Assembly (NCBI GenBank): GCA_965207065.1
Contig: OZ242260.1
Location: forward strand, 2,464,001-2,528,000
Reading direction: 5' to 3'
DNA: 64,000 bases
DNA from: a bacterium
GTDB lineage: Bacteria; UBA8248
Under the pieces are notes generated by a model. It did not search any database and had not been told where the DNA came from. It saw only the letters and a program-made list of their open reading frames with translations. The translations under genes were made by a program, and so were the position numbers. This document shows, one piece after another, positions 1-64,000 of this stretch (position 1 is the first letter of the stretch; each line of letters begins with the position of its first letter).

Positions 1-421
1 CGAAGCGCGGGGCATGACGGCGAACGCGTTTTCCTCCCTCTCGCTCGACCCGCCGCTCGTCCTGGTGTGTTACGACAACAAGGCGTCGAGCCTGAAGATG
101 GTGCAGGATGCGAAGAAGTTCGCCATCAATTTCCTCTCGGAAGAGCAGAAGAGCACGTCGGACTGGTTCGCGGGCAAGGGCAGGGACGCGGAGGATCAGT
201 TCGCCGACATCCCGCATGAAACCGGGGAGAACGGCTCGCCCGTGCTCACGGGGAACGTGGGCGTTCTGGAGTGCGACCTGCACGAGGAGCTTCCGGGCGG
301 TGACCACACCATCGTCATCGGGCGCGTGACCCGCGTCCTGCTCGAAGAAGAGGTACGCGCGCCCCTTCTTTTCTACGGCAGCGCGTACCGGAAAATGGAT
401 ATGGACGGTTCCTACGACTGA
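1..421 (+). CDS. Flavin reductase-like protein, 5' part probably outside the window
   Basis: GMTANAFSSLSLDPPLVLV and GDHTIVIGRV motifs; frame is open from the window start. Confidence 0.9.
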   Translation, partial: EARGMTANAFSSLSLDPPLVLVCYDNKASSLKMVQDAKKFAINFLSEEQKSTSDWFAGKGRDAEDQFADIPHETGENGSPVLTGNVGVLECDLHEELPGGDHTIVIGRVTRVLLEEEVRAPLLFYGSAYRKMDMDGSYD

Positions 422-457
422 TCCCTGAACCCGGCCCTCATTTCGCAAGGAGTTCCC

Positions 458-1219
458 TTGGCTTCGTATCGCGCGGTTGCGTTCGACCTGTTCGACACGC
501 TCGTTGATTTCGACATCTCCCTTTTCCCGGTGGCGGAGATAGACGGCAAGGAGGAGAAGACCACCTCGAAGGCGGCTTATGACGCGCTTTACGAGGGTGG
601 ATTCCTCGTGCCGAATTACCAGGCCTTCCACCAGCTCTGGATCCAGAACTCGAAAGAGGTGTGGGGCGAGCGCAACAACGACCCCGAGCTCAAGGAGGTC
701 CGCTCGATACATCGTTTCCGGCGCCTCATGGAACTTCTGGTGGCGATCCCCGCACAGGACAGGGAGCGGGCCGCCCTGACGGCCCTGAACGCCCACATGT
801 ACGGCATCGAGAATTCCGTCGTCTTCGATACGGACCGCCTCGACGTGCTGGGAAGGATAAAAGAAGCCGGTTTGCCGATAGCGCTCCTGAGCAATTTCGA
901 CCATGCCCCCACCGCGCGGCGGATTATCGATCAACGGGGCATCACGCCTTATATGGATTCTATTCTGATTTCAGAGGATGAGGGCTTCCGGAAACCCGCG
1001 GCGTCGCTTTTTCTAAAAGTGGCCGACGAACTGGGTGTTGCGGCTGCGGAAGTGCTCTTCGTGGGCGATACGTTCGATGCCGACGTTACGGGGCCGCAGA
1101 GCGTGGGCATGCCGTGCGCCTGGCTCAACAGAAAGGGAGCGCCCGTGCCGGAGGGTTGTAAGCCGCCCGATTTCGAGATTGAGGATTTGAGGGAGACGCT
1201 TACGATACTGGGGATTTAG
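458..1219 (+). CDS. HAD-superfamily hydrolase
   Basis: FDLFDTL motif I, LSN motif II, KP...VGD...D motifs III/IV; AAGGAG RBS before TTG. Confidence 0.9.
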   Translation: MASYRAVAFDLFDTLVDFDISLFPVAEIDGKEEKTTSKAAYDALYEGGFLVPNYQAFHQLWIQNSKEVWGERNNDPELKEVRSIHRFRRLMELLVAIPAQDRERAALTALNAHMYGIENSVVFDTDRLDVLGRIKEAGLPIALLSNFDHAPTARRIIDQRGITPYMDSILISEDEGFRKPAASLFLKVADELGVAAAEVLFVGDTFDADVTGPQSVGMPCAWLNRKGAPVPEGCKPPDFEIEDLRETLTILGI

Positions 1220-1227
1220 GGGATTTC

Positions 1228-1492
1228 GTAGGGACAGGCCCCCGTGCCTGTCCGAGGTCGGGGTGATTACGATGGATGGGCGGGCACGGTCGAACTTCCC
1301 TCTTCAGGAAGTTCGACGCCCCTACGGTCGTTATTCGAGAGGGCGTGTAGGTCGGACATATATGTCCGACATATATGCGACCCGCATCGTGAGGGCGAAA
1401 GGCAGGGCCGCATATATGTAGCGCTCCCAAGAAGGGAGCGTTACCTACAGTTGGAATCCCGACTGAATCGCAAGGACTTTTTCAACAGCCCC
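1228..1492. repeat. Cluster of GTAG-type REP-like palindromes plus an orphan TTTTTCAACAGCCCC end
   Basis: GTAGGGACAGGC..GCCTGTCC at 1228; GTAG followed by perfect palindrome GTCGGACATATATGTCCGAC at 1347-1370; inverted CCCTAC ends. Confidence 0.75.
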
Positions 1493-1523
1493 TTCCAGGC
1501 CCTCCTAATATGAGGATATTCCC

Positions 1524-2246
1524 TTGTCCGTTCTCGCGCTTCAGCATGTGGACGTGGAAAGGCTCTCGCTGCTCGAGGAGGTGCTCGCGCAGCGCGGCGT
1601 TCCCTCGCGCTACCTGGCTCTCCACAAAGGGGAGCGTCTCCCGCACTCGGTGGAGGATATGGAGGACGCCGAGGCGATTGTCGTCCTGGGCGGGCCGATG
1701 GGCGTTTACGAGGCGGAGAAATACCCCTGGCTGGCCGATGAGATCCGGTTCCTGGGCGAGGCGATCCGCGCGGGCGTTCCGGTTTACGGCCTCTGCCTGG
1801 GCGCGCAGTTGATGGCGGCGGCGTTGGACGCCCGCGTGTATCCGGGCGAGGGGAAAAAAGAAATCGGCTGGTTCCCGGTGGACCTGACGCCCGAGGCGCG
1901 AGGGGACCCGCTGCTGGGCGATGAGGAGGCGAGCTTCCCCGTGTTCCAGTGGCACGGCGATACGTTCGATATTCCTGAGGGCGCCGTTCATCTGGCGTCT
2001 TCTGCGCGGTATCCCAATCAGGCGTTCCGGTGGGGCGCGCGCGCCTACGCCTTCCAGTTTCACCTGGAAACCGGGATGGCGGACATCACCACCTGGCTGG
2101 AGGCGTTCGAGGGCGATATGGCCTCCCCGCGCTCGGACGCGGACCCCGAGGCGATACTGCGCGATGCGCCGGGGCATCTCGAAACTTTGAACAGGCGCGC
2201 CGCGTGCTGGTTCGAGCGCTGGCTCGCTCTAGCGGGGCTTGCTTAG
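1524..2246 (+). CDS. Class I glutamine amidotransferase (GMP synthase GATase-like)
   Basis: GGPMGV, GLCLGAQL nucleophile elbow, QWHGD, FQFHLE. Confidence 0.9.
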   Translation: MSVLALQHVDVERLSLLEEVLAQRGVPSRYLALHKGERLPHSVEDMEDAEAIVVLGGPMGVYEAEKYPWLADEIRFLGEAIRAGVPVYGLCLGAQLMAAALDARVYPGEGKKEIGWFPVDLTPEARGDPLLGDEEASFPVFQWHGDTFDIPEGAVHLASSARYPNQAFRWGARAYAFQFHLETGMADITTWLEAFEGDMASPRSDADPEAILRDAPGHLETLNRRAACWFERWLALAGLA

Positions 2247-2269
2247 TCGCCTTGAGGGTTACCCCCTTT

Positions 2270-2674
2270 GGGGTTGTTGAAAAACCCTGAGTTCGCGTTT
2301 CTGCGTATGCAACCGACCGGAGAGGGAGGAGACAACACATTCCCCATATTGAGTACCCAACAATCACTCCCCCCTTGAGGGGGTCGGGCTTCCCGAGGGG
2401 AAAGCCCGACAGAAGCCGAGCGTTTTTTGCGAAGGCTGATGCGGTGGGGGGTGAAATGCGTTTTATTGCCTTTCCGAGTTATACCCCCCACCGAATCGCT
2501 TTCGGGCTTACGCCCTAAGCTCTTCGACTCCCCCTCAAGGGGGGAGTGATTGTTGGGGCGTTCTGCAGGGGGAGAATGTATTAGCCCGACCCCTCAAGGG
2601 GGGAGTTGATTTGAAATTCTCTTTGGTGGAGAGATATCGCCGCAGGTGACGTACACCGGATTTTTCAACATCCC
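2270..2674. mobile_element. MITE-like non-coding element with terminal inverted repeats and internal CCCCCCTTGAGGGGG-type palindromes
   Basis: GGGGTTGTTGAAAAACC at 2270 pairs with GGATTTTTCAACATCCC ending at 2674; no transposase inside. Confidence 0.65.
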
Positions 2675-2761
2675 GCCCTTGTCGGCGGGGGAGCGCTCCC
2701 CTAATATGAGCCTTCCCACAGGGGTCTTCATTTTCCGATTCTTGGCATAAAGGAACCTTTC

Positions 2762-4024
2762 ATGGCGGAACCTGTTCGCGGCGAAATCGTCGCCATCGGC
2801 ACCGAGATGCTCCTCGGCGACCTCATCGACACCAACAGCGCGTTCATCGCGGACCAGCTCAAGTCGATCGGCGTCAACATGTATTTCAATACCACCGTGG
2901 GCGACAACCTGGACAGGATCGCGGGCGTCATCAAGCAGGCGCACGAGCGCTCTCAGGTGGTCATCACCACGGGCGGGCTCGGCCCCACAGTGGACGACCT
3001 GACGCGGGAGGCCTGCGCGAAGGTGATGGGCGTGGAGCTCGAGTACCGGCAGGACCTGTACGACTACATCAGCGCCTATTTCAGCCGGCGCGGCTTCCAC
3101 ATGAGCGACAACAACAAGAAGCAGGCCTACATTCCCGCAGGCGCGACGCCCATCGAGAATCCGCGCGGCACGGCGCCTTGTTTCATGTGCGAGGACGAGA
3201 ACGGGGTCATCATCGTGAGCCCGGGCGTGCCGCACGAGATGCGCTACATCATCACCCAGTGCGCGGTGCCCATCCTGCAGGAGAAATTCGACTTAGGCGA
3301 AGTTATCCGCACGAAGGTCCTGAAGACATGCGGCCTCGGCGAATCGAGGGTCGACGAGATGATATCGGAGTTGTTTCGGGAATCCATCAACCCGAGCATC
3401 GGCGTGCTCGCCCACCCCGGACAGGTGGACGTGCGGATCACCGCGCGCGCGAAAGACATCGAAGAGGCGAACAACCTGATCGCGGGGCTGGAAGTGAAGG
3501 TGCGCGAGATTCTCGGCTCCGCCGTCTACGCCACCGGGAACGCGACGCTCGAGGAGACGCTGGCGCGTGTGCTGGCCCAGAGCGGCAAGACCATCGCGAT
3601 CGTCGAGTCGAACACGGGCGGGGCCTTGATCCAGCGGCTGAACGCCTGGCCCGAGCGCGTGCAGTTCTTAAAGCGCGGCGTCGTCGGCCTGCACGTAGAG
3701 GAACTCGCGCGAATGTTCGGCGTGGATGCGGGAGCAAGCCCTGAGGACATCGCAAAAGCGCTCGCCGGGAAAATTCGCGAGGAATCCGGCGCCGACTTAG
3801 GGCTCGCCGTCTTCGGCCCCAATCCACCCGAGAACATCGAGCCTGAAAACTCCCGCCGCGCGCCCGCGCTGGGCGATACCCACATGGCGCTCGATACGGG
3901 CGGCGACGCCTTCACCTTCTCGTCGAGCTTCGGGGGGAACGAGCAGTTCGTGCAGTCGCGCGCGCCGATCTACGGGATGGAACTCGTGCGCCGCGCGGTG
4001 CTGGGCCTCGACCCGCTGGGGTGA
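2762..4024 (+). CDS. cinA: CinA family competence/damage-inducible protein (MocF domain plus degenerate PncC-like domain)
   Basis: IGTEMLLG..IDTNS, VGDN, TTGGLGPTVDDLTRE, PGVPHEM. Confidence 0.9.
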   Translation: MAEPVRGEIVAIGTEMLLGDLIDTNSAFIADQLKSIGVNMYFNTTVGDNLDRIAGVIKQAHERSQVVITTGGLGPTVDDLTREACAKVMGVELEYRQDLYDYISAYFSRRGFHMSDNNKKQAYIPAGATPIENPRGTAPCFMCEDENGVIIVSPGVPHEMRYIITQCAVPILQEKFDLGEVIRTKVLKTCGLGESRVDEMISELFRESINPSIGVLAHPGQVDVRITARAKDIEEANNLIAGLEVKVREILGSAVYATGNATLEETLARVLAQSGKTIAIVESNTGGALIQRLNAWPERVQFLKRGVVGLHVEELARMFGVDAGASPEDIAKALAGKIREESGADLGLAVFGPNPPENIEPENSRRAPALGDTHMALDTGGDAFTFSSSFGGNEQFVQSRAPIYGMELVRRAVLGLDPLG

Positions 4025-4331
4025 CGCGGCCAGCATCGGTTCGAGAGCGAGGAGGGTGATCGCACCGTCCAACCCTGGACGCCCGAGCCGGACCGGCGGG
4101 AATACTCCCCACCCATAACAACGCCTTCTCCGAAAATGCGCCATGTTCGATCAATAAAACGGCGCGTTTTTTCTTGACTCTTGCCAGAATGAAATACAAT
4201 ATAAGCATCAATGACGCAGTATAGACGTATAAACAATATATATAATGGTAAATATCCTACTGACACCTCGCGCGGGATTCCACGTTCAGTGAAGTGCGGG
4301 ACCCGTCCATTCGACCTGGAGGTATTCAGCA

Positions 4332-4790
4332 ATGACCTCAACGAAACGGCACCAACCCATCGTCTTCGCCCTCGTATGCGCTCTCGTTCTCATTGGCGGA
4401 AGCCTGAAAGCTCACGCGGAGGATCTCTTTGGCTTTAACCCGAAAGTCACGAGCACCACCGGAACAGCCAATGTCTCAAATGATAGTCATGAATTGCATG
4501 TCGAATTCACCCTCAGTGCCGTAAAGTACGGTGCAACGAATAAATTTGAAGTTTGCGGGAAATTCCAACATGCGACTGAGTCAAGCCAATGGCATTATGC
4601 TACGCAGTGTGGCCCGGACGATCTGGAAGATAAGGGATCCGGAAGTTACAAGGCAACCTGGAGCGTTTCGAAAAAGATGGGCGGGAGTCGGGTAAAGAAC
4701 TCCGAAGCAAGGATAAAAATAAAGAAAACTCAAGGCGATGGGACAGTGAAAGAGAGTGACTGGACACTGAATGAGAGGGTGACTTGGTAG
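4332..4790 (+). CDS. Hypothetical secreted beta-rich protein
   Basis: GGAGG RBS; Sec signal peptide ending AHA; two Cys in the mature part; more AT-rich than flanks. Confidence 0.65.
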   Translation: MTSTKRHQPIVFALVCALVLIGGSLKAHAEDLFGFNPKVTSTTGTANVSNDSHELHVEFTLSAVKYGATNKFEVCGKFQHATESSQWHYATQCGPDDLEDKGSGSYKATWSVSKKMGGSRVKNSEARIKIKKTQGDGTVKESDWTLNERVTW

Positions 4791-4906
4791 TCGCTGTCCC
4801 GCAGGTCTTGAATTCTCAGATCAGGCGGTTCGGCCCGCGCCCGGATGCGTCTTTTGACCCTTCCTCCCCGGTCGGGTCAAGCCATCGATACAAACGTACC
4901 TTCATC

Positions 4907-5073
4907 GGGGCTGTTGAAAAAGTCCTCTCCGCTCGGATTTCACGACCGCCGGAATGACGAACTATACCGCTCCGCCTCCTGTAGGGACAGGTCGCGACCT
5001 GTCCCTACGGACCTTCCTGCCCGGTTGGGTTTATTCGCGAAATCACGAAACCGGGGTTTTTCAACAGATCCCC
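4907..5073. mobile_element. MITE-like element enclosing a perfect 28-bp REP palindrome
   Basis: GGGGCTGTTGAAAAAG...GTTTTTCAACAGATCCCC ends; GTAGGGACAGGTCGCGACCTGTCCCTAC at 4981-5008. Confidence 0.65.
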
Positions 5074-5118
5074 ATCAGTCGCGTTTGACCTACGACGCCT
5101 ACTCAGGATGAGGGTTTG

Positions 5119-5147
5119 TTGACAGGATCGGCAAGAAGATAGATACT
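5119..5147 (+). promoter_or_regulatory. Putative sigma70 promoter of the selenoprotein operon
   Basis: TTGACA-17 nt-GATACT. Confidence 0.45.
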
Positions 5148-5243
5148 TTCCATCATCTTATCATTTCATAACGATCCAGCACTCATCGTGATTTAAGGCC
5201 GCGCCCTGCGCGAATCCGCCTGGTTTCAGGGGAGGAGTGTTTT

Positions 5244-5798
5244 ATGGGGAATACCCTGGTGATTCTCGATCCCTCGGGAATACCCCCGCCGCTGGAGAAG
5301 GTGCGGCCCGCCGCGCGCCCCGCCTCCCGCGAGGGCATTCGCCTGGGGCTTCTCGACAACACGAAACCCAACTCCGACAAGCTGCTCCGCCGCCTGGAAG
5401 AGCGCTTAAGCGGGAAATACCCCATCGGCTCGTTCACGCACTACCGCAAGGGAGGCAGCGCGCTTCCCCTGGAGGAGGACCTGATCGATCGGATGGCGGA
5501 AGAGTGCGACTTCGTGGTGAACGCGGTGCCCGACTGAGGGTCCTGCACGCCGTGGAGTATCCACGACGCGATTGAGCTCGAACAGCGCGGGCTCCCCACG
5601 CTCACCATCATCACGGACATGTTCGAGGCCTTCGGCCGCAAGAAGGCGCGGGCCCTGGGCTTCGCGGGCCTCCCGCTCGTCTCGATCCCCCATCCCATCA
5701 CCGGAATCCCGCTCGATACGGTGCAGGCCCACGCGGACGGGATACTCGAAAGCGTGGCGGACTCCCTGACGCTGGCGCCACCGGAAGACGAAGGATGA
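5244..5798 (+). CDS. UGSC-family selenoprotein, 184 aa, Sec at codon 98 (TGA 5535-5537)
   Basis: Frame continues after TGA as U-G-S-C-T-PWSIHDAIELEQRGLPT...IPHP to TGA 5796-5798, which overlaps the next ATG; hairpin directly 3' of the TGA. Confidence 0.9.
5538..5570 (+). promoter_or_regulatory. Bacterial SECIS-like hairpin
   Basis: CGTGGA-GTA-TCCACG stem-loop; the G-starting loop lies 19 nt after the in-frame TGA. Confidence 0.7.
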
Positions 5799-6850
5799 AG
5801 CTGACCTCGGTGCGCCACGAGGTGGCGGAATCCCCCCTGGAACTGCTCGAGTACGTGATGGAACGTGGCTGGGGGGACGGGCTGCCCGTCATCCCGCCCA
5901 CCGAAGAGCGGGTGGCGGCCATGGTGGAGGCATCGGGCCGCCCGCCTGATGAGTCCCGCGGCCGCATCCCCCATCTGTTCGGCGACGCCACGATCGAGAA
6001 GATCGCCGTAAACGCCGCCATGGCGGGCTGCAGGCCCGAGTACATGCCGGTGCTCGTCACCGCCGTCGACGCCATCTTCGACCCCATCTACAACCTGCCG
6101 GGCGTTCAGGGGACGACGAACTGCATCGCGCAGCTCATCGTCGTCCACGGCCCCGCCCGGGGCGCGCTGGGAGTCAATTGCAAGGAAAACCTCTTCGGCC
6201 AGGGCTGGCGGGCCAACGCCACCATCGGCAGGGCCTTCCGGTTCATCCTGCAGAACATCGGGGGCGCCAAGCCGGGCGATACCGATCGCAGCACCTTCGG
6301 CCACCAGGGCAAGTTCTCGAGCTGTATCGGCGAAAACGAAGAGGCGAGCCCCTGGCCGCCGCTCCACGTCGAGCGCGGCCTGGAGCGCGCCGACAGCGCC
6401 GTGACCGTCATCGCGGTCGACCCGCACATCATGGTCAACGACGCGGCCAGCACGGATGGCGAGGGCGTGCTCCAGTCCATCGCCTCCTCGATGATGCAGG
6501 CGGGGAGCAACAACGCGCTCTTCGGCGGGGAGATGGTGGTCGTTCTCGGCCCCGAACACGTGGACATGCTCGTGCGCGACGGCTGGGACCCGCCGCGAAT
6601 CCGGGCCTTTCTCTACGAGCGGGGCAGGGTGCCGACGTTTCTCTTCGCGCCGGCGAACCTGGAGCGCGCGCGAGGGCGCCGGGACGACCTCCTGGCCCGG
6701 GAAGACCTCGAAAGCGTTCCCGTCGTCGACGATGTGGATAGCATCTGCCTGTTCGTGGCGGGCGGCCTCGGGAAGCACAGCCTCGTCATCCCGACGTTCG
6801 GAAACACGCACAGCGTCACGCGAAAGATCGATTTTTCTTTCACCGGCTGA
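5795..6850 (+). CDS. Conserved hypothetical protein, UGSC selenoprotein partner
   Basis: WGDGLPVIPPTEERV, EKIAVNAAMAGCRPEY and RANATIGRA motifs; ATGA overlap with the selenoprotein. Confidence 0.8.
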   Translation: MKLTSVRHEVAESPLELLEYVMERGWGDGLPVIPPTEERVAAMVEASGRPPDESRGRIPHLFGDATIEKIAVNAAMAGCRPEYMPVLVTAVDAIFDPIYNLPGVQGTTNCIAQLIVVHGPARGALGVNCKENLFGQGWRANATIGRAFRFILQNIGGAKPGDTDRSTFGHQGKFSSCIGENEEASPWPPLHVERGLERADSAVTVIAVDPHIMVNDAASTDGEGVLQSIASSMMQAGSNNALFGGEMVVVLGPEHVDMLVRDGWDPPRIRAFLYERGRVPTFLFAPANLERARGRRDDLLAREDLESVPVVDDVDSICLFVAGGLGKHSLVIPTFGNTHSVTRKIDFSFTG

Positions 6851-7007
6851 ACGCAAGCCGGAATCAAGAGGAGAACGGATTCTACAGGCTATCGTATCCA
6901 ATTTTTCCCCTGCCATATTGGGAGCATTCAACCCTGGAGGCGGTATGACAACGGGGCACAACGCCCCGGACCGTTAGTGGTAATCCCTATTTTTGGAGGG
7001 AAGAGCA

Positions 7008-8624
7008 ATGGAACGACGGAAAATCCGATTTGGAAGCGTCGCTATTTTCTTTCTCCTCGCGGCGGTGCTTGTATTCGGCCAGGTTCCAGGGTCCGCATGG
7101 GCCCAGAAGCGGGGAGGCACGCTGGTCATCGGCCTGGAAGCCGACCCGGGGCATTTCAACCTGATCGTCAAACCGGGCACGACGGTCCAGGTGCCGGCCG
7201 TGAACATCTACAACAAGCTGATCACGCTTGATTTCGCTCTCAACCCGAAGCCGGAACTGGCGAAGTCCTGGGAGGTCAAGGACGGTGGGAAAACGCTCAT
7301 CTTCCACCTCCGGAAGGGCGTGAAGTTCCATGACGGCAAGGAGATGACGAGCGAGGACGTGAAATTCTCTCTCGAGAAGTGCCTGCCGTACAATCCGCGC
7401 TCGCGCGTGTTCTGGAAGCCGGTGGCGGAGAAGGTGGAGGCGCCGGACAAGTACACCATCGTCGTCCGCCTCAAGAAGCCTTTCGCCCCCTTGCTCACGG
7501 TTATGGGGGTGATCTTCGGCGGCCCCGCCATCTACCCCAAGCATCTGTGGAAGGATCACGTGGGCAGCCGCAAGGCGTTCCTGAACGCTCCGTGGAGCAA
7601 GAAACCCGTGGGAACGGGGCCCTTCATGCTCAAGGAGTACAAGAAGGGCAGCCACGTCCGGCTCGTGCGGAACCCGAGTTACTGGAACGCGCCCAAGCCC
7701 TACGCGGATGAACTGGTCATCCGGTTCGTCTCGGACGCCAACACCCGCCTCATCGCCCTGGAGAAGGGCGAGATCGACTATCTCCGCGCGGCCCTCATCC
7801 CCTGGGATCAGGCGGCCCGCCTCAAGAAGAACCCCAAACTCGTCGTGCTCGACAAGGGGGGAGAAGCGACGGGGCAGGTCGAGTTCATGCTCCTGAACGT
7901 GCGGCGGCCCATCACCGGGAACGTGAAGGTCCGCCAGGCGATCGCGTATGCGCTGGACAAGAACCAGATCAGCCAGCTGGCTACCGGGGGCACCGCGAAA
8001 GTGGCGGACGGCATCATGCACTCGGCCATGAAGTGGGCGCACAAGGGCAGCTTCGCCCAGTACAAGCAGGACCTGAAGATGGCGAACAGGCTGCTCGACG
8101 AGGCGGGCTACCCGATGAAGGGAGGCAAGCGCTTCGGCCTCACGTTAACCTGGGCCAAGGGCCGCGGCTTCGAGGGACTGGCGGCCGAGGTTATCAAACA
8201 GCAGCTCAAGAAAGTCGGCATCGACATCAAGATCGAGTCCTTCGACCGGGCGGCGACGCTGAAGAAGGTGTACATCAATCATGATTTCGACATCATGATG
8301 CAGTTCTTCACCACCGGGCCCGACCCCAAGATCAGCGTTACCCGCGTCTATGACAGGAACAACATCGGCTCGGCGAACTTCAACAACGCGCCGTCCTACA
8401 TCAACGTCGGCGTTCAGCGTCTCCTCGACGCCGAATGGCAGATCCCCGACGTGAAGAAGCGTGGCGCCGCGTGGCGTCAAATCGTCGATATGGTCGCGGC
8501 CGACGCGCCCGTGATCCCGCTGTTCGAGACGCCCTTCGTCCACACGCATTCGGCGAAATGGGCGGATGTGGTCACGCGTCCCTACTGCGCGTATTGCACC
8601 CGGGAGGACGCTTACCAGAAGTAG
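7008..8624 (+). CDS. ABC transporter substrate-binding protein, family 5 (DppA/OppA-like)
   Basis: Signal peptide; LAKSWEV..DGKT..FHLRKGVKFHDG; GTGPF. Confidence 0.92.
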   Translation: MERRKIRFGSVAIFFLLAAVLVFGQVPGSAWAQKRGGTLVIGLEADPGHFNLIVKPGTTVQVPAVNIYNKLITLDFALNPKPELAKSWEVKDGGKTLIFHLRKGVKFHDGKEMTSEDVKFSLEKCLPYNPRSRVFWKPVAEKVEAPDKYTIVVRLKKPFAPLLTVMGVIFGGPAIYPKHLWKDHVGSRKAFLNAPWSKKPVGTGPFMLKEYKKGSHVRLVRNPSYWNAPKPYADELVIRFVSDANTRLIALEKGEIDYLRAALIPWDQAARLKKNPKLVVLDKGGEATGQVEFMLLNVRRPITGNVKVRQAIAYALDKNQISQLATGGTAKVADGIMHSAMKWAHKGSFAQYKQDLKMANRLLDEAGYPMKGGKRFGLTLTWAKGRGFEGLAAEVIKQQLKKVGIDIKIESFDRAATLKKVYINHDFDIMMQFFTTGPDPKISVTRVYDRNNIGSANFNNAPSYINVGVQRLLDAEWQIPDVKKRGAAWRQIVDMVAADAPVIPLFETPFVHTHSAKWADVVTRPYCAYCTREDAYQK

Positions 8625-8648
8625 TCCTGGTATTCGAATCGTGTTTCA

Positions 8649-8674
8649 GGGGCCCCGTCTCCGGGCGGGGCCCC
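8649..8674 (+). terminator. GC-rich hairpin after the SBP gene (attenuator or mRNA stabiliser)
   Basis: GGGGCCCCG-N8-CGGGGCCCC. Confidence 0.5.
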
Positions 8675-8708
8675 GCAGGTTTCCTGACGTCTTACCGAGG
8701 GGCGATCC

Positions 8709-9692
8709 ATGGCAGGCGATCATCCGCTTCTGCGTTACAGCGTAAGGCGAATCCTTCAGGCCGTCCCTCTTGTTTTCTGGGTCGTCATCATCAACTTCAC
8801 CATCATCCATCTCGCTCCGGGTGATCCGGCCATTTACCTGGCCAGCGTCACCGAGGCCACGCCGGAGGCTTATGAGGAACTGCGCATCGAGTTCGGCCTG
8901 GACAAGCCGCTTTACGTCCAGATGGGGATTTACCTGTGGAAGCTGCTTCATCTGGACCTGGGCTATTCCACCTGGCACAACTCCCCCGTACTCGGCGTCA
9001 TACTCGATCGCCTGCCCGCGACCATGCTCCTCATGGCGACGGCCTTCTCCATCGCCAGCCTCATGGGGGTGGTTCTGGGCGTCATCGCATCGCGATATTC
9101 CTATTCGGTGGGCGACCATCTGGCGACCCTGGCATCGCTCGCAGGCTATTCGATGCCCATATTCTGGCTGGGCCAGCTTCTCATACTCTTCTTCGCCCTT
9201 TATCTGGATTGGCTGCCGAGTCAGGGCATGTATTCGATGCGCGGTGTGGAACCCGGCTGGCCAGCGGTCCTCGACGTCCTGAAGCACCTGCTCCTGCCCG
9301 CGATCACCTACGCCACCTATCACATGACGCTCGTGTTCCGGATCACGCGGGGCAAGATGCAGGAAACGCTCGCGCAGGACTTCATCCTGACCGCGAAATC
9401 CAAGGGGCTGAACGAACGCCGCGTGCTCTACCGGCACGCCCTGCGCAATGCGCTGCTCCCGGTGGTCACCGTGATCGGCATCAATTTCGCCTACGTCATG
9501 GCGGGCTCGGTGTTCACCGAGACCGTGTTCGGGTGGCCGGGCATGGGCCGGCTGATCTTCGAATCCATCACCGCGCGGGACTATCCGATGATTCTGGGGA
9601 TCTTCCTCGTCGTCTCGATGATGATCGTGCTGGCGAACCTCATCACGGACATTCTCTACGCCTTGATCGACCCGCGCGTGGCTTATAACTAG
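8709..9692 (+). CDS. ABC peptide/nickel transporter permease (DppB-like)
   Basis: APGDPA, GLDKPL, TAKSKGL..RHALRNALLP, ETVFGWPGMG. Confidence 0.92.
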   Translation: MAGDHPLLRYSVRRILQAVPLVFWVVIINFTIIHLAPGDPAIYLASVTEATPEAYEELRIEFGLDKPLYVQMGIYLWKLLHLDLGYSTWHNSPVLGVILDRLPATMLLMATAFSIASLMGVVLGVIASRYSYSVGDHLATLASLAGYSMPIFWLGQLLILFFALYLDWLPSQGMYSMRGVEPGWPAVLDVLKHLLLPAITYATYHMTLVFRITRGKMQETLAQDFILTAKSKGLNERRVLYRHALRNALLPVVTVIGINFAYVMAGSVFTETVFGWPGMGRLIFESITARDYPMILGIFLVVSMMIVLANLITDILYALIDPRVAYN

Positions 9693-9704
9693 GAACTTGA
9701 GATC

Positions 9705-10604
9705 GTGACGACTGCGACGGACCAAATTGATTATCAAAGCCCGCAAAGAGGGCCGCAGTGGCGGGCCGTCTGGGACGCGTTCAGCCAGAACCGCGCGGTG
9801 CCCATCGCGGGGTCCGTGCTTTTGGTTTTGGTTCTACTGGTACTGTCGGCGCCCTTGCTGGCGCCCTATGACCCTTACGCCCTGGGCTCGGGCTCAAGGC
9901 TGGGCGGGCACAGTTTCCAAAACATCATGGGCGTAGACAATCTCGGCCGCGACGTTTTCAGCCGCATCCTGTGGGGCGGGCGGGTCTCGATCTTCGTCGG
10001 TTTCTCGGCGGCCTTCGCCACGACGGTTATGGGCCTGCTCGTGGGCACGATATCGGGTTACCTGGGCGGATGGGTGGACGACATCCTGATGCGTTTCACC
10101 GAGACCTTCATGGTGATACCGCGATTCTTCCTCGCCCTGATAATCGTGGCCTTCTTCGGGGCGAACATCTGGAACATCATCTTCGCCATCTCCATTCTGA
10201 CGTGGCCGGTGACGGCCCGCCTCGTGCGCTCGGAATTCCTGACTCTGCGCACGCGGCAATTCGTGGACGCCGCGCACGTGATCGGCACGCCGCGCTCGAC
10301 GATCATCTTCCGCGAGATACTGCCGAACGCCATCGGGGTTGTGGTCGTGAACGCCTCGCTTCTGACGGCGCAGGCGATGCTGCTCGAAGCGGGTCTGAGC
10401 TATCTGGGCCTGGGAGACCCCAGCCTGGTGACCTGGGGACGGATGCTGTACGAGGCCCAGCCCTTTCTGCGCCAGGCCTGGTGGATGGCCGTGTACCCCG
10501 GTCTGGGCATCTTTCTTTCGGTCCTGACGCTCAACCTGCTGGGAGACGGCCTGAACGACGTGCTCAACCCCCGCTCCTCCGAGATTCACCGGACCGGACT
10601 ATGA
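9705..10604 (+). CDS. ABC peptide/nickel transporter permease (DppC-like)
   Basis: GVDNLGRDVFSRILWGGRVS, EAA-like loop, NLLGDGLND. Confidence 0.92.
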   Translation: MTTATDQIDYQSPQRGPQWRAVWDAFSQNRAVPIAGSVLLVLVLLVLSAPLLAPYDPYALGSGSRLGGHSFQNIMGVDNLGRDVFSRILWGGRVSIFVGFSAAFATTVMGLLVGTISGYLGGWVDDILMRFTETFMVIPRFFLALIIVAFFGANIWNIIFAISILTWPVTARLVRSEFLTLRTRQFVDAAHVIGTPRSTIIFREILPNAIGVVVVNASLLTAQAMLLEAGLSYLGLGDPSLVTWGRMLYEAQPFLRQAWWMAVYPGLGIFLSVLTLNLLGDGLNDVLNPRSSEIHRTGL

Positions 10605-11584
10605 GCACGACGCCTGAAAACCGGAACGGTCTCCTGCGGGTCTCCGATCTGAGGACATACCTCGACGTCCCCTCCGGCGTGATCAAGGCCGTGGACGGCG
10701 TCTCGCTGGAAGTGAACCGCAAGGAGGCGGTTGCGCTGGTCGGTGAATCGGGTTCCGGGAAATCCATGACGGCGCTCACCATCATCCGGCTCCAGCCGGT
10801 CGTGGCCCGCATCCTCTCGGGCGAAATACTGCTGAACGACGTGGATCTCCTCACCCTGGATACGGCGAGCATGTGCGACCTGCGCGGGACGGAGATCGCC
10901 ATGGTCTTTCAGGACCCCATGACCTATCTGAACCCCGTCATGCGGGCAGGCGCCCAGGTGGCGGAAGTGGTGCTGGAGCACCAGGACGTCTCGAAGGGGG
11001 AGGCCCGCTCGCAGGTGCTCGATGCTTTCGAGCGCGTCGGCATCCCTTCCCCCCGGAGGGTGTATGACAGCTACCCCCATCAGTTGAGCGGCGGCATGCG
11101 CCAGCGGGTGCTCATCGCCATGGCCATCTCGTGCCGCCCGTCCCTGCTCATCGCCGATGAGCCCACCACGGCGCTGGACGTGACCATACAGGCGCAAATC
11201 ATGGACCTGCTCGCCCACCTGCGCGAGGAACTCCAGAACGCCCTGTTCCTGATCACCCACGATATCGGCCTGGTGGCGGAGCATTGCGACCGGATATACA
11301 TCATGTACGCGGGCCAGATTGTGGAGCATGCCGACACCTTTACCCTGTTCGCCGAACCGAAACACCCCTATACGGAGGGCCTCCTGCGTTCGACGCTCAG
11401 CCCCGACAAGCGGGTGGAGGTATTCGAGACCATCGAGGGGCAGGTGCCGAACCCCACGGACATGCCGTCGGGCTGCCGCTTCCATCCGCGCTGTCCCCAC
11501 GTCAAAGACATCTGCCGCGAGGAGTCGCCGCCTTCCCTGGATCTGGGGGAGGGACGGATGGTGGCTTGCTGGCTTTATGAATGA
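10601..11584 (+). CDS. ABC peptide transporter ATP-binding protein (DppD-like)
   Basis: GESGSGKS, LSGGMRQR, ADEPTTALD, C-terminal Cys cluster; true start ATG 10601 overlaps the upstream stop. Confidence 0.92.
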   Translation: MSTTPENRNGLLRVSDLRTYLDVPSGVIKAVDGVSLEVNRKEAVALVGESGSGKSMTALTIIRLQPVVARILSGEILLNDVDLLTLDTASMCDLRGTEIAMVFQDPMTYLNPVMRAGAQVAEVVLEHQDVSKGEARSQVLDAFERVGIPSPRRVYDSYPHQLSGGMRQRVLIAMAISCRPSLLIADEPTTALDVTIQAQIMDLLAHLREELQNALFLITHDIGLVAEHCDRIYIMYAGQIVEHADTFTLFAEPKHPYTEGLLRSTLSPDKRVEVFETIEGQVPNPTDMPSGCRFHPRCPHVKDICREESPPSLDLGEGRMVACWLYE

Positions 11585-12608
11585 GCCCGCCAAAATGAAT
11601 CATTCACTCCTGAAAGTGAGCAGGCTGACGAAGCACTTCCCGGTCGAAGGGGGATGGCTCCGGCCTCCCCGCCACGTGCACGCCGTGGACGACATCAGCT
11701 TCTCGCTCAAGGCCGGCGAGTCGTTCGCCCTGGTGGGTGAGAGCGGCTGCGGGAAAACGACGACGGCCCGCCTGCTGGCGAAGCTGGAAAAGCCCGACGA
11801 CGGAAGCATCCTCTTCGACGAACAGGAAGTCGCGGAACTGAGCGGACCCGCCCTCAAGAAATACAACCGCGACGTGCAGATGATATTTCAGGACCCCTTC
11901 GAATCCCTGAATCCCCGGCGCACCGTACGGGCCATACTGCGCCAGCCCCTCCTCAACCATGACGCGGCGGAGAAAGGGGAGATTGACGAGACCGTCGTCG
12001 GGCTCCTGAACCAGGTGGGCATGGAGCCGGGCGAAATCTTCATGGACCGCTACCCGCACCAGCTCAGCGGCGGCCAGCGCCAGCGAATCGGCATCGCGCG
12101 GGCGCTCACGCTGAAGCCCCGGCTCGTGATCGCAGACGAGCCGGTCTCCTCGCTCGACATCTCCATCCGCGCCCAAATCCTGAACCTCCTGAAAGCCCTT
12201 CAGTCGCAACATGATCTCTCCTACCTCTTCATCACGCACGACCTGGGGGTGGTGCGCTCGGTCTGCGACAGGGTGGGGGTCATGTACCTGGGCGAGATCG
12301 TGGAGCTTGCGGCGGTGGAGTCGCTCTTCACCACCCCGCTGCACCCTTATACGCAGGCGCTGCTCTCGGCCACGCCGGTAGCGGACCCGGTGAAGGCCAG
12401 GGAGCGGCGGCGCATCATCCTCAAGGGAGAGGTTCCCTCCGCCCTCGACCCGCCGACCGGATGCCGTTTCCATACGCGTTGCCCCTACAGCGAGAAGCGC
12501 TGCGTGGAAGAGAAGCCGGCGCTGCGGGAGTTCCACCCCGGCCATACCGTGTCCTGTCATTTCGCAGGCGACGTCGGCGTTAACGTAACCGCCGATTCAT
12601 ACACTTAG
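11577..12608 (+). CDS. ABC peptide transporter ATP-binding protein (DppF-like)
   Basis: GESGCGKT, LSGGQRQR, ADEPVSSLD, GCRFHTRC. Confidence 0.92.
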   Translation: MNEPAKMNHSLLKVSRLTKHFPVEGGWLRPPRHVHAVDDISFSLKAGESFALVGESGCGKTTTARLLAKLEKPDDGSILFDEQEVAELSGPALKKYNRDVQMIFQDPFESLNPRRTVRAILRQPLLNHDAAEKGEIDETVVGLLNQVGMEPGEIFMDRYPHQLSGGQRQRIGIARALTLKPRLVIADEPVSSLDISIRAQILNLLKALQSQHDLSYLFITHDLGVVRSVCDRVGVMYLGEIVELAAVESLFTTPLHPYTQALLSATPVADPVKARERRRIILKGEVPSALDPPTGCRFHTRCPYSEKRCVEEKPALREFHPGHTVSCHFAGDVGVNVTADSYT

Positions 12609-12625
12609 CTGCCGGGCCTTGGGGG

Positions 12626-12830
12626 GTAGGGGCGGTTCACGAACGGCCTCTATGGTTCCGGCGGGTGTGACTTTCGCCGAAATGACGGCGCTATGGGTCA
12701 ACCGAGTCGGTGGTTTGTAGGGGCCGCATACTATGCGGCCCGGCCTTTTCGCCTCCAAATTAGGGTCGCATGGTATGCGACCCCTACAACAGACGGCAAT
12801 TCCCCCGTATTTGGCCTTTTTCAACAGGCC
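12626..12830. repeat. GTAG-type REP-like palindrome cluster
   Basis: GTAG at 12626; GTAG followed by GGGCCGCATA-C-TATGCGGCCC at 12717-12741; inverted partner ending CCCCTAC near 12787; orphan TTTTTCAACAGGCC end. Confidence 0.7.
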
Positions 12831-12868
12831 GGACAAGGGGGGAGTAACGATATCCCGGAGGGTTTTTT

Positions 12869-14209
12869 ATGAAAGACGTACTCGAAAAGGTGATTTCACA
12901 GGGCCGGCGAACCGACGTGGTTGCCCTGCTTCAGGAACTCGTCCGGATTCCCAGCCCCACGGGAGAGGAAGAGGCTGTCCAGACCCTGGTGCAGGAACGA
13001 TTCGCCGATGCCGGCCTCGAGGTGGAGGCGTTCGAGGCGAACCTGGAGGAGGTGCGGGAGCATCCGGCGTTCTCGGCCCCGCGCTCTTCGCTGGAGAGAG
13101 GTTATGCGGGCCGTCCGAACGTGATCGGCCGCATGCGGGGAGCGGGCGGCGGCAGGTCGCTCCTTCTCTTCTGTCACGCCGACACGGTGCCGCCCGGCCC
13201 GCGAAGCGCCTGGACGCGCGATCCCTTCGGCGGCGAGGTGGAGGGCAACCGGCTCTATGGGCGTGGCTCGGGAGACGCCAAGTCGGGGCTGGCCGTCATG
13301 ATCGCGTGCGCCCGGGCCCTGAAAGCCGCCGGGGTGCGCCTCAAGGGGGATCTGACGCTCCTCTCCACCGTCGAGGAAGAAGAAGGCGGCGGCGGGGGCA
13401 TGCTGGCGTGCGTGCTCCGCGGCCTTCGTGCGGACGGCGCCGTTTACACGCACATGAAGCCGGGCGGACTCGGCGGCGTGGACATCGGCTCGGGCGGCGA
13501 CCTGAGTTTCCGGATCACCGTGCCGGGCCAGGCCGGTCACAAGGGCTCGGCGCATCTTTTCGTGAACGCCATCGGGAAAGCCGAATATATCCACGCCGCG
13601 CTCAGGGAGCTGGACGCGCAAAGAGGAGAAGCGGTGCGCGAACCGCTGGTGGAAAAGCGTTTCGAGATAAGCGGACTCGCGCCCCGCACGGTGAACCTCG
13701 TGGTGACCATGATCCGCGCGGGCGTGTCCATCGGCCAGCTTCCGGCCGAATGCGTCCTGGAGGGCGTGGCGGGGGTGGCCCCGAGAGAGGGTCTCGATGA
13801 GGTGAAAAAACTGGTGGAAGACCACGTCGCGCGGGCCGCCGGGGCCGACCCGTGGCTTCGCGGGCATCCGCCGCGTCTGGAATGGACGGAGAGGCGCGCG
13901 GAGCCCTGCCTCACCGACCCCGATCACCCGTTCGTCAAAACGGCGTTGTCCGTGGTCGAACGGGTGACGGGTCGTCCCTGCCAGCGTCAGGCGCTGAACG
14001 GGACGACGGACATGCGGTTCCCGGTTCTCTACGGCGACACGCCCACCATCATGTTCGGAGGGGAGTGCCCGCGGGGCCACATCCCCGATGAATATACGCA
14101 TATCGACGAACTGCGGCTCTCCGTCGACGGGCTGCTCCACCTGATTCTCGAGTGGTGCGGCGCAAGCCGGGATGATGAGCATAAGCAAAAGGGGCCGGGG
14201 GTTTTGTAG
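12869..14209 (+). CDS. M20 family metallohydrolase (ArgE/DapE-like deacylase)
   Basis: HADTV, GRGSGDAKSG, EEE, H.PDE metal-binding motifs. Confidence 0.9.
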   Translation: MKDVLEKVISQGRRTDVVALLQELVRIPSPTGEEEAVQTLVQERFADAGLEVEAFEANLEEVREHPAFSAPRSSLERGYAGRPNVIGRMRGAGGGRSLLLFCHADTVPPGPRSAWTRDPFGGEVEGNRLYGRGSGDAKSGLAVMIACARALKAAGVRLKGDLTLLSTVEEEEGGGGGMLACVLRGLRADGAVYTHMKPGGLGGVDIGSGGDLSFRITVPGQAGHKGSAHLFVNAIGKAEYIHAALRELDAQRGEAVREPLVEKRFEISGLAPRTVNLVVTMIRAGVSIGQLPAECVLEGVAGVAPREGLDEVKKLVEDHVARAAGADPWLRGHPPRLEWTERRAEPCLTDPDHPFVKTALSVVERVTGRPCQRQALNGTTDMRFPVLYGDTPTIMFGGECPRGHIPDEYTHIDELRLSVDGLLHLILEWCGASRDDEHKQKGPGVL

Positions 14210-14700
14210 GGACAGGTCGCGACCTGTCCCTACGGTGGGATCCAGACCGACCCTTGAGGGCGTTGCCAATTCACGATTGAAATGAACCACTCCCCTTGAG
14301 GGTCTGGCTTCCCGAGGGGAAAGTGCGATGAAAAAGACCCCTTTTCAAGGGGTAGAGAGGACGCACCTCTCGACCGAAAAACCAACCCCCCCTACCCCCC
14401 CTTGTCAGGGGTCAAACGCGAGTGAGGAACGAGCGTTTGCATAAGCCATTGATGAGAAACACATCGGTACGCAATTTCTCGCTCATCGCTCGAAATTGAC
14501 CCCTGACAAGGGGGGGTAGGGGGGGTTGGTTCTGACGAGGAGAGTCGGGCGTTCGTGCGAAAGTGGCCTTCCAGCTAAAGGCGATGTCCCTCGACAAGGA
14601 CTTTTTCAACGGACCCTCAAGGGGGGGAGTGGTTGGTTGGCGTTCTGGAAGGGGGGAGTGAAATTCAGCGCGCTCCTTTTCAGGGCTTTTTCAACGCTCC
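14206..14700. repeat. Nested palindromic repeat complex
   Basis: 28-bp REP palindrome at 14206-14233; perfect 36-bp inverted repeat 14380-14415/14496-14531; CACTCCCCTTGAGGG.../...CCCTCAAGGGGGGGAGTG arms. Confidence 0.75.
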
Positions 14701-14767
14701 CGTTTATGCAAGATTGTATATAATCCTCCGAACAATGGTTCCCCGATAACTGCGACGGGAGAAAGCG

Positions 14768-15901
14768 ATGATTGAAAAACAGGCGGCGGTGGCGCCCGAT
14801 TTTGCGGCCCTGCGGGATGAGTTCCCCGTCACCCGGAACTGGACCTATCTGGACCTCGCCAACAAGGCGCCCCTGCCCCGGTGCGCCCAGGACGCGATTC
14901 CGGATTTCCTGCGGGAGATGAACGAACTCGGCGTCCGGGAGGCCTTCTCCAAGGTCCGCGTGGAGGAGGTCCGCGCCTCGCTGGCTTCGCTGCTGGGCGT
15001 CGCGCCGGGGGCGATAGCGTTCATCAAGAATACCTCAGAGGGCATGAACATCGCCGCGCAGGCGCTGGACCTCCAGGCGGGAGACAACGTCATCCAGGCG
15101 GAACTCGACCACCCGAACCAGGTGTACGCCTGGAAGCGCCTGGAGGAAAGGGGCGTCGAACTCAAGTGGGTGCGAAACGGGGAGGGCTGCCCCCCGGTGG
15201 AGGCGTTCATCGAGGCGATGGACGGGCGAACGCGCGTCGTGGCGGTCTCCTACGTGACTTTCGGGACGGGCTGCCGGGTGGACCTGCCCGCCCTGGGCGC
15301 GGCCTGCCGCGAGCGCGGTATCATTTTGATGACGGATGCGATTCAGGGAGTCGGAATCCTCTCGGCATCCTTGCCGGCCCTCGGGGCGGACATCGTGGTC
15401 TGCGGCGGGCACAAGGGATTGCTCGGCCTGCCGGGCACGGGCTTTCTCTATTGCCGCGAAGACCTGATTCCCGGGATGACGCCTCCCTTCTTCGCCCGCG
15501 CCAGCATGGTCCGCGAAGTGCTCGAGCGGATGGAGGTCGGGCTGGCCCCGGACGCCCACCGCTTCGAGATCGGGAATCAGAATTACCTGGGATTATGGGT
15601 GCTCGGCCGCTCGGTCGAGTTCCTGGCGGGGGTGGGGCTCGCGCATGTCGAGGAGCGCGTGCGGGGGTTGACGACTTACCTGATGGAGCTGCTGGAGAGG
15701 CGGGGCGAGAAGATTCTGACGCCTCGCCCCTGGGAGGAGCGCGCCGCCATCGTGAGCATCGAATCGCCCGACCCGCCCAGGGCGGCGGCGCAACTGCGCG
15801 AAAAGAGAATTATCGCCAGCGCGCGCAACAACGCCCTTCGCTTCGCGCCGCATTTCTACAATACCGAAGAAGAAATCGAGCGGGTGGTCGGTCTGCTTTA
15901 G
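14768..15901 (+). CDS. Class V aminotransferase / PLP-dependent lyase
   Basis: YLDLAN, NTSEG, DAIQ.VG, GGHKGLLG (PLP lysine), LRFAPHFYN. Confidence 0.9.
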   Translation: MIEKQAAVAPDFAALRDEFPVTRNWTYLDLANKAPLPRCAQDAIPDFLREMNELGVREAFSKVRVEEVRASLASLLGVAPGAIAFIKNTSEGMNIAAQALDLQAGDNVIQAELDHPNQVYAWKRLEERGVELKWVRNGEGCPPVEAFIEAMDGRTRVVAVSYVTFGTGCRVDLPALGAACRERGIILMTDAIQGVGILSASLPALGADIVVCGGHKGLLGLPGTGFLYCREDLIPGMTPPFFARASMVREVLERMEVGLAPDAHRFEIGNQNYLGLWVLGRSVEFLAGVGLAHVEERVRGLTTYLMELLERRGEKILTPRPWEERAAIVSIESPDPPRAAAQLREKRIIASARNNALRFAPHFYNTEEEIERVVGLL

Positions 15902-15917
15902 GGAAGATAGCAAACAA

Positions 15918-16038
15918 TTCGATAAATTCAGATAAATTCACGGGGTTTTTGGATAAATTACCGTAAATTAACGAGGGGAAATGCGGGGATTTGCGGGGAA
16001 TTGCGGGGATGGATTGCGCGCAAATGCGGGCAAATGCG
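15918..16038. repeat. 10-bp-phased short direct repeat element
   Basis: GATAAATTCA x2, GGATAAATTA/CCGTAAATTA, AWWTGCGGGG x3, CGCAAATGCGGGCAAATGCG; homologous to the reverse complement of 37790-37940. Confidence 0.7.
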
Positions 16039-16132
16039 TGAGCGAATCCGGCGGAATTCGTGAATCTTCCCGCACGATGCGCCTCTTGACCCTGTCCTTG
16101 ATGAAGACGTCCATCATCAGGTTCCCTTGCGC

Positions 16133-17812
16133 CTATGCCCGCCCGTAGCGGCGGCGGCGCCTGTCGATGTCCTCGAGTTTGCGCGAGAGCTTCTCGAGCG
16201 TCCGGTTGTCGCTCAGGTTCCCTTCGATGTGAATATGGTAGACGTGGGCCTCGCCTCCGCCCCCGCCCATCTCCTTTCGTATCGCGTCGCGGATGATGGG
16301 CCGCACGCCGCGCTGAAAGAAATCGATGGATTGCGGGTGGTTCACGTTCATGATGTGCTCGGGACCCGCCTCGCCCACGAGCCTGAGCGCCGAGCGCTTG
16401 ACGAATCGCCCCGCCGCGTCGCCTTCTTCTATGGGGAACGCCCCCAGGTAGGAAGAATAGAGGCCTTGGCCGAAATACCGCTTCACCCCCTCCTGGGGCG
16501 AGATGCCCGCCTTCCCGGCCGCTCTTTGGATAAGCTGGAACGTGAGGCCCGCTTTTTCCAGCAAAGGGGGGTCCACGCTCATCCGGCCTTCGTAGACCGC
16601 CTTGGGAAGCGGGAGGAGCCGCGCTTCATCCGCCACGCCGGTCTTGCGGAATTTCTCCAGCGCGATGTACAGCCCGGCCGCCTGCGCGAGATTCGCTATC
16701 CCCCGGGTGAAGGGGGTGGACCTGTCCCTGAAGCCCTTGAAGCCGAGGAAGGAGAGCACCTGCTTGATGGCGCCCCCCTTGTTGAACAAGACGTCTGTGA
16801 GCAAAAAGGCGCCTGCCGCAGGACCGAAGGCGGCGAGGCCCGTGGCGCCCGCGAGCGCGGGGAGGGCGCCCGCGGCGTTGATGGCCAGATTCGCGCCAGT
16901 TTTCAGGGTTTTGGGTCCCTTGAGGAAGTCCAGCGCCGAAAAAGCGACCCGCAAAGCTGCCGCCGCTTTCGTCGCCGCAATCCGCGCGGCCAGCGCGCCA
17001 CTCGCCTTTTCGCCCGCGGCGGTGGCGACCGCCGTGCCGCCGATCCGGTTCGCCGCTTCGAGTTCGGAGACGGACTGGAAAAGGCGCATGAGCCCCGCCT
17101 CGCCGCCGATTTTCGCCAGCGGCACCACGAGTTCCGGCCCCGCCTCGCCGATCAGGCCCAAGGTGGGTTTTTTCACCAGACCGCCCTTGGCGAATCCGAA
17201 CACATTGAGCAGGCCCTTGCCCAGATCGCCCAGCAGGTTCAGGCCCAGATCCTGGAGCGCGCCAACTGCCGGTTTGATGAATTGCGTACTCGCCATCTCG
17301 GCGGCGGCGTTGCGCACCATGTCGATGGCATGGTTCTTCAGGTCGCTGAACAGGTCCTTTGCGCTGTCGATTTTGCCGGTGAGGGCGTCCGAGAAAAACC
17401 GGGTGAGCGATTTTTCGCTCGCTGAGGCGAAATCGTTCACCGCCCTTCCGGCTATCTGAAAAGAGGCGGGCAGGGCGGCGGCTTTCGCCTTGACCTCGTC
17501 GAGTCCCCTGACGAGCGGGCCGGAGGCAAGCCGGGAGCCGGCTCGCTCCGCATTCCTCCACAGGGTATTCATCCCCTCGGCGGCTTCGGTGGACGAGACG
17601 CCGACTGCATGGAGGCGTTCTGAGGATCGAACGAAGGTGCGGCTCGATTGTTGGAGCGCGCTCTGTGACACGCGCGTTTGTATGCCTAGTTTTTCCGTGG
17701 CGATTCTCGCCTGCCCCGCCGATTTCGTGAAACGATCGAGGACTTTCAGGCTGTTGCCTGAGTTCAGGTCGATTTTCTTTATCACCGAAATCTTGTGGAC
17801 TTGCTCCGGCAT
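16133..17812 (-). CDS. Phage tail tape-measure-like protein
   Basis: Ala/Gly-rich helical protein; GFAKGG and two GEAGPE motifs; C-terminal YHIHIEG..S..LEKL pattern. Confidence 0.75.
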   Translation of the reverse strand: MPEQVHKISVIKKIDLNSGNSLKVLDRFTKSAGQARIATEKLGIQTRVSQSALQQSSRTFVRSSERLHAVGVSSTEAAEGMNTLWRNAERAGSRLASGPLVRGLDEVKAKAAALPASFQIAGRAVNDFASASEKSLTRFFSDALTGKIDSAKDLFSDLKNHAIDMVRNAAAEMASTQFIKPAVGALQDLGLNLLGDLGKGLLNVFGFAKGGLVKKPTLGLIGEAGPELVVPLAKIGGEAGLMRLFQSVSELEAANRIGGTAVATAAGEKASGALAARIAATKAAAALRVAFSALDFLKGPKTLKTGANLAINAAGALPALAGATGLAAFGPAAGAFLLTDVLFNKGGAIKQVLSFLGFKGFRDRSTPFTRGIANLAQAAGLYIALEKFRKTGVADEARLLPLPKAVYEGRMSVDPPLLEKAGLTFQLIQRAAGKAGISPQEGVKRYFGQGLYSSYLGAFPIEEGDAAGRFVKRSALRLVGEAGPEHIMNVNHPQSIDFFQRGVRPIIRDAIRKEMGGGGGEAHVYHIHIEGNLSDNRTLEKLSRKLEDIDRRRRRYGRA

Positions 17813-17865
17813 GGAATCCCCTATTCATGAACGAGATACTGGACGGGGCTGCGCTACCGAACGCG

Positions 17866-17988
17866 CTAATCCGCCCAGGGGTTGATGAAATGCCACAGGT
17901 GGTTCGTGATGAGGCGCGGTTCGACCGCCGCGACGACGCACAAGACGGCGGCGGCCGAGAAAAGCGCCGCGAGAAGGTAAGGAATCAT
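17866..17988 (-). CDS. 40-aa small membrane protein (not in the ORF track)
   Basis: MIPYLLAALFSAAAVLCVVAAVEPRLITNHLWHFINPWAD; ATGA overlap with the upstream gene; AAGGAG RBS. Confidence 0.55.
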   Translation of the reverse strand: MIPYLLAALFSAAAVLCVVAAVEPRLITNHLWHFINPWAD

Positions 17989-18368
17989 GGTTGACGCTCC
18001 TTGTTCATGCGCTCGTCGAGTCTGGCGAGCGCGGTTTCGACCTCACGCAGGCGGCGGAGTATTTGAGTAAAGGTTTTCGCGTCCTCGCGCGTTTTTTTCA
18101 TGGAAATCGTTTTCAGTTCGCGGAATTTGAGATCGGCAATTGTCTTCGCCTCTCGCAACCGGGTCTCCACTTCCTGGAAGCGGACGCGCGCGCCCGCGTT
18201 TTTCTCCAAAAGCCAGGGATGACCCCGCTCTGCCATGTGGGACGCCAGACGCTTTTCCACGTTCACGATCTGGTTGTATAGCGGCGTATAGGCGGCCACC
18301 CCGAGGCCGGCGATGCTCAGGATGGACAGGAAAATCTGGAGACCTTTTCCGTTTCCCTCAGACGCCAT
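17985..18368 (-). CDS. Phage-like membrane-anchored coiled-coil protein (possible lysis gene)
   Basis: Start MASEGNGK overlaps the upstream stop; one N-terminal TM segment followed by a coiled coil. Confidence 0.55.
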   Translation of the reverse strand: MASEGNGKGLQIFLSILSIAGLGVAAYTPLYNQIVNVEKRLASHMAERGHPWLLEKNAGARVRFQEVETRLREAKTIADLKFRELKTISMKKTREDAKTFTQILRRLREVETALARLDERMNKERQP

Positions 18369-19063
18369 CAGCGCACCGCATCGAAAGAAGAGGCGGCTTC
18401 TTCGAGTTTGGAATCCAGAATCGCCATGCTCGCGGCGGCGTCCGCATCCTGGGTGTCGCGCACGCATTCGTCGTAAATTTTCAGGAGGGAGGCGAGCTTG
18501 CCGAGCAGGGTCGTCCTCCGGCCCGCCCACTCGTCCACCACGCTTTGACCCGACGCGTAGCGCGCCGGATAGGCGTCTTTTCTGTTTTTGATGAGCAGGT
18601 ACTCCGGTTTGGAGAGCTTCTTCGAATCTGCATCCTGCGCCCAGGCGTCAATGAGCCTGGTTTTTTCTTCGTACTCGGCCAGCTTGCCGCCCAGGGCGCT
18701 CACCGGTACGCCCACGATTCGCGCCTTGGCGCTGTTGAGCAACAGGTTGAGTTTCTCCTTCGCCTGATCCCGGTGGATTTGCGCCACGCCCTCGGGCGCG
18801 TGAGCGGCATGAGCGGCGAGAACGGCGTCTCGCTGCGCCCGGGTGCTCGGATCGGCCACGTTGATGACCCACGTGTCCCGGCCGGGGCCATGGACTTCAG
18901 GACGCGCGGATTCCGTCTCGCCGGGCCCGGGTTGCCAGTCGGCGTCAGGCGTCATGGTCGTCTTCAGCCGGTGCGCGCTGCCCAGGTAGAGATGTGCGAG
19001 ACCGGCGGTTTCGAGTTCATCGCGGAAATGCGGGCCGATGGCTTTGGTCACTTCGATTTCCAA
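18368..19063 (-). CDS. Hypothetical phage tail-associated protein (possible fibre assembly)
   Basis: AGGAG RBS; lies directly after the fibre-like gene; helical C-terminus. Confidence 0.55.
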   Translation of the reverse strand: MEIEVTKAIGPHFRDELETAGLAHLYLGSAHRLKTTMTPDADWQPGPGETESARPEVHGPGRDTWVINVADPSTRAQRDAVLAAHAAHAPEGVAQIHRDQAKEKLNLLLNSAKARIVGVPVSALGGKLAEYEEKTRLIDAWAQDADSKKLSKPEYLLIKNRKDAYPARYASGQSVVDEWAGRRTTLLGKLASLLKIYDECVRDTQDADAAASMAILDSKLEEAASSFDAVR

Positions 19064-19072
19064 GTCCGTCTC

Positions 19073-20014
19073 CTAAATCAAAACGACGCTTTGGAAGAGA
19101 TAATCCCCAATGTTCAGGATGCTCGAACCCGCCACGCGAAAGACGAACGTGGAGTGAACCTCGGCGAGCGCCCCTGCGTATATTCGCGTGTTCGCAATTG
19201 CGAAGTTGTCTTTCTCGCTGTTCGACAGGCGGATGATCTCGACTTCCGGGTAGGCCTGCTCCGTTCCGCCAAACAGTTCGAGGTCCATGTCCAGGCCCAC
19301 CAGACCCGCGATGCTCGTTGAATTCACCCAGCCCTGGCCGCCGGCTTCCTGGCGGATGACGTCATGGCCCGGCCACATCAGGATTTCGTGCGTGGCGACG
19401 GAGGTCCAGTTGGTCGACAGGGTGGTGGCGAGCGTTCCCCTGGACTGCGCGGCGTAATCCGCCTTGTTCCAGAAACTTCTGACATACACGTCGTTCGCGA
19501 GAACGAACTGGGATGAGGGGTCCGTTCTCGCGACCCCGACCAGGGTGCGGCTCATATCGTCCGTTTTGTGCGCCAGCCCCGTAGCGGCGTCGAACGCCCA
19601 GCTTCCTGTCCCGTCGAATTCGAGCTTGATCTCTCCACCGTCGTCGTAGACGAAGACCGCATAGGAGTGATCCGCAACGAGGTCCGCGTTCGTAATCGTG
19701 ATTCCCTGCCATGGCAAATCCTCGTAATAGACGTCTCCCGACGCTTCATCGATGAAGGGCACGTGACAACCCGCCACGGGATTGACGACGGCGGGATAGT
19801 AGGCGGAGCCCAGCGTCGGCTTGAACGCCAGGGTGGTGGCGTTCACGTAATCAAGCCTGCCCGCGCAATCGATGGGCTGCCTGTTGGCCCTGATTTTTCC
19901 GTCCGGGAACAGGGCGGCGAGGGCCAACCGGTCGATCACGCGGGCTTTCGTGGGGTGGTCGCCGCCGATGGCTTCTTCGGTGTAGCGGGCGGACAGATCG
20001 GCTCCGATGGGCAT
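19073..20014 (-). CDS. Putative phage tail fibre / receptor-binding protein
   Basis: EEAIGGDHPTKA..IDRL N-terminus; YAVFVYDDGG..KLE and TLVG.ART..VRSFWN fibre-like segments; beta-rich C-terminus. Confidence 0.6.
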   Translation of the reverse strand: MPIGADLSARYTEEAIGGDHPTKARVIDRLALAALFPDGKIRANRQPIDCAGRLDYVNATTLAFKPTLGSAYYPAVVNPVAGCHVPFIDEASGDVYYEDLPWQGITITNADLVADHSYAVFVYDDGGEIKLEFDGTGSWAFDAATGLAHKTDDMSRTLVGVARTDPSSQFVLANDVYVRSFWNKADYAAQSRGTLATTLSTNWTSVATHEILMWPGHDVIRQEAGGQGWVNSTSIAGLVGLDMDLELFGGTEQAYPEVEIIRLSNSEKDNFAIANTRIYAGALAEVHSTFVFRVAGSSILNIGDYLFQSVVLI

Positions 20015-20025
20015 CGTGTTCTCCT

Positions 20026-21237
20026 TTATGCGTAGGTGGCGGCGTCGCGCTCGGCGCCCAGAAGCCGGCCGCCTTCGAGTGTTATGCTCCCGTCCAGAAG
20101 AGGGGAGGATGTCAGGAAAAAGCCGGTGTCCCGGATTTTGAGTTCCATGCCCTGTTCTCCCAGGTCGTAACTCACCTCGATAACCTCCCCGATCTGGTTC
20201 ACGAGGGGTTCGAGTTTATTCGAGCGCATCCAGGGCACGCTGTACGCCAGATAGTCATCCGGTTCGATTTCGAGTGCTCTCAAGGAGTCATCCTCGATGG
20301 TGAGCATGCGGGTGGGTTCGTGATAGCGCGCCACGATGCGCGATTGAACCGTGGCGGCCACGCTCCCGCGCCGGACCCATTCGAGCCTGAGCGGGCTCTG
20401 AGGAGGTCGCCTGACGCCATAGAGCCGTTGGGAGGACCTGTTCCGGGAGGCGCTTCCGTCGTCGTGTTTGATGTAGCGCCCGCCCGGATAATCTCTCGCA
20501 TAGAGCACCGGAACCTGATTGATGACGGTGTCGCGCGCCATCTCCGCCTCGATTCGCGACTGGCCGAAACGCGGCAGAACCTTTTGGGGCGACCTAGCAG
20601 AAGGTTTCTCTCCCGCGATGTGAATTTTCAGGCGACCGAACGAGTCGATTTCGTACCGTCCGAGGAAATCGCCCAACAGAGAGGTGAGAACGTCGGCAGG
20701 CGCATGGTCGTCCAGAATGATCCCGCCCGCCCGGTAGCCGAGGGCCTTCGCGCTGGTTGCCGCACGCGAGAGGGCCTGCATGTCGACCTCCTGTTCAGTG
20801 AATCCCCAGACGCTCGTCATCAGGTCATGAATCACCTCGGCGGGATTTTCGATGAGTGCGCCGCTGTCGTTTTTCCTGCCCTTGCATACGGCGGTCACGC
20901 GCCCCTTCGGTGGGTCTGCGAAAGCGGCCGTGGCGATGGCGCCTTTTGACTGGTAGTTCCTGGCGAGTTCCAGAGAATAGCTTTCCGGCTCGACGCGGCC
21001 ATCATCGTCAAAAAGCGAGACGGCTCCCGATATTTCATGGGCGGCCACGCAGTAGACGCCGCCGTCGGCGGAGTCGATTTTCGGGAGTGCGTAGACGCCC
21101 GCATTCCCGCGTGAAGGAATGGTCAAATCCCCATAGATGACGGGGAGACTCTGGTCCTCGAATTCAGGGTTGGCGTATCTTGAAGCGCGCCCGATATGGA
21201 ATGAGTCCGAGAGCCGGACCGTCGTCGGGTCAGCCAT
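20026..21237 (-). CDS. Putative phage tail tip / baseplate hub protein
   Basis: LPVIYGD, LIENPAEVIHDL, SQRLYG, LEIEPDD segments typical of siphovirus tail-tip proteins; C-terminal LDGS repeat. Confidence 0.7.
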   Translation of the reverse strand: MADPTTVRLSDSFHIGRASRYANPEFEDQSLPVIYGDLTIPSRGNAGVYALPKIDSADGGVYCVAAHEISGAVSLFDDDGRVEPESYSLELARNYQSKGAIATAAFADPPKGRVTAVCKGRKNDSGALIENPAEVIHDLMTSVWGFTEQEVDMQALSRAATSAKALGYRAGGIILDDHAPADVLTSLLGDFLGRYEIDSFGRLKIHIAGEKPSARSPQKVLPRFGQSRIEAEMARDTVINQVPVLYARDYPGGRYIKHDDGSASRNRSSQRLYGVRRPPQSPLRLEWVRRGSVAATVQSRIVARYHEPTRMLTIEDDSLRALEIEPDDYLAYSVPWMRSNKLEPLVNQIGEVIEVSYDLGEQGMELKIRDTGFFLTSSPLLDGSITLEGGRLLGAERDAATYA

Positions 21238-21771
21238 CTAGTTGCCCTCGCATTCTATGGAGATCAGGTCGATGCGCTCGATGATCCGGCGGATGGTGAA
21301 GCTCCCGATCGAGAGAACATCGGATATGTTTTGTCCTGAAAACCCGACGCGCACGTCGACCCTTCCGCCAATGAGCGGCTCTGTCGCAAGAATGCGGCTC
21401 ATTCGCGGGTGGCCGTCCATGTCGGGAGCGTTGTTGACGGCTATCGTGAGGCCGGAGAGTTCCTTTTCTCTGAATATCTCGAGAATGGAGGGGCCTTGAA
21501 ACGCGCCGAGAGAGAAGCGCCCGCCATCTTCCACCCAATCGTGAACGCCCATGAGCACTTCCGCTCCCTCTCCCAGCAAAAGGGAACCGTCGAGAATCCG
21601 CGAGCCGTCGAGGAAATATATGCTTCCTCCTTGCCCGATCAGGAAGTCGGGCACCTGCTTTCCGCAGAACACGCGCTTTCCAGCGGCGGTGGAGAGGTGA
21701 TAGAGGACGAAGGCGGTTTTCCCCTCGTGTCCGGCGATGTCCGCAACCGCCTGATTCGTGGCGCGTCTCAT
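21238..21771 (-). CDS. Putative phage tail protein
   Basis: FLDGSRILDGSLLL motif; coupled to both neighbours. Confidence 0.6.
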   Translation of the reverse strand: MRRATNQAVADIAGHEGKTAFVLYHLSTAAGKRVFCGKQVPDFLIGQGGSIYFLDGSRILDGSLLLGEGAEVLMGVHDWVEDGGRFSLGAFQGPSILEIFREKELSGLTIAVNNAPDMDGHPRMSRILATEPLIGGRVDVRVGFSGQNISDVLSIGSFTIRRIIERIDLISIECEGN

Positions 21772-22844
21772 GCGAGTGTTTCCCTGAGCACGAGTTCGAA
21801 GGAGGAATCATCCGGCCCGATCTGCCGGGGCAAGAAGCCGCCCGCGAGGTGAGCGAGGACGATCGAAGCGGGGTCATCCACGTCCAGGTGAGCGAAGAAC
21901 GGCTTGGCCCGCCCGGCATCGACGTCCTTCACCGCCCGATACATGGCGAGAAACGCTCTTCGCTGCGCATCCGATATGCGCTCGTAGGGAAGGGTGATTG
22001 TGCGGCCACGATTCAGGAGTACGGGACGCTCCGCCATACTTTCCGTGCGGTTTGTTTCCTCGAAGGATTCTTCTCCCACCACGTTTCCGAACCAGAAATG
22101 GTCGGCGGGCTCGAAAAAGCCGCCCAGATAGATTTCCGAGACTTCCAGATAGGCATCCTGGTCGGCGGCGCCTTCGGCCAGGAGGCGCCAGTGGCGATAT
22201 GAACGCGGCGTAGTGGCGAAATAGTGGATGAGCGTGTCGCTGCGCCAGGTGAGCCTTTCATCGAGCGCGGGCGCGCGCCAGTCCGCGGACCTGTTCGCCT
22301 GAATCCGGAGACTGGCGTCGGGCGAGAAATAGTGGAGGTGGGCGATGAACACGTCGGGAGAGATCTGCGCGCCGAAATCAAGGACGAGCGACCATGGGTC
22401 TTCCGGCGGCGAGGCGCTTCTCATCTTCGTTGCGGGGTCGAGATCGTAAATTTTTCTTGGGGAATAAAAGCGGTTCGCCGTCGCCTGCCAATGATCTCCC
22501 AAGGCGAAAGCGGGTGAATCCGCCCCGTCCACGAAGCGGATCTTCACACCTGAGTCCAGGGCGATATCCGTCAGCGCGGTGGGGATGTTCGAGGCTTCCC
22601 AGCCATTCGTTGTGGTTGAGGTCTTGCGCCACTTGAAACGGGCGCTTCCCACATCGCCCGGAGCCTCGATTTCGGCGAAATAGACTTCCTGGTCCTCTCC
22701 GGTGTAGGCGCCCGAGAAGATCATCGATCCGCCCGCGCCCGCCACGCGGGGCACGCCCGCACCGACGAATCCCTTCTCTACGGAAGTGGCGGTGATGACT
22801 GTCTCGTCATCGATGAGATTTTGATACATGAAGCGATGCCCCAT
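21768..22844 (-). CDS. Putative distal tail (Dit-like) protein with discoidin/carbohydrate-binding-like insert
   Basis: Start MGHRFMYQNL with AAGGAG RBS; LVLDFG..RIQAN..YRHWRL..EVSEIYLG segment; C-terminal FELVLRE. Confidence 0.6.
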   Translation of the reverse strand: MGHRFMYQNLIDDETVITATSVEKGFVGAGVPRVAGAGGSMIFSGAYTGEDQEVYFAEIEAPGDVGSARFKWRKTSTTTNGWEASNIPTALTDIALDSGVKIRFVDGADSPAFALGDHWQATANRFYSPRKIYDLDPATKMRSASPPEDPWSLVLDFGAQISPDVFIAHLHYFSPDASLRIQANRSADWRAPALDERLTWRSDTLIHYFATTPRSYRHWRLLAEGAADQDAYLEVSEIYLGGFFEPADHFWFGNVVGEESFEETNRTESMAERPVLLNRGRTITLPYERISDAQRRAFLAMYRAVKDVDAGRAKPFFAHLDVDDPASIVLAHLAGGFLPRQIGPDDSSFELVLRETLA

Positions 22845-23096
22845 TCCAATCTCCTTGGTGAGGGCTTCCGTTTCGGAAGAAGCGTTTCTCCCGTCGTGTT
22901 CTGGCATCACTCCGGTGCGAGGGGATGCCGAGGTCACCGAATATATGGGAACCGGAGTGGAGGGTTCGCCTCGCAAATGCGGGCAAATGCGCGGAAAAGA
23001 GGCATCGGATAAGTCGCAGGTATTCTTCCTGGAACGGAGTGAGCCATCAATTTCCGGAAGCGCTTTGGTTTTCCGGCACGCGCGCGATATGGAAAC

Positions 23097-23124
23097 TTGA
23101 GAACCTGGGAAAATCTGCTATGAT
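23097..23124 (+). promoter_or_regulatory. Putative sigma70 promoter
   Basis: TTGAGA-16 nt-TATGAT with extended -10 TG. Confidence 0.45.
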
Positions 23125-23206
23125 GAAGCCTCACCAGAATGATGGGGTTTCTGTCAGATCCCGCTGTTTTATGTGATATCCGCCTGATACTGCGAAAGGA
23201 ATCGCG

Positions 23207-24703
23207 ATGCGCAGGAGGGTGGCGCGTCTTTTCTCTCGATATGGCTCCATTCAAATATCCGGTAGTCGTTCTGCGAAATTTTGCGTAGTTGGCGTGTGCC
23301 TGGCGCTGGGCATCGGCGTGTTTTTGGGCGTCCGCTCCGTCACACCTCCTCCCCCGGTTTCGTCCGAAAAAACTCCTGCAACCCGTGAGGCGCCTCAGGG
23401 CGAACGAGCGCCCCAGAAGGTGAAAAAAGGTGCCGCGCCGAACCGCGAGTTCGCCCACGCGCCACGGAATATGATGCGCGAGAAACCCAAAGAAGATGCT
23501 TTGAAGAAAGCCTTTCGGGATCAGCCAATCATGAGTCCTCCGAATGAGGAAAGACTCACTACGGAAGCCGGCAAATTCTCAAAATCGGACACAGTCATCG
23601 GCGTGTTGATGGCGCATAAAGTGCCCCGTTCGGAAATTCAGAAAGTCCTGGATAGCGTCCGCAACAAACGTATTTTTTCGCGCATTCGGACGGGTCGGCG
23701 GTACGAAGTGAGAAAAAAAGATGGAGAATTTCATGAATTCGTTCTTCAAATCGACAACGAAAGTCGACTCATCATCTCGCGAACGCCAAACGGGACGATG
23801 ACTGCCTCGAAAGAGGCGATACCCTATTCCATAGATGTCGTTCGCATTCAATCCCGCATCGAGAGTTCCTTGTACAAGGCCATAGCCGATGGCGGCGGCG
23901 CTCCCGTACTGGTGAACGAGCTGAGCGATATTTTTGCGTACGTCATTGATTTTCATAAGGATATACGGAGTGGAGACGAGGTGGAAGTCCTGGTCGAGCG
24001 AAAGCATTTCAGGGATGAATTCACCGGTTACGGGAGGATTCTGGCGGCTGAGTTCATTGTTGGAGACAGGCGGCACACAGCAGTGTATTTCAAGCACGCA
24101 GGCGGGAGGTATTACAACTTCGAGGGTGAATCGCTGAGACGCGCCTTTTTGCGCTCTCCGCTCCGCTATACGCGAATCAGTTCGCGCTTCTCGAAGCGGC
24201 GCTTTCATCCCCTGCTCAAGCGCTACCGTCCCCACTTTGGCGTCGACTACGCCGCGCCCCGGGGTACGCCTGTACATGCGGTCGCCGACGGGGTCGTCGC
24301 CTGGGCGGGCCGCAAGCGGCAGGCCGGCAAGACGATAGAACTGCGCCATGGCGGGGGATATCGAACCGCGTATCTCCATCTGTATCGGTACGCGCGCGGG
24401 ATTCGCGCGGGCAGAAGGGTTGTTCAGGGCGATGTGATTGGCTACGTGGGCTCCACGGGGTTGTCCACCGGCCCTCATCTGGACTACAGGCTCATCCGCC
24501 GGGGGCGGTATTTGGACCCCTTGAAGGCGGAGCTTCCCAAAGGTATGCCGCTTCCCAGTTCTCTGCGCCCGGCATTCAATAAGATCTTGGATGAGCGGCG
24601 AACGATGTTTGACAATTTACCCCTGCTCAAGGAAGTTCAGGCTTCGCCGGCGGCCCACGAGCCGTTCTCCAGCGACGCGGAAAAGAGAACATCACGTCTT
24701 TGA
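23207..24703 (+). CDS. M23 family peptidoglycan endopeptidase (MepM/Csd3-like)
   Basis: N-terminal TM; HFGVDY, YLHL, GSTGLSTGPHLDY. Confidence 0.9.
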   Translation: MRRRVARLFSRYGSIQISGSRSAKFCVVGVCLALGIGVFLGVRSVTPPPPVSSEKTPATREAPQGERAPQKVKKGAAPNREFAHAPRNMMREKPKEDALKKAFRDQPIMSPPNEERLTTEAGKFSKSDTVIGVLMAHKVPRSEIQKVLDSVRNKRIFSRIRTGRRYEVRKKDGEFHEFVLQIDNESRLIISRTPNGTMTASKEAIPYSIDVVRIQSRIESSLYKAIADGGGAPVLVNELSDIFAYVIDFHKDIRSGDEVEVLVERKHFRDEFTGYGRILAAEFIVGDRRHTAVYFKHAGGRYYNFEGESLRRAFLRSPLRYTRISSRFSKRRFHPLLKRYRPHFGVDYAAPRGTPVHAVADGVVAWAGRKRQAGKTIELRHGGGYRTAYLHLYRYARGIRAGRRVVQGDVIGYVGSTGLSTGPHLDYRLIRRGRYLDPLKAELPKGMPLPSSLRPAFNKILDERRTMFDNLPLLKEVQASPAAHEPFSSDAEKRTSRL

Positions 24704-24727
24704 ACTGAATACGAAACAAGGGAGAAG

Positions 24728-25243
24728 GTGCTCATGTTGATTCCCTTTGAGGGAGTTCTGCCCGAGGTTCATGAAACCGCCTGGTTGGCGGAGACCGCTG
24801 TGGTCATCGGCGACGTGGAGATCGGCGAGCACAGCAGCGTCTGGTACAACTGCGTTCTGCGCGGGGACCATATGCCCATCCGCGTGGGCAAGCGCACCAA
24901 CATACAGGACGGCTCCATTCTGCACATCGAGAGCGGCAAATACGACTGCGTGCTTGGCGATGACATTACCGTGGGCCACATGGCTATCGTACATGGGTGC
25001 CATGTGGGAGACGGCGCCGTCATCGCGATGGGGGCCATCGTGCTGAACAACGCGAAGGTGGGCGCGGGCGCCGTCGTGGGAGCGGGCGCCGTCGTGCCCG
25101 AGAACAAGGTTATCGAGCCAGGCACCCTCTGGCTGGGCGCGCCTGCAAAATATGTTCGCGATCTGAGCGATGAGGAAATAGAGCGTTTCAAGAAAGCCGC
25201 CGTCTCCTACATGAACAACAAAGAACGTTTCAGAAATTCCTGA
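24728..25243 (+). CDS. Gamma carbonic anhydrase family (hexapeptide repeat) protein
   Basis: IGDVEIG..SSVW..VLRGD, NIQD..H, VGH..HGC. Confidence 0.92.
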   Translation: MLMLIPFEGVLPEVHETAWLAETAVVIGDVEIGEHSSVWYNCVLRGDHMPIRVGKRTNIQDGSILHIESGKYDCVLGDDITVGHMAIVHGCHVGDGAVIAMGAIVLNNAKVGAGAVVGAGAVVPENKVIEPGTLWLGAPAKYVRDLSDEEIERFKKAAVSYMNNKERFRNS

Positions 25244-25267
25244 CCGCGCCGGAAATCCTCTTTTATC

Positions 25268-26227
25268 ATGTCTGATCAATCCCGCGCCGAATCCTCGGCC
25301 CCGCTGGCTGCGGTGGTGGATTTGGGCACGAACGCGGCCCGGTTGGCGCTCGCCACGCTCGATGATGCGGGCAGGCTGGAATCGCGGGGCCGCTGGCGCG
25401 AGTTGATACGCCTGGGCGAGGGGGTTCGCGAAACGGGACTGCTCTCCGAAAGCGCGATGGAGAGAGGGCTCGCATGCCTTTCCCGGTTTGCGCAGATCAT
25501 TCGCGAGCATCGCGTCCATCTCGTCGATGCCGTGGCTACGAGCGCATTGCGTGAGGCGCAAAACGCGGATGTCTTCATTTCGCGCGCCCTGGAGCTGGGG
25601 ATTGCAATGCGCGTGATTCCGCCGGAAGAGGAAGCGCGCCTGGCGTTCGCGGGTGTTTTCGCCGGTGAGGGACATAGGCCCGAGCGCGCGCTGGTGTTCG
25701 ACGTCGGCGGAGGAAGCCTGGAGGTAATTCTCTCCGAGAGCGGCGAGGTTCGGGATATGGTGAGCCTTCCCGCCGGCGTGGTGTATCTGACGGAGCGTTA
25801 CCTGAAAACAATGCCCACGCCGGATGAGCAAGTGCAGGCTTGCTCCCTGGCGGTGGAGGCGATGTTGAGGGATGTTGATTTCGGCGAGGCGGCGTTGGCG
25901 GAAATCCCCTTTATCGGCTGCGGGGGAGTAGTGGCGCTGGCATGGTTTGTGACTGAAGGCGCACCGCCGGGTGGGCGCGTAGACGGGCTTTCGCTCCCTG
26001 GCGCTTTTTTCGAAGAATGGGTGGGTCGGTTCGCCGGGCTGACTTACGGGCAGAGGAGAGAGCTACGCGGTTTCGAGTCGGGGAGGGAAGATGTAGCGCT
26101 CGCCGGGCTGATAGTCGTGCGCGCGCTGTTGCGGTGGGGACGCAAGAAGAAATTAGGCGTATCGACCGGCGGTGTTCGCGAGGGAAGGCTTTTGGAGTTG
26201 TTGAAGACAGGCGCACAGAGTTGTTGA
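25268..26227 (+). CDS. Ppx/GppA family exopolyphosphatase
   Basis: DLGTN, ATSALREA.N, EEEARL, DVGGGSLE, GVREG. Confidence 0.9.
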   Translation: MSDQSRAESSAPLAAVVDLGTNAARLALATLDDAGRLESRGRWRELIRLGEGVRETGLLSESAMERGLACLSRFAQIIREHRVHLVDAVATSALREAQNADVFISRALELGIAMRVIPPEEEARLAFAGVFAGEGHRPERALVFDVGGGSLEVILSESGEVRDMVSLPAGVVYLTERYLKTMPTPDEQVQACSLAVEAMLRDVDFGEAALAEIPFIGCGGVVALAWFVTEGAPPGGRVDGLSLPGAFFEEWVGRFAGLTYGQRRELRGFESGREDVALAGLIVVRALLRWGRKKKLGVSTGGVREGRLLELLKTGAQSC

Positions 26228-26299
26228 AATTGATTCAGAGGCGTGTGTTGATTCAATGAATCACAGGACACCCCGAAATAACCCCTTGTGCTTTGTTGT

Positions 26300-26328
26300 T
26301 TGACACGGCCTCTCCGCCTTTTTATATT
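26300..26328 (+). promoter_or_regulatory. sigma70 promoter of the yceD-rpmF-plsX-fab cluster
   Basis: TTGACA-17 nt-TATATT. Confidence 0.65.
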
Positions 26329-26417
26329 TTGAAACCAGGCGTTATGGATAGGAGCCCGATGCGACCCTGTGTCGCAAAACGCCCCATCACGTGGCGCACT
26401 TCCTCTGGGGAAACGAT

Positions 26418-26954
26418 ATGGGGAAAATACTTCAATTTCCTCTCTCCCAAATTCCGGATATTGGCTTGGATGTCGCTCTGGATTTGGAAATGGATGATTT
26501 GGAGGAAGATTGGTTCCGGGCTTCCAGTCTAAAGCTCATCGGCAAGTTGGAGAAAACAGGCTCTGATGAAGTGAGTTTCCAGGGCCGGTTGAGTGGTCGG
26601 TTTTTATTGGAATGTTCTCTTGGGCTGGCGGAATTTCTTCACTCGTTCAATGAGCCTCTGGCCGTCTATTTTTCGAGAATGCCGCAAGATTCCGGTTCAG
26701 AAGGTGAAGTCGAACTGAATGAAGAAGATCTCGAGGTCGCATACATCGAAAATGAAACGGTGGACTTGACGATGCCCGTTCGCGATCAAATCGGGCTGGC
26801 GATTCCCATTCAACCCCGGTGTCCTGATAAATGCCTGGGGGAGGCGCCTGAAACTTGCCGGAAACTCGATGAGGGAACTTCCGTCGGTGTAGGCGCGGGG
26901 TCGGATCCGCGCTGGGGGGCACTCAGGGGTTGGAAACCAGGGGACTCCCCATGA
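26418..26954 (+). CDS. yceD: DUF177/YceD family protein
   Basis: Acidic; VDL..VRDQI.LAIP..P.C..C.G; DPRW..L; position upstream of rpmF. Confidence 0.8.
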   Translation: MGKILQFPLSQIPDIGLDVALDLEMDDLEEDWFRASSLKLIGKLEKTGSDEVSFQGRLSGRFLLECSLGLAEFLHSFNEPLAVYFSRMPQDSGSEGEVELNEEDLEVAYIENETVDLTMPVRDQIGLAIPIQPRCPDKCLGEAPETCRKLDEGTSVGVGAGSDPRWGALRGWKPGDSP

Positions 26955-27097
26955 GTTTTGTATGGTTCGTATGTGTTGAATCCCAAATTTGAAATATGTG
27001 GTAGTATGTGGTGTTTCTGTTTTCGGGCATGAGGCCGAGAGGGCATCGGCGGGAATTGCTCGGGTTTAACGAATTATTGTGAAAGGAGTGCGGTGCT

Positions 27098-27277
27098 GTG
27101 GGGCTTCCCAAACGTCGGCACTCGCAGGCGCGAGGCCGCAAAAGAAGAACACATTATAAGGTAGCGAAACCGTCGATTGCGATTTGCTCGAATTGCAATA
27201 ATCCGGTGCTGCCCCACCGGGTGTGCAATGTCTGCGGGTATTACAAGGGGCAAAAAGTTTTAGAAGTGAAGGTATAA
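27098..27277 (+). CDS. rpmF: 50S ribosomal protein L32 (59 aa, below the ORF-track cutoff)
   Basis: GTG start after AAAGGAG; MGLPKRRHSQARGRKRRTHY...CSNC..HRVCNVCGYYKG. Confidence 0.95.
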   Translation: MGLPKRRHSQARGRKRRTHYKVAKPSIAICSNCNNPVLPHRVCNVCGYYKGQKVLEVKV

Positions 27278-27297
27278 TATTAACGCTGGAAGAGATT

Positions 27298-28413
27298 ATG
27301 AAAATAGCGATAGATGCCATGGGGGGAGACAACGCGCCTTCGGCAATCATAGAAGGAGCGTTCGACGCGCATCGAGAAGAGGGTATCGAATCCATCCTGG
27401 TGGGTTCGCCGGAGCGGATCGAGGCGGAACTCAAGCGCCTCGGAGCTTCCAAGGACACCTTCGATATTCGCTCGGCGAGCCAAGTCATCGGCATGGGTGA
27501 ATCGCCCACGAAGTCGGTGAAGTCCAAGCCGGATTCATCCATGCACGTCGCTCTTCAGTTGGTCAAGGACGGAGAGGCGCAGGCGGTGTTCAGCGCAGGC
27601 GACACCGGAGGCGCCTTCGCTACGGGTCTGGCCGTATTGCAGCGTATGCCGGGGGTTCAGCGGCCCGCCATCGCTGCTCTGATCCCCACCCTCAAAGGAT
27701 TTTCCGTCATGCTGGACGTGGGAGCGAATCTGACCCCGCGAGCGCAGCACTTGTTCCAATTCGGCGTTATGGGCTCGGTCTATACCGAGGAGGTGTTCAA
27801 GAAACCCGCGCCCACGGTGGGACTGTTGAACGTGGGGGGAGAGGATTCCAAAGGAACCGACGTACTCAAGGCGGTCCATGAAATTTTTGTGAAAAGCGAT
27901 TTGAATTTTGTGGGCAATGTAGAGGGAAGCACTATTTTCCAGGGCGACACGGACGTGGTTGTGTGCGACGGGTTTGCCGGAAACGTGGCTTTGAAGGTGA
28001 GCGAGAGTCTCAGTGAAATGCTGACGACGCTGCTCAGAGAGGAAATTGTCGGTTCGGTGCGCAGCAAGATCGGATATATGTTTTTGCAAAACGGGCTGAA
28101 ATCCATGCGTCAGAGAACCGATTATTCCGAATACGGGGCGGCGCCATTGCTGGGATTGGGCGGAATTTGTACAATTGGACATGGTCGCAGCAACTCAAAG
28201 GCCGTGAAGAACGCCATTCGAACGACAGCGAGTATCGTCAAGGTTGATCTGAATGAGAAGATACAAAAAGAGATTGACAAGCATATCTCCATACAGCGCA
28301 GCGGAGATGTCGGCTGGCGTTTATGGAATCAGATACGAACGGGCATTTTTTACGAAAAGGTAACGGGCGACGAGAAACAGAATGGCGATGAAGAAGAAAA
28401 TCAGCCCTCTTGA
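27298..28413 (+). CDS. plsX: Phosphate acyltransferase
   Basis: MKIAIDAMGGD, LDVGAN, VCDGFAGN, GHGRSN. Confidence 0.95.
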   Translation: MKIAIDAMGGDNAPSAIIEGAFDAHREEGIESILVGSPERIEAELKRLGASKDTFDIRSASQVIGMGESPTKSVKSKPDSSMHVALQLVKDGEAQAVFSAGDTGGAFATGLAVLQRMPGVQRPAIAALIPTLKGFSVMLDVGANLTPRAQHLFQFGVMGSVYTEEVFKKPAPTVGLLNVGGEDSKGTDVLKAVHEIFVKSDLNFVGNVEGSTIFQGDTDVVVCDGFAGNVALKVSESLSEMLTTLLREEIVGSVRSKIGYMFLQNGLKSMRQRTDYSEYGAAPLLGLGGICTIGHGRSNSKAVKNAIRTTASIVKVDLNEKIQKEIDKHISIQRSGDVGWRLWNQIRTGIFYEKVTGDEKQNGDEEENQPS

Positions 28414-28480
28414 TATCTGAGCCGGTTTTCGACTACGATCACTCCCTGGCAGTAACCTCGCCCGAATAGGGGTTCATATT

Positions 28481-29470
28481 GTGACCCACTCCGTCATCCT
28501 GGGGACGGGCTCTTACGTTCCTGAAAGAGTTCTCTCGAACGCCGAGCTGGAAAAGATGGTCGATACCAGCGACCAATGGATTCGCGAGAGAACGGGAATC
28601 AGCGAGCGGCGTGTGGCGAAGCCTGATGAAGCAACTTCCCACTTGTCGATTCATGCCGCCAATCAGGCGCTTGAAGCCGCGGGTTTGGGGCCTGAGGAAA
28701 TCGACCTCATTATCGTAACAACTCTCACGCCGGACACAATGTGTCCGGCTGCGGCTTGCTGGCTTCAGTCTCATATCGGCGCGCATCGGGCCGCTGCGTT
28801 TGACTTGAACGCGGCGTGCACGGGTTTCGTCTATGGTCTGCAGGCGGCGGACGCCTACATTCGCTCAGGCATGATGAAAAAAATACTTTTGGTTTCCGCC
28901 GACGTGATGACGCGTATGACGAACTGGGAGGACAGGGGTACCTGCGTGTTGTGGGGCGATGGAGCCGGCGCCGTCGTTGTGGGGGCGTCGGAGAATGGGC
29001 GAAGAGGCGTTTTGGATTCCAGGGTGTATAGCGACGGAAATGCAGGAGAACTTATTATGGTTCCAGGCGGTGGTTCGAAATTCGCCCCGTTCACTGCGGA
29101 CGACGTACACAACAAAGAGCATTTATTGCAGATGAAAGGGCAAGAGACGTTCAAGACGGCTGTGCGCTATTTCCTGGAAGTTTGCAAGGAAACGCTGGAG
29201 CGAAGCGGCCTCACTTTGGATGACGTGGATGTTTTTATCCCGCATCAGGCGAATCTGCGAATTATCGAAGCCGTGGCGAAACGACTTGAATTGTCGATGG
29301 ATAAGGTGATTATCACGATCAATAAATATGGCAATATGTCCGCGGCCACCATCCCGGTTGCGCTGGATGAAACGGTGAGGGAGGGAAGAATTCGAAGCGG
29401 AGATAATGTGCTCATGGCCGCTTTCGGCGGAGGCCTCACATGGGGTGCGGCTTTGGTCGAATGGAATTGA
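28481..29470 (+). CDS. fabH: 3-oxoacyl-ACP synthase III
   Basis: DTSDQWIRERTGI, AACTGF, PHQAN, YGNMSAA. Confidence 0.95.
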   Translation: MTHSVILGTGSYVPERVLSNAELEKMVDTSDQWIRERTGISERRVAKPDEATSHLSIHAANQALEAAGLGPEEIDLIIVTTLTPDTMCPAAACWLQSHIGAHRAAAFDLNAACTGFVYGLQAADAYIRSGMMKKILLVSADVMTRMTNWEDRGTCVLWGDGAGAVVVGASENGRRGVLDSRVYSDGNAGELIMVPGGGSKFAPFTADDVHNKEHLLQMKGQETFKTAVRYFLEVCKETLERSGLTLDDVDVFIPHQANLRIIEAVAKRLELSMDKVIITINKYGNMSAATIPVALDETVREGRIRSGDNVLMAAFGGGLTWGAALVEWN

Positions 29471-29575
29471 AGAAATGAACGCCCGGAATTGTTTTGCTTC
29501 ACCCCCCGCCCTGTTTTACTCGCGAGCATAATTGATTCAAGCATTGCCGTTCATGCCATAGGTAAGGGTTGCTAG

Positions 29576-30514
29576 ATGGCTGTGAAAATTGCGTTTTTGT
29601 TTCCAGGACAAGGTTCGCAGTATGTCGGCATGGGCAAAGAGTTTTATGATGAGTATCCATTTGCCCGGGAAGCCTACGAGCGGTCGAGTGATATTCTGGA
29701 ATGGGACCTCGCCAGACTCAGCTTTGAGGGTCCCAAGTCGGAATTGACGCTTACCTGTCACACCCAGCCCGCAATTCTCGTTCATAGTCATATTGCATGC
29801 GCCCTGTTGCGTGAGTGCGGATTCAGTCCTTCTCTCGCCTTGGGGCATAGCCTGGGGGAATACTCCGCTCTCATGGCGGCCGGGGCCTTCGATTTTCAGG
29901 CGGGCGTTGAATTGGTGAAGAAAAGAGGCCGCTTCATGCACGAGGCCGTTCCTGAGCGGGGCGGCGCCATGGCGGCCTTGCTCGGCATAGAGAGAGAAGC
30001 GGCTGAGGCCATATGCGGGGAAGTGGAAGGCGTGGTGGAGGTTGCAAATTATAATGCCCCCGGCCAATATGTCTTGTCGGGAGATAAGGATGGAGTGGAA
30101 TCCGCCGCTCGTTTGGCGACAGAAAAAGGAGCCAGAAAGGCTGTCATGCTTCCGGTGGGAGCGCCCTTCCATTGTTCCTTGCTAAGTGAAGCTGCGGAGC
30201 GGATGAGTGAGATCCTCGATGGAACGGAGATAGACGATCCTTTAATCCCCGTCTACGCGAACGTGACCGCTCAACCCGTTCAGGAGGGAAGACTAGTAAG
30301 AGAGTTGCTCAAGCGGCAGATTCGCTCCGCTGTGCGCTGGGAAGACGCTGTGCGCGCGGCTGGTGAGGAAAAACCCGATGTGATGGTTGAGTTAGGTCCC
30401 GGGAAGGTGCTCTCTGGTTTGAACAGGCGGATATTGAAGGAAATACCGGTACATAATGTGGAAGATATGCAGAGTCTGGAGAAAACTGTTTCGGCCTTGG
30501 GAGAGTTCAACTGA
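29576..30514 (+). CDS. fabD: Malonyl-CoA:ACP transacylase
   Basis: FPGQGSQ, GHSLGEY, APFH. Confidence 0.95.
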   Translation: MAVKIAFLFPGQGSQYVGMGKEFYDEYPFAREAYERSSDILEWDLARLSFEGPKSELTLTCHTQPAILVHSHIACALLRECGFSPSLALGHSLGEYSALMAAGAFDFQAGVELVKKRGRFMHEAVPERGGAMAALLGIEREAAEAICGEVEGVVEVANYNAPGQYVLSGDKDGVESAARLATEKGARKAVMLPVGAPFHCSLLSEAAERMSEILDGTEIDDPLIPVYANVTAQPVQEGRLVRELLKRQIRSAVRWEDAVRAAGEEKPDVMVELGPGKVLSGLNRRILKEIPVHNVEDMQSLEKTVSALGEFN

Positions 30515-30685
30515 ATCTCATCCCCGTGTATGATGGCTGATGAGGACATTGACAGGAAAATAAAAAAGCAGGTTATAGAATTCGGATGAAAGCCCCGCAG
30601 ATGTGTAAATGTGTATGGGGTCAGAATTCTTGTCGAAAGGACGACCCAATACCGGTTATATAAAAAGATTTTCGGAGGAATTGGC

Positions 30686-30928
30686 GTGACAGATGATATC
30701 AAAGCACAAATAAAAGAAATCATTGTTGAACAGTTGAGCGTGGAGCCTGAAAAGGTGGTGCCGGAAGCTTCATTTACCGATGATCTGGGGGCGGACTCGC
30801 TGGATACCGTAGAGCTCGTCATGGCGTTTGAGGAGAAATTCGGCATCGAAATACCTGATGAAGAAGCGGAAAAAATTTCCAAGGTTCAGGATGCGTATGA
30901 CTATATCGGCAAGGTGCCTGGAGATTAG
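30686..30928 (+). CDS. acpP: Acyl carrier protein
   Basis: GGAGG RBS, GTG start; [18 protein letters not shown]. Confidence 0.95.
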
Positions 30929-30964
30929 AGAAACCTCGTTGGTATGCAAATCTGAAGAGGAAGC

Positions 30965-32236
30965 ATGAATAATCAAGGTTTGGTGAAGTCGGATGTTCGA
31001 GTGGTCGTCACCGGGATCGGAATGCTTACGCCGCTGGGCTTGTCGGTGGAGGAAAACTGGGAAGCCTTGATGCAGGGCCGCTCGGGCATCGGCAAAGTAT
31101 CCCGATTTTCCCCGGACCGCCTGTCGTCCCGCATCTGCGGCGAAATAAAAGGTTTCGAGCCCGAGAATTATGTTTCCCGAAAAGAACTCAAGAAGATGGA
31201 TACTTTCATCCAGTACGTTCTTGCGGCCTCTCAAATGGCCTTCGATGATGCTGAACTGGAAGTTCCAGACACGGAAATTGCGCCGCGATACGGCACCATC
31301 ATCGGAGTGGGTTTGGGCGGTTTGCCCGCCATCGAGGCCAACAAGGAATTAATACAAGTCAAAGAGCCGACGCGCATCAGTCCTTTCTTCATCCCCATGT
31401 TGCTGGGCAACTTGGCCGCCGGCCAGGTTTCGATGCGCTGGGGATTAAAAGGGCCGAACATCTGCACCACCACGGCGTGCGCATCCGGGAATCACGCTAT
31501 CGGGGACGCGATGAAGTGCATTCAGCGTGGCCTGGTGGATGTCATGGTGGCCGGCGGCAGTGAGTCTTGCATCACGGAGTTGGCTATGGCGGGATTTTGC
31601 GCGATGCGAGCGCTCAGCACGCGAAACGATGACCCCGAGAGGGCGAGTCGTCCCTTTGATACGGACAGGGATGGATTCGTCATGGCGGAGGGGGCCGGCG
31701 TCATGATCCTGGAACGCTATGAACATGCCGTGGCGCGGGGCGCGAAAATTTACGCCGAACTCAGTGGTTACGGACTCACTTCCGACGCCCATCACATCAC
31801 CTCACCGGACCCTGGCGGTGACGGGGCAGCCCGCTGCATGGACATGGCGCTGGATGATGCGGGACTAGGGCCTGAGGAGGTGGATTACATCAACGCGCAT
31901 GGTACATCCACCGGTGCGGGAGACAGACTCGAAACGACAGCCATCAAAAGAACATTTGGCGAGCATGCCTACAAACTGAGTGTCAGTTCCACGAAATCTA
32001 TGACCGGGCATCTTCTGGGCGCGGCGGGAGGTGTGGAATCGATTTTCACTATCTTGGCGCTCAATAACCAGTGTATTCCTCCCACAATTAACCTGGACGC
32101 TCCAGATCCGGAGTGCGATCTCGACTATGTGCCCAACTCTGCCCGGAAAGCGGACATCAGCTGTGCCATCACAAACTCGTTCGGCTTCGGGGGAACCAAC
32201 GCGTCGCTCTTATTCAAGAAAAGCCACGCAGCTTAG
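30965..32236 (+). CDS. fabF: 3-oxoacyl-ACP synthase II
   Basis: TTACASG, NAHGTST, GHLLGAAG, NSFGFGGTN. Confidence 0.95.
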   Translation: MNNQGLVKSDVRVVVTGIGMLTPLGLSVEENWEALMQGRSGIGKVSRFSPDRLSSRICGEIKGFEPENYVSRKELKKMDTFIQYVLAASQMAFDDAELEVPDTEIAPRYGTIIGVGLGGLPAIEANKELIQVKEPTRISPFFIPMLLGNLAAGQVSMRWGLKGPNICTTTACASGNHAIGDAMKCIQRGLVDVMVAGGSESCITELAMAGFCAMRALSTRNDDPERASRPFDTDRDGFVMAEGAGVMILERYEHAVARGAKIYAELSGYGLTSDAHHITSPDPGGDGAARCMDMALDDAGLGPEEVDYINAHGTSTGAGDRLETTAIKRTFGEHAYKLSVSSTKSMTGHLLGAAGGVESIFTILALNNQCIPPTINLDAPDPECDLDYVPNSARKADISCAITNSFGFGGTNASLLFKKSHAA

Positions 32237-32300
32237 GAAAAGAGGTTTCCCCAGCCACAGCAACGGGAAAGTCTCCGGTTTCGGTGCAAGAGGTGTTACC

Positions 32301-32978
32301 TTGGCCGAAGTCGAGGCCCAGATTGGTTATTCGTTTTCGGACAAGGAACTCCTCGTCCGAGCCCTGACGCACCGCTCTTTTTCTCAAGAAAGTTCAACAC
32401 CCACGCTTGATAATGAGCGACTGGAATTTTTGGGCGATGCCGTCTTGCAACTTATCGTGACAGAAAAGCTCTGGAAGGATTTTCCGACGGATGATGAAGG
32501 TGTTTTGACCCATATGCGTTCGGAACGGGTGAATGGCCGTTCTTTGGCGGGAATTTTCAGGTGCCGGGGGATGGGCAATTTCCTTCGTTTGGGTAAAGGC
32601 GAGGAGAAAACGGGCGGTCGACAAAAGCCCTCCATCCAGGCGGGCGCTGTCGAAGCACTGGTCGGCGCCATATATCTCGATGCCGGGTACACCTGTTGCG
32701 TGCAGTGGGCGGAATCATGGTTCTGGTCTGCGGGTTTGGATGAAAAAAAAGTCCTATCCCAGGATTTCAAGAGCCAACTTCAGCGGTTGGCTCAAAAAAA
32801 TGGAAATAAGCCCCCCGGTTATCGCCTTGTTCGAGAGAGTGGTCCCGAGCATGAGAAAGAATTTGAAGTCGAAGTTCGCCTTGGTCGCAAGGTGCTGGGG
32901 CGAGGGCAAGGAACGACCAAAAAGGCGGCCGAGCAAGTAGCTGCGAAAGAAGCAGTTCATAAGATGGAGAAAGCCTAG
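32301..32978 (+). CDS. rnc: Ribonuclease III
   Basis: ALTHRS, NERLEFLGDAVL, C-terminal dsRBD; TTG start after GAGG. Confidence 0.93.
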   Translation: MAEVEAQIGYSFSDKELLVRALTHRSFSQESSTPTLDNERLEFLGDAVLQLIVTEKLWKDFPTDDEGVLTHMRSERVNGRSLAGIFRCRGMGNFLRLGKGEEKTGGRQKPSIQAGAVEALVGAIYLDAGYTCCVQWAESWFWSAGLDEKKVLSQDFKSQLQRLAQKNGNKPPGYRLVRESGPEHEKEFEVEVRLGRKVLGRGQGTTKKAAEQVAAKEAVHKMEKA

Positions 32979-33117
32979 CGACCGTGAATTCCCAGAATGC
33001 GATATTTTTACTTTACGAATGTCGGGGAATTCTGGTAAGTTATTGATTCCTACCGCCCTGGTAGTGTCTTACACCGCCCCCTGAAAATGAAGTTCATCCG
33101 CCCGCCGAGGTGTTGAA

Positions 33118-36100
33118 TTGCGATTCCAACGCTTGGAGATGCAGGGGTTCAAGTCCTTCGTCGAAAAGACCGTAATCGAAATTGGCGAGGGCCTTACGGC
33201 TGTGGTCGGGCCCAACGGATGCGGCAAAAGCAATGTGTGTGATGCCGTTCGTTGGGTTCTGGGTGAACAGGCTCCTAAAAACATGCGCTCGAAGAAGATG
33301 GAGGATGTCATCTTCAACGGCAGCGCCGAGCGCAAGCAACTCGGCATGTCCGAAGTCTCGCTTACCGTCACCGACCTCAAAGGCGTGGTGACCTCTCCAA
33401 CATTCAAAGATTTTGACGAGGTGGTGGTCACACGCCGCTTGTATCGCTCAGGAGAAAGTGAATACCTCATCAATCGCAATCCCTGTCGCCTCAAAGACAT
33501 CGTCGATTTGTTTCTCGATACCGGTGTTTCTCTCGATACTTTCTCCATCGTAGAGCAGGGCAAGATAGAAACTCTCGTGAACGCGAGGCCCATGGACAGG
33601 CGAGTTCTGATCGAGGAAGCCGCCGGTATCATGAAATACAAGAGCAGGCGAAACGAAGCGTTGCGCAAACTGGAGCTTGCGCAGGCGAATCTGCTTCGTG
33701 TGGCCGACATCATGCGCGAGAAGGAATCCCGTCTCCGCTCTTTGCGCCGCCAGGCGAGAAAAGCGACTTTTCATAAGGAATATCAAACCGAAGTTGCGGA
33801 TTTGTCCCAAAGAATCATGGTTCTCGACTACCTCAAGCATGTGGAAAAACTTGTTCCGGCGGAAAAAGCGTATGCTCGCATCAAAGAAGAAGAGCAGGCG
33901 GTGTTGGCGAAATTGTCTTCTTTGGAAGCCGATAGGGAGCGCGGGCGAATTTTGCTGAGGGAGCGTACAGAGGCTTTGGTGGAATCCCGCCAACGTGCGA
34001 CGAAATTGGAAGGGAGCCTTGAGCGCCTGGAGACTCGAGTCGAGATGCTAAAGAGCCATCTGTCGGAACTCGACATGGATGATGAGCGCCGTGCGGAGGA
34101 AATCCAGACTCTCGACGTTGAAATCACAACCTTTGAAAATGAAAGAGTCGAGCTTGTCTCAACCCTCGATATGCTTACGGAGCAATCGTGCGTTGCGCGT
34201 CAGGAATATGACGTCAGTGCGGCGGAGTTGGCCGCCGTTCGCGAGAACCTGAAAGAATTCGAACGGGTGCTTGATGAGGCCAGACGCTCTCAAGAGGGAG
34301 AAAGAGAGCGCTTGAGTGCGGCTCGTCAGCAAGTCGCCTCGGTTGAGTCGAGGCGTGAAGGACTGGCTGAATCCATGGAAAAAACCGGCAACGAGATTCA
34401 GGAGGTCAAGCGCCAACTCGAATCGGCCCAAACCGACGTAGATGGTGCGAAAAGCCGGTTGGAATCGCTGGTTGCGGCTGAAGGCCAGGCGAAACTGGAA
34501 CTTGAGCAGGCGATATCCGAGTGTGCGCGGACTTCCGAGTTTTCGACCCGCCATGAAGAATCCGTGGCGGGAACGAAAGAATCGTTGATGGAAGCGAAAT
34601 CCGGCCTCTCCGCCTTAGAGGGTGTCTTGGGTTCCGAGGGGAGTGAATTCTCGGATTCGGAAGCGTTCAGATCCTGTGGCGCTCAAGTTCTGGCGTCTTT
34701 TTCCGAAGTCATTCGTGTAGACCCTGAATTTGAAAAAGCCATCGAAACGGCCCTTGGGGACAAGTTGCTGGGCGTGGTCGTGAATACACCTGGCGACGCG
34801 GTAGATGCGGTTCGTGCGCTGATGAGTTCGGAAGCCGGGCGAGGCGTAGCCATGCCAATTGAAGTCGGTGCTCAGCCAGGCGCCGTTGTCCCGTTGGGAG
34901 AGGGTGTTCTCGGTGCGGCGACGGATTTTGTTCGTTGTGACATGAGTTATCGTCACCTTGCCCAGTCGCTGCTCGGGAATGTTGTTGTGGTGGAAGATAT
35001 CGATGCGGCGCAGGCGGCATGGTGCAACGGTCCTCAAGGCATCGTTTGCGTGACTTTAAATGGAGAAATTATTCATGCGAATGGTGTGGTGGAAGGCGGT
35101 TTGACACGGAACGAGGGCGTTTTAGAGCGTTCGAGAAGGTGTGAGGAATTTCGATTGAAGGTTGAACGTTTTGAGGAGCAACTTCGTGAGCTGGAGCCGA
35201 TTTCTCAAAAATTGAGCGGACAACTCACGAAAGCGGAGCAAAGAAGCCGCCGTGCGACCGAGGCGTATCAACGGGCTGAGGTGATGCGCGTGGAGGCGGA
35301 GGGAGCTCTCCGGGCAGGGGAAGGCAGGCACGAGGAATTCAAGACACGGCTGTCCACACTCGAAGCTGCGCAAAAGCAAATCCGCGGGGAGCAGATGCGT
35401 CTCAAGGAGGATCTCCAGACGGTCAAAGACGAGAGCCTTTGTCTGGAAGAAACGATTCAGGAATTCACCTTGCGTATCCACGAAATCGAGAAAAAGGTGA
35501 GCGGCGCCAGCCTGCGGTACCTGGAGGTTGAAGCGCGTGTGACCGACAAGAAAGTCGCCTTGACGGAAATCAACGGACAGGTGGCTGGCGGCCAGGCCGA
35601 AGTCCAGCGGATAGAAGATGGGATATCTCAGAATGCGGCTCGCAAGATTCGCAGAGAAGGAGAACAGCGCGAATCGAGAGAAAAAAGAGAGCGTCTGAAA
35701 GAAAACCTCGCGCAGAGCGAAGAGGGAATACTCGCTCTTCAGGATGAAAAAGCCGATGTAACAGCCGAGTTGGCGGATCGTGATCGCGTTTTACAGGAAA
35801 TGCAATCGCACGATGAGGATCTGGGCGATTCGATTCGCGATGTGAAAACGAGAGCCTCTGTTCTGACCGATGAAGTGGGAGCGGCGGCGGAGCTGCGGAC
35901 GACGCTTCGCGTGCAACGAGAATCTATGGTGAATTCCGCCGAAGCGGAATATCAGGTCAATCTCGAGGAGACAGCGGAGAGCCTGCGGGAAGAACTTCCC
36001 CAGTACCAGGAGATTTTGAACCGCCTGGAGATGCTGACCCAAAGGCTTTCCCGGATGGGAGAGGTGAATCCTCTGGCCGCGCAGGAATACGATGAAATCA

Positions 36101-36702
36101 ACCAGGAATATGTGTTCCTGCAGGAACAGCAGCAGGATCTGGAAAACTCCATCGCCGATCTCCACGCTACGATCGAGAAGTTGAACAAGACGACAAAGTC
36201 CCGTTTCCTGGCGGCGTACGAGGAGGTGGGTAAGGCCTTTTCGGACATTTTCGGACGTCTTTTCCAGGGAGGGGAAGCACGCATGTTCCTGCTTGATCCG
36301 GATGACCCCCTGGAGACGGGCGTCGACATTGAGGTGAGACCGCCGGGCAAGCGTCCTTCGAACATTATGCTCCTCTCCGCCGGGGAGAAAGCGCTCACCG
36401 CGATTTCCCTGTTATTCGCGGTCTTCAGCGTTCGGCCGAGTCCGTTTTGTATCCTCGACGAGGTGGACGCCACCCTCGATGACGTCAACGTCGGGCGTTT
36501 TCGCGAAGTGCTGGCCGAACTCGAGGATAGAAGCCAGTTCATCATCATCACCCATAATAAAAAGACGATGGCGTACGCAAATCAGCTCTACGGCGTTACG
36601 CAAAGGGAAAAAGGTGTTTCAGAAATCGTCTCGGTAAAGCTGAACCGCGAGGACGAGAGGGTCAATGGCGTGGGAGAAGCGGTGCTGGAATCGAGTGTGT
36701 AG
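33118..36702 (+). CDS. smc: Chromosome segregation protein SMC
   Basis: GFKSF, GPNGCGKSN, coiled coils and hinge, LSAGEKAL, LDEVDA. Confidence 0.95.
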   Translation: MRFQRLEMQGFKSFVEKTVIEIGEGLTAVVGPNGCGKSNVCDAVRWVLGEQAPKNMRSKKMEDVIFNGSAERKQLGMSEVSLTVTDLKGVVTSPTFKDFDEVVVTRRLYRSGESEYLINRNPCRLKDIVDLFLDTGVSLDTFSIVEQGKIETLVNARPMDRRVLIEEAAGIMKYKSRRNEALRKLELAQANLLRVADIMREKESRLRSLRRQARKATFHKEYQTEVADLSQRIMVLDYLKHVEKLVPAEKAYARIKEEEQAVLAKLSSLEADRERGRILLRERTEALVESRQRATKLEGSLERLETRVEMLKSHLSELDMDDERRAEEIQTLDVEITTFENERVELVSTLDMLTEQSCVARQEYDVSAAELAAVRENLKEFERVLDEARRSQEGERERLSAARQQVASVESRREGLAESMEKTGNEIQEVKRQLESAQTDVDGAKSRLESLVAAEGQAKLELEQAISECARTSEFSTRHEESVAGTKESLMEAKSGLSALEGVLGSEGSEFSDSEAFRSCGAQVLASFSEVIRVDPEFEKAIETALGDKLLGVVVNTPGDAVDAVRALMSSEAGRGVAMPIEVGAQPGAVVPLGEGVLGAATDFVRCDMSYRHLAQSLLGNVVVVEDIDAAQAAWCNGPQGIVCVTLNGEIIHANGVVEGGLTRNEGVLERSRRCEEFRLKVERFEEQLRELEPISQKLSGQLTKAEQRSRRATEAYQRAEVMRVEAEGALRAGEGRHEEFKTRLSTLEAAQKQIRGEQMRLKEDLQTVKDESLCLEETIQEFTLRIHEIEKKVSGASLRYLEVEARVTDKKVALTEINGQVAGGQAEVQRIEDGISQNAARKIRREGEQRESREKRERLKENLAQSEEGILALQDEKADVTAELADRDRVLQEMQSHDEDLGDSIRDVKTRASVLTDEVGAAAELRTTLRVQRESMVNSAEAEYQVNLEETAESLREELPQYQEILNRLEMLTQRLSRMGEVNPLAAQEYDEINQEYVFLQEQQQDLENSIADLHATIEKLNKTTKSRFLAAYEEVGKAFSDIFGRLFQGGEARMFLLDPDDPLETGVDIEVRPPGKRPSNIMLLSAGEKALTAISLLFAVFSVRPSPFCILDEVDATLDDVNVGRFREVLAELEDRSQFIIITHNKKTMAYANQLYGVTQREKGVSEIVSVKLNREDERVNGVGEAVLESSV

Positions 36703-36800
36703 CATCGTTCGCATATTCACGACAGGTTTTGTTGAAGATAACCCCGGCGCTCTGTCGCCGGGGTTGGTTTTGTCTGGCGGAGATTGGGGAAATACCATTG

Positions 36801-37757
36801 ATGTCTGGTTCTGGAAGGCAGATGAATTCAGATAGGGGTAATGGCGCAAGAGGCTGGTTTGGCAGATTGCGCGATGGCCTCTCGAAGACGAGGGGTGGTT
36901 TTCTCGCTCAGGTGAAGGGTTTGGTCGCGGGACGCATCGATGAGAATACGCTCGAGGAGCTGGAAGAAGTTCTCTACATGGCGGATATGGGTCCCGCTCT
37001 CGTCGAGTCGCTGCTGGGGAAATTGAAGGCGGGCGAAGGCGCGGGGTCGGATGCGCAGACGCGCGTTAAGGAAATCATGCGGTATTGCCTTGAAAACCCT
37101 GAATCTCCGCCTGCGTTTACACCGAAGAATCCTGCTGCGGAGGAGCCCAGAATCATTTTTCTGGTGGGTGTCAACGGCGTGGGCAAGACGACGACGGCCG
37201 GCAAGCTCGCATCGCGGTTTTCTGCCGAAAATCTTAAGATTATGCTCGCGGCGGGGGATACGTTCCGGGCCGCAGCCGGTGAGCAGTTGACGGTATGGGC
37301 CGAGCGGAGCGGATGCGAAATCGTCCGCCACAGGGAAGGAGCGGATTCCTCCGCCGTGGTATACGACGCCGTACAGGCGGCGAAGGCGCGCGGCGTCGAT
37401 GTATTGCTCGTGGATACGGCGGGACGCTTGCACACGAAGCACAACCTCATGGAGGAATTAAAGAAGCTCAGGCGCGTAACGCAGCGCCTCGTCGATACGG
37501 CCCCCCATGAGGTGCTGCTCGTATTGGACGCGACGTCCGGGCAGAACGTCCTCTCCCAGGTGCGTGAATTCGGCCCGGCGCTCGGCGTAACGGGCCTCGT
37601 GCTCACCAAGCTGGACGCAACGGCCAAGGGCGGCGTGGCGTTGGGCGCGACTTATGAAAGCGGCATACCGATAAGATATGTGGGCGTGGGCGAATCGGTG
37701 GAAGACCTGCTTGATTTCGACCCGGATGCTTTTATCGAGGCGATTTTCGGCGAGTAG
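36801..37757 (+). CDS. ftsY: SRP receptor FtsY (start uncertain)
   Basis: GVNGVGKTTT, DTFRAAA, DTAGR, TKLD. Confidence 0.93.
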   Translation: MSGSGRQMNSDRGNGARGWFGRLRDGLSKTRGGFLAQVKGLVAGRIDENTLEELEEVLYMADMGPALVESLLGKLKAGEGAGSDAQTRVKEIMRYCLENPESPPAFTPKNPAAEEPRIIFLVGVNGVGKTTTAGKLASRFSAENLKIMLAAGDTFRAAAGEQLTVWAERSGCEIVRHREGADSSAVVYDAVQAAKARGVDVLLVDTAGRLHTKHNLMEELKKLRRVTQRLVDTAPHEVLLVLDATSGQNVLSQVREFGPALGVTGLVLTKLDATAKGGVALGATYESGIPIRYVGVGESVEDLLDFDPDAFIEAIFGE

Positions 37758-37787
37758 CGTCGCGCCCGCCCGTCCGGGGCAGCGACT

Positions 37788-38071
37788 CCCCGCATTTCCG
37801 CGCATTTGCCGTTATCTCGAGATGCGCCGGCCATGGCAGTATTCCCCTGCGCCGCATTTCGGCGGCGTCTTTTCCCCCCAATTTAATTTACGGAAATTTA
37901 TCGAATTACCCCGTGAATTTATCGAAATTTTCGGAAATGAAACGCGAGCGATGAGCGAGTGTTTGACCCGACCGATGAGGAAGGGTTTTCGAGTCTCGAA
38001 CGTGGCGATGCGCTCCGCCATCATACACGCGCTCTCCTCTCTTCCCGTCACCGCAAATGCGGGCAAATGCG
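37788..38071. repeat. Second copy (inverted) of the phased repeat element plus the 20-mer CGCAAATGCGGGCAAATGCG
   Basis: Reverse complement reads GATAAATTCACGGGGT..GATAAATT.CCGTAAATTAA as at 15931-15971; 20-mer at 38052-38071. Confidence 0.7.
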
Positions 38072-38244
38072 CCTTCGCCGCGATGTGGGTGATCTCGATA
38101 AATCGTCCTGGCCGGGGGTCCGATTCGGATGATTCTGGAAAAGATGCAATAAAGGCCGGGCGCCGATGCGTTCGGAATCCCTGTAGCTGAAGTTCGCGAG
38201 GCAGGTTTCTCCTCACCTGGTTTTCGACCGTCCTCTCCGGCGCG

Positions 38245-41200
38245 CTAACCATCCCCGACGACGACCAGCAGGTCCTTGGTGTCGACCGTGGTGCCGGCCG
38301 GCGCGACGACCTTCTCGACGACGCCGCCCCGCTCGGCGCGGATCACGGTTTCCATCTTCATCGCCTCGATCGCCACCAGCACGTCGCCCTCATCGACCGC
38401 GTCGCCCTCATGGAAGAACACCTTGGTCACCATGCCCGGCATCGGCGCGCCGACGTGGCCGGGGTCGCCTTCCTCGGCCTTGGGCAGCGCCGTGACTGCG
38501 GCGGCGGCGCTGCGGTCGGCGACCCGCACCGTCCGGGGCTGCCCGTTCAACTCGAAGAAGACCGTGCATTCGCCCTTGCTGTCGGTCTCGCTGCGCGCGA
38601 CGTAGCGGATGAACAGGGTGCGCCCGCGCTCGATGTCGACGGCGATCTCCTCGTCCGGCTCCATGCCGTAGAAATAAACAGGCGTCGGCAGCACGCTCAC
38701 GTCGCTGTATTGGCGCCGCGCCGTCGCGTATTCGGTGAACACCTGCGGGTACATGAGCCAGGAGGCGAACTCGGCGTCGCTGATCGGACGCTGGGCGCCT
38801 TTTTCGGCTTCCTCGCGCCCTGCGTCGAGATCGGCGTCGGGCAGCACCGAGCCGGGCCGCACGGTAATCGGCTCCCTGTCTTTGAGTATCTTCTCCTGCA
38901 GGGCGCGCGGGAAGCCGCCGTGCGGCTGCCCCAGCTCGCCGGCGAACAGCGAGACCACCGATTCGGGAAAGGCGATCTCGCGCTCGGGGTCGGCCACGTC
39001 TTCGGGCGTCAGCCCGCCCGTCACCATCATCAGCGCCATGTCGCCCACCACCTTGGAGGAGGGCGTCACCTTCACGATGTCGCCGAACATGCGGTTGACC
39101 TCGGCGAAGGCCCGCGAGACCTCCGGCCAGCGCTGGTTGTCGATGCCAAGTGCGCGCGCCTGCTCGCGCAGGTTGGTGTACTGCCCGCCCGGAATTCCGT
39201 GGTTGTAGACGTCCGAGGTGCCCGCGCGGAAATCGCTCTCGAAGGCGCGGTAGAGGTTCCGCACCTGCTCCCAGTAGGTGGAGAGCGTCATCACCGTATC
39301 GGGGTCGAATCCGGGGTCGCGCGGAGAATGGCGCAAGGCCGCGGTGATCGAGCCGAAGCTCGGCTGCGAGGTGAGCCCGCTCATCGAATCCATCGCCGCA
39401 TCCACGGCGTCCACCCCGGCCTCCACGGCGGCGAGCACGCTTGCCGCGGATATCCCGCTGGTGTCGTGGGTGTGGTAGTGGATGGGGATGCCGATCTCCT
39501 GCTTCAAGGTCTCGACGAGCAGCTTGGCCGCCGCCGGCTTGCAAAGGCCCGCCATATCCTTGAGCCCCAGGATGTGGGCGCCCGCGGCCTCGAGTTCGCG
39601 GGCGAGCGCGACGTAGTATTTTAGGTCGTACTTGGTGAGGCCCGGGTCGGTGATGTCGCCGGTGTAGCAGATCGCCGCCTCGCAGAGCTTACCGGTCTCC
39701 AGCACCGCGTCCATCGCCGGACGCATGTTCTCGACCCAGTTGAGCGAATCGAAGATGCGGAAAATGTCGATCCCGTTCTCGGCTGATTGCTGAACGAAAT
39801 AGCGCACCACGTTGTCGGGGTAGGTGGTGTAGCCGACGCCGTTCGACGCGCGCAGCAGCATCTGGGTCAGCAGGTTGGGCATCGCGGCGCGCAGCCGTTC
39901 GAGCGTCGCCCAGGGACATTCGCCCAGAAAGCGCATCGCCACGTCGAAGGTCGCCCCGCCCCAGCATTCGACCGAGAAAAGCCGGGGCAGCATCCGCGCA
40001 TAGAACGGCGCGACGGCGACCAGGTCGTAGCTCCGCACCCGCGTCGCCAGCAGCGACTGGTGCGCGTCACGGAACGTGGTGTCAGTCATCAGCACCCGGT
40101 CCTGCTCGAGCATCCACTGCGCGAAACGCTCGGGGCCGAGTTCGTCGAGCAACTGGCGCGTGCCGTCCTGGATTTCGGCACCGGGAGCCTCGGGCGCGCT
40201 CGGCGTCTGGTGCGTCGGCGGCTTGGCCCGGCCCTCGACGGCGCCGTTGCCGTTGACGATCACTTCTCCCAGATAGCGCAGCAGCCGGGTCGCGCGGTCC
40301 CGCCTGTATTCGAAGCGGAACAGCTCCGGCGTCTCATCCACGAAGCGCGTCGTACAGGCGCCCTCGATGAACTGCGGATGGCTGATGACGTTGTCGAGAA
40401 AGGCGAGGTTGGTGGCGACGCCCCGGATGCGGAATTCGACGATCGCCCGCTTCATCCGCCGCATCGCCTCTTCGAACGTCGGCGCCCAGGCCGTCACCTT
40501 CTCCAGCAGCGAGTCGTAGAACGGCGTGATCCGCGCGCCGGAATAGGCGGTGCCGCCGTCAAGGCGTATCCCGAACCCGGTGGCGCCGCGATAGTTGGTG
40601 AGCACGCCGTAATCCGGAATAAAGTTGTTTTCCGGGTCCTCGGTGGTCACCCGGCATTGCATGGCGTGGCCGTTCACCCGAATGTCGTCCTGACCGGGGA
40701 TTCCGCTCTCGGGCGCGCCGATGGCGGCCCCGTCTGCGATGCGGATCTGCGCCTTCACCAGGTCGACGCCAGTCACCACCTCGGTGACCGTGTGCTCGAC
40801 CTGGATGCGCGGATTGACCTCGATGAAGTGGAACGCGCCTGTGTCGTCGTCGACCAGAAACTCGACGGTGCCGGCGTTGTTGTAGCCCACCGCGCGGCCT
40901 ATCTTGAGCGCGCTCTCGTGGATCGCCGCGCGGGTCTCCCCGTCGAGATAATGCGCGGGCGCCTGCTCGACGATTTTCTGGTTGCGCCGCTGCACCGAGC
41001 AGTCCCGCTCGTGGAGGTGCACCAGGTTGCCGTGGTTGTCCCCCAATATCTGGACCTCGACGTGTCGCGCGCGAAGAATCAGCTTTTCGAGATAGACCTC
41101 GTCGTTCCCGAACGCCGCCAGGCACTCGCGCCGCGCCGCCTCGACCGCATCGGCGAGTTCGGCTTCGGTCTCGATCGTGCGCATGCCGCGCCCGCCGCCG

Positions 41201-41709
41201 CCCCAGCTCGCCTTGAGCATGACGGGAAAACCGACTTCGCGGGCGAGACGCGCGGCCTCGCCCGGGTCGTTGGGGAGCGGGCCGGTCGCCGGAACCACCG
41301 GAACGTCCGCCGACACCGCGAGTTCCCGCGCCGCCACCTTGTTGCCGAGCGCGCGCATGATATCGGGCTTCGGGCCGACGAAGACGACGCCGGCCTCCGC
41401 GCACGCCTCGGCGAAGTCGGGGTTCTCGGCCAGGAAGCCGTAGCCCGGGTGGAACGCATCGGCGCCGTTCTCGCGCGCAACGCGCATCACCTCGTCAATG
41501 CTGAGGTAGGCCTCTATCGGGCCCATCCCCCGGCCCACCTGGTAGGCTTCGTCGGCCTTGAATCGGTGCAGCGCGAAGCGGTCCTCCTGCGAGTAGATCG
41601 CGATCGTTTCAATGCCGAGTTCGACCGAGGCGCGGAACACGCGGATGGCGATTTCGCTCCGGTTGGCGACGAGAATCCGGCGGAAATTGGTCTGCGGCTC
41701 GTTGATCAT
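38245..41709 (-). CDS. pyc: Pyruvate carboxylase
   Basis: Biotin carboxylase (ANRSEIAIR, GGGGRG), carboxyltransferase (RDAHQSLLATR, HTHDT), biotinyl AMKM. Confidence 0.96.
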   Translation of the reverse strand: MINEPQTNFRRILVANRSEIAIRVFRASVELGIETIAIYSQEDRFALHRFKADEAYQVGRGMGPIEAYLSIDEVMRVARENGADAFHPGYGFLAENPDFAEACAEAGVVFVGPKPDIMRALGNKVAARELAVSADVPVVPATGPLPNDPGEAARLAREVGFPVMLKASWGGGGRGMRTIETEAELADAVEAARRECLAAFGNDEVYLEKLILRARHVEVQILGDNHGNLVHLHERDCSVQRRNQKIVEQAPAHYLDGETRAAIHESALKIGRAVGYNNAGTVEFLVDDDTGAFHFIEVNPRIQVEHTVTEVVTGVDLVKAQIRIADGAAIGAPESGIPGQDDIRVNGHAMQCRVTTEDPENNFIPDYGVLTNYRGATGFGIRLDGGTAYSGARITPFYDSLLEKVTAWAPTFEEAMRRMKRAIVEFRIRGVATNLAFLDNVISHPQFIEGACTTRFVDETPELFRFEYRRDRATRLLRYLGEVIVNGNGAVEGRAKPPTHQTPSAPEAPGAEIQDGTRQLLDELGPERFAQWMLEQDRVLMTDTTFRDAHQSLLATRVRSYDLVAVAPFYARMLPRLFSVECWGGATFDVAMRFLGECPWATLERLRAAMPNLLTQMLLRASNGVGYTTYPDNVVRYFVQQSAENGIDIFRIFDSLNWVENMRPAMDAVLETGKLCEAAICYTGDITDPGLTKYDLKYYVALARELEAAGAHILGLKDMAGLCKPAAAKLLVETLKQEIGIPIHYHTHDTSGISAASVLAAVEAGVDAVDAAMDSMSGLTSQPSFGSITAALRHSPRDPGFDPDTVMTLSTYWEQVRNLYRAFESDFRAGTSDVYNHGIPGGQYTNLREQARALGIDNQRWPEVSRAFAEVNRMFGDIVKVTPSSKVVGDMALMMVTGGLTPEDVADPEREIAFPESVVSLFAGELGQPHGGFPRALQEKILKDREPITVRPGSVLPDADLDAGREEAEKGAQRPISDAEFASWLMYPQVFTEYATARRQYSDVSVLPTPVYFYGMEPDEEIAVDIERGRTLFIRYVARSETDSKGECTVFFELNGQPRTVRVADRSAAAAVTALPKAEEGDPGHVGAPMPGMVTKVFFHEGDAVDEGDVLVAIEAMKMETVIRAERGGVVEKVVAPAGTTVDTKDLLVVVGDG

Positions 41710-41800
41710 GTCGTTCCCTTTGCGCTCTCGCGGAACTCTCGTCCGCCAATGTCAGAGGTTATGTCGTCAATGGGTCTTGCTCATCATAATATGGGTGCGA

Positions 41801-42000
41801 GCGCCCCGAACCGAGCGCGTCTGCGTCTTAACCGCCGCCCAGGATCGCCGGCAGGCGCGATTTTTGGGCGCATGACTCCGAGGGCTCCGTTCCCTCCACG
41901 AAGGCTTCCAGTATCGGTTCCCCCTCGCACCAGGCCGAGGGTAAATGGCCGGAGCGCGAATCCACCTTCACCAGTTTGATGCCCGGCGGCGGCTCCGGGT
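41801..42000 (-). pseudogene. Displaced duplicate of the PBP1A 3' end (island boundary repeat)
   Basis: 185/200 identical by manual alignment, no gaps, to 47720-47919; encodes PEPPPGIKLVKVDSRSGHLPSAWC...ILGGG-stop with no start. Confidence 0.9.
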
Positions 42001-42038
42001 CGAAAAAAGGCTCCAGAAATTTGCTTTTCGCGATAAGA

Positions 42039-42947
42039 CTAAACTACTTCTTTCTCTGCTGTGAGTGCTATCTGATCGAAAAAACCTGGTGGCAAGCTCT
42101 TGAAATTCTTTGACTCGTTACCCTCCTGATGCGCAAGGAGTTCGGCAAGCGGGAGTTCGATGAGCTGCGCATTAGGTAAATTTTGACCTGAATGTCTGTA
42201 TATGGTGCGCTTGTATGGCTTCCGGAAAGGGCTCACGGCCTGAGAGCCGCCAAATTTTCCGCAGTTACAGACCACCACATTGCAAAACAACATCCGTCCG
42301 AGTGCTTCAGCCAAGTGGTCGAATGATGTCGTGTCCCTGTTATAGGCGAGGATAAACAGCGTTTGTATTTTGTTGCGATACATAACGATCCGATCCAAGT
42401 CCATGAAGTCGTAACAGATTGCCACCGCGAATTTTCCCAAGTCTGTGCTTTCGAATATCCAAATCGTAGGATCTGACACAAACTTTACGCTAGCACCGGT
42501 AATATCTAGCAACCTTTTTTTTTCACCCGGAGCAGGATAGGTTTTCCCGACGCGCCGAGTTTCTGTGCGTGATGCAATTCGTCGCCCTTTCAACCGCCTA
42601 GGAACGATGACAACAGCTTCGTTTGATACCGCCGGATATGGCTGCGCGAGTTCTATCCGATAATCGAGCCCCGCAATAATAATCGACTCTATTTTATCAG
42701 CCGCCCTCTTAAGTTTACCTTCGAAACCTATGGGTATCGCGAGCTCAGGGAAGAGCACGATATCGGGTTGTCGTTCCATACTTCGTAGCCAAGCCAGATA
42801 ATGCCGAATTTCCTTTTTTGCTCGTTTTTCCTCTAAGAACGACATGCGTACACATTGTTGCCAGTTGCCCGATTTGTCATCAATCCACGCTGCTCTATCG
42901 TCTAGTGAAGTCTGAATGACACCGACAATTAGAGTGTTATTCACCAT
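42039..42947 (-). CDS. Carbon-nitrogen hydrolase (nitrilase fold), RT-associated
   Basis: Glu-Lys-Cys triad motifs IVLFPELAIP, VGKTYP, ICYDF; NVVVCN..GGS; overlaps the RT stop by 11 nt. Confidence 0.88.
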   Translation of the reverse strand: MVNNTLIVGVIQTSLDDRAAWIDDKSGNWQQCVRMSFLEEKRAKKEIRHYLAWLRSMERQPDIVLFPELAIPIGFEGKLKRAADKIESIIIAGLDYRIELAQPYPAVSNEAVVIVPRRLKGRRIASRTETRRVGKTYPAPGEKKRLLDITGASVKFVSDPTIWIFESTDLGKFAVAICYDFMDLDRIVMYRNKIQTLFILAYNRDTTSFDHLAEALGRMLFCNVVVCNCGKFGGSQAVSPFRKPYKRTIYRHSGQNLPNAQLIELPLAELLAHQEGNESKNFKSLPPGFFDQIALTAEKEVV

Positions 42948-45900
42948 AGTCCACCGCTCCTACTCCCTCATCTCGACCTGTGGCGAAGTCACTTAACCGA
43001 AATGGAATCAACTGCCGAGGCTGATTCATTACAACGGCCAATTGGTTGCCCTTAAGAGCATCTTGAGCGTTCTCTATTGCACTTAGCAATTCGTTTGGTC
43101 CGAGCAGCAAAGGTGGATCAAACTCAATATCGTTGGGCTCATTACCGTCTACCCAGCCGAACAGTCCAGGATGAAAAGTTAATGTCCGTGTTTCCGCGCT
43201 GCGAGCACTAAGGCAACCTTCCAGAAGTCGGAGGGTAGGTGAAGAAATCTCTAGCGATTGAAACCAGCGTCTTCGCGGCAACATAAGTATTTGCTCGTTG
43301 CCTCGGATGTTCCACATTCTTAATACCTTGTGATTGAGCTGCAATATGCCCAAAAGTAGGCGTCCCACACCGATGAGTCGTCGCTCCCATTCTTTTAACT
43401 GAAGTCCACCCTGAGTTTCTGTGAAATAGCGGTAGTCTAAAATGGATGTGGCTGAGTCACGCAGCTTGATTCGCCTTGTTTTTGTAGCCTGAACGAAATA
43501 TCGCCACTCTTCCCAACTTACACCTGCCAGAGAACTTTCATAAATAAACGCTGTCTTCCACTCCTCTGGTACCAGGACATTGTTGGGATGGAGACGATCC
43601 AAGAGCTTTTGTTGCACGGTTAAATCATCTACAATAGGCGAGACAAGCTGACGGGTGATCTCAAGTGCAGTCCATTCACTCCGCCTTGGATCGAAAGGGC
43701 TGAACTCTTGCGATATTAATTGCGTCCATTCCAGAAGTGTCATCCAGTCCTGGGATGGAGCTAATAGCGATCGGGCAGCACGTTTGAATGCCGACTTATT
43801 AGAAGAACTAGCTGCTACAATGCGCAAGTCGTTACCATCCATAGTATCACGTAACCAGCCGGAGTCGGTCTCTGGCATCGGCTTCTTTGAATGGAGTAAA
43901 TGAAGCCACCCTTTGTCCGATAGGAACTCGGGATATCTGCGCGCCGCTCGAACATCAATGCCATGAGAGAAAGAAAAAAGCAGTTCAAACCGTTTCCAGG
44001 CTGGGGAAGGTTTGTCATCAGCACTTAGTATGGACTCAGCAAAATGCGCCCAAACACTTGGTCTCTGGCCAGTTTCATGTACCCATGTCTCTGGAGGATC
44101 ATCAAATGACATGCGCACAAACTGGCTGGCTAGACCGTCGAGGCGCGCGCCGAGGCGTGTGTCTGTGATCGTTTGACGAACAACCTCAGCAACCGATAGT
44201 AATGCAACGCCGAATACCTTTCGACTGACGGCATGGAACCACGCTTCGTTCTCGAGTGGCACGAGAAATTTCATGGCGTCGATGTGGCTTAAGTCCTCCA
44301 AATGGCATAAGGCAGCTTTCTGTTCCGACTGTAATGCATCTTCTGCCTGCAATCTTCGGACACTCAGCAATGCACCCCGTGCCAAAATGTGGAGCGATAA
44401 TCCTGCATAATAGTTGCTCCAAACTATATGGCCTTGATCGCGGATTTCCTTTATCCAATTTCCAATTTCGCAAAGTCCCATAAAGCCAGTAACACGGCAG
44501 TACTCGTGAATCCTAAAGAATAAGCGAGGTTTTCCAGGGAATTCACGGAACGCCTGAAGCAGCAAACTGAAGCAATGTCGCAAATGACGCTCTTCGCTCT
44601 TCTTGTCCTCTGCTTGCAAAGTCTCTACCTGTTTCTTCTGCTCTTCCATGGCAGTTCTGTGCTCATCTATTTTCTTCTGTGTTGCAGTTTCTGGATTAGG
44701 GGCTTGAGCTTTGATAATTTCTAGGTTCCGAGCAGCGGCGACAAGACCATCCGCTTCTTGGGCAAGGATGGGTGCTAAATTTGCAATCTGGCCAGCTGCG
44801 AATGCGGCGCGTGTATCTGGGCGGATTTCCCGTTCAGGGATATTGGCTAACAAAAGCCATTCGAGCAGTTTCAGACGTTCCTCAAGATCTTCGTCATCCA
44901 AAATGTCAATATTTGCTGCAGCTATAGCTGAGATCTGTCCGAGCGTTTTCGTAAGGAGCTTAGTAGGATTCCTGCCATCAAACTTGGTGTCGTGGATCGC
45001 GGCCTCCTCAGCTTTCTGTTCTGAGTGTTTCTTTGCTTGTTTTCTCGTACCTTTGGTATTCATCAACGCTTTAGCGCGTGTCTTCATCCACTTCCCAAGG
45101 CTGGTAGGGTCGTACTTTTCGTCATTTACTTCCGCACCGATGTCAAAGTTAGTCAATAAGGTGCAGTACTCGTCGATCCAATTGCAAAGTTCCTCGAAGT
45201 CATATGCAAGTAGTGTGTGGTCATCTACAAATCGAAAATGAGCAATGGATCGCCGATTAATAATGCGGCTGTTGACGATGGTATCTATCGGAAGCATGGC
45301 TGCATTGGCAAGAAATCCCGCCACGAAAAGTCCTGTTGGAATCCCTTGGACTCGTAGACCCCTATATTTGGGCTCGACGTGTTCAAGGGTGTGCGGAGGC
45401 ATTTCAGACTTGTCGAGCCGAAAGTCAAGCATTCCACTAAGTAGATTCTTCATGCGATCATCGAAGCTTTCCGCGGAGGCTAGTCCTTTTAGCACCGCTT
45501 CAGTTTGTAAACTAGGAAAGAATTGCTTCAGATCGATCGATGCGTGAAAAAGTTCGGTCCCGTGTGTTTGCCCCGTTTTCGATTGCCAGAAATGAGCCTT
45601 CAAATATGGCAATTTTTCTTTTTCTGCCGCGATAAAGGCCATTTGATCGCTCTGATCGAGGTTTTCTGGATTCATGGTTCGCGCCATTGTTCGGGCTGTA
45701 AGTGCTACGTGTCGTCTAAAGAGCGGCCAGCTATGCTGAAATTTTCGGTAGAGATAACCGCTGGCATGCCTATACGGCCCGATTTCTAGAGTTGACTGCT
45801 GGTTTTCATCGTTCTCGTACCAAGCTTGCCGATATATACGATTGCCGTAGCTCCATGGTGGCATTTTCAAGTCAAGTTCGGGCCCGAGCGCATTAGCAAT

Positions 45901-46188
45901 GGCAATCCAAGCAACCTGATCATCAATGGCCACATGATAATATTGGCGATTGATTGGTTTTTCGCCCTTAATTTCTTTTGGCCGTGGCAATGGGCGTAGT
46001 TTCTTGGGACGCCAGAAACCCTGTGCAAATTTCTGATGAATTCCGAGCAACCGCTGTTCGAGGTTAAGTTCAAACTCGGCTAACTCACAATTGTCGATGT
46101 AACCGTCAAAAGCGCGATAGAGTCTTTTGGTTTTTAGCCAAGCGTAATTAAGGTTTTCTGGCAGCAATAGTCGATCGTATGCATTCAA
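42937..46188 (-). CDS. Large UG/Abi (DRT-like) reverse transcriptase, 1083 aa
   Basis: NL..AW.K, PRPK, DQV, SYGNR, IDLKQFFPSL, GIPTGLFVAGFLAN, FRFVDD (45220-45231), VNDEK; TTG start overlaps the primase stop. Confidence 0.9.
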   Translation of the reverse strand: MNAYDRLLLPENLNYAWLKTKRLYRAFDGYIDNCELAEFELNLEQRLLGIHQKFAQGFWRPKKLRPLPRPKEIKGEKPINRQYYHVAIDDQVAWIAIANALGPELDLKMPPWSYGNRIYRQAWYENDENQQSTLEIGPYRHASGYLYRKFQHSWPLFRRHVALTARTMARTMNPENLDQSDQMAFIAAEKEKLPYLKAHFWQSKTGQTHGTELFHASIDLKQFFPSLQTEAVLKGLASAESFDDRMKNLLSGMLDFRLDKSEMPPHTLEHVEPKYRGLRVQGIPTGLFVAGFLANAAMLPIDTIVNSRIINRRSIAHFRFVDDHTLLAYDFEELCNWIDEYCTLLTNFDIGAEVNDEKYDPTSLGKWMKTRAKALMNTKGTRKQAKKHSEQKAEEAAIHDTKFDGRNPTKLLTKTLGQISAIAAANIDILDDEDLEERLKLLEWLLLANIPEREIRPDTRAAFAAGQIANLAPILAQEADGLVAAARNLEIIKAQAPNPETATQKKIDEHRTAMEEQKKQVETLQAEDKKSEERHLRHCFSLLLQAFREFPGKPRLFFRIHEYCRVTGFMGLCEIGNWIKEIRDQGHIVWSNYYAGLSLHILARGALLSVRRLQAEDALQSEQKAALCHLEDLSHIDAMKFLVPLENEAWFHAVSRKVFGVALLSVAEVVRQTITDTRLGARLDGLASQFVRMSFDDPPETWVHETGQRPSVWAHFAESILSADDKPSPAWKRFELLFSFSHGIDVRAARRYPEFLSDKGWLHLLHSKKPMPETDSGWLRDTMDGNDLRIVAASSSNKSAFKRAARSLLAPSQDWMTLLEWTQLISQEFSPFDPRRSEWTALEITRQLVSPIVDDLTVQQKLLDRLHPNNVLVPEEWKTAFIYESSLAGVSWEEWRYFVQATKTRRIKLRDSATSILDYRYFTETQGGLQLKEWERRLIGVGRLLLGILQLNHKVLRMWNIRGNEQILMLPRRRWFQSLEISSPTLRLLEGCLSARSAETRTLTFHPGLFGWVDGNEPNDIEFDPPLLLGPNELLSAIENAQDALKGNQLAVVMNQPRQLIPFRLSDFATGRDEGVGAVDYGE

Positions 46189-47243
46189 CTTTGCGCCCTC
46201 CTTTCCATTAGATATTCATTGACATCTTTCACAGTGGGAGAAGGGCATCTCTTCCGCGTTGAAGCTATACCGAACTTACGCATTTCTTTCTGCAGATCAG
46301 CAGCACCTGTTTCCCCGGATGAATCCCAATCCAAGAGAATAACGACCTGCTTTCCGCGCAACTGGCTGAGCTGTTCTTTGTTCAACTTTGCATTAGCACC
46401 GATTAATCCGATGGCACCATATCCAAGCTCAATTGCAGACAGAGTGTCTATGACACCTTCGCAAATGGCAAATAGTCTGCACCGGGTATCGAGCAGTGCG
46501 CCTATGTTATAAATGCGACGCTTGCGATGATTGAGATTGCGCCACTTTCCTCGATTTTCAGTTCCTGGAAGCAGACGCGACTGGAAATATGTAATTTGAC
46601 CGTTCTCGATAAAAGGGAACAAAAGGCTATTTTCAGGAAATATGAATAAACTGTTTTTCGTGGTCGATTTATTGGCAAGCAAGCCTGCAGTTTCAAGCCG
46701 CTGATAGCCAAAGGTGCGGATCAACGTATTAAGAATGGCCCTGCGATTTGATATCTGCCCGATGCGGAAGTCAGATATCTTCTCCTCTGATAGGCCCCTT
46801 TTGACCAAGTATTTCAGCCCACTTTTTTGCAGCGGCGCACGCTGGAGAAGTTTTTCATACACTTCATAGTCCGGTGGGGACTCAGCTAATTCATGTGTCA
46901 CAGGAGACGATGGTTTGGCTATAGGCATTACGCGGGAACCGTAACTCGTTGGCGGCAATGTTGTAGTGTCCATTTCTACACGAGCTGCGAGCCACCGTTT
47001 CGCCTCTGAAAAGTTGATACGATGATAGAACTTTACAAGATCGATTGCTCCTCCTTTGCGCCCACACCCATAGCAAATCCAGCGATTAACCAAGTTTCCT
47101 ATTACGAATGAGGGTGATTTATCAGCGTGATCCGGAAACGGACAGTGAGCAGATCCACGGAACGGAAGCTGCAACCCAAGTAAATTCCCAACGAATTGGA
47201 TAGGCATGCGATTGAGTGTTTCAGTGTCTTCACGAAAACCCAT
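46185..47243 (-). CDS. DnaG-like primase (CHC2 zinc finger plus TOPRIM), no helicase-binding domain
   Basis: CPFPDH.DKSPSF..CYGCG..GGAID; CEGVID; LDWDSSG; KDVNEYL. Confidence 0.9.
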   Translation of the reverse strand: MGFREDTETLNRMPIQFVGNLLGLQLPFRGSAHCPFPDHADKSPSFVIGNLVNRWICYGCGRKGGAIDLVKFYHRINFSEAKRWLAARVEMDTTTLPPTSYGSRVMPIAKPSSPVTHELAESPPDYEVYEKLLQRAPLQKSGLKYLVKRGLSEEKISDFRIGQISNRRAILNTLIRTFGYQRLETAGLLANKSTTKNSLFIFPENSLLFPFIENGQITYFQSRLLPGTENRGKWRNLNHRKRRIYNIGALLDTRCRLFAICEGVIDTLSAIELGYGAIGLIGANAKLNKEQLSQLRGKQVVILLDWDSSGETGAADLQKEMRKFGIASTRKRCPSPTVKDVNEYLMERRAQS

Positions 47244-47698
47244 GTGTCATGTCCTTAGGATATCAGACTCTGAGTGTAGCCAATACAACTTCATCTGTGT
47301 GTCACTCGTCCAAGTTTAGGACATATTTTGACACTGGGGTTTTGTCGGCAACCTGTTGCAAAAGGTTCTTTATTTGTGATTTTCAATGCTCAGCTTTCTC
47401 TATTATGGTTCTTGCAAACTACAACTTGGCAGAAACAAGCGTGTCCTGTGTCGTGCGAAATTGACAATTTGAATGTCCAATTGCATGCAAAGTTTAAGGC
47501 GCAGTCTGACACTGCCGTCAAAAAAATTATTAAGGTAAATTCCTATATTTCAGGCATTCACGTTTTTTGAAGATCGGCACGCTCTATTTAACGACGGATG
47601 CGGGACAATGCGCACCGGAAAGAAAACCACACACGTTGCTCCAGGTTCTTAGACGAAGGCGAATCTGCACCCCTGAGGCAATCCGCGATAGGCCGATA

Positions 47699-47720
47699 CG
47701 CATTCGTGGCGTCGAATGCG
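47699..47720 (-). terminator. Hairpin downstream of the PBP1A stop at the island edge
   Basis: CGCATTCG-TGGCGT-CGAATGCG perfect 8-bp stem; no U-tract. Confidence 0.4.
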
Positions 47721-47746
47721 CGCCCCGAACCGAGCGCGTAGACGTC

Positions 47747-50035
47747 TTAACCGCCGCCCAGTATCGCCGGCAGGAGAGATTTCCGGGCGCAAGGCTCTGA
47801 TGGCTCCGTTCCCTCCACGAAGGCTTCCAGTATCGGTTCCCCCTCGCACCAGGCCGAGGGTAAATGGCCGGAGCGCGAATCCACGTTCACCAGTATGATG
47901 CCAGGCGGCGGCTCCGGGTTCCGAATTTCATATTCCCTGTCTTCGAACCAGCCCTTCATCACTTCGACCCAGACGGGCAGGGCCGCGCTTCCGCCCGAAG
48001 CCCGGTAGCCCATGTGCTTGTTGTCGTCGCGGCCCACCCATACGCCCAGCACGAGGTCTTCGGAGAAGCCGATGAACCAGGCGTCCCGGAATTCGTTCGT
48101 GGTGCCTGTTTTCCCGGCCAGGAATGCGCCGATCTCTTTGGCCTTTTTCCCGGTTCCGTTCGTGACGACGCCGCGCAGAAGCATTTTCATCTGGTATGCC
48201 GTCTCGGGCGTGATGGCGAGGTGCGTCGTGGGAACGTTGTCTTCCAGCACCCGGTTTCTCCCATCGGTGACTTTCGTGATCTCATAGGGCCGCGCGTATA
48301 CGCCGCGCGTGGCGAATGGGATGTATGAGGCCGTGAACTGGTATGGCGACACCTCGATGGAGCCGAGAGCGAGGGAAAGGTACGGGTTCATTTTCGAGCG
48401 AATGCCGAGCCGGTGCGCGAACGTGATCGCCTTTTGCGGACCCATCTGGTCGAGCAGCTTGATGGTCGCCAGGTTGAGGGAGGATTCCAGGGCCTTTCGC
48501 ATGGTGACGGGGCCATAGAACTTGTTGGTGTAGTTTCTGGGTTTCCAGTCCTTGAGCGTCCCCGGCATGCGGCGCACGAAGGGGGTATCCATGAGTATAT
48601 GGGCGGGCGTGTAGCCCTGGGAAAGGGCAGTCCCCATGACGATGGGCTTGAAAGCCGAACCCGGCTGGCGCCTCGCCTGCGTGGCGCGGTTGAACGGGAA
48701 GCGGCGGAAGTTGGTTCCGCCCGTCAGGGCGCGGAGCGCTCCGGTTTTGGGGTCGAACGCGATGACGGCTCCTTGTACGGTTTCCTGCCACTCCAGGAAT
48801 AGTTTTTTCGAGGCGCGGTCCACCTTGATCACGCGCCCCAGAAGCAGGTCGCCTTCCCTGAGCCTTTTGGGGTCGATGTGTCGGGGAGCAGGCATCTCCG
48901 CCTCATAGTCCCCGATGATTCCGCTCACCATCTTGCCCGTGATGTCCAGAATGTGGAACTGGAATCGATCCCCCAATCGCGGCGGCCTCTTGATTTCCGC
49001 TCCGGGACTCTTGAATCCGCGTCTTTTGTTTATCTTCTCGATTCCGTTGATGAGCGCTTTGTGAGCGATTTTCTGCAGGCCGATATCGATCGTCGTATGG
49101 ATTTGCAGACCGCTCTTGTAAAGGGATTGTCCATATCGGCGGCTGAGGCTGATGCGCGTTTTTTCAATGAAATAGGCGGCTTCCGGCACGATATTGGCTA
49201 TCCGGGGGATCACTTCGATTGGCTCTTCGCGGGTGGTATTCGCCTGCTCTTCGGTGATGAAGCCCGAAGCCCGCATTCTGTCGATCACCAGGTTGCGTCT
49301 CCACATCGCCTTTTCGGGATTGGTTCTGGGATTGAACCTGGTGGGCGCCTTGGGCAGACCTGCAATCATGGCGGATTCGGCCAGGGTGAGTTGGGCGACC
49401 GTTTTCCCGAAATATATCTGGGCCGCCGCCTGCACGCCGTACGCGCCGCTGCCGAGGTAGATTTGGTTCATGTAAAATTCGAGTATTTCATCTTTCGTGA
49501 AGCGCCGCTCGATCTCGAGGGCCAATAAGGCTTCCCGAAATTTCCGCTTGAGTTTTTGCTCTGGCGTCAGGAAGAGGACTTTCGCCAACTGCTGCGTGAT
49601 GGTGCTGCCCCCCTGAACGTAGCGGCCCGCGAGCAGGTTCTTGATAAACGCCCGAAAGATATCGGGATAGCTCACGCCGGGGTGGTCGTAGAAGCGGCTG
49701 TCTTCTATGGCCAGAAACGCCTGCTGCAGCTTTGCGGGGATTTGTTTCAAAGGGATGGGTTTTCTTCTTTCCTGGTACAGTTCCGCCAGCAACTCGCCTC
49801 CGCGGGCGTAAATGCGCGTGATGGTGTTGGGTTTATAGTTATGGAGACGCTCGAGTTCGGGAAAATCGTAAAGATAGGTAAAGCTGGCGCCTATCCCCAT
49901 TCCGCATAAAATGGCCAGAACACTTAGGGTGAGAAGGGTTGTTCTTCCGCGTATGGAACGGGGCAACAACGGAGTGGTCCTCTTTGGGAGGCGAATTTTT
50001 CGAAGCGTTTCTCCGCATTTTGCGGAGATCGACAA
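47747..50035 (-). CDS. mrcA: Class A penicillin-binding protein 1A (start uncertain)
   Basis: TM anchor; EDSRFYDH, GGSTITQQLAK, RKFRE; SAFK, SLN, KTG. Confidence 0.92.
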   Translation of the reverse strand: MSISAKCGETLRKIRLPKRTTPLLPRSIRGRTTLLTLSVLAILCGMGIGASFTYLYDFPELERLHNYKPNTITRIYARGGELLAELYQERRKPIPLKQIPAKLQQAFLAIEDSRFYDHPGVSYPDIFRAFIKNLLAGRYVQGGSTITQQLAKVLFLTPEQKLKRKFREALLALEIERRFTKDEILEFYMNQIYLGSGAYGVQAAAQIYFGKTVAQLTLAESAMIAGLPKAPTRFNPRTNPEKAMWRRNLVIDRMRASGFITEEQANTTREEPIEVIPRIANIVPEAAYFIEKTRISLSRRYGQSLYKSGLQIHTTIDIGLQKIAHKALINGIEKINKRRGFKSPGAEIKRPPRLGDRFQFHILDITGKMVSGIIGDYEAEMPAPRHIDPKRLREGDLLLGRVIKVDRASKKLFLEWQETVQGAVIAFDPKTGALRALTGGTNFRRFPFNRATQARRQPGSAFKPIVMGTALSQGYTPAHILMDTPFVRRMPGTLKDWKPRNYTNKFYGPVTMRKALESSLNLATIKLLDQMGPQKAITFAHRLGIRSKMNPYLSLALGSIEVSPYQFTASYIPFATRGVYARPYEITKVTDGRNRVLEDNVPTTHLAITPETAYQMKMLLRGVVTNGTGKKAKEIGAFLAGKTGTTNEFRDAWFIGFSEDLVLGVWVGRDDNKHMGYRASGGSAALPVWVEVMKGWFEDREYEIRNPEPPPGIILVNVDSRSGHLPSAWCEGEPILEAFVEGTEPSEPCARKSLLPAILGGG

Positions 50036-50188
50036 TTATAGGTTTGCAACGCCCTTTTCGCAATGTTTAAAAAACCGGGGAGTTCGTATTTCTCGCGACG
50101 AAGCCGTTCCTGGGAGATGAGGGCAGGGTCTATGCGGACAGGCGCGGCGTCTGGTGGTTCCTTATCGGATCGGTATTCTCCGCCACTG

Positions 50189-50296
50189 GGTTTTGGGTAC
50201 ACCCTCATGTTTTTGGACGTCACCGTCGTCCTGCCCCTGAGCCACAACGCCCTGATATGGGTGGTGTTCCTGAGCCTCGTCTTCATGGGCGGTCTG
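50189..50296 (+). pseudogene. Fragment resembling an EamA/DMT transporter
   Basis: DVTVVLPLSHNALIWVVFLSLVFMGGL in a host-like codon frame, no start, truncated. Confidence 0.35.
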
Positions 50297-50566
50297 GGGA
50301 TTCACGGCGAACGGCGCCAAGGTCCTGCTGCACCAGATGGCGGGCTCGAAGGAGGACGCCGAGACGGTGAGCCCGTTCTTCCAGGACAAGCACGCCCACG
50401 GCCTGGGCGACCCGCTGCGGGTGCTCAGGGTCACCGGCTTCGAGCGCCGCCAGATGGACACTCTGAGGCGGGAACTGGACCAGAACTACGAAGAGGAAAA
50501 CGACATCAGGAAGCCCTCAGCCGATATGCGCCAAAAGAAATTATCCAGCATCTACAGGACTTGACC
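50295..50566 (+). mobile_element. Internally deleted IS256-family transposase remnant with right end
   Basis: WGFTANGAKVLL..GSKED...FFQD...GLGDPL joined directly to a C-terminal-like VTGFERRQM..; ends in GGACTTGACC. Confidence 0.6.
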
Positions 50567-50791
50567 CGTTCCGGGAACATTACCTGATTGTATGCTATAA
50601 GAACCTATAATTCGAGTAAAAAATATAAATCTAGTATTGGGGAACTCCACGAGCAAGGGTGAAAAACGGAACTATTCTTCACTTGCGCTGTTATTGTCGC
50701 AACGTCCCGGCAAATTTGTCGAGGTTTCGTTTGACTGCTTGTATGTTCCGCCTGAGAAGTCTCCTGGGCGGGCTCACAAAGGGAGGTGAAT

Positions 50792-52318
50792 GTGAGAACA
50801 GTATTGACAATTCTTGCGGTGACGATTCTTGCGGCCCTCACAGTTCTGACCGGGTGCGGCGGCGGAGGGGGCGGAGGTTCTGTTCCCACACCTGCTGTTA
50901 TGCCGGGTTCTCCAGAGATGGAAATTATTCCTGAACATTCCGGCATCGAGAATATCGCGGGGGTGGATATCCGGGATACGTGGAAATCGCCCGAACCGAT
51001 CAAGTCGTATTTTGGTCTTAGTGGAGATGGTAATTTACCCCGGTTCGAAGGTATCGATTCGTCGCAGTATTCCATATTGGGTTCCAAGGACGGAATTACT
51101 TATGCACAAAGGATGTCGGGTCCGACGGACACGATTGATATCGACTTCATCGGGGATTTTGATGGGTATTTTGACTCGTTGCCGGATTACGTGCGGGGAA
51201 CCATCGAGAGAGCGGGAAAGGCCTGGTCTCATAGGCTCAAGGACGTACTCGGCCCCTTCATGTCAACGGATTCGGTGGTGACCCGCAAGGGGAGGGATGA
51301 GAACGGATGGACTATCCCACGCTTGGTGGACGGGATTCTCCTTGATTTTGAAACTGATTTCGAGAATCCCAAGTGGGATTTTGAATGGGGCTATTCCCGC
51401 GGGTTTTATCGGTACGAACAGATAGAGGGAAAGGACTTTACGGTCAGGACGGGTTGGATTGAGGTGGCGGCGGGTGACATCAACAGAGGGCCATTGTGGT
51501 TCGCATATCTCGCTGCTCATGAAATTGGCCACGCAATCGGACATGGCATAGAACTCGGGAGAACCGACACTCCGGAGACCATTGAACGTTACATAGACTA
51601 CGAGCGCGGAGTATGGACCGGCCCGAACTTGACGGCGGCCAACGGTGGCAGGAACGTGGCTTTCCAGCCCGGGCATGAAGGAAAATCCGATTTTGGCCAT
51701 TTAGGCGCCTGCGAGATGATCATGTCCTATTGCGGTGCTGGAATTGCAATCCCGCATGAGATGGATTTCGCCTACATGAAGGATATCGGTTATACCGTGG
51801 CGGATGACTATCCTACGGAGCCTGAGGCATACAGCTATGGCGCATGGGCGCAACATTCGGCTTGGGTGGTGACATCGGCCCGAATCATGACTTTCTCACC
51901 CACCCGCATCACCGACTACATTACGGTGGAAGCGGATGTTTACGGGAATCCGGCATTCACGAATTTCGCCGATGCGCACACGGGCACGCTGACGTGGAAC
52001 GGCTCTTTGCTGGCCAGCGATATGGCCAGTTTTGCTCCGGTGTTCGGCGAAGCGGAAATCGTTCTTTCCGCCGACACGCTCGACGGCACGGTGCAGTTCA
52101 TGAATCTTCGCTCGGTAGTTGACGTGGAAGCGCAGGCTCAACTCACGGGATGGCGGAAATCCAGTCTGGCGTATGACGTGACGGTGGAAGAAAACGGGTT
52201 CACGGACACAGGCGGAAAAGTGATGGGAAGGTTTTACGGCCCGAATCACGAGGAGGCGGCCGGGATTCTGGATGATGCGGCGGAGAAAATTCTTGGAGCA
52301 TTCGGCGGGATAAGATAA
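50792..52318 (+). CDS. Surface lipoprotein with zinc metalloprotease motif and C-terminal TbpB-like beta-barrel
   Basis: Lipobox LTGC plus poly-Gly; HEIGHAIG..GH..IMSY; GRFYGPNHEEAAG..GAFGG. Confidence 0.8.
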   Translation: MRTVLTILAVTILAALTVLTGCGGGGGGGSVPTPAVMPGSPEMEIIPEHSGIENIAGVDIRDTWKSPEPIKSYFGLSGDGNLPRFEGIDSSQYSILGSKDGITYAQRMSGPTDTIDIDFIGDFDGYFDSLPDYVRGTIERAGKAWSHRLKDVLGPFMSTDSVVTRKGRDENGWTIPRLVDGILLDFETDFENPKWDFEWGYSRGFYRYEQIEGKDFTVRTGWIEVAAGDINRGPLWFAYLAAHEIGHAIGHGIELGRTDTPETIERYIDYERGVWTGPNLTAANGGRNVAFQPGHEGKSDFGHLGACEMIMSYCGAGIAIPHEMDFAYMKDIGYTVADDYPTEPEAYSYGAWAQHSAWVVTSARIMTFSPTRITDYITVEADVYGNPAFTNFADAHTGTLTWNGSLLASDMASFAPVFGEAEIVLSADTLDGTVQFMNLRSVVDVEAQAQLTGWRKSSLAYDVTVEENGFTDTGGKVMGRFYGPNHEEAAGILDDAAEKILGAFGGIR

Positions 52319-52627
52319 GGAAAACCGCGCCGGATCAACCGGCAGTCCAAGGAACGCCGCAAGAATGACGAATGGATACCGGCGGAAGACATCTCCTTCT
52401 GTTTCGGAATCAAACTACCATTTCAAAGAACCGGAAACGAACTGGGAGCAGGGATGAGAGGATGATGCTGATATACATGAGGAATGCGTCGGCCCGTATT
52501 CTCATTTTGCCGATAGGGGAAACGAGAAGCCGCTTTCGTAGCGACAACCCCTCCTCGGGATTGTCCCACTGCGCGGCATCGGGCTTCGCAGAACGCTTGA
52601 CGCTCTCGTCCCGAGCAAGCGCTCTCG

Positions 52628-52743
52628 AACCCTCATCCTGAGTAGGCGCGCAGGCGTCGTACCGAAGGATGGGGAAACGCATCTCTCCGGCGGACGCGAA
52701 TTTCGCTCTTCGATACGCGGCTTCGCTACTACTCAGGGTGAGG
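52628..52743. repeat. CCTCATCCTGAG-type palindromic repeat element
   Basis: Arms CCTCATCCTGAGTAG / CTACTCAGGGTGAGG; exact 21-bp reverse-complement match at 5096-5116. Confidence 0.7.
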
Positions 52744-52895
52744 TGGAGCGACGGGTTGCGCAGGACGAAGGGGGGATTTCTAACTACGAATTTTCGGCGA
52801 AGAACTATAAAGCTGAACTCTGCCTTATTTTTCATCGGCTAATGATTGTTGCCAATGCGGGATGGCGGAGTTAGGGTAACATTCATCCAAGTTTT

Positions 52896-54068
52896 TTGGC
52901 GAGGTCTTGCAAGACACCATCTGTAGGCGGACGGATTATCAATTACATCACAAGCACAAAGAATAAGACTCGACTTAAGAAGCTGTTTCACATAGAAACT
53001 ACATCTTCATGCCTGGCGCTTTTGTTTGCTGTGATATTCGTATTGACACTGTCTGGCTGTGGCGGCGGTGGGGGTGGTTCTGGAAGAGAAGTTATGATCA
53101 CCCCGCCCGGAAACCGCGCTCCCACGGCCGTACGGGCCTTCTCGAATCTTTCCTTGACGCATGAACCCGGCAATCCGCAACGATGGAGGTCCGAAGGCTT
53201 TGACACCTATTTTACGGACCCGGACCTCGATAGTTTGGGCTACAGCTCATCTGTGAGCAAACAAGGCGTTGCCAGCGCCGGGGTCGCGGGAAGTAATCCG
53301 AACTACTTGGTAGTGGAAACGATAAGAGCCGGGACGGCGGTCGTCACGGTAAATGCATCGGACCCGTTTGGCCTCACTGTTTCGCAAAGCTTCACGGTGA
53401 CGGTACACGAGGAAAAGCCTCGGCCCCCGAACCGCGCTCCCACGGCCGTACGGGCCTTCTCGAATCTTTCCTTGACGCATGAACCCGGCAACCCGCAACG
53501 TTGGTTGTCAGAAGACCTTGTCACCTATTTTACGGATCCGGATCTCGACCGCCTGGGCTATATCGCATCTACGAGCAACAATAGTGTTGCCGGTGCCGGT
53601 ATCAGTTTTTATCTATCGGATCCTGAGCCGAGTTACTTGAGCGTGAGTACGAATCGCGCCGGGACAGCGGTCATCACGGTAGAAGCATCGGACCCCTTTG
53701 GCCTCACTGTTTCGCAAAGCTTCACGGTGACGGTACACGAGGAAAAGCCTCGGCCCCCGAATCGCGCTCCCATGGCCGTGCGGGCCTTCTCGAATCTTTC
53801 CTTGACCCATGAACCCGGCAACCCGCAACGATGGAGATTAGAAGGCCTTGACACCTATTTTACGGATCCGGATCTTGACTCGTTGGCCTATGGCGCAGTT
53901 TCGAGCAACGATAGTGTTGCCGGTGCCAGTATCGGGTATTCATCGAACCTTGGTTTGCATTACATGATTGTGAACACGGTTAGCGCCGGGACAGCGGTCA
54001 TCACGTTAAGCGTAACGGACCCAAGTGGCCTCAGTGTTTCGCAAAGCTTTACGGTAACGGTACGTTAG
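52896..54068 (+). CDS. Lipoprotein with three tandem Ig/cadherin-like repeats (start uncertain)
   Basis: LSGC plus poly-Gly; NRAP..FTDPDLD.L.Y..GTAV.TV.ASDP.G..SQSFTVTV units starting at 53112, 53430, 53760. Confidence 0.85.
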   Translation: MARSCKTPSVGGRIINYITSTKNKTRLKKLFHIETTSSCLALLFAVIFVLTLSGCGGGGGGSGREVMITPPGNRAPTAVRAFSNLSLTHEPGNPQRWRSEGFDTYFTDPDLDSLGYSSSVSKQGVASAGVAGSNPNYLVVETIRAGTAVVTVNASDPFGLTVSQSFTVTVHEEKPRPPNRAPTAVRAFSNLSLTHEPGNPQRWLSEDLVTYFTDPDLDRLGYIASTSNNSVAGAGISFYLSDPEPSYLSVSTNRAGTAVITVEASDPFGLTVSQSFTVTVHEEKPRPPNRAPMAVRAFSNLSLTHEPGNPQRWRLEGLDTYFTDPDLDSLAYGAVSSNDSVAGASIGYSSNLGLHYMIVNTVSAGTAVITLSVTDPSGLSVSQSFTVTVR

Positions 54069-54376
54069 AGAACGGCTTAGCCTCTGGACCATTCCTGCAC
54101 TCTCAAAGGGTCCACCCCCGTATCTCTGGACGCACCTTGCAGAAGACGGATCGACTCACTTGCTGAGTTGGACCAATTTCATTTTACGATCGACGGGCCA
54201 GGTAGACGGACAATCCGGATAACCGGCGGTGCGAACCTGAATAAAAAATATTCGACGCAGGCAGGATAGAGGTGCCCGGAAATCCTGATAGTTGAGTCGG
54301 CAATATCACACTGACCATTATCATCTTCACATTGCGTCACGATCCCTCTGTCGGCCGGAGAGCGTTTCAAGAAACT

Positions 54377-55732
54377 TTATTTCTTTCGGAAATTTCGAGA
54401 CACCTTGATGATTTTCAGGCTGCGGGGTTTCCGCATATCATCGTTGCGTATGAGCGGGAGCGAAACCACGGCATCCTTCTCGCCCTCGCGAATTGTCGCC
54501 TCGATGATTCCGTCATGAAAATCCACGCCCGGAACGGCGGGGTTCGCTCCGCTCCCGGGCGCGAGGCGCACACTCACCTGGACATCCTCCGGCGCCGCCA
54601 CCGGAAGCGAGAGCTTCACCCGGAGCGCCTCGCCGCTGACGATGCTGTTTTGCAGGGGCTGGATGTTCACCCTGTTCGCCAAAGTGGAAGTTTCGATTCG
54701 TCTGGCGACCTTGATCCGGCCGATTTTGTCGACAGGCCGCCAGAGGTTAAAGACACCGGGCACAGTGTTCTTTGGCAACGTTCCCAGGCCTTCCCACCTG
54801 GGTTTCGGTTTCGACGGACCTCCGATTGGTACGGAGACCTTGGCCAAAAACGACGACGAGTCTTTTCTTCTGCCGATTCCGTCGTAACCGGCGGAAAGAT
54901 TCAGCCAGGGGTGCGGGCGCCAGTCGAGGCCGAGGCGCGCGCCCTCGTCCCATTCGTCTGAGCCGTCTTCAGCCTGCCAGCGGTAGGTGGTCAGGTTCGC
55001 GCGAAGGGTCGTTGTCAGCTTGAGATTCAGGCCGAGTTCCACCCCTTCGAGGGCGCGTTCTTCGTATCCGGGATCCGTGGAACGCCAATTCGTGGCAGGC
55101 AGGAAATACGTGAGCGACCCCGTCCCCCAGCGCCCGGCGTAGTCCACTCTGGACGCCAACACCTGGTGTCCCCAATCCGCGCTGTGCAAAGAGAACGCGG
55201 ACATCCCGAAGACACCCGAATCCGGCTCGTCGGTGAGCCGGAATCGGTAGGCCATGCCGATACGCAAGTCGTCGCGGGAATCTCCCTCGGAGTCCCGCCA
55301 CCGGGTGATGCCTTGTTGTAAGAACAACGAGGAGCGAGTCCGGTGGTCTTTGTCCGTAAACGCAAGCGGGATCACGACATCGAGATCGTTCACGAATCCT
55401 GTCCCACTTTGATAAGAAAGATCGCCGAAGAATCGGAAATTCTCCCCGAACGCTTTCTTTCCTAATTCATTTGCGGAGTCCATACTTTTTTTCAGCAACA
55501 GATTCACTCCGCCATCGAGAAGGCAACTCGTCCCGCTCGATAGAGTCCCGTCGATAGCCGCCCCGCAACTTCCCGCGGGGGTCAGGGAGTCTTGCCAAAA
55601 CCAATCGAAGGCATCGGCTTCTACGGGAGAGAAGACGATTGCCGCCGCGAGCGCGAGAATATACGGGATCGTCCGGACGACCCCAATCGCCGAAGCAAGA
55701 TAGGATAAAGAAAATCCGTCGAATCTATCCAC
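54377..55732 (-). CDS. Inverse autotransporter (invasin-like) beta-domain protein with C-terminal Calx-beta-like domain (start uncertain)
   Basis: Signal peptide ..ADA; alternating beta strands, IGMAYRF, YEERALEGVEL, LWRPV..I; PGVDF..IREGE..IRNDD. Confidence 0.7.
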   Translation of the reverse strand: MDRFDGFSLSYLASAIGVVRTIPYILALAAAIVFSPVEADAFDWFWQDSLTPAGSCGAAIDGTLSSGTSCLLDGGVNLLLKKSMDSANELGKKAFGENFRFFGDLSYQSGTGFVNDLDVVIPLAFTDKDHRTRSSLFLQQGITRWRDSEGDSRDDLRIGMAYRFRLTDEPDSGVFGMSAFSLHSADWGHQVLASRVDYAGRWGTGSLTYFLPATNWRSTDPGYEERALEGVELGLNLKLTTTLRANLTTYRWQAEDGSDEWDEGARLGLDWRPHPWLNLSAGYDGIGRRKDSSSFLAKVSVPIGGPSKPKPRWEGLGTLPKNTVPGVFNLWRPVDKIGRIKVARRIETSTLANRVNIQPLQNSIVSGEALRVKLSLPVAAPEDVQVSVRLAPGSGANPAVPGVDFHDGIIEATIREGEKDAVVSLPLIRNDDMRKPRSLKIIKVSRNFRKK

Positions 55733-55996
55733 GATTTCTCTCCCTCTCTCCAACTTGGCGCATACTCGATAACAACCTGAAAGTATACCAAGGCGTAATC
55801 GCAAAGCGTAGCGATTCCTAGGAGAGCGCAAAATAAGGGGTTCCCGAATAAATTTCTCACCTAAATAATAATAGTCTCAAAAAAGGCGCCTATAAACCCG
55901 TTTGCTCGTTGACAAGGTCAGGCGAGGTCGACATAAAGGGATGCGCAAATCGTGTTCGTATCCCGTCGCCCACTTGTCTCAAGGGGAGCGTATAGG

Positions 55997-56524
55997 GTGA
56001 TTGAGCAATCACGTGTCCTGGTGCTCAACCAGACGTATGAGCCGATAAACGTCTGCAACGCCCGTCGTGCGATTCGCATGATGATTAACGGAAAAGCCGA
56101 TACCGTCGAGACGAACGGCTTACTCGTCCGCAGCGAAGCGATGGAGTTTCACCTCCCCGCCGTCATACGGTTGAGAACGTATGTGTATGTTCCGCGCCGA
56201 AGCCAGATTCCGTTCAGTAAAAAGAATGTGATGCGCCGCGACGAGAATACCTGCCAGTATTGCGGGGCGAAAGGCGGATATTTGACGGTGGATCACGTCC
56301 TGCCGCGTTCACGCGGCGGCCGCTCCACGTGGGAGAACGTGGTATGCAGTTGCCGGAGATGCAATGCGAAAAAGGGGGACCGCACGCCGGAGGAGGCCAG
56401 ACTGAAGCTGAAAAAGCAGCCCCATAAGCCGAAGTCGTTCATATTCCATCACCTGAACTATCGTTTTCCGCAAGCAGCGCAGCAAGTATGGGAAAAATAC
56501 CTTCAACCCACGCCTCTCACCTGA
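55997..56524 (+). CDS. HNH endonuclease
   Basis: VLVLN..YEP; RDENTCQYCG..TVDHVLPRSRGG..WENVVCSCRRCNAKKGD. Confidence 0.92.
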   Translation: MIEQSRVLVLNQTYEPINVCNARRAIRMMINGKADTVETNGLLVRSEAMEFHLPAVIRLRTYVYVPRRSQIPFSKKNVMRRDENTCQYCGAKGGYLTVDHVLPRSRGGRSTWENVVCSCRRCNAKKGDRTPEEARLKLKKQPHKPKSFIFHHLNYRFPQAAQQVWEKYLQPTPLT

Positions 56525-56612
56525 CCCGCAAGGTTTATCAACCATCCTTTATCCGCTAAACTTTGATCCGCTCGTTTTTTCGAGCGCCTGAGTCGGAGGT
56601 TGAGGACCCTTT

Positions 56613-58618
<2,006 letters not shown>

Positions 58619-58622
<4 letters not shown>

Positions 58623-60532
58623 GTGATTCCGCCCTCTCCCCCAGCTCTGTTTCCGTGGAAGAGGACCGCTCGTTTTTGAAGTCCTTGCCCGAAAAACCGG
58701 GGATATATATTTTCAGGAACCGCGCGGGGGACGTCCTCTACGTCGGAAAGGCCTTGCGCCTGAGAAGCCGGGTGCGCAGTTATTTCGCCAAGAGGGCAGG
58801 CCGGGGCCCCTGGATTCAGAAGATGGTGGAGGAATCATCCACGATAGAGCACATCGTGACGGCCAACGAAGTCGAAGCGCTCATCCTGGAGAGCAACTAT
58901 GTCAAAAAGCACAAGCCCCGCCACAACGTGCTCCTTCGCGACGACAAGCATTTCCCCTACATGAAGCTGAGCACGAGCGAGGACTACCCGCGCCTGAGCA
59001 TCGTCCGCCGCCCCGCGGGTGATGGGGATTCCTATCTGGGGCCCTTCCCGTCGGCGAGCAGCCTGAGGCGCACGATTCGCTTTTTACAAAAAACCTTTCA
59101 CATCAGGCCCTGCACGGGCGGTTTGGAGGACAAGACGGCGAAACGCTGCATCTATTTCCAGATGAACCAGTGCCTGGGGCCGTGCGATGACTACCAGAGC
59201 CGCGAATCGTATAGAGGCGGTGTCGGCGATGCGCTTGATTTCCTCAAGGGCAAGAACCGGGAACTGGTTCGAAGGCTCAAGAAGCAGATGCAGGAACATT
59301 CGGAGGGTTTGCAGTACGAAGCCGCCGCCAAGGTGCGGGATCAGATTCAAGGCATCGAGCACGTCACCGAGCGGCAGACCATGCTTTCGGTGAAGGGGGG
59401 CGACCAGGACGTTCTCGGCTGTCACCGGGAGGAAGGGAAAGCGACGTTTCGCCTGTTTTTCATACGGGGCGGCAGGCTGCTGGGCGACCAGGGATTCCAT
59501 GTGGCCGCCAGCGAAGGCGTTCCCGACGGAGAAGTCGTCTCCGCGTTCGTGAAGCAGTATTACGCAAACAAGACGTTTTTCCCCGATGAAGTGCTCCTGC
59601 CCTCCGTCGTGGGCGATGCCTCGCTCATGGCGCAATGGCTGTCCGAAAAGCGGGGCAAGAAGGTGTCCGTTTTTCATCCCGTCCGGGGAAACAAGCGCCG
59701 GCTGGTCGAGATGGCGAGCGAGAACGCATCGCACGCACAGGAGCAGGAAAACGCCCTGCTCAGCAAAGAGCAGCAGACGCTCGAGGAAATTCGCCAGGCG
59801 CTGGGCCTCGAGGAGTTGCCGGTGCGAATCGAGGCGTTCGACGTATCGAATCTGCAGGGGAGCAACATCGTCGGGGCCAGCGTCATGTTCCAGGAGGGGC
59901 GTCCGCTCAAGGACGGCTACCGCCGCTACAAGATCAGGAGCGTGGCGGAAGCGCCGGATGATTATTCCTCCATGCGCGAGATCGTTTTCAGGCGCCTGGA
60001 GCGTCTGGTGAACGAAGGGGGCGAGATGCCCGACCTCCTGCTGATCGACGGCGGGAAGGGGCAGCTCTCATCCGCCGCCTCGGCGCTCGAGGAACTTGGT
60101 GTGGCGGACGTGGCGCTCTGCGCGATTGCGAAGGGCAGGAGTTCCGAGAACCCCGAAGCGCAGGACGTGATTTTCCTGCCCGGGCAGTCGGACCCCGTTC
60201 ACCTGAAAGAGGGGAGCGCGCCGAAGCTCATGCTCCAGAAAATCCGCGACGAGGTGCATCGGTTCGTCCTGACATTCCACCGGACGCGCCGCAGACGCAC
60301 CGGAATCAGGAGCGGTCTCGACGACGTGCCCGGTTTGGGCCCCAAGCGCCGCCGCGCGCTCTTGCGGACTTTCGGGAGCCTGCGGGGCGTTTTGGAGGCG
60401 AGCGATTCCAAGCTCCTGGAGGTGGAGGGCATCACGCCGAAGCTCATCGCCGCCTTGCGGGAAAAGCTCGGGGGCGAGGGCGCCCTTGCTGAAGGAGCCG
60501 GGGAGGTCGCTTCCCGGACAGGCGAATCTTGA
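58619..60532 (+). CDS. uvrC: Excinuclease ABC subunit C
   Basis: GIY..YVGKA..LRSRV, IDGGKGQ, RDEVHRF, HhH. Confidence 0.96.
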
Positions 60533-62076
60533 AAGCGAAAGACATAGGCTACTCCATATTTTCGGGTCTTTTGGTGGCGTCGGTTTTCCCGCCGTTTCAG
60601 TTCGAGATTCTGGCCTGGATAGCGCTCGTCCCCCTCTTATGGGTGCTCGAGGGCAAAAAACCGCACGAAGCGTTCACCCTGGGGCTGGTGAGCGGACTGG
60701 TTTCTTTCGGGATAATCGTCTGGTGGGTGAAGATTTCGATGGCCACCTACGGGGGGCTGCCGGCGTCGCTCGCATGGCTCATCACCGCCGTCCTCGCGCT
60801 CTATCTGGCGCTATACCCGGCGCTGTTCGCATTCTTCATGGTGCGCATACATGCGGGCGGCGCTTTTCTCACCTTTCTCATGGCCGCGCCGCTGTGGGTC
60901 TCGCTGGAGCTTCTGCGCGCCTACTTCATGTCCGGCTTCCCGTGGGCGCTGCTGGGCTATAGCCAGTACCGCCATTTGCACGTCATCCAGATTGCCGACC
61001 TGGTGGGCGTGTACGGCGTGTCTTTCTTCATCGTGTTCGTCAACGCGGCGATCTGGCATTTCTTCCGTTTTCCGCGAAAAGCGCCCTACGCCCTCGTCGT
61101 CAGCGTTTCACTCGTCGCGGCGCTCGTTTGGGGCTATGGATATCTAAGACTCCATGAGGTGCCCATCGAAGCGTCGGGTGCGGTGCGCACGGTCGGCATC
61201 GTGCAGGGCAACGTCGATCAGTCCGTCAAATGGGCTCCCAGGTGGCGGAGGGGCATTCTCGATAAAATGGCCAGGCTGACGAAGGATTTGAGGGGTCGTT
61301 TCCCGAAAGATGAATCGACCGCTCCCCCCCTCATCGTCTGGCCGGAGGCGGCGGCTCCCCTTGTTTACGAGCGGCGCGCATCCGAGAGAAGATATCTCCG
61401 CCAAATCGCGAAGGACACGAATTCCTACCTGCTGTTCGGCGTCCTCGGCAGGCTGGACGTGAAACAAGGTCCGAAATTCACGAATTCGGCCTATCTCCTC
61501 AGCCCGGAGGGCAAGGAAGCCGGCCGCTACGACAAGATGCACCTGCTTCCCTTCGGCGAATATGTCCCGCTCGCCAAACTGCTGTTTTTCGTGAAAAAAC
61601 TCGTGCCGGTCATCGGTGCGTTCAGGCCCGGCGACAAGCCCGAGATATTTGATGCCGCCGGCGGAAAGTTCGGCGTCTTGATCTGTTTCGAGGTGATTTT
61701 CCCCCGCGTGGTGAGGCGGATGCAGAACGCGCAGTTTCTCGTCAACATCACGAACGATGCCTGGTTCGGCGAAACGGCGGCATCCGAGCAGCACCTGTCG
61801 ATGGTGGCGTTCCGGGCGGTGGAATACCGCATGCCGATCGTTCGTTCGGCCAATACGGGGATCAGCGCGCTCATCGAACCCACCGGAGCGATTCGGGCAA
61901 GGAGCCCTCTTTTTGAGGAGTGGATACACGCCGATGTCATTTCGCTGAAAAAAGACGGCCCCAGTGTTTACGCCAGGGTAGGGGATATATTTGCGTATAT
62001 CTGTGCTTTCTTTTCCGTGGCGGCGGTATTATTGTTCCGCTCCAGGCGGAGTTCTCGAATGTGGTATGATAGCTAG
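60529..62076 (+). CDS. lnt: Apolipoprotein N-acyltransferase
   Basis: Multi-TM; GFPW, WPE, K.HLLPFGEY, ICFE, NDAWFG. Confidence 0.95.
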   Translation: MKAKDIGYSIFSGLLVASVFPPFQFEILAWIALVPLLWVLEGKKPHEAFTLGLVSGLVSFGIIVWWVKISMATYGGLPASLAWLITAVLALYLALYPALFAFFMVRIHAGGAFLTFLMAAPLWVSLELLRAYFMSGFPWALLGYSQYRHLHVIQIADLVGVYGVSFFIVFVNAAIWHFFRFPRKAPYALVVSVSLVAALVWGYGYLRLHEVPIEASGAVRTVGIVQGNVDQSVKWAPRWRRGILDKMARLTKDLRGRFPKDESTAPPLIVWPEAAAPLVYERRASERRYLRQIAKDTNSYLLFGVLGRLDVKQGPKFTNSAYLLSPEGKEAGRYDKMHLLPFGEYVPLAKLLFFVKKLVPVIGAFRPGDKPEIFDAAGGKFGVLICFEVIFPRVVRRMQNAQFLVNITNDAWFGETAASEQHLSMVAFRAVEYRMPIVRSANTGISALIEPTGAIRARSPLFEEWIHADVISLKKDGPSVYARVGDIFAYICAFFSVAAVLLFRSRRSSRMWYDS

Positions 62077-62141
62077 AACCGTCCAGGCAGACCCCATGCC
62101 GAGGGGTCAGGAAGTTCGATTTCGAAAGATTGGAGATGTAG

Positions 62142-63264
62142 ATGGAAGAATTATGCAAGAAATGTGAGCAACTGGAGGCACGCCTCCTTGAACTGCGAGG
62201 GCGGCTTTGACCTCGATCGACTGGAGGCGGAGTGCGCCAGACTCGATAAACTCGCCGGAGAAGAGGATTTCTGGAGCGACCCCGAAGCCGCCCAAAACAC
62301 GCTGAGAAAGCGCGCATCGATAGAAAAAACAATACGCAACTGGGAGAGCCTCAGCGGGAGACTCAACGAGCAGAAAGAGCTTCTCCAGCTTCTCCAGATG
62401 GAAGAAACATCCGAGTCGGAACTCCTGAGTGAAATCGAAGATGCTCTTTCTTCTCTTTTCAAGGAGATCGAGCGCCTGGAGTTCCACCTGGTCATGGATT
62501 CCGAGGAAGACAGGGCAGGCGCCATTTTCTCTGTGAATGCAGGGGCGGGTGGCGTCGAAAGCCAGGATTGGGCCGAAATGCTCTTGCGCATGTACACGAG
62601 ATGGGCGGAGGAGAAGGGGTACCAGGCGCGCCTCGTTTCCATACTCGGGGGGGATGAGGCCGGCATCAAGAACGCTACCCTCATCATCCAGGGAGATTAT
62701 GCTTACGGGTATCTTCGGGCGGAAGTCGGCGTGCATCGCTTGATAAGGATTTCACCTTTCGACGCCAGCGCGAAGAGACACACCTCTTTTGCTTCCGTGG
62801 ATGTCGTGCCGGAGGTGTCGGACGACGTGGAAATCGAGATCGATGAGAACGATTTGCGCATCGACGTGTTCAGGAGTTCGGGCGCCGGCGGTCAGCATGT
62901 GAATACCACGGATTCCGCGGTGCGGATGACGCACCTGCCTACGGGCATCGTGGTCTCATGCCAGAACGAGAGAAGCCAGCACAAGAATCGCGCGACGGCC
63001 ATGAAGCTGCTGCGCGGCCAGTTGTACGAAATGGAGAAACGAAAACGGGACGAAGAAAAAGAAGCGCAGCACGCCATGAAGAAAACCATCGGATTCGGGA
63101 GCCAGATTCGTTCCTACACCCTGCATCCGTACCGGATGGTGAAGGATCATCGAACAGACATGGAGCGCTCGGACGTGAACGCTGTATTGGACGGGAACAT
63201 CGACGCGTTCATTGACGCCTATCTCCTCTCGTTGATACAGGAGAAGGCGAATGCGCGCACGTAA
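62142..63264 (+). CDS. prfB: Peptide chain release factor 2 with programmed +1 frameshift
   Basis: 22-codon ORF ending CTT TGA C (62205-62211) preceded by AGGG; +1 frame has SPF and GGQ. Confidence 0.96.
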
Positions 63265-63346
63265 TCGCCGCCAGCTGAACCAGATGGAAGCGGATGGGGA
63301 AATCACGGTTTCATGGACATAGAGAGAGCATGGGAGGAGCGCCCCC

Positions 63347-64000
63347 GTGGCGGATGAAACAACGCCATCGCCTGATGAGCGGGACGATGAAAACATTTTG
63401 ACCCAGCAGCGCAGGAAGAAGCTCGAAGGGATACGATCGTCGGGAGCCAACCCTTTCGTGAACCGGTTTTCGACGACGCACCAGATAGGCGTCATCGTCC
63501 AGGAATACCGTGACGTGCCTGCGGATGGTTTCGAGGAAGCGAAAGAGGCGAGTTTTTCCGTGGCGGGGAGAATCATCGCCAAGCGGGTGCAGGGGAAAGT
63601 CGCCTTTATCGACCTGCGGGACGGAGCGGGACAGATCCAGCTGTTCATCCGGATGAACGAGATCGGCGAGGAGGCTTTTCAATCCGCCAGGGATCTCGAC
63701 ATCGGCGACATCGTCGGGGCGGAGGGCGGGGTGTTCCGGACCAGGATGGGCGAACTCTCCATCTGGGTTCGCCGGATAAGCCTCCTGACGAAAAGTTTGC
63801 GGCCGTTGCCTGAAAAGTGGCATGGCCTCAGAAACGTGGAGGCCCGCTACCGGCAGCGGTATGTGGATTTGATAGCAAATCCCGAGGTGGTCGAGGTGTT
63901 CCGGGTGCGCACCCGGATGATTCAGTCGATGCGCCGCTTTCTGGACGAACTGAATTTTATCGAAGTCGAAACGCCGATGATGCAGGCCATCGCCGGCGGG
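63347..64000 (+). CDS. lysS: Lysine--tRNA ligase (class II), runs off the window
   Basis: GTG after GGAGG; GKVAFIDLRD, DIGDIVG, KSLRPLPEKWHGL..RYRQRYVDL, EVETPMM. Confidence 0.95.
   Translation, partial: MADETTPSPDERDDENILTQQRRKKLEGIRSSGANPFVNRFSTTHQIGVIVQEYRDVPADGFEEAKEASFSVAGRIIAKRVQGKVAFIDLRDGAGQIQLFIRMNEIGEEAFQSARDLDIGDIVGAEGGVFRTRMGELSIWVRRISLLTKSLRPLPEKWHGLRNVEARYRQRYVDLIANPEVVEVFRVRTRMIQSMRRFLDELNFIEVETPMMQAIAGG

Follow-up and report, generated by a model that had tools for sequence, protein, structure and literature searches.

The available text of Mestre et al. 2022 (PMC9226505) describes UG6, a group of Class 3 UG/Abi reverse transcriptases (RTs), as accompanied by a separate hydrolase gene (cluster 285) and a separate DnaG-type primase gene (cluster 192), and cites earlier surveys in which the group appears as 'family E'. 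No experiment in which UG6 was tested against phage or biochemically was found in the literature searched. For the systems closest to it, DRT1 and UG5 (DRT11 in PMC13436386), defence has been demonstrated by experiment (accessible portions of PMC13275509; PMC13436386). The same portions of PMC13275509 report that DRT1, DRT5S and DRT5L make DNA that is untemplated and covalently bound to protein. In DRT1, these ssDNA adducts both assemble the nitrilase and silence it until the phage trigger arrives, T4 Dda helicase is needed for activity, and both the nitrilase cysteine and the RT aspartates are necessary. A relay between two polymerases has been described for DRT7/UG10, in which RT-made ssDNA is passed to a primase-polymerase as primer and template (bioRxiv 10.64898/2026.04.18.719102 and 10.64898/2026.02.16.706125, in the parts available).

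The locus described here is, judged by its sequence, an intact UG6 system of UG/Abi Class 3, a catalogued candidate anti-phage defence. The architecture is already known and all three proteins are covered by PADLOC models. An earlier note on this DNA had taken the split DnaG–RT–nitrilase trio for an unusual variant; it is instead the defining architecture of UG6 (PADLOC; PMC9226505, available text). What is new here is a repeat-bounded islet with a matching empty site, the rarity of the system in its phylum and an exonuclease partner in about half of the relatives.

Gene organisation of the islet

The window, that is the whole stretch of 64,000 nucleotides that was analysed, carries the trio as three co-oriented minus-strand ORFs, whose exact coordinates in the ORF listing are given below together with the surrounding features.

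47720..47919, no strand: proximal direct repeat, which now forms the 3' end, with the stop codon, of a PBP1A-type gene at 47747-50035 on the minus strand
47244..47719, minus strand: non-coding leader and presumed promoter region of about 476 nt preceding the primase gene; its 3' two thirds are AT-rich
46185..47243, minus strand: DnaG-like primase, 352 aa, ATG start
42937..46188, minus strand: UG6-group (Class 3 UG/Abi) reverse transcriptase, 1083 aa, TTG start
42039..42947, minus strand: stand-alone nitrilase-superfamily (C-N hydrolase) protein, presumed effector, 302 aa, ATG start
41801..42000, no strand: distal direct repeat, a PBP1A 3' end that has been displaced and now separates the nitrilase stop from a pyruvate carboxylase gene

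The trio comprises 5.2 kb of coding sequence in three separate ORFs, with RT and nitrilase in different frames, and the genes are translationally coupled. The TTG start of the RT overlaps the TGA stop of the primase and has the stretch GGAAAGGAGG just upstream, while the RT stop and the nitrilase ATG have 11 nt in common. The unusual start codon is backed by homologues: methionine stands at the same aligned position in the alignment consensus, and one related locus (L001) has ATG at the equivalent position. GC content is 0.43-0.50 across 42000-47500 vs 0.57-0.70 in the flanks. The coordinates and both junctions that the earlier note had given for three co-oriented, overlapping genes are exact to the base, and the AT-rich islet it described stands out clearly from its surroundings.

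Family identity and catalytic residues

The family identity of all three proteins is firm, and their catalytic residues are intact. The RT matches PADLOC RT_UG6 over residues 108-1074 (E=0, 1196.5 bits; the runner-up, Drt1a, reaches 55 bits), and a genome-level search returned the same RT_UG6 result. D219 and V321-D322-D323 are invariant across 21 sequences, and F320 of the FVDD motif is kept in at least 90%. Fingers and palm occupy approximately the first 380 residues and are followed by a long, all-helical extension (AF2 model, pLDDT 77.6, pTM 0.78). Foldseek matches to the whole model are RT domains only, and the best PDB match of the alignment profile is DRT1 (9yfd, 5.2e-07). Kinase-like homology, remote and catalytically dead, is a UG6 criterion; in the helical extension no match of this or any other kind was obtained with Pfam, with Foldseek on the whole model or in the ESM Atlas (residues 480-1083). 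Segment 116-152 of the RT is highly conserved, modelled with low confidence and rich in invariant serine and tyrosine.

Retron, group II intron and DGR RTs were considered and rejected as the identity of the enzyme, the best retron-type PADLOC RT matches being 15-19 bits vs 1196 for RT_UG6; the earlier note had named clustering with these families as a result that would refute its reading.

The primase consists of a CHC2 zinc ribbon, a primase catalytic core and a TOPRIM domain (Pfam Zn_ribbon_DnaG 1.2e-11, DNAG_N 3.2e-09, Toprim_2 2.6e-10) and matches PADLOC RTasDnaG-like at 4.4e-109. In an alignment of 30 homologues, the zinc-finger residues C34/H39/C57/C60, the TOPRIM residues E262, D266, D305-x-D307 and D340, and likewise the basic residues R149 and R223 are invariant. 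Its PDB matches are the DnaG cores 5guj, 2au3 and 1d0q. The protein stops 7 residues past the Toprim_2 match and has no C-terminal helicase-binding region; a second DnaG-like match in the host genome is a 628-aa ORF located elsewhere.

The nitrilase matches PADLOC RTasNitrilase at 2.6e-118, while Pfam CN_hydrolase gives 19.3 bits, under its cut-off of 23.2. Foldseek with the AF2 model (pLDDT 83.8) returned 213 PDB matches at E<=0.001, headed by formamidases, Nit2 and amidases. The triad E68/K135/C178 is invariant in alignments of 23 and 21 sequences, as are K283, L285, P286 and G288 near the C-terminus. By phmmer, the protein aligns with the DRT1 nitrilase domain (9yfd residues 1009-1225, 4.6e-12), the alignment extending to residue 1225 through the C-terminal K..P.GF segment. 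In DRT1, the 19 C-terminal residues, including the region of this segment, form a domain-swapped lid (PMC13275509, accessible portions).

Taken with the PADLOC E-values of 0, 4.4e-109 and 2.6e-118, which are beyond chance, and with the invariance of the catalytic residues in all three homologue alignments, these results uphold two further claims of the earlier note, namely a UG/Abi-type RT–nitrilase candidate defence operon and intact catalytic motifs.

Related loci and a recurring exonuclease

The primase–RT–nitrilase order is strictly conserved in those related loci that reach far enough. The primase gene lies upstream of the RT in 35 of 36 related loci, the sole exception having just 574 nt upstream, so that the lack of conservation that the earlier note had named as refuting its reading is not seen. 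Downstream, 26 of the 36 loci have the nitrilase gene, and in each of the other 10 the contig ends within the RT gene. Further, a co-oriented gene for a DEDDh 3'-5' exonuclease is adjacent in 16 of 31 distinct related loci, and in 9 of the 14 that extend 1.4 kb or more to each side. The enzyme is either SbcB-like (PADLOC RTasSbcB, 1e-156 to 1e-198) or of an RNase_T type of approximately 300 aa. The islet copy lacks this gene, and the host genome (96% complete) gave no Exonuc_X-T_C match. The recurring partner suggests that the product is ssDNA whose 3' end is free, consistent with DRT1, whose adducts are trimmed to 17-30 nt by Exonuclease I in vitro (PMC13275509, available text).

The trio is found in quite different flanks and elements across the related loci. 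Their 104 flanking ORFs include ThsB, a type IV restriction enzyme, Lit, ApeA, integrases, a T4SS coupling protein and phage GPA, and the island around one related locus (L026) measures 8.9 kb, encodes a PF10136 recombinase and has repeats of 85 nt. No copy of the trio was found in phage, plasmid or viral-contig collections.

Horizontal acquisition of the islet

The islet was acquired horizontally, as established by the drop in GC, the direct repeats, an empty site in a close relative of the same genus (genome G002) and the presence of a UG6 RT in only 1 of 51 genomes of the phylum. A repeat search delimits 5.9 kb between two 200-nt direct repeats of 93% identity, spaced 5919 nt apart. The PBP1A-type gene was identified by Pfam Transgly and Transpeptidase. 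Compared with the same-genus PBP in 9 genomes, the distal repeat is closer than the proximal one in 7, equally close in 1 and more distant in 1. The islet lies between housekeeping genes and not in a defence island, and no recombinase is encoded within it.

Proposed mechanism and alternative explanations

On balance, we consider it probable that this is an intact UG6 system, imported on a 5.9-kb low-GC islet, that works like its Class 3 relatives. From the analogy with DRT1, DRT5S and DRT5L we infer a shared core mechanism, in which the primase may act on RT-made ssDNA. Without an RNA template, the RT would prime on one of its own residues and make short, semi-random ssDNA that stays covalently attached. 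The attached ssDNA would organise an oligomer of RT and nitrilase in which the nitrilase is assembled yet silent. A phage replication function would disturb this DNA–protein assembly and free the nitrilase, which would then hydrolyse a putative essential amide or nitrile metabolite, the infected cell thereby aborting the infection. More tentatively, the DnaG-like enzyme may be a real primase that makes short RNAs templated on RT-made or phage ssDNA, and these RNAs may give sensing or control a second layer of nucleic acid; equally tentatively, a dedicated 3'-5' ssDNA exonuclease may trim the RT-made DNA in about half of the related loci. The earlier note had proposed that the RT product switches the nitrilase on. 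This is in partial agreement with the published account of DRT1, whose DNA is untemplated and protein-primed and both assembles the nitrilase and silences it until the phage trigger (PMC13275509, accessible portions).

Several observations were counted against this account. Conservation of Ser402, the DRT1 priming residue, does not extend to other Class 3 RTs (PMC13275509, available text), which leaves protein priming in UG6 without an assigned residue; the islet lies outside a defence island; and the exonuclease of half the relatives is absent here.

It also counts against the account that DRT1 works without a primase, so that a DRT1-like scheme leaves the DnaG-like protein with nothing to do. 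Two alternatives start from this protein. The RT could extend a DnaG-made RNA primer, ssDNA-templated or untemplated, into a free RNA–DNA chimera with no protein adduct. The invariance of all catalytic and zinc-finger residues of the primase speaks for such a scheme, as do its constant translational adjacency to the RT, its fusion to the RT in UG29 (PMC9226505, available text) and the lack of conservation of the DRT1 priming serine across other Class 3 RTs. However, all Class 3 RTs tested so far in the accessible portions of PMC13275509 (DRT1, DRT5S and DRT5L) are protein-primed without a primase. The conserved Ser/Tyr-rich segment 116-152 could moreover be a priming loop, and we regard RNA priming as rather unlikely. 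TOPRIM domains act as nuclease- or sensor-type parts in some retron and OLD-type defences. The DnaG-like protein might likewise be no polymerase, its TOPRIM domain acting as a nuclease or DNA-binding sensor, that is, as a second effector or a trigger receptor. Its TOPRIM acidic residues are invariant, and retron-Eco2, as cited in the available text of PMC13275509, is an RT–toprim fusion in which effector activity is required. Yet the zinc ribbon, the DNAG_N core (3.2e-09) and the invariant R149 and R223 are retained; since a mere nuclease would need none of these, this reading is doubtful and we hold it to be improbable.

Two other explanations look elsewhere in the islet. In a Class 2 DRT-like, RNA-templated system, an ncRNA from the 476-nt leader or from elsewhere in the islet would be reverse-transcribed. 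The leader is indeed unusually long, and several related loci likewise have upstream gaps, of about 290-650 nt. However, no Rfam family matches within 41500-48000 at E<=1, the leader RNA fold is unremarkable (z = -1.61), and no sequence conservation was found between the leader and the upstream regions of same-clade related loci. In a distant clade, no more than 19-55 nt separate the primase gene from the exonuclease gene that precedes it, and the Class 3 RTs tested need no template (PMC13275509, available text), which makes an RNA template highly improbable. The leader itself has one weak sigma-70-like site at 47553-47526, the region holding 3 sites vs 7.0 expected from shuffles. Finally, the trio may not serve immunity at all, primase and RT instead replicating or maintaining a small selfish integrative element with the nitrilase as cargo or addiction toxin. 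Direct repeats bound the islet, no recombinase gene lies inside it and the close relative G002 lacks it; the 8.9-kb island of L026, with its PF10136 recombinase and 85-nt repeats, fits such an element. But the variety of flanks and elements around the trio, its absence from the phage, plasmid and viral-contig collections searched and the defensive nature of DRT1 and UG5 leave a selfish element with hardly any probability.

The preferred reading, a DRT1-like defence, also admits an elaboration that we think unlikely but worth stating. The DnaG-type primase would copy the protein-anchored, untemplated ssDNA into short RNAs, the resulting RNA–DNA hybrid rather than the ssDNA as such would gate the nitrilase, and the exonuclease, where present, would set its lifetime. 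If true, this two-polymerase device would be a DnaG-based counterpart of the DRT7 RT-to-primase hand-off, independently arrived at, and would show a DnaG-type primase in a defensive role for the first time.

Significance and comparison with known systems

The locus is in itself no remarkable find, since PADLOC-based annotation pipelines would label it automatically. Regardless, UG6 is the simplest place to ask what part a DnaG-type primase has in immunity, because its three activities reside on separate proteins. The islet copy offers a clean minimal construct for testing, being compact and complete, with all catalytic residues in place and without accessory genes.

Compared with UG6 as described in the available text of PMC9226505, the islet shares a C-terminally extended RT of about 1080 aa, a downstream C-N hydrolase gene and an upstream DnaG-type primase gene. 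There is no architectural difference; the named homologues are mostly from Alphaproteobacteria, whereas the islet copy comes from a phylum in which a UG6 RT was found in 1 of 51 genomes. DRT1/UG1 likewise has a Class 3 RT. Its nitrilase is homologous, sharing the E-K-C triad and resembling the islet protein in its C-terminal lid segment, and its structure (PDB 9yfd) is the best solved match for RT and nitrilase alike. However, DRT1 is an RT–nitrilase fusion in a single polypeptide of 1229 aa with no primase, whereas the islet system has separate genes. UG5-small/DRT5S, whose RT has been shown to make template-free, protein-linked DNA (PMC13275509, accessible portions), also uses two genes for RT and nitrilase but has no DnaG-like primase gene, and its nitrilase belongs to cluster 249 vs 285 for UG6.

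UG29 combines a DnaG-type primase, an RT and a hydrolase in the order seen in the islet, and the islet primase matches the N-terminus of the PADLOC RT_UG29 profile at 1.7e-22; in UG29, however, a single fusion protein of about 2500 aa carries all three (PMC9226505, available text), whereas the islet has three ORFs. Replicative DnaG shares the zinc ribbon, RNA-polymerase core and TOPRIM domain with the islet primase but totals about 580-630 aa and carries a C-terminal helicase-interaction domain that is absent from the 352-aa islet protein. DRT7/UG10 differs in having a Class 1 RT fused to an unrelated AEP PrimPol and no nitrilase, yet its RT-to-primase relay offers, by analogy, a possible working model for the islet primase.

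Identity and layout of the operon

The low-GC islet of 5.9 kb carries an intact, horizontally acquired UG6 system, of a kind already catalogued computationally within the Class 3 UG/Abi reverse transcriptases (RTs) defined by Mestre et al. 2022 (PMC9226505). Its genes and flanking repeats are as follows.

Components of the islet
46185-47243, minus strand: DnaG-like primase, 352 aa
42937-46188, minus strand: RT, 1083 aa, TTG start
42039-42947, minus strand: nitrilase, 302 aa
41801-42000: distal copy of a 200-nt direct repeat
47720-47919: proximal copy of the repeat (93% identity, spacing 5919)

An earlier note had described three co-oriented, overlapping genes in an AT-rich islet, and both descriptions stand: the three minus-strand open reading frames match exactly, and the GC content is 0.43-0.50 across 42000-47500 against 0.57-0.70 in both flanks. 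The primase TGA stop is overlapped by the RT TTG start, which has a purine-rich ribosome-binding stretch just 5' of it, and the nitrilase, beginning with ATG, overlaps the last 11 nt of the RT frame. Among the contigs of three sequencing runs, one of 5896 nt covers 41936-47831, and its ends fall inside the repeats.

Comparison of sequences with the PADLOC library of defence-system profiles was decisive for the identity of the primase and nitrilase, as for that of the RT. The RT, which has no Pfam match, is assigned to RT_UG6 over residues 108-1074 (E=0, 1196.5 bits), with the runner-up families far lower (Drt1a at 55 bits, retron-type RTs at 15-19 bits). The primase is RTasDnaG-like (4.4e-109); Pfam places a DnaG zinc ribbon, a DnaG catalytic core and a Toprim domain in it, and the PDB sequences that it matched are DnaG cores and zinc-binding domains. 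The nitrilase reaches only 19.3 bits against the 23.2-bit threshold of Pfam CN_hydrolase and is identified as RTasNitrilase (2.6e-118). Its AlphaFold model (pLDDT 83.8, pTM 0.86) gave 213 PDB matches at E<=0.001, headed by formamidases, Nit2 and aliphatic amidases at a TM of about 0.6.

The claim that all catalytic motifs are intact is borne out by the homologue alignments. Invariant residues comprise C34, H39, C57, C60, E262, D266, D305, D307 and D340 of the primase (30 sequences), D219, V321, D322 and D323 of the RT (21 sequences) and E68, K135 and C178 of the nitrilase (in 23 and in 21 sequences); F320 of the RT FVDD motif is conserved in at least 90%. Two further RT segments, 116-152 and the C-terminal tail 1050-1083, are highly conserved yet modelled at pLDDT <50, and invariant S113, Y114, S132, Y139, S143, Y147 and S153 lie in or beside the former. 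Speculatively, 116-152 is a candidate priming loop and 1050-1083 a candidate partner-docking motif. For the RT C-terminal extension, Pfam returned no match, Foldseek only RT domains and the ESM Atlas no usable match. A complex prediction for RT 480-1083 with the nitrilase, both supplied as alignments, scored 0.00 in two runs without controls and is uninformative either way.

The host's other DnaG-like match (G000:C1:2779079-2780065; L057 1501-3387), outside the window, sits in a 628-aa open reading frame that is presumably the replicative primase, which makes the 352-aa islet primase an additional copy that is short at its C-terminus.

Distribution and gene order of UG6

The split primase-RT-nitrilase form had been taken for a variant. 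It is instead the canonical UG6 layout, because Mestre et al. 2022 (PMC9226505) and a 2026 paper on UG5 (PMC13436386) describe UG6 in this way in their passages on the group. The latter gives the UG6 nitrilase as an independent downstream gene and groups it with those of UG1 and UG5 as a single radiation. The islet trio thus adds a member to a catalogued kind and is not a new architecture. No experimental test of UG6 was found by full-text searches of the literature.

A word-indexed search gave 374 homologous proteins at E<=1e-10 among 8000 candidates scored, the closest at 71-73% identity; those with names belong to Alphaproteobacteria, such as Mesorhizobium, Azospirillum, Celeribacter, Sulfitobacter and Thalassospira. 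Among 1.84 billion cluster representatives, searched exhaustively, 283 matched at E<=1e-30. Neither tblastn against plasmid and phage collections nor a viral-contig scan found UG6.

Thirty-six related loci were compared, one from the genome of an alphaproteobacterial MAG (RT identity 64%) and 35 from metagenomes. The three-gene order recurs elsewhere: on the same strand and immediately upstream of the RT, 35 of the 36 loci have a primase homologue, the sole miss having only 574 nt upstream, and immediately downstream 26 have a nitrilase homologue, all 10 misses being contigs that end inside the RT gene.

Arrival of the islet

The direct repeat is the 3' end of a PBP1A-type gene (47747-50035, minus strand; Transgly and Transpeptidase domains), and both copies stay in frame up to the same stop. 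The empty site is seen in G002, a genome of the same genus: there the PBP gene and the pyruvate carboxylase gene (pyc) are immediate neighbours, with a single repeat copy. Compared with the gene-completing copy, the distal copy is closer to same-genus sequences in seven of nine cases, equally close in one and less close in one, which points to a gene end supplied by the incoming DNA, in the manner of integrative elements. The UG6 RT was found in one of 51 genomes of the phylum (the host) and in none of the 22 other genomes of the genus.

The islet contains no recombinase or integrase. At a related locus, L026, the UG6 operon belongs to an island of 8.9 kb that also encodes a PF10136 site-specific recombinase. 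The insertion site of this island is the 3' end of a pta-type (phosphate acetyl/butyryl transferase) gene, and direct repeats of that gene end, 85 nt long (3546-3630 and 12413-12497, 89% identical), lie on both sides. L026 was the only one of 12 other UG6 loci examined to have direct repeats around it.

On the minus strand, 47699-47720 forms a hairpin (a stem of 8 perfectly paired bp and a loop of 6 nt) a few bases past the PBP1A stop, where the proximal repeat has its inner edge. It looks like the PBP1A terminator stem, though no T run follows.

A variable defence hotspot downstream of the PBP gene was considered, and 14 kb of this region was viewed in seven same-genus genomes (loci L013-L019, from G011, G008, G001, G007, G004, G006 and G010, respectively). 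Their gene sets do differ from that of the window and are largely similar to one another: all six except G010 (L019), whose set is different, share a run of open reading frames of about 320, 1200-1250, 425-470 and 312 aa. A hotspot was thereby ruled out in favour of a rearrangement. None of the seven has pyc downstream of the PBP1A gene, and the PBP-pyc junction, common to the window and G002 only, is therefore a lineage-specific rearrangement. Also in the neighbourhood, 50786-52318 (plus strand) encodes a 510-aa open reading frame with a weak, sub-threshold match to a TbpB beta-barrel lobe (24.2 bits against a 26-bit cut-off).

A conserved non-coding RNA in the leader 5' of the primase was likewise rejected. 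Rfam has no match in the islet, pairwise alignment with the leader of the related locus L001 gave no blocks, and the RNA fold z is -1.61. All-against-all blastn of 31 upstream regions matched only duplicates and members of a distant clade, and in that clade the matched DNA is an exonuclease gene.

Exonuclease genes beside related loci

Up to three flanking open reading frames per side of each related locus were clustered and scanned. The family recurring in the UG6 flanks is that of DEDDh 3'-5' exonucleases, co-oriented with the operon on either side of it and present in two forms of unrelated length. An SbcB-like form occurs at five loci (L021, L025, L031, L040 and L044), right after the nitrilase in four (PADLOC RTasSbcB, 1e-156 to 1e-198) and upstream and more distant in the fifth. 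A form of about 300 aa, of RNase_T type, occurs at 11 (L022, L034, L035, L038, L041, L043, L045, L048, L050, L052 and L055), either directly upstream of the primase (all but L022) or downstream of the nitrilase; gaps are 19-55 nt where measured, and 309 nt in L022. With five loci counted as duplicates, three by 100% identical upstream DNA and two assumed so by identical match patterns, an exonuclease gene is present in 16 of 31 distinct loci and, where both flanks extend for at least 1.4 kb, in 9 of 14. The window copy has no adjacent exonuclease gene, and the host genome (96% complete) has no Exonuc_X-T_C match. Mestre et al. 2022 (PMC9226505) name SbcB in their main text for UG17 only; their supplementary tables may list such clusters.

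Comparison with known systems

The best solved-structure match is DRT1 (PDB 9yfd), both for the RT profile (5.2e-07) and for the nitrilase (4.6e-12), the alignment running up to a C-terminal K..P.GF segment that is common to the DRT1 and UG6 nitrilases and invariant among the latter. According to the account of DRT1 consulted (PMC13275509), DRT1, DRT5S and DRT5L carry out template-free DNA synthesis, and their product is covalently bound to the protein; DRT1 itself primes on Ser402, a residue that other Class 3 RTs do not conserve. DRT1 defence needs the RT aspartates as well as the nitrilase cysteine. The DNA adducts drive assembly of tetramers and filaments, with domain-swapped C-termini closing the nitrilase site in the latter, and are cut back to 17-30 nt by Exonuclease I. 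Activation requires a T4 ssDNA helicase, the trigger of DRT1 being a helicase of 5'-3' polarity.

Because the best structure match is DRT1 and the C-terminal nitrilase segment is common to both, UG6 probably has a DRT1-like core, in which an untemplated ssDNA adduct would both assemble and restrain the nitrilase. The exonuclease genes that accompany related loci are consistent with a product whose 3' end is free.

DRT1 has nothing equivalent to the UG6 primase. For the part that a DnaG-type primase plays in RT-based immunity, the locus offers a minimal system well suited to testing. Real RNA synthesis by the primase, although the least supported step, is favoured because the protein keeps all primase features and not TOPRIM alone. 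The enzyme would then make RNA on ssDNA; the analogy is with the hand-off from RT to primase outlined for DRT7/UG10 (bioRxiv 10.64898/2026.04.18.719102 and 10.64898/2026.02.16.706125).
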